Shown: piece by piece, positions 1 through 20,350 of the stretch
How the letters are laid out: every line of letters starts with the position of its first letter
Position numbering within the stretch: position 1 is the first letter of the stretch
Source of the DNA: Escherichia coli
GTDB lineage: Bacteria; Pseudomonadota; Gammaproteobacteria; Enterobacterales; Enterobacteriaceae
Assembly: GCF_003334335.1 (NCBI RefSeq)
Contig: NZ_QOWQ01000052.1
Length of the DNA: 20,350 bases
Reading direction: 5' to 3' (one strand)
The notes under the pieces: model-generated
Databases searched by the model: none
What the model was told of the DNA's origin: nothing
The model's input: the letters and a program-made list of their open reading frames with translations, nothing else
Made by a program: the position numbers and the translations under genes

Positions 1-65
1 AGTTATCGTGAGAGTAATTCATCGGCACGTTAAATCATATCAGGCGTAATACCACAACCCTTAAG

Positions 66-314
66 TTAGCGCTTATGCTGCGCGATCCCCGCATCCGCCG
101 CTTCGCTACGAATTGCCACGCAAATATCGTTCGGCGTGGCGTTATTAAAATCGTCATGCCAGAAACCTGTGGTATCTAATAACGCTTTATTGGCGGGCGT
201 ACCCATCATTACGGAAACATCATCAACATTTTCTGATTCGCTGAGTTTTCGTGAAATAATCATTAAACTGACCGAATCCTGAAAACACCCTTTTTTAATA
301 AAGGCGTGGATCAT
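66..314 (-). CDS. fdrA: FdrA-like N-terminal ORF, 82 codons, apparently truncated
   Basis: ATG at 312-314, divergent from allD with a ~316-bp spacer as expected for fdrA. The protein begins MIHAFIKKG...DSVSLM, which resembles the FdrA/YahF family N-terminus. It ends at TAA 66-68, and the minus strand has stops in all three frames within 30-68, so no full-length fdrA can continue to the window edge. Confidence 0.5.
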   Translation of the reverse strand: MIHAFIKKGCFQDSVSLMIISRKLSESENVDDVSVMMGTPANKALLDTTGFWHDDFNNATPNDICVAIRSEAADAGIAQHKR

Positions 315-630
315 AACAACTCCTTAAAAATTGCACCCATGGCAATTGCACGAGCAGTGTTAATGTGGCGATTACGGTATCGATGACAACGAGTAAATAA
401 GGTGATGAATATCACACAGGAATTATTAACAAAAGAATTCAAATAACCGCCAGGCTATTACTCATTATTTTTTAATAAGCGTGGTTGTTTTAAAAATCAG
501 GTTAAAAGTGAGCGGATTATCAAATAAATTCTAACTATATTTTCTTGCCTGTCTGGATCACATAATCCAGATATTTTCCCTGTATGTTAATTGCAGTCAT
601 GCTTCACACCGTCGTTAAAAAGGAAGACAG

Positions 631-1680
631 ATGAAAATCAGTCGGGAAACACTCCACCAGCTAATTGAGAATAAACTCTGCCAGGCTGGGTTAAAACGTG
701 AGCACGCTGCAACCGTGGCTGAAGTATTGGTTTACGCCGATGCCAGAGGGATCCACTCTCATGGCGCGGTGCGCGTGGAATACTACGCGGAACGCATTTC
801 AAAAGGCGGCACCAACCGCGAACCGGAGTTTCGTCTTGAGGAAACCGGGCCGTGCTCGGCAATTTTACATGCCGACAATGCCGCCGGACAGGTCGCGGCG
901 AAAATGGGTATGGAACATGCCATCAAAACCGCCCAGCAAAATGGCGTTGCGGTGGTCGGTATCAGCCGGATGGGTCACAGCGGCGCAATCTCTTATTTTG
1001 TGCAGCAGGCAGCCCGCGCCGGATTCATTGGCATTTCGATGTGCCAGTCCGATCCAATGGTGGTGCCGTTTGGCGGCGCGGAAATTTACTACGGTACTAA
1101 CCCCCTGGCCTTTGCCGCGCCGGGAGAAGGCGACGAGATCCTTACCTTTGATATGGCGACTACCGTACAGGCATGGGGAAAAGTGCTCGACGCCCGCTCG
1201 CGTAATATGTCTATCCCGGATACCTGGGCGGTCGATAAAAACGGTGTACCAACAACCGATCCGTTCGCGGTACATGCTCTGCTCCCCGCCGCCGGGCCAA
1301 AAGGGTATGGCCTGATGATGATGATTGACGTCCTCTCAGGCGTCTTACTCGGCTTACCGTTCGGGCGACAGGTTAGTTCGATGTATGACGATTTACACGC
1401 AGGGCGTAATTTGGGGCAATTACATATAGTTATTAATCCGAACTTTTTCTCCTCCAGCGAATTATTCCGTCAACATCTTAGCCAGACCATGCGCGAATTA
1501 AATGCCATTACCCCCGCGCCCGGTTTTAATCAGGTTTATTATCCCGGACAGGATCAGGATATTAAACAACGCAAAGCCGCCGTCGAAGGCATCGAAATTG
1601 TTGATGATATTTACCAGTATTTAATTTCCGACGCGCTTTATAACACGTCATACGAAACGAAAAATCCCTTTGCGCAATAA
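631..1680 (+). CDS. allD: ureidoglycolate dehydrogenase (Ldh_2 family), 349 aa
   Basis: ATG at 631 preceded by AAGGAAG; 349-aa ORF; first gene of an allD-allC-allE cluster with short gaps; sequence recognised as AllD. Confidence 0.9.
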   Translation: MKISRETLHQLIENKLCQAGLKREHAATVAEVLVYADARGIHSHGAVRVEYYAERISKGGTNREPEFRLEETGPCSAILHADNAAGQVAAKMGMEHAIKTAQQNGVAVVGISRMGHSGAISYFVQQAARAGFIGISMCQSDPMVVPFGGAEIYYGTNPLAFAAPGEGDEILTFDMATTVQAWGKVLDARSRNMSIPDTWAVDKNGVPTTDPFAVHALLPAAGPKGYGLMMMIDVLSGVLLGLPFGRQVSSMYDDLHAGRNLGQLHIVINPNFFSSSELFRQHLSQTMRELNAITPAPGFNQVYYPGQDQDIKQRKAAVEGIEIVDDIYQYLISDALYNTSYETKNPFAQ

Positions 1681-1701
1681 TTATTGAGACAGGACTTTCT
1701 T

Positions 1702-2937
1702 ATGATTACACATTTCCGTCAAGCTATAGAAGAAACGCTGCCCTGGCTTTCCTCTTTTGGCGCTGACCCAGCGGGTGGGATGACCCGTTTACTTTATTCG
1801 CCGGAATGGCTGGAAACCCAGCAGCAATTTAAAAAAAGAATGGCAGCAAGCGGGCTGGAAACACGTTTCGATGAAGTGGGGAATTTATACGGTCGCCTGA
1901 ATGGCACCGAATATCCACAGGAAGTGGTTCTGAGCGGTTCGCATATCGATACCGTGGTTAACGGCGGTAACCTTGACGGGCAATTCGGCGCGCTGGCGGC
2001 GTGGCTGGCAATTGACTGGCTGAAAACGCAATACGGCGCGCCGCTACGTACGGTCGAAGTGGTGGCGATGGCAGAAGAAGAAGGCAGCCGCTTCCCGTAT
2101 GTCTTCTGGGGCAGTAAAAATATTTTTGGGCTGGCGAATCCTGACGACGTGCGGAATATCTGTGATGCCAAAGGAAATAGTTTTGTCGATGCGATGAAGG
2201 CTTGCGGATTTACTCTTCCGAACGCCCCACTAACTCCGCGTCAGGATATTAAAGCCTTTGTTGAACTGCATATTGAACAGGGCTGTGTGCTGGAAAGTAA
2301 TGGGCAATCAATTGGCGTGGTGAATGCAATTGTCGGGCAGCGTCGTTATACGGTAACGCTGAACGGCGAATCAAACCATGCAGGCACCACGCCGATGGGT
2401 TATCGTCGTGATACAGTTTACGCTTTCAGTCGCATTTGCCATCAGTCGGTCGAAAAAGCGAAAAGGATGGGCGATCCGCTGGTTCTGACCTTTGGCAAAG
2501 TAGAGCCGCGCCCGAATACGGTAAATGTGGTGCCGGGTAAAACCACGTTCACCATTGATTGTCGTCATACCGACGCTGCCGTGCTGCGCGATTTCACCCA
2601 ACAGTTAGAAAACGACATGCGGGCGATTTGCGATGAAATGGACATTGGTATTGATATCGATTTATGGATGGACGAAGAACCCGTGCCGATGAATAAGGAG
2701 CTGGTCGCCACCCTGACAGAATTGTGTGAAAGAGAAAAACTGAATTACCGGGTGATGCACAGTGGTGCCGGGCACGACGCGCAAATTTTCGCGCCTCGCG
2801 TACCAACCTGCATGATTTTTATCCCCAGCATCAACGGGATCAGCCATAACCCGGCGGAACGCACCAATATTACCGACCTTGCCGAAGGGGTCAAAACGTT
2901 GGCACTCATGCTTTATCAACTTGCCTGGCAGAAATAA
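1702..2937 (+). CDS. allC: allantoate amidohydrolase (M20 peptidase family), 411 aa
   Basis: The ORF track starts at TTG 1684; the first in-frame ATG is 1702 (MITHFRQ...), giving 411 aa, which matches AllC. It lies 22 bp after the allD stop. Confidence 0.88.
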   Translation: MITHFRQAIEETLPWLSSFGADPAGGMTRLLYSPEWLETQQQFKKRMAASGLETRFDEVGNLYGRLNGTEYPQEVVLSGSHIDTVVNGGNLDGQFGALAAWLAIDWLKTQYGAPLRTVEVVAMAEEEGSRFPYVFWGSKNIFGLANPDDVRNICDAKGNSFVDAMKACGFTLPNAPLTPRQDIKAFVELHIEQGCVLESNGQSIGVVNAIVGQRRYTVTLNGESNHAGTTPMGYRRDTVYAFSRICHQSVEKAKRMGDPLVLTFGKVEPRPNTVNVVPGKTTFTIDCRHTDAAVLRDFTQQLENDMRAICDEMDIGIDIDLWMDEEPVPMNKELVATLTELCEREKLNYRVMHSGAGHDAQIFAPRVPTCMIFIPSINGISHNPAERTNITDLAEGVKTLALMLYQLAWQK

Positions 2938-2947
2938 GGAGTCATAA

Positions 2948-3733
2948 ATGGGATATTTAAATAACGTCACCGGTTACCGCGAAGATTTACTGGCTAACCG
3001 TGCGATTGTTAAACACGGTAATTTCGCACTGTTAACCCCGGATGGTCTGGTAAAAAATATTATTCCGGGCTTTGAAAATTGTGACGCGACAATCCTCTCC
3101 ACGCCAAAGCTGGGTGCCTCTTTTGTTGATTATCTGGTCACACTGCATCAAAACGGTGGCAACCAACAGGGCTTCGGTGGCGAAGGCATTGAAACGTTCC
3201 TGTATGTGATCTCTGGAAATATCACTGCCAAAGCCGAAGGCAAAACATTTGCCTTAAGCGAAGGTGGCTATCTTTATTGCCCGCCAGGCTCCTTAATGAC
3301 GTTTGTTAACGCCCAGGCCGAAGACAGCCAAATCTTTTTATATAAGCGCCGCTATGTTCCGGTAGAAGGCTATGCACCGTGGCTGGTTTCTGGCAATGCC
3401 AGCGAACTGGAACGCATTCATTATGAAGGCATGGACGATGTTATTCTGCTGGATTTTCTGCCCAAAGAGTTAGGTTTTGATATGAACATGCATATCCTCT
3501 CTTTTGCACCAGGTGCCAGCCACGGTTATATCGAAACACACGTTCAGGAACACGGTGCCTATATTCTTTCCGGTCAGGGGGTTTATAACCTCGACAATAA
3601 CTGGATCCCGGTGAAAAAAGGCGATTACATCTTTATGGGCGCTTATTCTTTACAGGCTGGTTATGGTGTAGGGCGTGGTGAAGCGTTCAGCTATATTTAC
3701 TCGAAAGATTGTAACCGCGACGTAGAGATTTAA
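2948..3733 (+). CDS. allE: (S)-ureidoglycine aminohydrolase (bicupin), 261 aa
   Basis: ATG at 2948 with AAGGAG at 2935-2940; 261 aa; formerly ylbA; last gene of the allDCE cluster. Confidence 0.88.
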   Translation: MGYLNNVTGYREDLLANRAIVKHGNFALLTPDGLVKNIIPGFENCDATILSTPKLGASFVDYLVTLHQNGGNQQGFGGEGIETFLYVISGNITAKAEGKTFALSEGGYLYCPPGSLMTFVNAQAEDSQIFLYKRRYVPVEGYAPWLVSGNASELERIHYEGMDDVILLDFLPKELGFDMNMHILSFAPGASHGYIETHVQEHGAYILSGQGVYNLDNNWIPVKKGDYIFMGAYSLQAGYGVGRGEAFSYIYSKDCNRDVEI

Positions 3734-3775
3734 GTCATACCACTCGCCTGATTATTTTTAGCTATGTTGGATTTT

Positions 3776-3802
3776 GCCACGGTTTATACCGTGGCTTTTT
3801 TT
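3776..3802 (+). terminator. rho-independent terminator after allE
   Basis: Stem GCCACGG / CCGTGGC (3776-3782 and 3789-3795) with loop TTTATA, followed by T7 (3796-3802), 43 bp after the allE stop. Confidence 0.8.
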
Positions 3803-3810
3803 GTAACATT

Positions 3811-3839
3811 GCCTGATGCGCTTCGCTTATCAGGCCTAC
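3811..3839. repeat. REP-like palindromic unit
   Basis: GCCTGATGCG...CTTATCAGGCCTAC resembles the E. coli REP consensus (GCCKGATGCG...CTTATCMGGCCTAC); it lies in a convergent intergenic spacer. Confidence 0.6.
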
Positions 3840-3887
3840 ATGATCTCTGCAATATATAGAATTTGCGCGATTTTCAGGAAGGATATG

Positions 3888-3915
3888 GTACTCATGCCGC
3901 ATCCGGCATGAGTAC
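3888..3915. repeat. 28-nt perfect palindrome (REP-like, BIME partner)
   Basis: GTACTCATGCCG-CATC-CGGCATGAGTAC: 12-bp arms with a 4-nt centre; the core GCCGGATGCGGC on the opposite strand resembles the start of a REP unit. Confidence 0.55.
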
Positions 3916-3960
3916 TGCACTCTTATGCGATATAAATCGCATCCGCTTTAAAGGTAAGGG

Positions 3961-5106
3961 TTAGTTTTTAATTCCCTGACCTATTTTAATGGCGCAGGCA
4001 ATATTTCGCGCGCTGTTGAAGAGATTGGTTTCACCGCTGGCGAGCACTTCGGCTAAAGGTGCCAGACGAGGCAAAATGCTGAATACCGCGTCAATGCCGT
4101 ACTGGTGCACCACTTCCACGCCATCACCCAATACGCCAGCAATCCCAATCACCGGTACATTAAACTGCTTCGCCACCGACGCCACACCCAGCGGCGCTTT
4201 ACCGCCTGCCGTTTGCGAGTCGATGCGCCCTTCCCCGGTAATCACCAGTGCTGCGCCCTGCACTGCCTGCGCAAGATTGACCGCATTCAACACAATTTCA
4301 ATGCCCGGTTTAATATCCGCATTGAGAAATACCGCCGCCGCAATACCCATACCGCCCGCAGCGCCGCCGCCCGCCATCTGGCAGACATTAATTTCAGTTT
4401 GCTGTTGTAAAACACGGGCGTAATTTTGCAGCCCCTGTTCAAGTTCTTCGACCATCTCCGGCGTTGCCCCTTTTTGCGGGCCAAACACCGCCGCCGCGCC
4501 GCGTGCCCCTACCAGCGGGTTATCAACGTCACATGCTACTTCAATATGGCAATTCGCCAGACGCGGATCGCATTCATCCATCTCAATGCTTGCCACGCGC
4601 GCTAAATTACCACCGTTTGCCGCCAGCGCCTGACCGTCGGCATCAAGGAAACGCACACCGAGCGCCTGCGCCATGCCCATACCGCCGTCGACCGTCGCAC
4701 TGCCGCCAATGCCGAGAATAATATGGCGAATGTCGTTATCCAGCGCATGACGAATTAACTCCCCCGTACCAAAACTGGAGGCCAGCAACGGATTACGCTT
4801 TTCAGGCGCGACCAGCATCAGGCCACTTGCTGCCGCCATCTCAATCACCGCCGTTTTCCCGTCGCCGGTAAGGCCATAAAAAGCATTCACTTTTTCGCCC
4901 ATCGGCCCGCAGACTTCAAGCGTCACGATGTTGCCGCCCGTCGCGGCGACCATCGCATCCACCGTCCCTTCGCCGCCATCCGCTATCGGCAAACAGATAT
5001 AGTTCGCATCGGGAAAGAGGGTCGAAAACCCGGCTTTAATTGCCTGACAACATTTTTCTGCACTTAAGCTCTCTTTAAAAGAGTCTGGCGCAATGACAAT
5101 CTTCAT
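3961..5106 (-). CDS. glxK: glycerate 2-kinase, 381 aa
   Basis: The ORF track starts at TTG 5112; in-frame ATG at 5104-5106 ([12 protein letters not shown]...) with AAGGA upstream gives 381 aa. Glycerate kinase family; last gene of the minus-strand gcl operon. Confidence 0.88.
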
Positions 5107-5127
5107 TATCAATCCTTTTTCAACAAA

Positions 5128-6429
5128 TTATTCGATGCGTTCCCACGGAATAAGGTTATCCATAAGAACAGCCAGTAAAATCCCGACCAATAAGCCGTTA
5201 CTGAGCAGAGGACGAAGCGTTAATGGAAGGTCTTGCAGATACACAGGCGGTAATGCCATTAAAAATATGCCGACAAATAACGGCAATGCGAGTCGATAAA
5301 TATTGCGAGCGGTAAACGTTATTTGCTGGCTAAACACCAGCGCGGAAAAGAGTAAAGGCAGATAAGAAACCAGCATGACCGCACTACTCACGGGTAAAGG
5401 GATACTGCAAAACAGTCGCGTGAGTGCAGGAACCAGCGCCACCAGCAGGCAAATAACGCTGCCATAAATAAACGAACGCCGCGTGTAATCGCCAGTCTGG
5501 GTTAATAAACCAATGGATGAAACAAACGGTGAAAATGGAATTACCGCCAGCGGTACGGTTATCAGCGTCATAAATCCGGTCGCCACAAAGCTACGACGAT
5601 AACGCGTATTCCCTGCGCCCTGCTGCGGATAAAAAACATCCGTGCCCCGAATCGCACCGTAGGTATTGCTGATATTTACCAGACCTGTAATCACCGCCGT
5701 CAGAATAATTCCCGGCGACAAAGCACCGCCACTGCCGAGCGGGAACCACTGCCAGTGCAACTCACCGGAGAGCGAGTGCGAAGAAGGAAAGCAAAAGTAC
5801 CACAACAACCAGCCGGTTATGGTGCCGACCAGCAGGCCATAACGGGCAAAACGTTGCGGCAGGAAGATAATCATCGCCAGTACCAGGCACATCACCGCCA
5901 CCGAGAGCGCGAACGGCGGTAACTGAATTTTAAAATTCGGGTCGGCTATGCCAAACGGCAGCCCGAGCATACCTTTGAAAAAGATAGTGGTCAGCTGCGC
6001 GCCCAGCATCAACATAAACAAGACCATCACCGACGGCGTAAATAACCGTGCCAGGCGATGGCCTAATCCGCTAAAACCAATCAACATCGTCAGCACGCCG
6101 GAGAGTGCAATCCCCACTGCCAGGCTGGTGGCGATATCGTTGATCGGTGTCCCGCGCGATGCTTCACCAAGGGTGATAGTAAGGATGGTTCCCCACCACA
6201 GGCCACCTGGCCCTTCCATAATAGCGCGACGATGACCGCAAAACGCCTGAGCGAAGCAGGCCAGTGCGGTAGCAAGAAAAGCATATTGCGTGAGCGTAAG
6301 CAGGCTACTTTGCGGCAACTGAAAAGCAGAAAGTAGCGTAGGAGGAACCACAACCGTGTTGCAAAAAATAAAGAAAAACCACTGAAATCCTGATAACAGG
6401 CTTTCGCGGCTGACTGCAAAATTGAACAT
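5128..6429 (-). CDS. ybbY: putative purine/nucleobase permease (NCS2 family), 433 aa
   Basis: The ORF track starts at GTG 6435; in-frame ATG at 6427-6429 (MFNFAVS...) gives 433 aa. Polytopic membrane protein; 21-bp gap to glxK. Confidence 0.8.
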   Translation of the reverse strand: MFNFAVSRESLLSGFQWFFFIFCNTVVVPPTLLSAFQLPQSSLLTLTQYAFLATALACFAQAFCGHRRAIMEGPGGLWWGTILTITLGEASRGTPINDIATSLAVGIALSGVLTMLIGFSGLGHRLARLFTPSVMVLFMLMLGAQLTTIFFKGMLGLPFGIADPNFKIQLPPFALSVAVMCLVLAMIIFLPQRFARYGLLVGTITGWLLWYFCFPSSHSLSGELHWQWFPLGSGGALSPGIILTAVITGLVNISNTYGAIRGTDVFYPQQGAGNTRYRRSFVATGFMTLITVPLAVIPFSPFVSSIGLLTQTGDYTRRSFIYGSVICLLVALVPALTRLFCSIPLPVSSAVMLVSYLPLLFSALVFSQQITFTARNIYRLALPLFVGIFLMALPPVYLQDLPLTLRPLLSNGLLVGILLAVLMDNLIPWERIE

Positions 6430-6485
6430 AAACACACCTTAACCGGAGAATGCCCGCCGCAAGGACGGGCATTGCAGGGGCCAGA

Positions 6486-7847
6486 TTACTGCTGATGTTT
6501 AAGGATAAATTGACCTTTCGGCGCAACAGGGAAGCCCTGTTCAATGTCGTAAATCACATCACCACGTAAGATGGTTTTCGTGATACGCGCGCCAATGGTA
6601 CGGCCAACATACGGGCTGACTTTGTGGCGATATTCCAGATCGTCATTGGTAAGAACATAGCTGCTATTCGGCTGAATGAAGACGAAGTCGGCATCTTTTC
6701 CTGGGGCGATACGGCCTTTTTGCTGCAGACCGAAAATATCTGCTGCGTTAGTCGCCATTAATTTGCCGAACATTGGCAGAGACATACCGCGTTTCTGTAC
6801 CGCTTCATCGAACATCACGTCCATGCAGCTTTGCAGACCGGCGATACCGCCCCATGCTTTCATGATGTTACCGGCTTTCATTTCCGGCGGGCATGGAGAG
6901 TGGTCGGAAACCAGGCAGTCGATTTCACCGTTAAACAGTTTTTCCCACATGCCTTTCTGGTTTTCCAGATCGCGGATCGGCGGTGAACACTTCGCCAGAG
7001 TACCGATTTCTTCGAACTGATCGGTATCCAGTACAAAGTAATGCGGGCAGGATTCACAAGTAACGTCCTGACCTTCCTGACGTGCACGAGTCACTTCCTC
7101 AACACCTTCCGGGCTGCTGACGTGGCAAACGTGCAGACGGCAACCAGCAACTTTCGCCAGATACAGTACGCGGCGAATTGCTTCCACTTCGGTAAATACC
7201 GGACGCGAAGCCACATAGTCATGAGCGGTTACGCGACCTTCACGCTTCGCTTCTTCGCCCAGTTCGTCACAAATCAGCGCGTTTTCGCAGTGCACCAGCA
7301 CCGGCTGACCCAGTTCGCCCAGCTTCTGCGCACCTTTGAAGAACTGCCAGTCGTTTACATCACGGAAGTCGTTGTCGATACCGCGATCGCCACAGGTCGC
7401 AACGAAGCATTTGAAGCCGACAACGCCCACTTCATCCAGCTCATGCAGACGGTCGATGTTGTAAGACACCAGGCCACCGAGTTGTGCCGCATCAATAGTC
7501 AGCTTGCCTTTAGCGGCATCGAACTTCAGTTCAATTGAAGCGCGGTCAACCGTTGCAGGCAGCTGGTTGAGCGGCATTTCGATCATGGTGGTGATACCAC
7601 CTTTTGCCGCTGCGCGAGTACCGGTTTCATAACCTTCCCAGTGGCTACGACCCGGTTCAGAAATATGGGTGTGCGCATCAACCATGCCCGGCGAAACCAC
7701 CAGACCAGACGCATCCATAACTTCTTTTGCATCGCCCAGATCCTGACCGATAGCAGCAATTTTTCCGCCTTTAACGGCGATATCTACAACGCGAGCTTCG
7801 TTTTCTAAAATAACGGTGCCGTTTTTAATGATTAAATCAAAAGACAT
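6486..7847 (-). CDS. allB: allantoinase (cyclic amidohydrolase), 453 aa
   Basis: ATG at 7845-7847 with AAGGAG upstream; metal-binding motif DAHTHIS near the N-terminus; 453 aa; sequence recognised as AllB. Confidence 0.92.
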
Positions 7848-7906
7848 AACAAACTCCTTGTAAAATACAGATTGGTTTTTAACTCAATGTTCAATATCGG
7901 GATTAA

Positions 7907-9361
7907 TTAACCTATGGTTTTTTGCTCTCCTGTTTTTTCTGCTGTTGTACGTTTCTTTAATAAGGCGTAGGCCGCAAAGGCGACGATGACGCCGACAAAC
8001 CATGAAACACGCGATAACGGTTCCATAAAGTGAATAAACTTACCGCCAAGAGATAAAATAACGGCCACCAGAGTTACTGAAAACGCAGTGAGGTTAAAAC
8101 CGTTATCGTAATATTTATAATCGCCAGGTGCGGTATACAGTTCATCAAGATTAATTTGTCCGCGCATCACCACAAAATAATGCGCCATCATGACACCAAT
8201 TACCGGACCAAGCATTCCGCCGATAATATCGAGGAAAAGATAAATGCTGTCCTGATTTTCCATTAATTTCCACGGGCAGATCAGCAAGCTGATAATACTG
8301 GCAATCAGTACGCCGTTTTTATAGGTCAGTTTTGTCGGTGCAATGGCGGCAATCTGATAACCGGCTGGAATAATATTACCGGTCGCGTTAGTGGAGATAG
8401 TTGTCATCAGAATAACCAGTACCGCAAAGAACGAGGCGAACAGGCTGTCCCAACGCTGAACAATATCCAGCACGTTCCAGGTATCAGCGCCGTAGTGAAT
8501 ACTGGCTCCGGCAATAATACATACCCCGGCGACCGCAAACAGAATATAGGCCACAACTAAACCCAGCGTTTGCCCCAGCGCCTGCTCACGAAACGAGTGG
8601 GCGTTTTGCGTAAAGTCGGATGCGCTCACCGCCGGTGCCGCCCAGACCGCAACTACCGCGTTAATCACCACCAGGAACAGGAAGCCACCGTTTTCTGCTT
8701 TCTGAATACCGCTCGGAATGTAGTCAAAGATTGGACCGATCCCGACCAGTGAAATCGCCCAAATCGCCATACCGCCGAAAACGATATAGATGCACGGGTT
8801 AAGAATGGCAGTGAATTTATTTAAAACTTTGCCACCGCCAAAACCTATACCAACGTTGACCAGCCAGAAGATTAAGAAAGTAATTAAGCCCGGTAGAGAA
8901 AGGCCTAACAGAGTGAAATCACCACCGAGAGTTAAAAATCCCGGCCAGATTTTGCCAATCAGAATCAAGCAGGCCAGTGACCCCGCGTAACATTGCAAAC
9001 CAAACCACATGATGGCGGCAATTCCGCCCCTTAATAATCCGGGAAACAGTGCACCACGTACACCGTAAGAAGCACGCAGGATCATGGCAAAAGGCACACC
9101 GTATTTACTGCCCGCAGCACCGTTTAATACCATTACCGCGGCAATGAAAAAGGCGCTGAGGATAATTGCCAGCATAATACTAAAGGTAGACAAGCCGAGA
9201 ATAAAAAAGCCGCCGACCATCACATAATTGGGAACGTTATGAACCGAACCCATCCATAAGGTAAAATAGTTAAATGTTTTCCAGGTCCGCTGGCTTTGCG
9301 TTTTCGGCAATAGATCTTCGCTATAGCCGCGTTGCTGGAATAGTTTTCTCTGATGTTCCAT
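7907..9361 (-). CDS. ybbW: allantoin permease (NCS1 family), 484 aa
   Basis: ATG at 9359-9361; 484-aa multi-helix membrane protein; lies between glxR and allB as expected for the allantoin transporter. Confidence 0.88.
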   Translation of the reverse strand: MEHQRKLFQQRGYSEDLLPKTQSQRTWKTFNYFTLWMGSVHNVPNYVMVGGFFILGLSTFSIMLAIILSAFFIAAVMVLNGAAGSKYGVPFAMILRASYGVRGALFPGLLRGGIAAIMWFGLQCYAGSLACLILIGKIWPGFLTLGGDFTLLGLSLPGLITFLIFWLVNVGIGFGGGKVLNKFTAILNPCIYIVFGGMAIWAISLVGIGPIFDYIPSGIQKAENGGFLFLVVINAVVAVWAAPAVSASDFTQNAHSFREQALGQTLGLVVAYILFAVAGVCIIAGASIHYGADTWNVLDIVQRWDSLFASFFAVLVILMTTISTNATGNIIPAGYQIAAIAPTKLTYKNGVLIASIISLLICPWKLMENQDSIYLFLDIIGGMLGPVIGVMMAHYFVVMRGQINLDELYTAPGDYKYYDNGFNLTAFSVTLVAVILSLGGKFIHFMEPLSRVSWFVGVIVAFAAYALLKKRTTAEKTGEQKTIG

Positions 9362-9529
9362 AAATCCCTCTTAATTTCACGTATCGAATAACGTTGTTTT
9401 AATCTAGCTATGAGGAACAAATAAAATAAAAATATTATTTTTAATACTGAAGCAACATCTTTGGCTGCTTTCTTTTTTAATATTGCTGGCCGATTCATTT
9501 TCTGATATCGGCCATTTTTATTGCGGGTA

Positions 9530-20350: not shown

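Follow-up and report, generated by a model that had tools for sequence, protein, structure and literature searches.

The IS186 copy known as IS186A in E. coli K-12 MG1655 (NC_000913.3 15387-16731, transposase gene insL1) lies beside hokC/mokC in a full G4-N6-C4 site and is flanked by a 10-bp duplication. The target consensus given for this element by SaiSree et al. in 2001 is said to consist of a G-run, a short spacer and a C-run. IS186 has also been described from the lon promoter hot spot of E. coli B, a G/C-rich target at which it inactivates a chromosomal function and into which its insertion recurs in independent isolates (PMC3045373).

The gene that concerns us here, fdrA, is now named allF. 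Its product forms, together with AllG (YlbE) and AllH (YlbF), the oxamic transcarbamylase (OXTCase), an enzyme that turns oxalurate into oxamate and carbamoyl phosphate in the anaerobic pathway of allantoin, and a delta-allF mutant produces no oxamate and more oxalate, with flux being diverted to oxalate (PMC11326118). [quoted passage not shown]

Our analysis of a stretch of 20,350 nucleotides from E. coli (the window) revealed an fdrA gene that is very probably interrupted by IS186 directly after codon 79, in a contig that was broken by the repeat, so that the remainder of fdrA would be found on other contigs. Compared to IS186A, the 77 nt of the element that are present, its 23-bp repeat and its first 7 transposase codons are identical, and a GGGGATC... 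motif stands next to the left inverted repeat (IRL) at both sites. In contrast to IS186A, the copy in fdrA lies inside a gene and in a half-site, its G-run is one base further from the IS, and only one of its ends is visible. The lon insertion resembles the fdrA insertion in its recurrence, but it hits a promoter, is found in both orientations and confers a phenotype that can be selected, whereas the fdrA insertion affects coding sequence and shows no sign of selection. The engineered delta-allF (delta-fdrA) strain LMB076 is expected to be the functional equivalent of the allele, as the AllF subunit would be lost in both (PMC11326118). LMB076 is, however, a constructed deletion in K-12, whereas the allele in the window may still make an 82-aa N-terminal fragment, and polarity or read-through caused by its 1.3-kb IS may additionally affect allG-allH-allK.

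Genomic context of the window

The window is colinear with the K-12 gene order fdrA-allD-allC-allE-glxK...allS-selU-rhsD at 99.975% identity. In this arrangement fdrA occupies the end of the allantoin (ALL) cluster and is transcribed away from allD. The genes allD, allC, allE, glxK, ybbY, allB, allW, glxR, hyi, gcl, allR, allA and allS are all intact and colinear with K-12, and the adjoining allD anchors the identity of the locus. An overview of the features is given in Table 1.

Table 1. Features of the window discussed in the text, with positions counted from its first nucleotide.
Feature	Position	Strand	Remarks
IS186/IS421 (IS4 family) left, transposase-proximal (IRL) end	1..77	minus	cut by the window edge
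insL transposase, first 7 codons (MNYSHDN)	2..22	minus	translation; ATG 22..20, runs off the window edge
23-bp terminal inverted repeat of IS186, CATAAGCGCTAACTTAAGGGTTG	55..77	minus	both arms found in a complete copy
Fusion ORF fdrA'::IS186	66..314	minus	ATG 314..312, TAA 68..66, 82 aa
Native fdrA (allF) codons 1-79	78..314	minus	0 mismatches in 237 nt to K-12 fdrA
Predicted copy of the target-site duplication	78..88	minus	GGATCGCGCAG (11 bp) or GATCGCGCAG (10 bp), by analogy
Divergent allD-fdrA (allF) control region, intact	315..630		colinear with and essentially identical to K-12 and others
allD, ureidoglycolate dehydrogenase, intact	631..1680	plus	349-aa ORF; annotated as allD in matching genomes
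rhsD core, last 77 nt	20274..20350		exact repeat shared with rhsE in the K-12 proxy

The fdrA alleles of E. coli differ among themselves. Between K-12 on the one hand and the allele of EC812A1 and E. coli C on the other, 40 nt and 10 amino acids differ, all of them located downstream of nt 237. In the first 237 nt and across the 20 kb that adjoin them the sequences hardly differ, a pattern that suggests a recombination boundary within or near fdrA.

The interrupted fdrA reading frame

The reading frame at the left edge of the window encodes FdrA residues 1-79, all of which are identical (79/79) to K-12 FdrA and to WP_000580840.1, followed by His-Lys-Arg. The codons that close the frame (CAT AAG CGC TAA) are all read from the inverted repeat of IS186. 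A tblastn search with FdrA against the window placed residues 1-79 on window 314-78 with 100% identity, and residues 80-555 were not encoded in the window. The original prediction, which had reported a minus-strand frame with an FdrA-like N-terminus closed by a TAA, was thus confirmed. It had further proposed that all three minus-strand frames carry stops within positions 1-65, and this is the case, with coordinates that are right within one base: the frame of the ORF is closed at 30-32 and again at 3-5, three stops (61-63, 40-42 and 19-21) lie in the third frame, and the second frame has one at 35-37, where a stop had been expected at about 36-38. What had been missed is that no stop interrupts this second frame between 34 and the window edge, and that it contains an ATG at 22..20 followed by NYSHDN, the transposase start discussed below.

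Intact fdrA measures 1,668 bp and encodes 555 aa in K-12, E. coli C and EC812A1. The expectation that FdrA has about 555 residues and that an intact gene would run open to the edge was therefore well founded (K-12 fdrA, 1,668 bp; PMC11326118), and none of the three references has a stop at the breakpoint that could make the short frame an ordinary feature of the gene.

Alignment of the window to reference fdrA, as had been recommended, showed that identity is lost at window 77/78. The breakpoint between these two positions lies directly after fdrA codon 79: fdrA can be followed through ...GCG GGG ATC GCG CAG (codon 79), and then CATAAGCGCTAACTTAAGGGTTGTGGTATTACGCC... begins. When the intact fdrA of EC812A1 and an IS copy were aligned together with the window, identity to fdrA extended through ...GGGGATCGCGCAG and was followed by CATAAGCGCTAACTTAAGGGTTG... 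of the element. A megablast search with positions 1-700 against 5,426 complete E. coli genomes gave the same picture, with window 78-700 being 100% identical to the fdrA-allD region of many genomes and with similarity to fdrA beginning at window 78 in every case.

For the exact 82-aa product, the only Pfam domain on record is PF27530 HMA_AllF_N. The CoA_binding (PF02629) and Ligase_CoA (PF00549) domains map to FdrA residues 82-555 and are missing from the ORF of the window. Judged from its sequence, this ORF is a disrupted gene fragment and not a functional member of the FdrA/AllF family. The 90% cluster to which the 82-aa product belongs holds 241 short N-terminal fragments of FdrA, many of which are partial sequences at contig ends.

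The IS186 end and its target site

Window positions 1-77 match the ends of IS186/IS421 over 77/77 nt (E = 1e-31) in 2,749 E. coli records, where the matched features are annotated as 'IS4-like element IS421 family transposase'. Against the curated K-12 feature 'insertion sequence:IS186A' there were 0 mismatches to the left end and 41 to the right end, and it is therefore specifically the IRL end that the window carries. The inverted repeat is identical to both arms of complete IS186 copies, one arm being within the window. A complete copy measures 1,339 bp, is bounded by perfect terminal inverted repeats of 23 bp and matches IS186A with 100% identity from end to end. The seven residues MNYSHDN correspond to the N-terminus of the 370-aa transposase WP_001300563.1 / InsL1, which is read in the same direction as fdrA. 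Not all copies in the databases are of this length: the IS421 copies of Z1323CEC0012 (L004) and of O104:H4 FDAARGOS_349 (L005) measure 1,338 bp as opposed to 1,339 bp, and their transposase genes are annotated as frameshifted and are probably inactive.

We derived the target geometry from six complete IS186 copies (L001-L005 and K-12 IS186A) that were oriented alike. All six are flanked by a direct duplication of 10-11 bp that starts at the last two Gs of a G-run, and this G-run is situated 8-9 nt from the IRL. Examples are the flank GCGGGG-ATTGCGCC before the IS and, in K-12, GGCGGGG-ATCACTCC before and GGATCACTCCCCGCC after the IS. The fdrA insertion site, GCGGGGATCGCGCAG followed by the IS, resembles these G-run targets. 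Its flank reads GCGGGG-ATCGCGCAG up to the IS, with the G-run (GGGG, window 87-90) 9 nt from the IS end and a local GC content of 67.5%, and the motif GCGGGGAT is common to the fdrA site and four of the six reference copies. Because the targets resemble each other in this way, some of the IS421 matches extend 17-21 nt past the end of the IS.

On its far side the site reads GCGATT in intact fdrA and contains no C-run. The fdrA site is thus a half-site like those of L003 and L004 and not a full G4-N6-C4 palindrome as in K-12 IS186A and L005. By analogy to the reference copies, the duplication should be the 11-bp or the 10-bp sequence given in Table 1.

Occurrence of the junction in other genomes and read sets

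A search with window 1-160 did not find the junction in the 5,426 complete E. coli genomes, none of which has a place that covers at least 80% of the query. Genome EC812A1 had appeared as a candidate that covers the whole window, but this turned out to be two separate BLAST matches that had been joined; in this genome the IS421 copy lies in rhsD and fdrA is intact. The copy in question (L002 25742-26854, from NZ_CP116046.1) splits rhsD with the duplication GGCTTATCAC. Neither the JGI metagenome contigs nor the species-representative genomes had a match to the observed first junction.

The exact 82-aa fusion product is, by contrast to the complete genomes, on record in 7 Logan contigs, which are assemblies of independent sequencing runs. 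In the three contigs that were examined (L011-L013) the junction is identical, and they end after 30 nt of the IS, in agreement with an assembly at k=31. Each of the three differs from the window by one SNP over ~3.8 kb, and the SNP is a different one in each. The presence of the junction in seven independent runs, with distinct SNPs in three of them, excludes a chimeric artefact, and the junction is genuine. The allele is either common to a small group of close isolates or, less likely, the result of repeated insertion at a preferred site. As it is absent from the complete genomes and present in several public read sets, it could serve as a lineage marker.

All three k=31 contigs break at window ~3837-3839 in the allE-glxK intergenic region. 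These shared breaks imply a short exact repeat at this position, perhaps a REP-type element.

Both ends of the window as probable assembly boundaries

At its left end the window contains exactly 77 nt of IS186. Its right end runs ~320 nt (20030-20350) into the conserved rhsD core, just past the sequence encoding the DPMGL motif, and this core occurs in several copies (median 3 places per genome). K-12, which has 5 mismatches to the window in 20,273 nt, was used as a proxy for the source strain: of all 77-mers in the last 700 nt, just one, from 20274 to the final base, recurs exactly in a different K-12 rhs locus (rhsE). The last k-mer of the window had no exact second copy inside the window.

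A k of 77 is a usual maximum for SPAdes-type assemblers, and a stop k bases into a repeat is a signature of de Bruijn assembly. Since both ends stop exactly 77 nt into an exact repeat, the window is most likely a complete short-read contig of a k=77 de Bruijn assembly. The window edge is thus an assembly boundary, while the adjacency of fdrA and IS is not an artefact. Because the contig passes through the junction, a competing wild-type path at comparable coverage would not have existed. Both IS186 and rhsD are among the listed causes of contig breaks in E. coli assemblies (PMC3045373 Table 6).

The window also contains an internal diverged repeat, 18792-19043 versus 19988-20239, which is 83% identical over 252 nt. 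The first of these regions is an orphan rhs C-terminal fragment (ylbH-like) that repeats the end of the rhsD core, and this fragment is annotated in EC812A1 as an 'RHS repeat-associated core domain' pseudogene.

Proposed origin of the junction and alternative explanations

We propose that IS186 (synonymous with IS421; IS4 family, 1,339 bp) transposed into fdrA (allF) directly after codon 79, with the element oriented like the gene. Translation of fdrA would then enter the inverted repeat of the IS for three codons and stop at the TAA, and the resulting 82-aa peptide would keep the N-terminal HMA-like domain only and be devoid of the CoA-binding and ligase-like domains. A simple insertion with a target duplication of 10-11 bp would account for this arrangement, in which case other contigs of this assembly should carry the body of the IS, the second junction and fdrA codons 80-555. 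The second junction is predicted to read from the IS186 right end (...GATGGTTCAACCCTTAAGTTAGCGCTTATG) through (G)GATCGCGCAG and then GCGATTATGCAG... / GCGATTATGCAGCAGCTTGAAGAG, with fdrA continuing from codon 80. Points against this proposal are the half-match of the site to the palindromic sites of K-12 IS186A and L005, the distance of 9 and not 8 nt between G-run and IS end, and the absence of the allele from the complete genomes. Among earlier ideas on the cause of the short frame, a rearrangement junction or a strain-specific truncation was right in spirit, while the actual cause, the left end of IS186, had gone unrecognised.

The junction predicted for an 11-bp duplication gave 0 matches in metagenome contigs, from which the first junction is also absent. 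In exact look-ups, the products expected for duplications of 9 or 12 bp were not on record. Their lack fits a duplication of 10 or 11 bp: with either length the right end of the IS would contribute an in-frame stop, and gene callers would restart at Met82. A look-up of FdrA 82-555 returned other disruption alleles among the matches listed, and the ~4.5-kb contigs expected for the IS186 lineage were not among these.

That one junction is visible, that the remainder of fdrA is absent from the window and that the second junction was not found in the searches would also agree with the junction being the boundary of an IS186-mediated rearrangement, i.e. a deletion next to the element or an inversion involving two IS186 copies. 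There is a precedent for IS-associated deletion at the locus: in GCA_949281695.1 an IS1 remnant replaces allE-allC-allD and the 5' end of fdrA. We nevertheless regard a rearrangement as unlikely, and it is equally unlikely that codons 80-555 of fdrA, possibly together with ylbE-ylbF-ybcF, have been deleted or are located far away. The G-run of the flank is placed as is typical for primary IS186 insertions, and recombination between two IS copies could retain this geometry, yet it needs a prior insertion at the fdrA site. The searches for the second junction are uninformative in this respect, as the collections searched also lack the first one. For IS elements in general, simple insertion is much the more frequent event.

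Less probable than such a rearrangement is that the first 77 nt arose from a chimeric join or a graph overlap during assembly and that fdrA is actually intact. The assembler evidently shaped the edges, as on both sides the window reaches exactly one k-mer (77 nt) into a repeat, and none of the complete genomes contains the junction. A de Bruijn path from fdrA into the IS, however, needs reads that span the junction, and a wild-type path at comparable coverage should have made the contig end at the branch point and not 77 nt beyond it. Moreover, the identical junction occurs in the seven assemblies of independent read sets, which were made with a different assembler at k=31. The suspicion that the first ~70 nt might be an artefact does not hold against these observations, the 77 nt being genuine IS sequence at a junction that recurs in seven read sets.

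A point nonsense or frameshift mutation in fdrA, of which the +1 G in the GGGG run (L021-L023) and the -1 C (L024) are known examples in other strains and which had been among the causes suggested initially, is scarcely conceivable here and was rejected, as the 237 nt of fdrA that are present contain no base change relative to the K-12 reference and the sequence beyond the breakpoint is IS186 and not shifted fdrA.

Other natural lesions of fdrA

The other natural disruptions of fdrA are likewise loss-of-function alleles whose lesions fall within the first ~250 nt, so that FdrA 82-555 is called as an ORF of its own, but they are caused by different elements or mutations and lie at different positions than the IS186 allele of the window. 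IS1 was found at fdrA nt ~174 (L019, L020), at ~199 (L016) and in two complete genomes (H1, H2). At nt ~197 (L017) fdrA is joined to GGCACTGTTGCAAA, which we take to be an IS26-type end, and at ~202 (L018) presumably to an IS903-like end. A deletion of one C was found at nt ~181 (L024).

An additional G (GGGG to GGGGG) is present at fdrA nt ~221-225 in L021-L023 (Logan SRR11549085, SRR9829635 and SRR3930432), that is, in the very G-run of the IS186 target. This allele, which occurs in at least three to five independent runs, splits fdrA into ORFs of 85 aa and 474 aa. It may represent real slippage, a lineage marker or a homopolymer sequencing error. In GCA_949281695.1 (L015 9421-10001, from CASDMZ010000005.1), glxK is followed by an IS1 remnant and then by fdrA from nt ~174. 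As judged from this gene order, allE, allC, allD and the 5' end of fdrA are missing, apparently through an IS1-associated deletion.

In total, at least seven independent lesion types were found in the first ~250 nt of the gene, namely IS186, IS1 (two sites), IS26-like, IS903-like, +1 G and -1 C, and the IS186 allele is common to at least eight sequenced isolates. One might read this as a sign that inactivation of fdrA/allF is recurrently selected in some E. coli lineages and is not neutral decay, a notion that we consider improbable. If it were true, the oxamate branch of allantoin catabolism could be costly in certain niches. In a weaker variant, the AllS/ArcA-activated allF promoter may now drive transcription of the IS186 transposase, and if so, transposition would be coupled to the anaerobic availability of allantoin.

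Implications for annotation and allantoin catabolism

The interruption of fdrA is an ordinary insertional inactivation by a fully characterised element, comparable to IS186 at the lon promoter or to the copies resident in K-12; this is known biology with no new mechanism, and that the particular fdrA site is absent from complete genomes is a cataloguing matter. For annotation it means that an fdrA/allF pseudogene interrupted by IS186 is the proper label for the 82-codon ORF, which represents neither a novel small protein nor a nonsense mutant nor an error of sequencing. Likewise, the abrupt edge of the window is to be read as a repeat-induced contig break.

With regard to function, we infer from the truncated sequence that AllF is non-functional and that the oxamic transcarbamylase (AllFGH) activity would be lost. 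Expression of allG-allH-allK is probably reduced by polarity, with some read-through being possible since IS and operon point in the same direction. During anaerobic growth on allantoin, ureidoglycolate would be diverted from oxamate and carbamoyl phosphate to the glyoxylate route. The strain is therefore predicted from its gene content to be without the oxamate branch, which yields carbamoyl phosphate and ATP, and to have kept the glyoxylate/glycerate branch of allantoin catabolism.

Follow-up and report, generated by a model that had tools for sequence, protein, structure and literature searches.

Organization of the allF–allD divergent region

The DNA analysed here, a stretch of 20,350 nucleotides from Escherichia coli referred to below as the window, corresponds to the E. 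coli allantoin cluster, as identified from the layout of its open reading frames and by BLAST against 5,426 complete E. coli genomes. The allD gene (631-1680, plus strand) is followed by allC and allE, the genes from glxK to gcl, allR and allA are located on the minus strand, and allS lies at 14773-15699 on the plus strand. Divergent to allD is the 5' end of fdrA, now designated allF (ORF 66-314, minus strand, ATG at 314), and the two genes are separated by a control region of 316 bp at positions 315-630, with the allD ATG at 631. The original prediction had described this spacer as AT-rich, which is confirmed by a GC content of 35% as compared to about 55-60% inside allD. The divergent layout is kept in Enterobacteriaceae, with a spacer length of ~295-316 bp in most of them, and at its allD end the spacer carries the ribosome-binding region AAAGGAAGACAG (619-630, plus strand), with an identity of 0.98 across genera.

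The spacer is an already known, AT-rich control region that is shared by the divergent genes allD and fdrA/allF and depends on AllS. In E. coli, it controls the oxamate branch through which nitrogen from allantoin is used anaerobically. The original study of the allD promoter and of AllS is reportedly that of Rintoul et al. in 2002, and in Klebsiella allS is a virulence-associated locus.

At the other end of the truncated fdrA/allF reading frame, positions 1-77 of the window are the end of an IS4-family element (junction at 77/78), with 95.7% identity to IS421 over positions 1-92. This end carries the terminus of the element, ...CCCTTAAGTTAGCGCTTATG, along with 22 nt from the start of its transposase gene. 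Insertion took place in fdrA/allF after codon 79, leaving an ORF of 82 codons (66-314), and hence the allF operon is probably disrupted in this strain, with an intact promoter region. The same junction was found in 0 of 5,426 complete E. coli genomes.

Two inverted repeats in the spacer, ATTGC-N7-GCAAT at 330-346 and CTGGAT-N6-ATCCAG at 553-570, had been pointed out in the original prediction as dyads of the kind bound by the LysR-type activator AllS upstream of allDCE. Both repeats are present and each extends by one further base per arm, the first (dyad 1) to AATTGC-N7-GCAATT at 329-347 and the second (dyad 2) to TCTGGAT-N6-ATCCAGA at 552-571, the latter ending 60 bp before the allD ATG.

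Published evidence for AllS, ArcA and CRP at the spacer

This exact region was studied by Kim & Kim 2025 (PMC12535856) using an allF'-'lacZ fusion, which was induced ~38-fold by anaerobiosis plus allantoin, and whose activity dropped ~40-fold in ΔallS and in ΔarcA with no change in ΔallR. In the same study, a PRODORIC AllS motif with a score of 1.00 had its centre at -181 relative to the allF ATG (window ~495), and ArcA motifs were predicted at -117, -134 and -163 (window ~431, ~448 and ~477). An AllS-expressing lysate shifted a 60-bp probe spanning -203/-144 (window 458-517), and a lysate with phosphorylated ArcA shifted a probe spanning -142/-83 (window 397-456). The lysates used in these EMSAs were crude, the sole negative control described was an unrelated protein (EBNA), and for AllS vector-only lysate, competitor and mutant-probe controls are not described (PMC12535856). 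The AllS probe, which represents the sole published AllS-DNA binding experiment, contains neither dyad: 35 bp separate it from the start of dyad 2 and 111 bp, on the opposite side, from dyad 1. It also leaves out positions 518-535 and the heptamer GATCACA described below.

The AllS motif is experimentally undefined, and a ChIP-seq-trained AllS model failed. Expression of allD is known to be induced anaerobically. Two further published records bear on the spacer, namely a motif called by a third-party sigma-70 predictor 271 bp upstream of fdrA, equivalent to window ~585 (PMC9843812), and a site tgTGTGAtattcaTCACCtta labelled allD/fdrA in a Footprint-seq preprint (2026, PMC12871828, Table 1), where it is reported as a novel in vitro CRP site with a Kd of 9.8 nM.

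As had been stated in the original prediction, neither repeat is an AllR box. When the box TTGGAAWAWTWTTCCAA (AllR consensus KTTGGAAWAWTWTTCCAAC, PMC8222616) was scanned over the window with up to 3 mismatches, no match was obtained in 315-630, in line with the unchanged allF'-'lacZ activity in ΔallR. The only matches in the whole window were at 13099-13115 and 14649-14665; these are the perfect boxes TTGGAAAATTTTTCCAA, which precedes gcl, and TTGGAATATTTTTCCAA, which lies between allS and allA, and both locations agree with the literature. The box at 13099-13115 is crossed by the listed gcl ORF (623 codons, 11297-13168), and hence gcl must in reality start at a point further downstream.

Conservation of the spacer across Enterobacterales

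A scan for AllD in species-representative genomes yielded 80 loci, with fdrA divergent from allD in 34 Enterobacterales loci. An alignment, A1, was made from 17 genera/species, and all 35 Enterobacterales spacers were anchored on conserved words. Per-position identity to the window was calculated from 15 non-Escherichia spacers, giving a whole-spacer mean of 0.62. Among six Escherichia sequences compared, SNPs cluster at 476-514, and positions 515-630 are nearly invariant. Dyad 1, the block at 515-535 discussed below and CTGGATCACA were each searched for elsewhere in the 20-kb window, where no further copy was found, and thus a regulon-wide motif could not be built. In the orthologous loci, allS is located beyond the 2.5-kb flanks.

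Some orthologous spacers are 125-190 bp longer, with a length of 440-507 bp (Klebsiella spallanzanii, locus L018; Serratia sp. Ag1, locus L027; and loci L020, L028 and L033). In K. spallanzanii, the extra DNA sits between the CRP site and the block at -70, such that the CRP core and GATCACA are 279 bp apart as compared to 154 bp, which suggests an insertion, possibly of a small mobile element, that parts the two promoters.

Whether symmetry of this kind exceeds chance was assessed with 2000 dinucleotide-preserving shuffles of 315-630, counting perfect inverted repeats with a spacer of 4-10 nt. Repeats with 6-bp arms occurred in the shuffles with a mean of 0.94 each and a probability of 0.54 for at least one, and for 7-bp arms the probability was 0.18. 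The total count of repeats in the spacer is mildly high (P = 0.04), with four nested hits that represent three distinct dyads, including TTTTAA-N8-TTAAAA at 488-507. Individually, neither dyad is beyond chance.

Dyad 2 and the predicted allD promoter

An invariant element of the spacer is the heptamer GATCACA (556-562, plus strand), which overlaps dyad 2 and has an identity of 1.00, being present in all 35 spacers, including those of Serratia, Erwinia, Pantoea, Budvicia, Pragia and Providencia. Exactly 20 nt after it, a TAnnnT hexamer occurs in 33 of the 35 spacers. In the window this hexamer is TATGTT (583-588, plus strand; identity 0.93), the putative -10 element of allD, from which transcription is predicted to start near 595. 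With this start, GATCACA would lie at about -39 to -33 and is a candidate contact for a promoter-proximal activator or for RNA polymerase. A simple sigma-70 scan for -35 and -10 elements found no plus-strand promoter in the spacer, as is expected if the allD promoter is activator-dependent.

Dyad 2 itself would occupy about -43 to -24 of the same promoter, which is the position of an activation site for a LysR-type activator, and being upstream of the predicted start it would not be transcribed from it. Its symmetry has a much narrower distribution than GATCACA. With at most one mismatch, the dyad was found in 3/35 spacers, all from Escherichia, besides one unrelated near-dyad in a Serratia, and the right arm (565-571) has an identity of 0.25 in the 15 non-Escherichia spacers, which is the chance level. 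Within Escherichia, it is invariant in the six sequences compared, with the exception of position 571. Most likely, dyad 2 consists of GATCACA and of Escherichia-specific flanking bases that complete the repeat by accident, and on this comparative evidence the symmetry as such would not be the functional feature.

These results bear directly on the original prediction, according to which dyad 2, and perhaps dyad 1, is a dyad-symmetric AllS operator that activates allDCE. Such an assignment could draw on the perfect 7-bp arms of dyad 2 at 60 bp upstream of the allD ATG, on its overlap with the invariant GATCACA and on its near-invariance within Escherichia. It is opposed by the published data, in which neither the predicted AllS site nor the shifted fragment 458-517 includes a dyad, by the chance-level identity of the right arm outside Escherichia and by the ease with which repeats as short as these arise in shuffled sequence. 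Moreover, dyad 2 has an even length, which places symmetric pairs at odd distances and makes a symmetric T-N11-A impossible. We therefore consider it very improbable that the dyads are the AllS operators. What stands of the original prediction is the dependence of the region on AllS and the location of dyad 2 at the predicted position of a promoter-proximal activator. As for the finding of AllS elsewhere with unconserved dyads, which had been named as evidence to the contrary, this is what was observed for dyad 2 and holds by half for dyad 1, which is kept in 13/35 spacers. The AllS-dyad reading is hence largely unsupported.

Several other assignments for the same positions were tried and rejected. 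GATCACA as one half of a CRP/FNR dimer site at ~-41 is not matched by its left half, since positions 547-551 are unconserved and are without TGTGA or TTGAT. A sigma-54 promoter (GG-N10-GC; TGGCAC-N5-TTGCA) was rejected by inspection, as TGGATCACATAATCC has CC for the required GC and its TGG is unconserved (CAG in Klebsiella). A MerR-type spacer operator was also considered, given the 20 bp between ATCACA and the -10 hexamer, but the centre of dyad 2 falls on the -35 region and not on the spacer. On the minus strand, a promoter-like sequence TTAACA-17-GATTAT (590-562) overlaps the spacer and the right arm of dyad 2 as well as the predicted -10 region of allD, and it is not conserved outside Escherichia.

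Candidate AllS sites upstream of allD

Further upstream of the predicted allD start, a near-invariant block GATTATCAAATAAATTCTAAC (515-535, plus strand) is centred at about -70 (-80 to -60). It has an identity of 0.91 in the non-Escherichia spacers and a single occurrence in the window, and at the same position a perfect dyad, TTCAAA-N5-TTTGAA, is found in Erwinia and Pantoea. Judged by its conservation and position, this block is a better candidate for the main, high-affinity recognition site of AllS as a LysR-type regulator. Enterobacteriaceae carry TCAAATAAATTCTAAC, and Erwinia and Serratia carry TTCAAAGAAAATTTGAA instead. An IHF site at 518-530 was rejected: the match to WATCAA-N4-TTR is one base off, and the key C is unconserved in Klebsiella.

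The annotated AllS site presents the opposite picture. The PRODORIC motif centred at ~495 is poorly conserved and lies in the fragment allFp -203/-144 (458-517) used in the AllS EMSA, and positions 485-507 have an identity of 0.44 against the spacer mean of 0.62 in the 15 non-Escherichia spacers. By this measure, no other part of the spacer is under less constraint than the region of the annotated AllS motif. Within Escherichia, too, this is the most polymorphic part of the spacer, with differences at 497, 500-503 and 508-514, and from the predicted starts it would be located at ~-100 for allD and at -128 for allF, neither of which is usual for a LysR-type activator. The stretch equivalent to 476-514 contains in Serratia, Erwinia and Pantoea a conserved TGTTAGAAAtATTCTAAtAAT, whose TGTTAGAAA core also adjoins the CRP site.

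The view that follows from the database and from Kim & Kim is that a single AllS site at ~495, formed by TTTTAA-N8-TTAAAA at 488-507, serves both promoters, and that GATCACA and the block at 515-535 belong to ArcA, to an unidentified anaerobic regulator or to RNA polymerase. The score of the PRODORIC motif, the shift of 458-517 by the AllS-expressing lysate and the presence of a 6-bp-arm inverted repeat at 488-507 are all consistent with it, as is the anaerobic induction of allD by a regulator yet to be identified, and ArcA or this anaerobic allD regulator could be the alternative owner of both conserved elements. Set against it are the poor conservation, the polymorphism and the atypical positions of the ~495 motif, and the use of crude lysate with the limited controls described above. 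On balance, we consider this view rather doubtful. That the conserved elements, rather than the annotated motif, are the true AllS sites is a tentative possibility to which we give slightly more weight.

The block at 515-538 and a second conserved block at 422-447, described below, are alike in direct orientation (ATTAT...CAAAAGAATTCAAATAAC versus ATTAT CAAATAAATTCTAACTAT, 12/18 over the core), and the centre of each lies ~68-70 bp upstream of one of the two predicted starts. This likeness, which is not judged significant, may reflect binding of the same protein at both promoters or a coincidence of AT-rich DNA.

Predicted allF promoter and its CRP site

On the allF side of the spacer lies a conserved CRP site, aaGGTGAtgaataTCACAca (398-419, centre 408.5). 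Its core GTGA-N6-TCAC (402-415) is invariant in 17/17 sequences of A1 and present in 32 of the 35 spacers, and the segment GGTGAtgaataTCACA (401-416) matches 9/10 bases of the CRP consensus TGTGA-N6-TCACA and is identical to the site bound by CRP in vitro with a Kd of 9.8 nM (PMC12871828). A hexamer TACCGT (TAnnnT; 374-379, minus strand) is the putative -10 element of allF: its T, A and final T are invariant in A1, and its spacing to the CRP core is fixed in 30 of 32 spacers. The start of allF is predicted near 367, which with the centre of the CRP site at 408.5 would give a distance of -41.5, i.e., a class II position.

With the same start, the ArcA motifs predicted by Kim & Kim would be located at ~-64, -81 and -110. 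A conserved block, ATTATTAACAAAAGAATTCAAATAAC (422-447), covers the top-scoring of these motifs (~431) and is within the fragment 397-456 shifted by ArcA-P. The CRP site at 398-419 also lies inside this 60-bp ArcA probe (PMC12535856).

Dyad 1 in the predicted allF leader

Dyad 1 (329-347, minus strand) is located directly 5' of the allF Shine-Dalgarno sequence (324-319), 15 bp upstream of the allF ATG and 284 bp from the allD ATG. It would correspond to positions +21 to +39 of the allF transcript, which is not an activator position. Although dyad 1 formally contains a symmetric T332-N11-A344, as would be sought in an AllS site, this lies downstream of the predicted allF start, which argues further against an AllS operator.

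The arms of dyad 1 together with the 7-nt spacer are kept, with at most one mismatch, in 13 of the 35 spacers, all from one Enterobacteriaceae subclade. These include Escherichia, two of four Citrobacter-labelled isolates, Klebsiella, Raoultella, Superficieibacter and two metagenome-assembled genomes. Among the 35 spacers, dyad 1 is absent from the other two Citrobacter-labelled isolates, from Buttiauxella and Atlantibacter and from all more distant genera, and the genera without it still have the CRP site and the -10 hexamer.

A functionless origin of both dyads as chance features of AT-rich DNA would agree with the shuffle statistics and with the confinement of the symmetry of dyad 2 to one genus. 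However, the sequence formed by dyad 1, its spacer and the flank 3' of it to ~356 is near-identical from Escherichia to Klebsiella, Raoultella and Superficieibacter, and positions 357-400 diverge, indicating that the block containing dyad 1 is under constraint; in dyad 2, too, a part is invariant across the order. Chance alone is thus an unlikely explanation of the two dyads.

Since dyad 1 would be transcribed, an RNA hairpin in the allF leader with a role in translation, mRNA stability or attenuation, maybe together with a 9-codon upstream ORF, has to be weighed. A terminator-like structure ahead of a T-run is called at 356-334 of the minus strand, and the position directly 5' of the Shine-Dalgarno sequence would be suitable. 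The upstream ORF (341-311, minus strand; ATG GGT GCA ATT TTT AAG GAG TTG TTA TGA, encoding MGAIFKELL*) starts inside dyad 1, and its stop codon overlaps the allF start (ATGA). Equivalent short ORFs are found in many Enterobacteriaceae; however, the peptide is unconserved, there is no clear ribosome-binding site, and in E. whittamii the overlapping stop is lost, and owing to this inconsistent conservation the upstream ORF was rejected as an element of the leader. The leader of 69 nt folds with -11.7 kcal/mol (z = +0.45), and 131 of 200 shuffles fold at least as well. The arms of dyad 1 never vary in A1, and hence compensatory changes are absent from this alignment, and the loop is conserved to the same degree, an uncommon pattern for a hairpin with a purely structural role. 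A search of Rfam gave no match at threshold, with a spurious eukaryotic scaRNA hit of 21 bits against a threshold of 65. A hairpin function of dyad 1 is accordingly quite improbable. Its conservation pattern rather points to a clade-restricted leader element that is probably a protein operator and not an RNA hairpin. A protein bound there would be expected to act as a repressor or modulator and not as an activator.

Known operators were compared with dyad 1 by eye. A fit in both half-sites was given by none of RutR (TTGACCA-N2-TGGTCAA), NtrC (TGCACC half-site) and a PdhR/LldR-type AATTGG...CCAATT. The spacer of dyad 1, CACCCAT (335-341), matches 6/7 of the NarL/NarP heptamer TACYYMT, and CACCCAT or CACTCAT is kept across the clade with dyad 1; a NarL site was nevertheless rejected, as this is a single heptamer and not both half-sites. 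A sigma-54 promoter at dyad 1 was also rejected, the spacing in TGGCAATTGCA being wrong.

Model of the two promoters and comparison with known systems

The best overall explanation, which we hold to be somewhat better than even, is that the spacer contains two activator-dependent sigma-70 promoters in which the conserved elements, and not the symmetry of dyad 2, are functional. The two promoters would be arranged back to back with their starts ~228 bp apart. In that of allD, a -10 element TATGTT (583-588) with a start at ~595 and no usable -35 element would be preceded by GATCACA at -39 to -33 and by the block at -80 to -60, and AllS would most likely contact the block at 515-535 for recognition and GATCACA for activation, in a LysR-type layout. 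In that of allF, a -10 element at 379-374 (minus strand) with a start at ~367 would be served by a class II CRP site at -41.5 and by ArcA sites upstream of it, with dyad 1 as an element of the transcribed leader just before the ribosome-binding site. Both starts, which are deduced from the conserved TAnnnT hexamers and fixed spacings, are inferences, and so are the attribution of GATCACA and 515-535 to AllS and the part played by dyad 1; the sequences, their conservation and the fixed spacings are observed, and CRP binding in vitro and the dependence of allF expression on AllS and ArcA are published observations.

A more far-reaching version, in which the database AllS operator at ~495 is wrong or secondary, the true allD sites are 515-535 and GATCACA, and the allF leader has in dyad 1 a clade-specific operator for some further regulator, is possible but is proposed with caution. 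If true, dyad 1 would add another level of control to the oxamate branch. GATCACA at ~-36 and the block at ~-70 of the predicted allD promoter appear to be without description in the literature reached, and the result is an incremental refinement of a known regulon and not a new kind of system. In practical terms, as the dyads are not the conserved signals, footprinting and mutagenesis are better aimed at GATCACA, the block at ~-70 and the putative class II CRP site of allF.

The annotated AllS site of PRODORIC and Kim & Kim (PMC12535856) shares with the original prediction the intergenic region and the regulator invoked, but it lies at least 35 bp from dyad 2 and at least 111 bp from dyad 1. 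A closer likeness to the block at 515-535 is offered by the operator of PunR (YdhB/AdnB), a LysR-family paralogue of AllS, which reads TsttwTCAAwAwwwTTGaaGGCA (bioRxiv 10.1101/2020.05.03.074617): positions 516-531 (TTATCAAATAAATT) fit 13/14 positions of ttwTCAAwAwwwTT, and both regulators control purine-nitrogen catabolism. However, AllS shares only 31% identity with PunR, and the match is a loose one to an AT-rich motif of low information, whose spacing is N5 as compared to TCAA-N7-TTGA in the Erwinia-type dyad.

With class II CRP promoters such as galP1, the predicted allF promoter would share a site at -41.5, in this case GGTGA-N6-TCACA with a Kd of 9.8 nM in vitro and conservation in 32/35 spacers; unlike at established promoters of this class, the start and the CRP dependence of allF are predictions, and the CRP site is not one of the dyads first noted. 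At LysR-type promoters, a recognition site near -65/-75 is combined with an activation site over the -35 region. The predicted allD promoter resembles those of the BenM/CbnR/OxyR type in having elements at ~-70 (515-535) and ~-36 (GATCACA), a weak or absent -35 element and an operon activated by AllS. It differs from them in that AllS binding to these elements is at present a prediction and in that dyad 2 is no conserved dyad, and the element at ~-70, only a degenerate dyad in E. coli, is a perfect one in Erwinia and Pantoea.

Follow-up and report, generated by a model that had tools for sequence, protein, structure and literature searches.

Results

Layout of the allE/glxK spacer

The window analysed here is a 20,350-nt stretch of Escherichia coli DNA, and the region under study is the spacer between two convergent genes, allE on the plus strand (stop codon at 3731-3733) and glxK on the minus strand (stop codon at 3961-3963), as placed by open reading frames and annotation. 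Positions 3700-3990 are identical to E. coli K-12 MG1655 (K-12 543005-543294; the K-12 position is 546994 minus the window position), and the spacer measures 227 bp in K-12. The K-12 spacer can be read as the allE intrinsic terminator, one partly decayed BIME-1 and the stem-loop of glxK's own terminator. Known parts (the allE terminator, the BIME-1 and what is left of a second terminator) account for the whole spacer, and the element in it is of an ordinary, already known kind in the best-studied bacterial genome.

Two minor candidates in this region were set aside. A 52-aa ORF at 3762-3920 on the minus strand spans the repeats and was taken as spurious, and a minus-strand promoter-like site at 3780-3751 was ignored (one found, 1.4 expected). 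Within the allE coding region, positions 3237-3255 also form a perfect hairpin (8-bp stem, 3-nt loop); about two such hairpins are expected per window by chance. The spacer was unmatched altogether in 80 of 5426 E. coli genomes. Truncated allE occurs in some strains, for example as a pseudogene in 23CRST031, and Ec1120 gave a match to glxK only.

The allE terminator and the STnc480 element

An intrinsic terminator of allE had been proposed at 3776-3802 (plus strand) in the initial annotation, and it is indeed found there. The hairpin GCCACGGT-TTAT-ACCGTGGC (3776-3795) begins 43 nt past the allE stop codon, has a G+C-rich stem of 8 bp (6 G-C pairs) with a 4-nt loop, and is followed by T7 at 3796-3802. 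The 70-nt allE 3' UTR (3734-3803) folds with an energy of -18.8 kcal/mol (z -3.5). The 3' arm of the hairpin and the T-run are conserved over five genera, Klebsiella, Raoultella, Citrobacter and Superficieibacter among them, and the loop varies. Both the 3' arm and the T-run lie outside the pattern used for the search; the 24-mer served as that pattern, and finding it unchanged in those loci is therefore circular. Bidirectional use of this terminator by glxK was ruled out on sequence, as the minus strand reads A7, hairpin and AAAAUCC.

The allE 3' UTR ending in this terminator (3734-3802, plus strand) was assigned to the STnc480 element. Rfam RF02068 (STnc480) matched at 3740-3806 on the minus strand over the full model (positions 1-72) with 87.6 bits (gathering score 72). 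In the original report, STnc480 was placed between glxK and ylbA with the orientation '-> <- <-', which is the ylbA/allE strand (Sittka 2008 Table S3, PMC2515195), and the Northern probe used for it, JVO-3257 (GCCACGGTTCTCACCG; Sittka 2008, PMC2515195), has the sense of the Rfam model and therefore detects allE-sense RNA. The strand of the Rfam model is thus opposite to what both the orientation column and the probe indicate; it is likely that the model lies on the strand opposite to the RNA of Sittka 2008, and the family appears to have been built as a reverse complement. The reversal probably came about because category IV entries in Table S3 give coordinates from low to high irrespective of strand (Sittka 2008, PMC2515195). 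Locus and sequence are the same here, and, judged from them, the STnc480 RNA is in effect the allE 3' UTR plus terminator; the E. coli version is known by sequence, and the Hfq reads are from Salmonella.

Two further loci with this element were observed. In K. oxytoca (about 400-560 of the locus), an inserted REP-like pair separates the allE stop codon from the conserved STnc480 element, which still adjoins the glxK stop codon. A 12-kb contig labelled as a Sporobacter termitidis MAG also carries glxK and the STnc480 element, and since its sequence is Klebsiella/Raoultella-like, it is probably a mis-binned enterobacterial contig.

A single, partly decayed BIME-1 element

Downstream of the allE terminator, a 119-nt block (3806-3924), which occurs in the long allele only (see below), is by its sequence a single BIME-1 (RIB/RIP-type) element, as judged from alignments, genome counts and a family alignment. 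For the family alignment, we used six copies at five other loci (downstream of glnS, uvrB/yvcK, downstream of yhaC, rpn/yjiR in two strains, and downstream of fruA), and the K-12 yaaX/yaaA copy, which is a BIME-1 by alignment and presumably the one annotated as RIP, was aligned as well. The column-by-column alignment gave a common order of y REP, linker ATGATCTCTGCAATATATTGAATTTGCGCG, inverted z1 REP GTAGGCMGGATAAGGCGTTCACGCCGCATCCGGC and right-flank motif ATGAACAAAGCGCACTT, and the block matched all of these copies, which confirms the BIME arrangement that had been suggested for the spacer. BIME-1 is described as y and z1 REPs in inverse orientation with a long L linker, often carrying an IHF site, in single copy (Ton-Hoang et al., PMC3333891), and RIBs sit at the 3' ends of transcription units (PMC3333891). 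The copy here has the same order, orientation and sequence of y REP, L linker, z1 3' arm and right flank, and is likewise a single element at the 3' ends of convergent units, polymorphic among strains. It differs in that the canonical z1 hairpin has been lost, with a shifted perfect 12-bp hairpin in its place, and in an extra mismatch in the IHF core.

Each part of the block can be assigned. The unit at 3811-3839 (plus strand), previously described as REP-like, is a y-type REP, GCCTGATGCGCTTCGCTTATCAGGCCTAC, with a fold energy of -12.9 kcal/mol; it is nearly identical to the y REP of other BIME-1 copies and one loop base away from that of the six reference copies. It is followed by the L linker (3840-3873), whose identity to other BIME-1 copies is 85-90% and which also aligns to Rfam ES036; this conserved linker between REP and palindrome had gone unmentioned in the initial annotation. 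At 3874-3907 lies a degenerate inverted z1 REP (minus strand) that keeps the orientation and an intact 3' arm (GCCGCATCCGGC), whereas its 5' arm has decayed (TCAGGAAGGATATGGTA compared with the consensus GTAGGCMGGATAAGGCG) and its fold is shifted. The naRNA4/REP model scored 16.9 bits on this unit, compared with 29-38 bits for canonical z1 copies. The block ends with the BIME-1 right-flank motif at 3908-3924, ATGAGTACTGCACTCTT where the consensus is ATGAACAAAGCGCACTT, and on its left side it has no flank motif, the allE T-run lying directly against the y REP. With its decayed 5' arm, shifted fold and low REP-model score, the element is therefore a decayed BIME-1 derivative rather than an intact member.

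The abundance of the left part agrees with a repeat family. Positions 3826-3887 (62 nt) matched a median of 18 places per genome, and positions 3807-3887 (81 nt, REP and linker) matched at least 40 places per genome, in both cases in all 5426 complete E. coli genomes. Rfam ES036 (RF02751, CssrF) matched 3832-3874 with 38.1 bits (gathering score 37.6) and aligns to the L linker and the REP tail. The linkers of other BIME-1 copies also match ES036, with 27-33 bits (in E-value mode; these fall below the threshold in gathering mode), so the hit reflects membership of the repeat and no specific gene. The naRNA4 family (RF02564, CssrE, REP325) aligned weakly to the REPs here, far below its gathering score. 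That K-12 has no REP feature at the locus is uninformative, because the NC_000913.3 copy carries no repeat features even at the yaaX/yaaA BIME-1.

Binding of gyrase or IHF had been attributed to BIME elements without distinction of type. The gyrase-type BIME-2, with y and z2 REPs, short linkers and tandem copies, was ruled out, as the element here is a single unit with a long L linker; the IHF half of the attribution agrees with the BIME-1 type, with a core that carries an additional mismatch. The IHF core at 3850-3862 (minus strand) is ATTCTAtataTTG, with two mismatches to WATCAANNNNTTR, whereas the reference copies (6/6) have ATTCAAnnnnTTG, with one mismatch. The second mismatch falls in the CAA core (ATTCTA here, ATTCAA in all six others), and the putative IHF core of this copy, as read from its sequence, is weakened.

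Two common alleles and the glxK terminator

No T-run terminator had been seen for glxK, which is true of this allele. A fourth hairpin was missed, the stem-loop at 3925-3942 (minus strand; ATGCGAT-ATAA-ATCGCAT, -9.0 kcal/mol, z -4.3), which begins 18 nt downstream of the glxK stop codon and which, by comparison with the short allele, is the stem-loop of glxK's own intrinsic terminator without its U-tract; about 54% of genomes have a glxK hairpin with T7. On the glxK strand of the window, AAGAGUGCA comes after this hairpin (3942-3925) and CCAUAUCC after the palindrome. The glxK 3' UTR here contains four successive hairpins of -9.0, -22.2, -12.9 and -15.3 kcal/mol, and a U-tract follows none of them.

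The spacer occurs mainly in two forms. The long allele was found in 2367-2368 of the 5426 genomes (~44%), including K-12, BL21 and O157:H7, and the BIME-less junction in 2951-2957 genomes (~54%); together they make up ~98%. In BIME-less alleles, the 20 nt GTAAATTCAGGTAAAAAAAG stand in place of the 119 nt at 3806-3924. The glxK hairpin of the short allele reads GATGCGAT-TTAT-ATCGCATC plus T7 on the minus strand, and its RNA, GATGCGAT-UUAU-AUCGCAUC followed by U7, is a canonical terminator; in a second short haplotype, the hairpin is CGGAUGC...GCAUCCG and the tract after it U6. The missing U-tract of K-12 glxK is thus explained by the repeat block, which sits where the T-run would be. Independently, a deletion of 13 nt (CAGGTAAAAAAAG) has removed the glxK T-run from the BIME-less allele of E. 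coli BS-04.

The remnant hairpin differs among long alleles. All six sampled variants other than the K-12 form, which include BL21/C41, as well as Escherichia sp. E1V33 carry three substitutions in this hairpin, each disrupting one of its seven pairs, and its energy in the sampled variants changes from -9.0 to -3.9 kcal/mol. The palindrome is still paired in the same genomes. By identity bands, ~1800 genomes have the K-12 form and ~570 have variant forms, for which stem decay is extrapolated from the six sampled. Such decay is as expected if a U-less hairpin no longer matters, which the sequences of these variants would fit.

The 28-nt palindrome

The palindrome at 3888-3915 (minus strand) is perfect, as had been noted, its two arms of 12 nt enclosing a loop of 4 nt. 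By chance, judged from 200 dinucleotide-preserving shuffles, a 20-kb window should hold 0.015 perfect hairpins of 12 bp. The fold energy of the palindrome is -22.2 kcal/mol (z -6.5). A reading of it as a second REP unit was rejected: the 46 nt around it are single-copy, present in 2368 of the 5426 genomes, and by fold, alignment and copy number the palindrome, consisting of the z1 3' arm and the right flank, is derived, as far as its sequence tells, from the inverted z1 REP with a shifted hairpin centre. Canonical copies fold at a z1 hairpin with a TTCA loop, whereas the copy in the window folds 11 nt further on, around a CATC loop.

The shifted hairpin is prefigured in canonical copies. In the rpn/yjiR copy, the same 28 positions form a quasi-palindrome with 9 Watson-Crick and 2 G·U pairs of 12 (minus-strand RNA), compared with 12 of 12 in the window. 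Between the window copy and the consensus there are seven differences, and every one makes or keeps a pair; they comprise two double compensatory changes and three pair-creating ones. A later substitution was also observed: E. coli E94 and AR62.2 carry 3913 T>C alone, which gives a G·U in glxK-sense RNA and an A·C in allE-sense RNA, and 23CRST031 and Escherichia sp. E1V33 carry 3913 T>C together with 3890 A>G, by which a G-C pair is restored. That the intermediate can pair as G·U in glxK-sense RNA only points to this RNA as the form that matters, on a compensatory path that comprises one pair in a few sampled strains.

The right border of the block shows some further variation. Long alleles are identical over 3734-3886, but of the 76 positions that follow (3887-3962), 8 distinguish the C41/E1V33 type from the K-12 type. 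The glxK-side haplotypes GGTAAGGGT and GGCAAGAGT are each common to a different short allele, and this sharing of sequence suggests a recombination boundary adjoining the palindrome. In addition, TTCAGG (3873-3878) is common to the decayed z1 arm and to the 20-mer of the short allele, perhaps by chance or as the sign of a chimeric junction.

Direction of the event

The outgroup scan, made with an exact pattern and one genome per species, returned ten loci. Escherichia sp. E1V33 has the long allele, and E. whittamii has the beginning of the long allele and is apparently long. E. coli E69 has the short-type T-run and a different small insert. In K. oxytoca, K. grimontii, K. spallanzanii, Raoultella and Citrobacter, the glxK stop codon is ~9 nt from the allE hairpin, with no separate glxK terminator. 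Since GGTAAATTCAGGTAAAAAA is common to two distinct short haplotypes and to E69, we infer that the BIME-1 replaced this T-run sequence, and insertion rather than loss is the tentative direction of the event.

Discussion

Compared with the initial annotation, whose outline stands, the main value of this analysis is a correction with several parts. First, the repeat is of the BIME-1 type, as opposed to an unspecified pair of REPs or a gyrase-type element. Second, the palindrome is a shifted z1 derivative. Third, glxK has a terminator stem that has lost its T-run. Apart from the locus itself, a likely strand error in Rfam RF02068 can be flagged.

For the 3' end of glxK, we consider a combined account to be the probable one, with moderate confidence: a BIME-1 replaced the glxK U-tract, and the shifted palindrome hairpin now sets or protects the glxK 3' end. 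The repeat block, where present, stands in place of 20 nt including the run that supplies the U-tract of the glxK terminator. In K-12-type strains, transcription would then stop inefficiently at the U-less hairpin and read from glxK into the repeat, and the steady-state 3' end may be the point at which the very stable 12-bp hairpin halts 3'-to-5' exonucleases; the y REP could be a second barrier. Within the repeat, the latent alternative hairpin of the canonical BIME-1 may have been perfected into the palindrome while the canonical z1 stem decayed. Such a role has precedents. U-less stem-loops and REPs protect the 3' ends of Rho-terminated mRNAs (Dar and Sorek 2018, PMC6061677; Peters et al. 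cited there), and in the model proposed for them, termination occurs downstream and exonucleases then shorten the transcript until a stable stem-loop without a U-tract stops them (Dar and Sorek 2018, PMC6061677). Here too, stable U-less hairpins lie downstream of a gene that has no functional intrinsic terminator, and the -22 kcal/mol of the palindrome is in the protective range; glxK is a candidate for such protection. Among the candidate hairpins on this strand, comparison of the folds makes the palindrome the likeliest, and a probable, protective 3' hairpin of the glxK mRNA. The earlier suggestion that the palindromes may serve as the 3' end structure of glxK is plausible, with some support from the G·U intermediate in glxK-sense RNA.

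Several points count against the combined account. The allE and glxK genes are poorly expressed under standard conditions, and perfect palindromes can arise without selection, by template-switch mutation. The glxK genes of Klebsiella, Raoultella and Citrobacter adjoin the allE hairpin and have no U-tract terminator themselves, so glxK may do without a special 3' structure. None of glxK, allE, ylbA and K-12 5430xx-5432xx is listed among the 3' ends tabulated by Adams 2021 and TERMITe.

The strongest competitor, which we regard as possible and clearly less probable than the combined account, is a neutral or selfish BIME-1 in decay that has no role in glxK or allE expression, with a palindrome made by template switching and 3' ends lying wherever Rho or downstream hairpins act. 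The block is dispensable, as ~54% of genomes do without it, and degradation has affected the IHF core as well as the canonical z1 stem. BIMEs are moreover named as a major source of intergenic polymorphism (Bachellier 1997, as cited in PMC3333891), and the quasi-palindrome of canonical copies is of a kind that template switching could perfect. However, all seven changes in the palindrome are consistent with pairing, the later compensated substitution passed through an intermediate that pairs in glxK-sense RNA only, and the adjoining remnant hairpin has decayed in genomes whose palindrome has kept its pairing, all of which counts against a neutral repeat. A stronger version of that account, in which a decaying REP was exapted so that, after the loss of the U-tract, selection perfected the 12-bp RNA stem that now defines and protects the glxK 3' end, is put forward tentatively, and we would not expect it to hold in full.

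A small regulatory RNA function, with an ES036-like RNA from the L linker (minus strand) and STnc480 as an Hfq-dependent sRNA from the allE 3' UTR, appears improbable. Neither Rfam match falls below its gathering score, the Rfam consensus of STnc480 is highly conserved in the stretch upstream of the hairpin, and the plus strand is shaped like the 3' end of an Hfq-binding sRNA, with a U-rich stretch, a hairpin and a U-tail. In Salmonella, STnc480 gave 74 reads in Hfq co-immunoprecipitation compared with 4 in the control, an 18.5-fold enrichment (Sittka 2008, PMC2515195). However, such enrichment is expected of any stable terminator fragment, and the Northern entry for STnc480 is 'nd' (Sittka 2008 Table S3, PMC2515195). 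ES036 is just 0.5 bit over its threshold, and given the scores of other BIME-1 linkers the family is simply the repeat. The conserved 15-mer of STnc480 has no complementary target in the 20-kb window besides the element itself, and a literature search on STnc480, ES036/CssrF and glxK with Hfq gave nothing useful.

The least probable alternative, a DNA-level RIB/RIP site at which IHF bends the DNA or insulates supercoiling between the convergent units, would fit the well-conserved linker and the frequent IHF sites in BIME-1 linkers of RIBs at transcription-unit 3' ends (PMC3333891), but it has against it the second mismatch, in the CAA core, that sets this copy apart from all six reference copies, while the gyrase-binding version belongs to BIME-2. 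A search for IHF occupancy at the locus in PMC8407004 found nothing.

As for the combined account, its two alleles can be useful beyond this locus. The canonical glxK terminator (~54%) and the repeat-derived U-less hairpin (~44%) form a natural allele pair, with which the effects of REP-type hairpins on mRNA 3' ends could be measured. If the exapted stem were real, these two common alleles (44% and 54%) would differ in glxK transcript ends, in transcript stability and in antisense read-through into allE. The spacer of E69 (roughly 8040-8150 of its locus) carries an insert containing CCCCTCGCCCCTTTGGGGAGAGGGGG, which we take to be BoxC-like, flanked by two copies of the glxK hairpin region, and judging from this insert the allE/glxK spacer seems to be a hotspot for small repeats.

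Follow-up and report, generated by a model that had tools for sequence, protein, structure and literature searches.

A conserved intercistronic hairpin between allB and ybbY in Escherichia coli and its relatives: a putative 3′-boundary element of allW-allB

The gap between allB and ybbY in Escherichia coli holds an mRNA-strand hairpin that recurs, with compensatory base changes, at the same junction in seven genera. With moderate confidence, we read it as a conserved 3′-boundary hairpin of allW-allB, which would act as a leaky terminator in relatives and, in E. coli, as at most a weak terminator combined with an exonuclease barrier, keeping ybbY-glxK mRNA below allB mRNA. As such it is an unannotated instance of an already familiar type of operon-tuning element.

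Position and fold of the hairpin

The window (the whole analysed stretch, 20,350 nucleotides) represents the E. coli allantoin/glyoxylate cluster, and the 321 bases around the hairpin match many E. coli chromosomes at 100% identity, the flanks there being annotated as allB and ybbY. The two genes are separated by 56 nt (6430-6485), with the stop codon of allB at 6486-6488 and the ybbY ATG at 6427-6429. Within this gap an earlier note had described a GC-rich 8-bp stem around nine nucleotides at 6449-6473, and the repeat is indeed there: AATGCCCG (6449-6456) and CGGGCATT (6466-6473) lie 9 nt apart and their arms are 100% complementary. The strand had been left unstated; since allB and ybbY are both encoded on the minus strand, the fold that the mRNA would adopt is that of the minus strand, on which the stem is 10 bp rather than 8 bp long (AAUGCCCGUC-CUUGC-GGCGGGCAUU; 7 G-C, 2 A-U and one U.G pair) and closes a 5-nt loop (Table 1). 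The fold-energy calculation that had been proposed as a check gave a minimum free energy (MFE) of -15.4 kcal/mol (z = -4.0, mRNA strand), a stability reached by 0/200 shuffles. The hairpin corresponds to positions 540521-540545 (plus strand) of MG1655, a placement derived from the allB end (540508) and the ybbY start (540565), and the RefSeq annotation of that genome lists no feature in the allB-ybbY gap.

Table 1. Features of the allB-ybbY junction and neighbouring genes (positions in the window)
Feature	Position	Strand	Basis
Hairpin 5′ arm, AAUGCCCGUC	6464..6473	-	MFE structure, inverted repeat; alignment columns 26-35 pairing with 41-50
Hairpin loop, CUUGC, 5 nt	6459..6463	-	MFE structure; variable among E. 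coli
Hairpin 3′ arm, GGCGGGCAUU	6449..6458	-	MFE structure, inverted repeat, alignment
C-rich 12-nt spacer from allB stop codon to stem, UCUGGCCCCUGC	6474..6485	-	sequence
Post-stem tail, CUCCGGUUAAGGUGUGUUU, 19 nt to ybbY ATG, degenerate U-tract	6430..6448	-	sequence, tail scores
ybbY Shine-Dalgarno AAGGUG, inside post-stem tail	6435-6440	-	sequence
allB (allantoinase), upstream gene; hairpin at its 3′ end	6486..7847	-	
ybbY (putative purine/xanthine-uracil family transporter), downstream gene	5128..6429	-	
glxK, downstream of ybbY	3961-5106	-	
allW/ybbW	7907-9361	-	

Taken as a bare inverted repeat, the element is only mildly unusual at the scale of the window: the exact repeat pattern occurs at one site (0/100 shuffles), perfect 8-bp inverted repeats with loops of 3-12 nt are found at 6 distinct sites (vs 3.7 +/- 2.4 in shuffles), and approximately 0.01 of them would be expected in the 56-nt gap. 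The stronger case against chance comes from conservation and covariation.

Two established classes were considered and rejected. Membership of a known RNA family is contradicted by the Rfam scan of the whole window, in which nothing at the hairpin reached a gathering threshold (P9, the best overlapping match, reached 15.4 bits where gathering requires 43, E = 2.6). Although the hairpin resembles REP/BIME elements in being a GC-rich intergenic palindrome, those occur as many dispersed copies with a shared consensus, whereas the present sequence is unlike the REP consensus and single-copy (median of 1 place per genome for a 45-nt query in distant mode over 5339 genomes), which also speaks against any other repeat family.

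Conservation, covariation and strand bias

The YbbY protein scan (one genome per species) recovered 32 loci, 20 of which carry allB directly upstream of ybbY; these belong to Escherichia, Citrobacter, Superficieibacter, Klebsiella, Raoultella, Buttiauxella and Serratia (seven genera), together with an Enterobacteriaceae isolate. In all of the 20 whose fetched sequence extends far enough allW lies upstream of allB, and in 19/20 glxK follows ybbY. A strong hairpin is present in every one of the 20 gaps, 16-32 nt before the ybbY start, and in the short-gap orthologues its stem starts 9-13 nt past the allB stop codon.

From a MAFFT alignment of 19 distinct sequences, RNAalifold found the same 10-bp helix, which is 93.2% paired and has changes on both sides in 8/10 pairs. 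None of 500 column shuffles matched the observed paired fraction or covariation score (the orthologues being phylogenetically related, p-values drawn from them are not independent tests), and sliding the 3′ partner by 1-3 columns, as a control, left pairing at only 35-48%. Among the 16 plainly homologous hairpins (all except those of Buttiauxella and Serratia, which may be replacements rather than homologues) pairing reached 96.9%, with compensatory changes in 5/10 pairs (e.g., A-U to G-C, U-A to C-G, C-G to U-A, G-C to A-U). The stem arms of Escherichia are identical to those of Citrobacter FP75/werkmanii and differ by one change from those of Superficieibacter (where the U.G pair becomes U-A), and the flanks have diverged on both sides in the former and likewise in the latter. 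Across all orthologues the half-site sequence varies with pairing kept, and the loop ranges from 3 to 7 nt. The allW-allB gap, an internal control of similar length, yielded a best hairpin of -4.7 kcal/mol on average, vs -20.0 for the allB-ybbY gap. The earlier note had made its reading depend on conservation of the stem in orthologous loci; that comparison has now been run, and the stem holds in seven genera, with compensatory changes and a bias to the sense strand.

Several of these loci have expanded gaps. In Klebsiella, Raoultella and a metagenome-assembled genome (MAG; loci L012, L013, L015, L017 and L032) the allB-ybbY gap is widened to 160-184 nt by long palindromic inserts that separate the allB stop from the conserved hairpin. 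Those of Raoultella, K. grimontii and K. oxytoca are REP-like, and K. spallanzanii has a long CTCCCTCTCCC...GGGGAGAGGG palindrome. In Superficieibacter sp. 1612_C1 (L020, 2311-2500) the hairpin occurs twice, just past the allB stop and just before ybbY, and the approximately 110-nt GC-rich structured insert between the copies looks like an insertion with hairpin duplication. Two records with unexpected labels, the 'Sporobacter termitidis' MAG (L017, JAJUHI010000052.1) and 'Chryseobacterium sp. 18061' (L030, CACSKA010000001.1), contain an Enterobacteriaceae-type allB-ybbY-glxK locus; their AllB is ~92% identical to that of E. coli, the latter locus is nearly identical to that of Citrobacter 18056, and both are probably due to contamination or mislabelling.

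The hairpin is specific to the junction. Where ybbY is not preceded by allB (Kluyvera, MGYG110 and Providencia) no such hairpin was found and the upstream regions differ, and hence an obligatory ybbY leader was rejected. In Kluyvera and a relative, ybbY comes after either a LysR-type gene or unrelated DNA, and the ~110 nt upstream of it form a distinct, strongly conserved region; this region (ATATTCATCACACAAATAATGCATTTCATGC...GCATTTCATTCC...TTTTCAGGC in L008, 2320-2485, with equivalents in L009, L010, L011, L029 and L033) holds a direct repeat as well as a small hairpin with compensated variation in its stem, has no match in Rfam, and is probably a promoter/operator or a leader. In Providencia, the sequence upstream of ybbY is AT-rich and without structure.

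Within E. coli, 5339 of the 5426 complete genomes have the site, each in a single near-invariant copy. Approximately 4200 genomes carry the K-12-type allele and about 1100 a B2-type allele (loop C-to-U, upstream C-run one C shorter), while in the divergent strain E69 the U.G pair is replaced by C-G, which strengthens the stem. In strain GPEC1446 (NZ_CM142773.1; L039, 1513-1537) the 9-nt inter-arm spacer is inverted (CCGCAAGGA in place of TCCTTGCGG), either through a small flip between the inverted repeats or as an assembly artefact, and the allele still folds (-14.8 kcal/mol). All E. coli alleles seen keep or strengthen the pairing, and none breaks the stem. Two of the 5342 places matching the junction in these genomes lie on plasmids and the rest are chromosomal. 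In strain ECONIH1 (NZ_CP009859.1; L005, 1-2500) ISEcp1 with blaCTX-M-15 is inserted ~36 nt into ybbY, just downstream of an intact allB and hairpin, and the match to the window ends at 6394.

The conserved fold appears to be that of the operon transcript. The core hairpin is on average more stable in sense orientation (-15.6 kcal/mol, against -13.7 for antisense; Wilcoxon p = 0.003, indicative only as the sequences are related), many helix cells are G.U pairs, which a DNA palindrome or the opposite strand would hold as A.C mismatches, and in 19/19 sequences U is more frequent in the sense tail than in the antisense one. This strand bias, the G.U pairs and the fact that half-site and loop length vary while pairing is kept argue for an RNA element rather than a protein operator. 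The opposing idea, that the repeat is a DNA palindrome bound by a dimeric regulator and thus an operator inside the operon, could appeal to the perfect 8-bp inverted repeat with its 9-bp spacer; it is barely credible to us, as the half-sites differ between genera without loss of pairing, the loop length is not fixed, the G.U pairs make the DNA palindrome imperfect, stability depends on the strand and the site is single-copy in the genome. Nor does the repeat seem to resemble the AllR operator. A bidirectional terminator or an antisense function was likewise rejected: the plus-strand tail reads GCAGGGGCC, the antisense tails of the orthologues are U-poor, and there is no convergent gene.

Terminator anatomy and the proposed role

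Intrinsic terminators combine a GC-rich stem of ~5-14 bp and a loop of 3-8 nt on the transcribed strand with a U-tract (roughly >=5 U in 8) immediately 3′ of the stem. Stem and loop of the E. coli hairpin fall within these ranges, and it lies 12 nt past the allB UAA, oriented with the gene. The tail differs: CUCCGGUU has 3 U in its first 8 nt, the d score (-14.4; -0.6 for the E69 allele; Table 2) is below the terminator threshold, and the consensus terminator scan of the window made no call at the site. The remark in the earlier note that no T-run follows the stem (tail CTCCGGTTAAGG) stands. U-tracts are present in relatives. A U-run immediately past the stem is clear in about half of the orthologues, and a terminator-like tract occurs in Citrobacter 18056 (UUUUUUCU), Buttiauxella agrestis (UUUUUUGU), B. 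brennerae (UUUUUUCC), and Raoultella and K. oxytoca ((C)UUUUUC).

We scored the hairpins with a d'Aubenton-Carafa-type d score (d'Aubenton Carafa et al. 1990; with modern ViennaRNA energies), taking as controls the window's allE terminator (+42.7) and that terminator read on the wrong strand (-48) (Table 2). The hairpin family has the anatomy of intrinsic terminators, with the Escherichia copy at its weak end.

Table 2. Terminator d scores of the allB-ybbY hairpin
Source	d score
Citrobacter 18056 / isolate 18061	+45, +47
Buttiauxella agrestis / B. brennerae	+32, +34
Raoultella, K. oxytoca	+14
Superficieibacter	+11 to +13
Buttiauxella B2	+10
Citrobacter FP75, C. werkmanii, RIT691, Citrobacter R56, Serratia	-0.3 to +3.4
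E. coli E69	-0.6
K. spallanzanii	-7
E. coli window and B2-type alleles	-14.4
K. grimontii	-30

The terminator-like versions stand 16-27 nt from the ybbY start codon, a distance too short for a promoter. As no promoter fits before ybbY, a terminator at this place in the relatives would have to be leaky, with ybbY-glxK reached by read-through. In the window, a search for an internal ybbY promoter (minus strand, 6400-6800) returned no consensus match.

Leaky attenuators inside operons are well established, the classic case being the rplL-rpoB attenuator. The allB-ybbY hairpins resemble leaky intra-operon terminators in their GC-rich stem of 8-13 bp, loop of 3-7 nt, location 9-13 nt past a stop codon and mRNA orientation; a run of 5-6 U comes directly after the stem in Citrobacter 18056, Buttiauxella, Raoultella and K. 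oxytoca, whose hairpins score like the allE terminator of the window. The Escherichia copy differs in being without the U-tract.

We reason that the stem-loop, placed shortly past the allB stop in the gcl-hyi-glxR-allW-allB-ybbY-glxK transcript, may mark the 3′ boundary of the upstream part of the operon. In relatives, hairpin plus U-run would constitute a leaky Rho-independent terminator, so that ybbY-glxK would depend on read-through, while in Escherichia the stem has been retained and the U-tract has decayed to CUCCGGUU. Given a preserved stem and a decayed U-tract, the E. coli hairpin would halt only a minority of polymerases. It may also block 3′-to-5′ exonucleases at the ends of terminated or cleaved transcripts, and the net outcome would be less ybbY-glxK mRNA than allW-allB mRNA. 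The structure, its conservation, covariation, strand bias and restriction to this junction, and the terminator anatomy in relatives are observed; actual termination or stabilisation, and an expression step in E. coli, are inferred.

Of the roles that the earlier note had offered (RNase processing, stabilisation or partial termination), a function at the RNA level at a 3′ boundary gains support from conservation, covariation, sense bias and the U-runs of several genera. Processing of the RNase III type is unlikely with a 10-bp stem, and the partial-terminator reading is weakened for E. coli itself by the U-poor tail (d = -14.4). RNase III sites need about 20 bp or more of near-continuous double-stranded RNA, whereas the core helix here is 10 bp long and the extended fold is interrupted and not significant.

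Competing explanations and operon context

The main rival, which overlaps with the leaky-terminator reading and is not exclusive of it, is a purely post-transcriptional protective 3′ structure of the malE-malF type: read-through would be full, RNase E would cut within ybbY-glxK, and the hairpin would block PNPase and RNase II and so stabilise allW-allB, with no termination in E. coli. The hairpin is what such a structure would look like (stable, 3′ of the upstream gene and conserved, with covariation in seven genera), its stem is kept without a U-tract in Escherichia, K. grimontii and K. spallanzanii, and an RN|WUU-like site (AA|UUU) is found in ybbY codons 3-4. The class is documented in E. 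coli operons, with conservation in Salmonella and Enterobacter, and in malE-malF and menBCE a stable conserved stem-loop likewise lies past the upstream gene with no need of a U-tract (Dar & Sorek 2018, PMC5927463). The malE-malF element, however, is a REP repeat whereas the allB-ybbY hairpin is single-copy, and most structures in PMC5927463 lie inside the downstream ORF (~107 nt in) whereas this one is intergenic. We nevertheless regard it as unlikely to be the whole explanation, for an exonuclease barrier alone would not select the U-runs in about half of the orthologues or the U-richer sense tails in 19/19. The negative E. coli d score, and the fact that in Kluyvera and Providencia ybbY stands apart as a unit behind an upstream region of its own, would also suit a functionless relic in E. 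coli, i.e. what is left of an allB terminator that lost its U-tract once allW-allB had joined ybbY-glxK and whose stem persists for lack of time. This seems rather improbable in view of arms that are identical between Escherichia and Citrobacter FP75/werkmanii, or carry a single pair-preserving change in Superficieibacter, amid diverged flanks; elsewhere the changes are compensatory, and every E. coli allele seen keeps or strengthens the pairing.

The hairpin adjoins ybbY (16-32 nt from the ATG) in spite of insertions of 110-130 nt in Klebsiella and Raoultella, as might be expected if it protected the downstream message in the manner of papBA, where an intercistronic hairpin is likewise found shortly upstream of the downstream cistron: RNase E would cut in the 12-nt spacer and the hairpin would shield the 5′ end of ybbY-glxK from 5′-end-dependent RNase E. 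Although the mechanism is documented (PMC5927463), we find it quite improbable here, since the papBA arrangement is generated by RNase E cleavage whereas the spacer upstream of the allB-ybbY stem (UCUGGCCCCUGC) is C/G-rich and without an RN|WUU site; moreover, it gives no role to the U-run that follows the stem in many orthologues, and ybbY genes with their own promoter have no hairpin. Control of ybbY translation, by a lower helix between the segment following the allB stop and the ybbY Shine-Dalgarno sequence that ribosomes finishing allB would open (coupling), is suggested by the E. coli gap MFE, which pairs AUCUGGCC with CCGGUUAAGGU around the core hairpin. It is highly improbable, as support for the extended fold is weak (z = -1.9 for 61 nt, -1.3 for 121 nt), the lower helix is absent or free of the Shine-Dalgarno sequence in Citrobacter, RIT691, Buttiauxella B2 and others, and the Shine-Dalgarno sequence is only partly paired in the E. 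coli ensemble; the sequestering lower helix, being neither conserved nor significant, was hence rejected. A further reading, very doubtful in our opinion, is a conditional attenuator that would uncouple allW-allB (allantoin uptake, hydrolysis) from ybbY-glxK (transporter, glycerate branch), with read-through set by a factor recognising the conserved AUGCCCG stem or the loop, or by the distance at which ribosomes finishing allB trail the polymerase, the stem beginning only 9-13 nt past the stop codon. Were it true, glxK dosage would respond to something besides AllR and glyoxylate.

Returning to a leaky 3′ boundary, the genes from gcl to glxK are treated as one operon (PMC10163214; PMC12535856), and in an ethylene glycol transcriptome the log2 induction was 8.48 for gcl, 9.38 for hyi, 9.76 for glxR and 4.26 for glxK (PMC11401383). 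The lower induction of glxK is compatible with polarity somewhere inside the operon, a drop that these values place at no particular junction; the hairpin in the glxR-allW gap or differing basal levels could be its source instead. This contrast between glxK and gcl/hyi/glxR was all that the literature search returned on per-gene expression across the junction, and the term-seq supplements of Adams 2021 and of Dar & Sorek 2018 (PLoS Genet) have no allB, ybbY or glxK entries, the operon being silent in those conditions.

If the hairpin works as we propose, the seven-gene gcl operon would be unevenly expressed, with ybbY and glxK below allW-allB at a level set by read-through. GlxK is reported to activate AllB by direct binding, and the AllB:GlxK ratio could then matter for allantoin use (PMC10163214). 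A lag of glxK has already been seen in engineering with gcl-hyi-glxR-glxK for glycolate or ethylene glycol assimilation (PMC11401383). Otherwise, the hairpin would be one more case of a very common device, one that illustrates decay of the U-tract with retention of the stem.

The hairpin in the glxR-allW gap (9487-9514, minus strand) is a perfect 8-bp inverted repeat, TGGCCGAT-N12-ATCGGCCA. On the mRNA strand it folds with -15.4 kcal/mol (z = -5.9), a stability equal to that of the allB-ybbY hairpin, and its tail is A-rich, not U-rich, and is followed by ~120 nt of AT-rich sequence up to allW; some of the polarity from glxR to glxK could be due to it.

At the far end of the operon, the convergent gap between glxK and allE contains matches at Rfam gathering level to STnc480 (3740-3806, minus strand, 87.6 bits) and ES036/CssrF (3832-3874, minus strand, 38.1 bits), which share sequence with the terminator hairpin of allE (3776-3795) and with REP-like palindromes. 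The REP-like elements that follow glxK span 3830-3915 and include a 12-bp stem at 3888-3915 (-22.4 kcal/mol).
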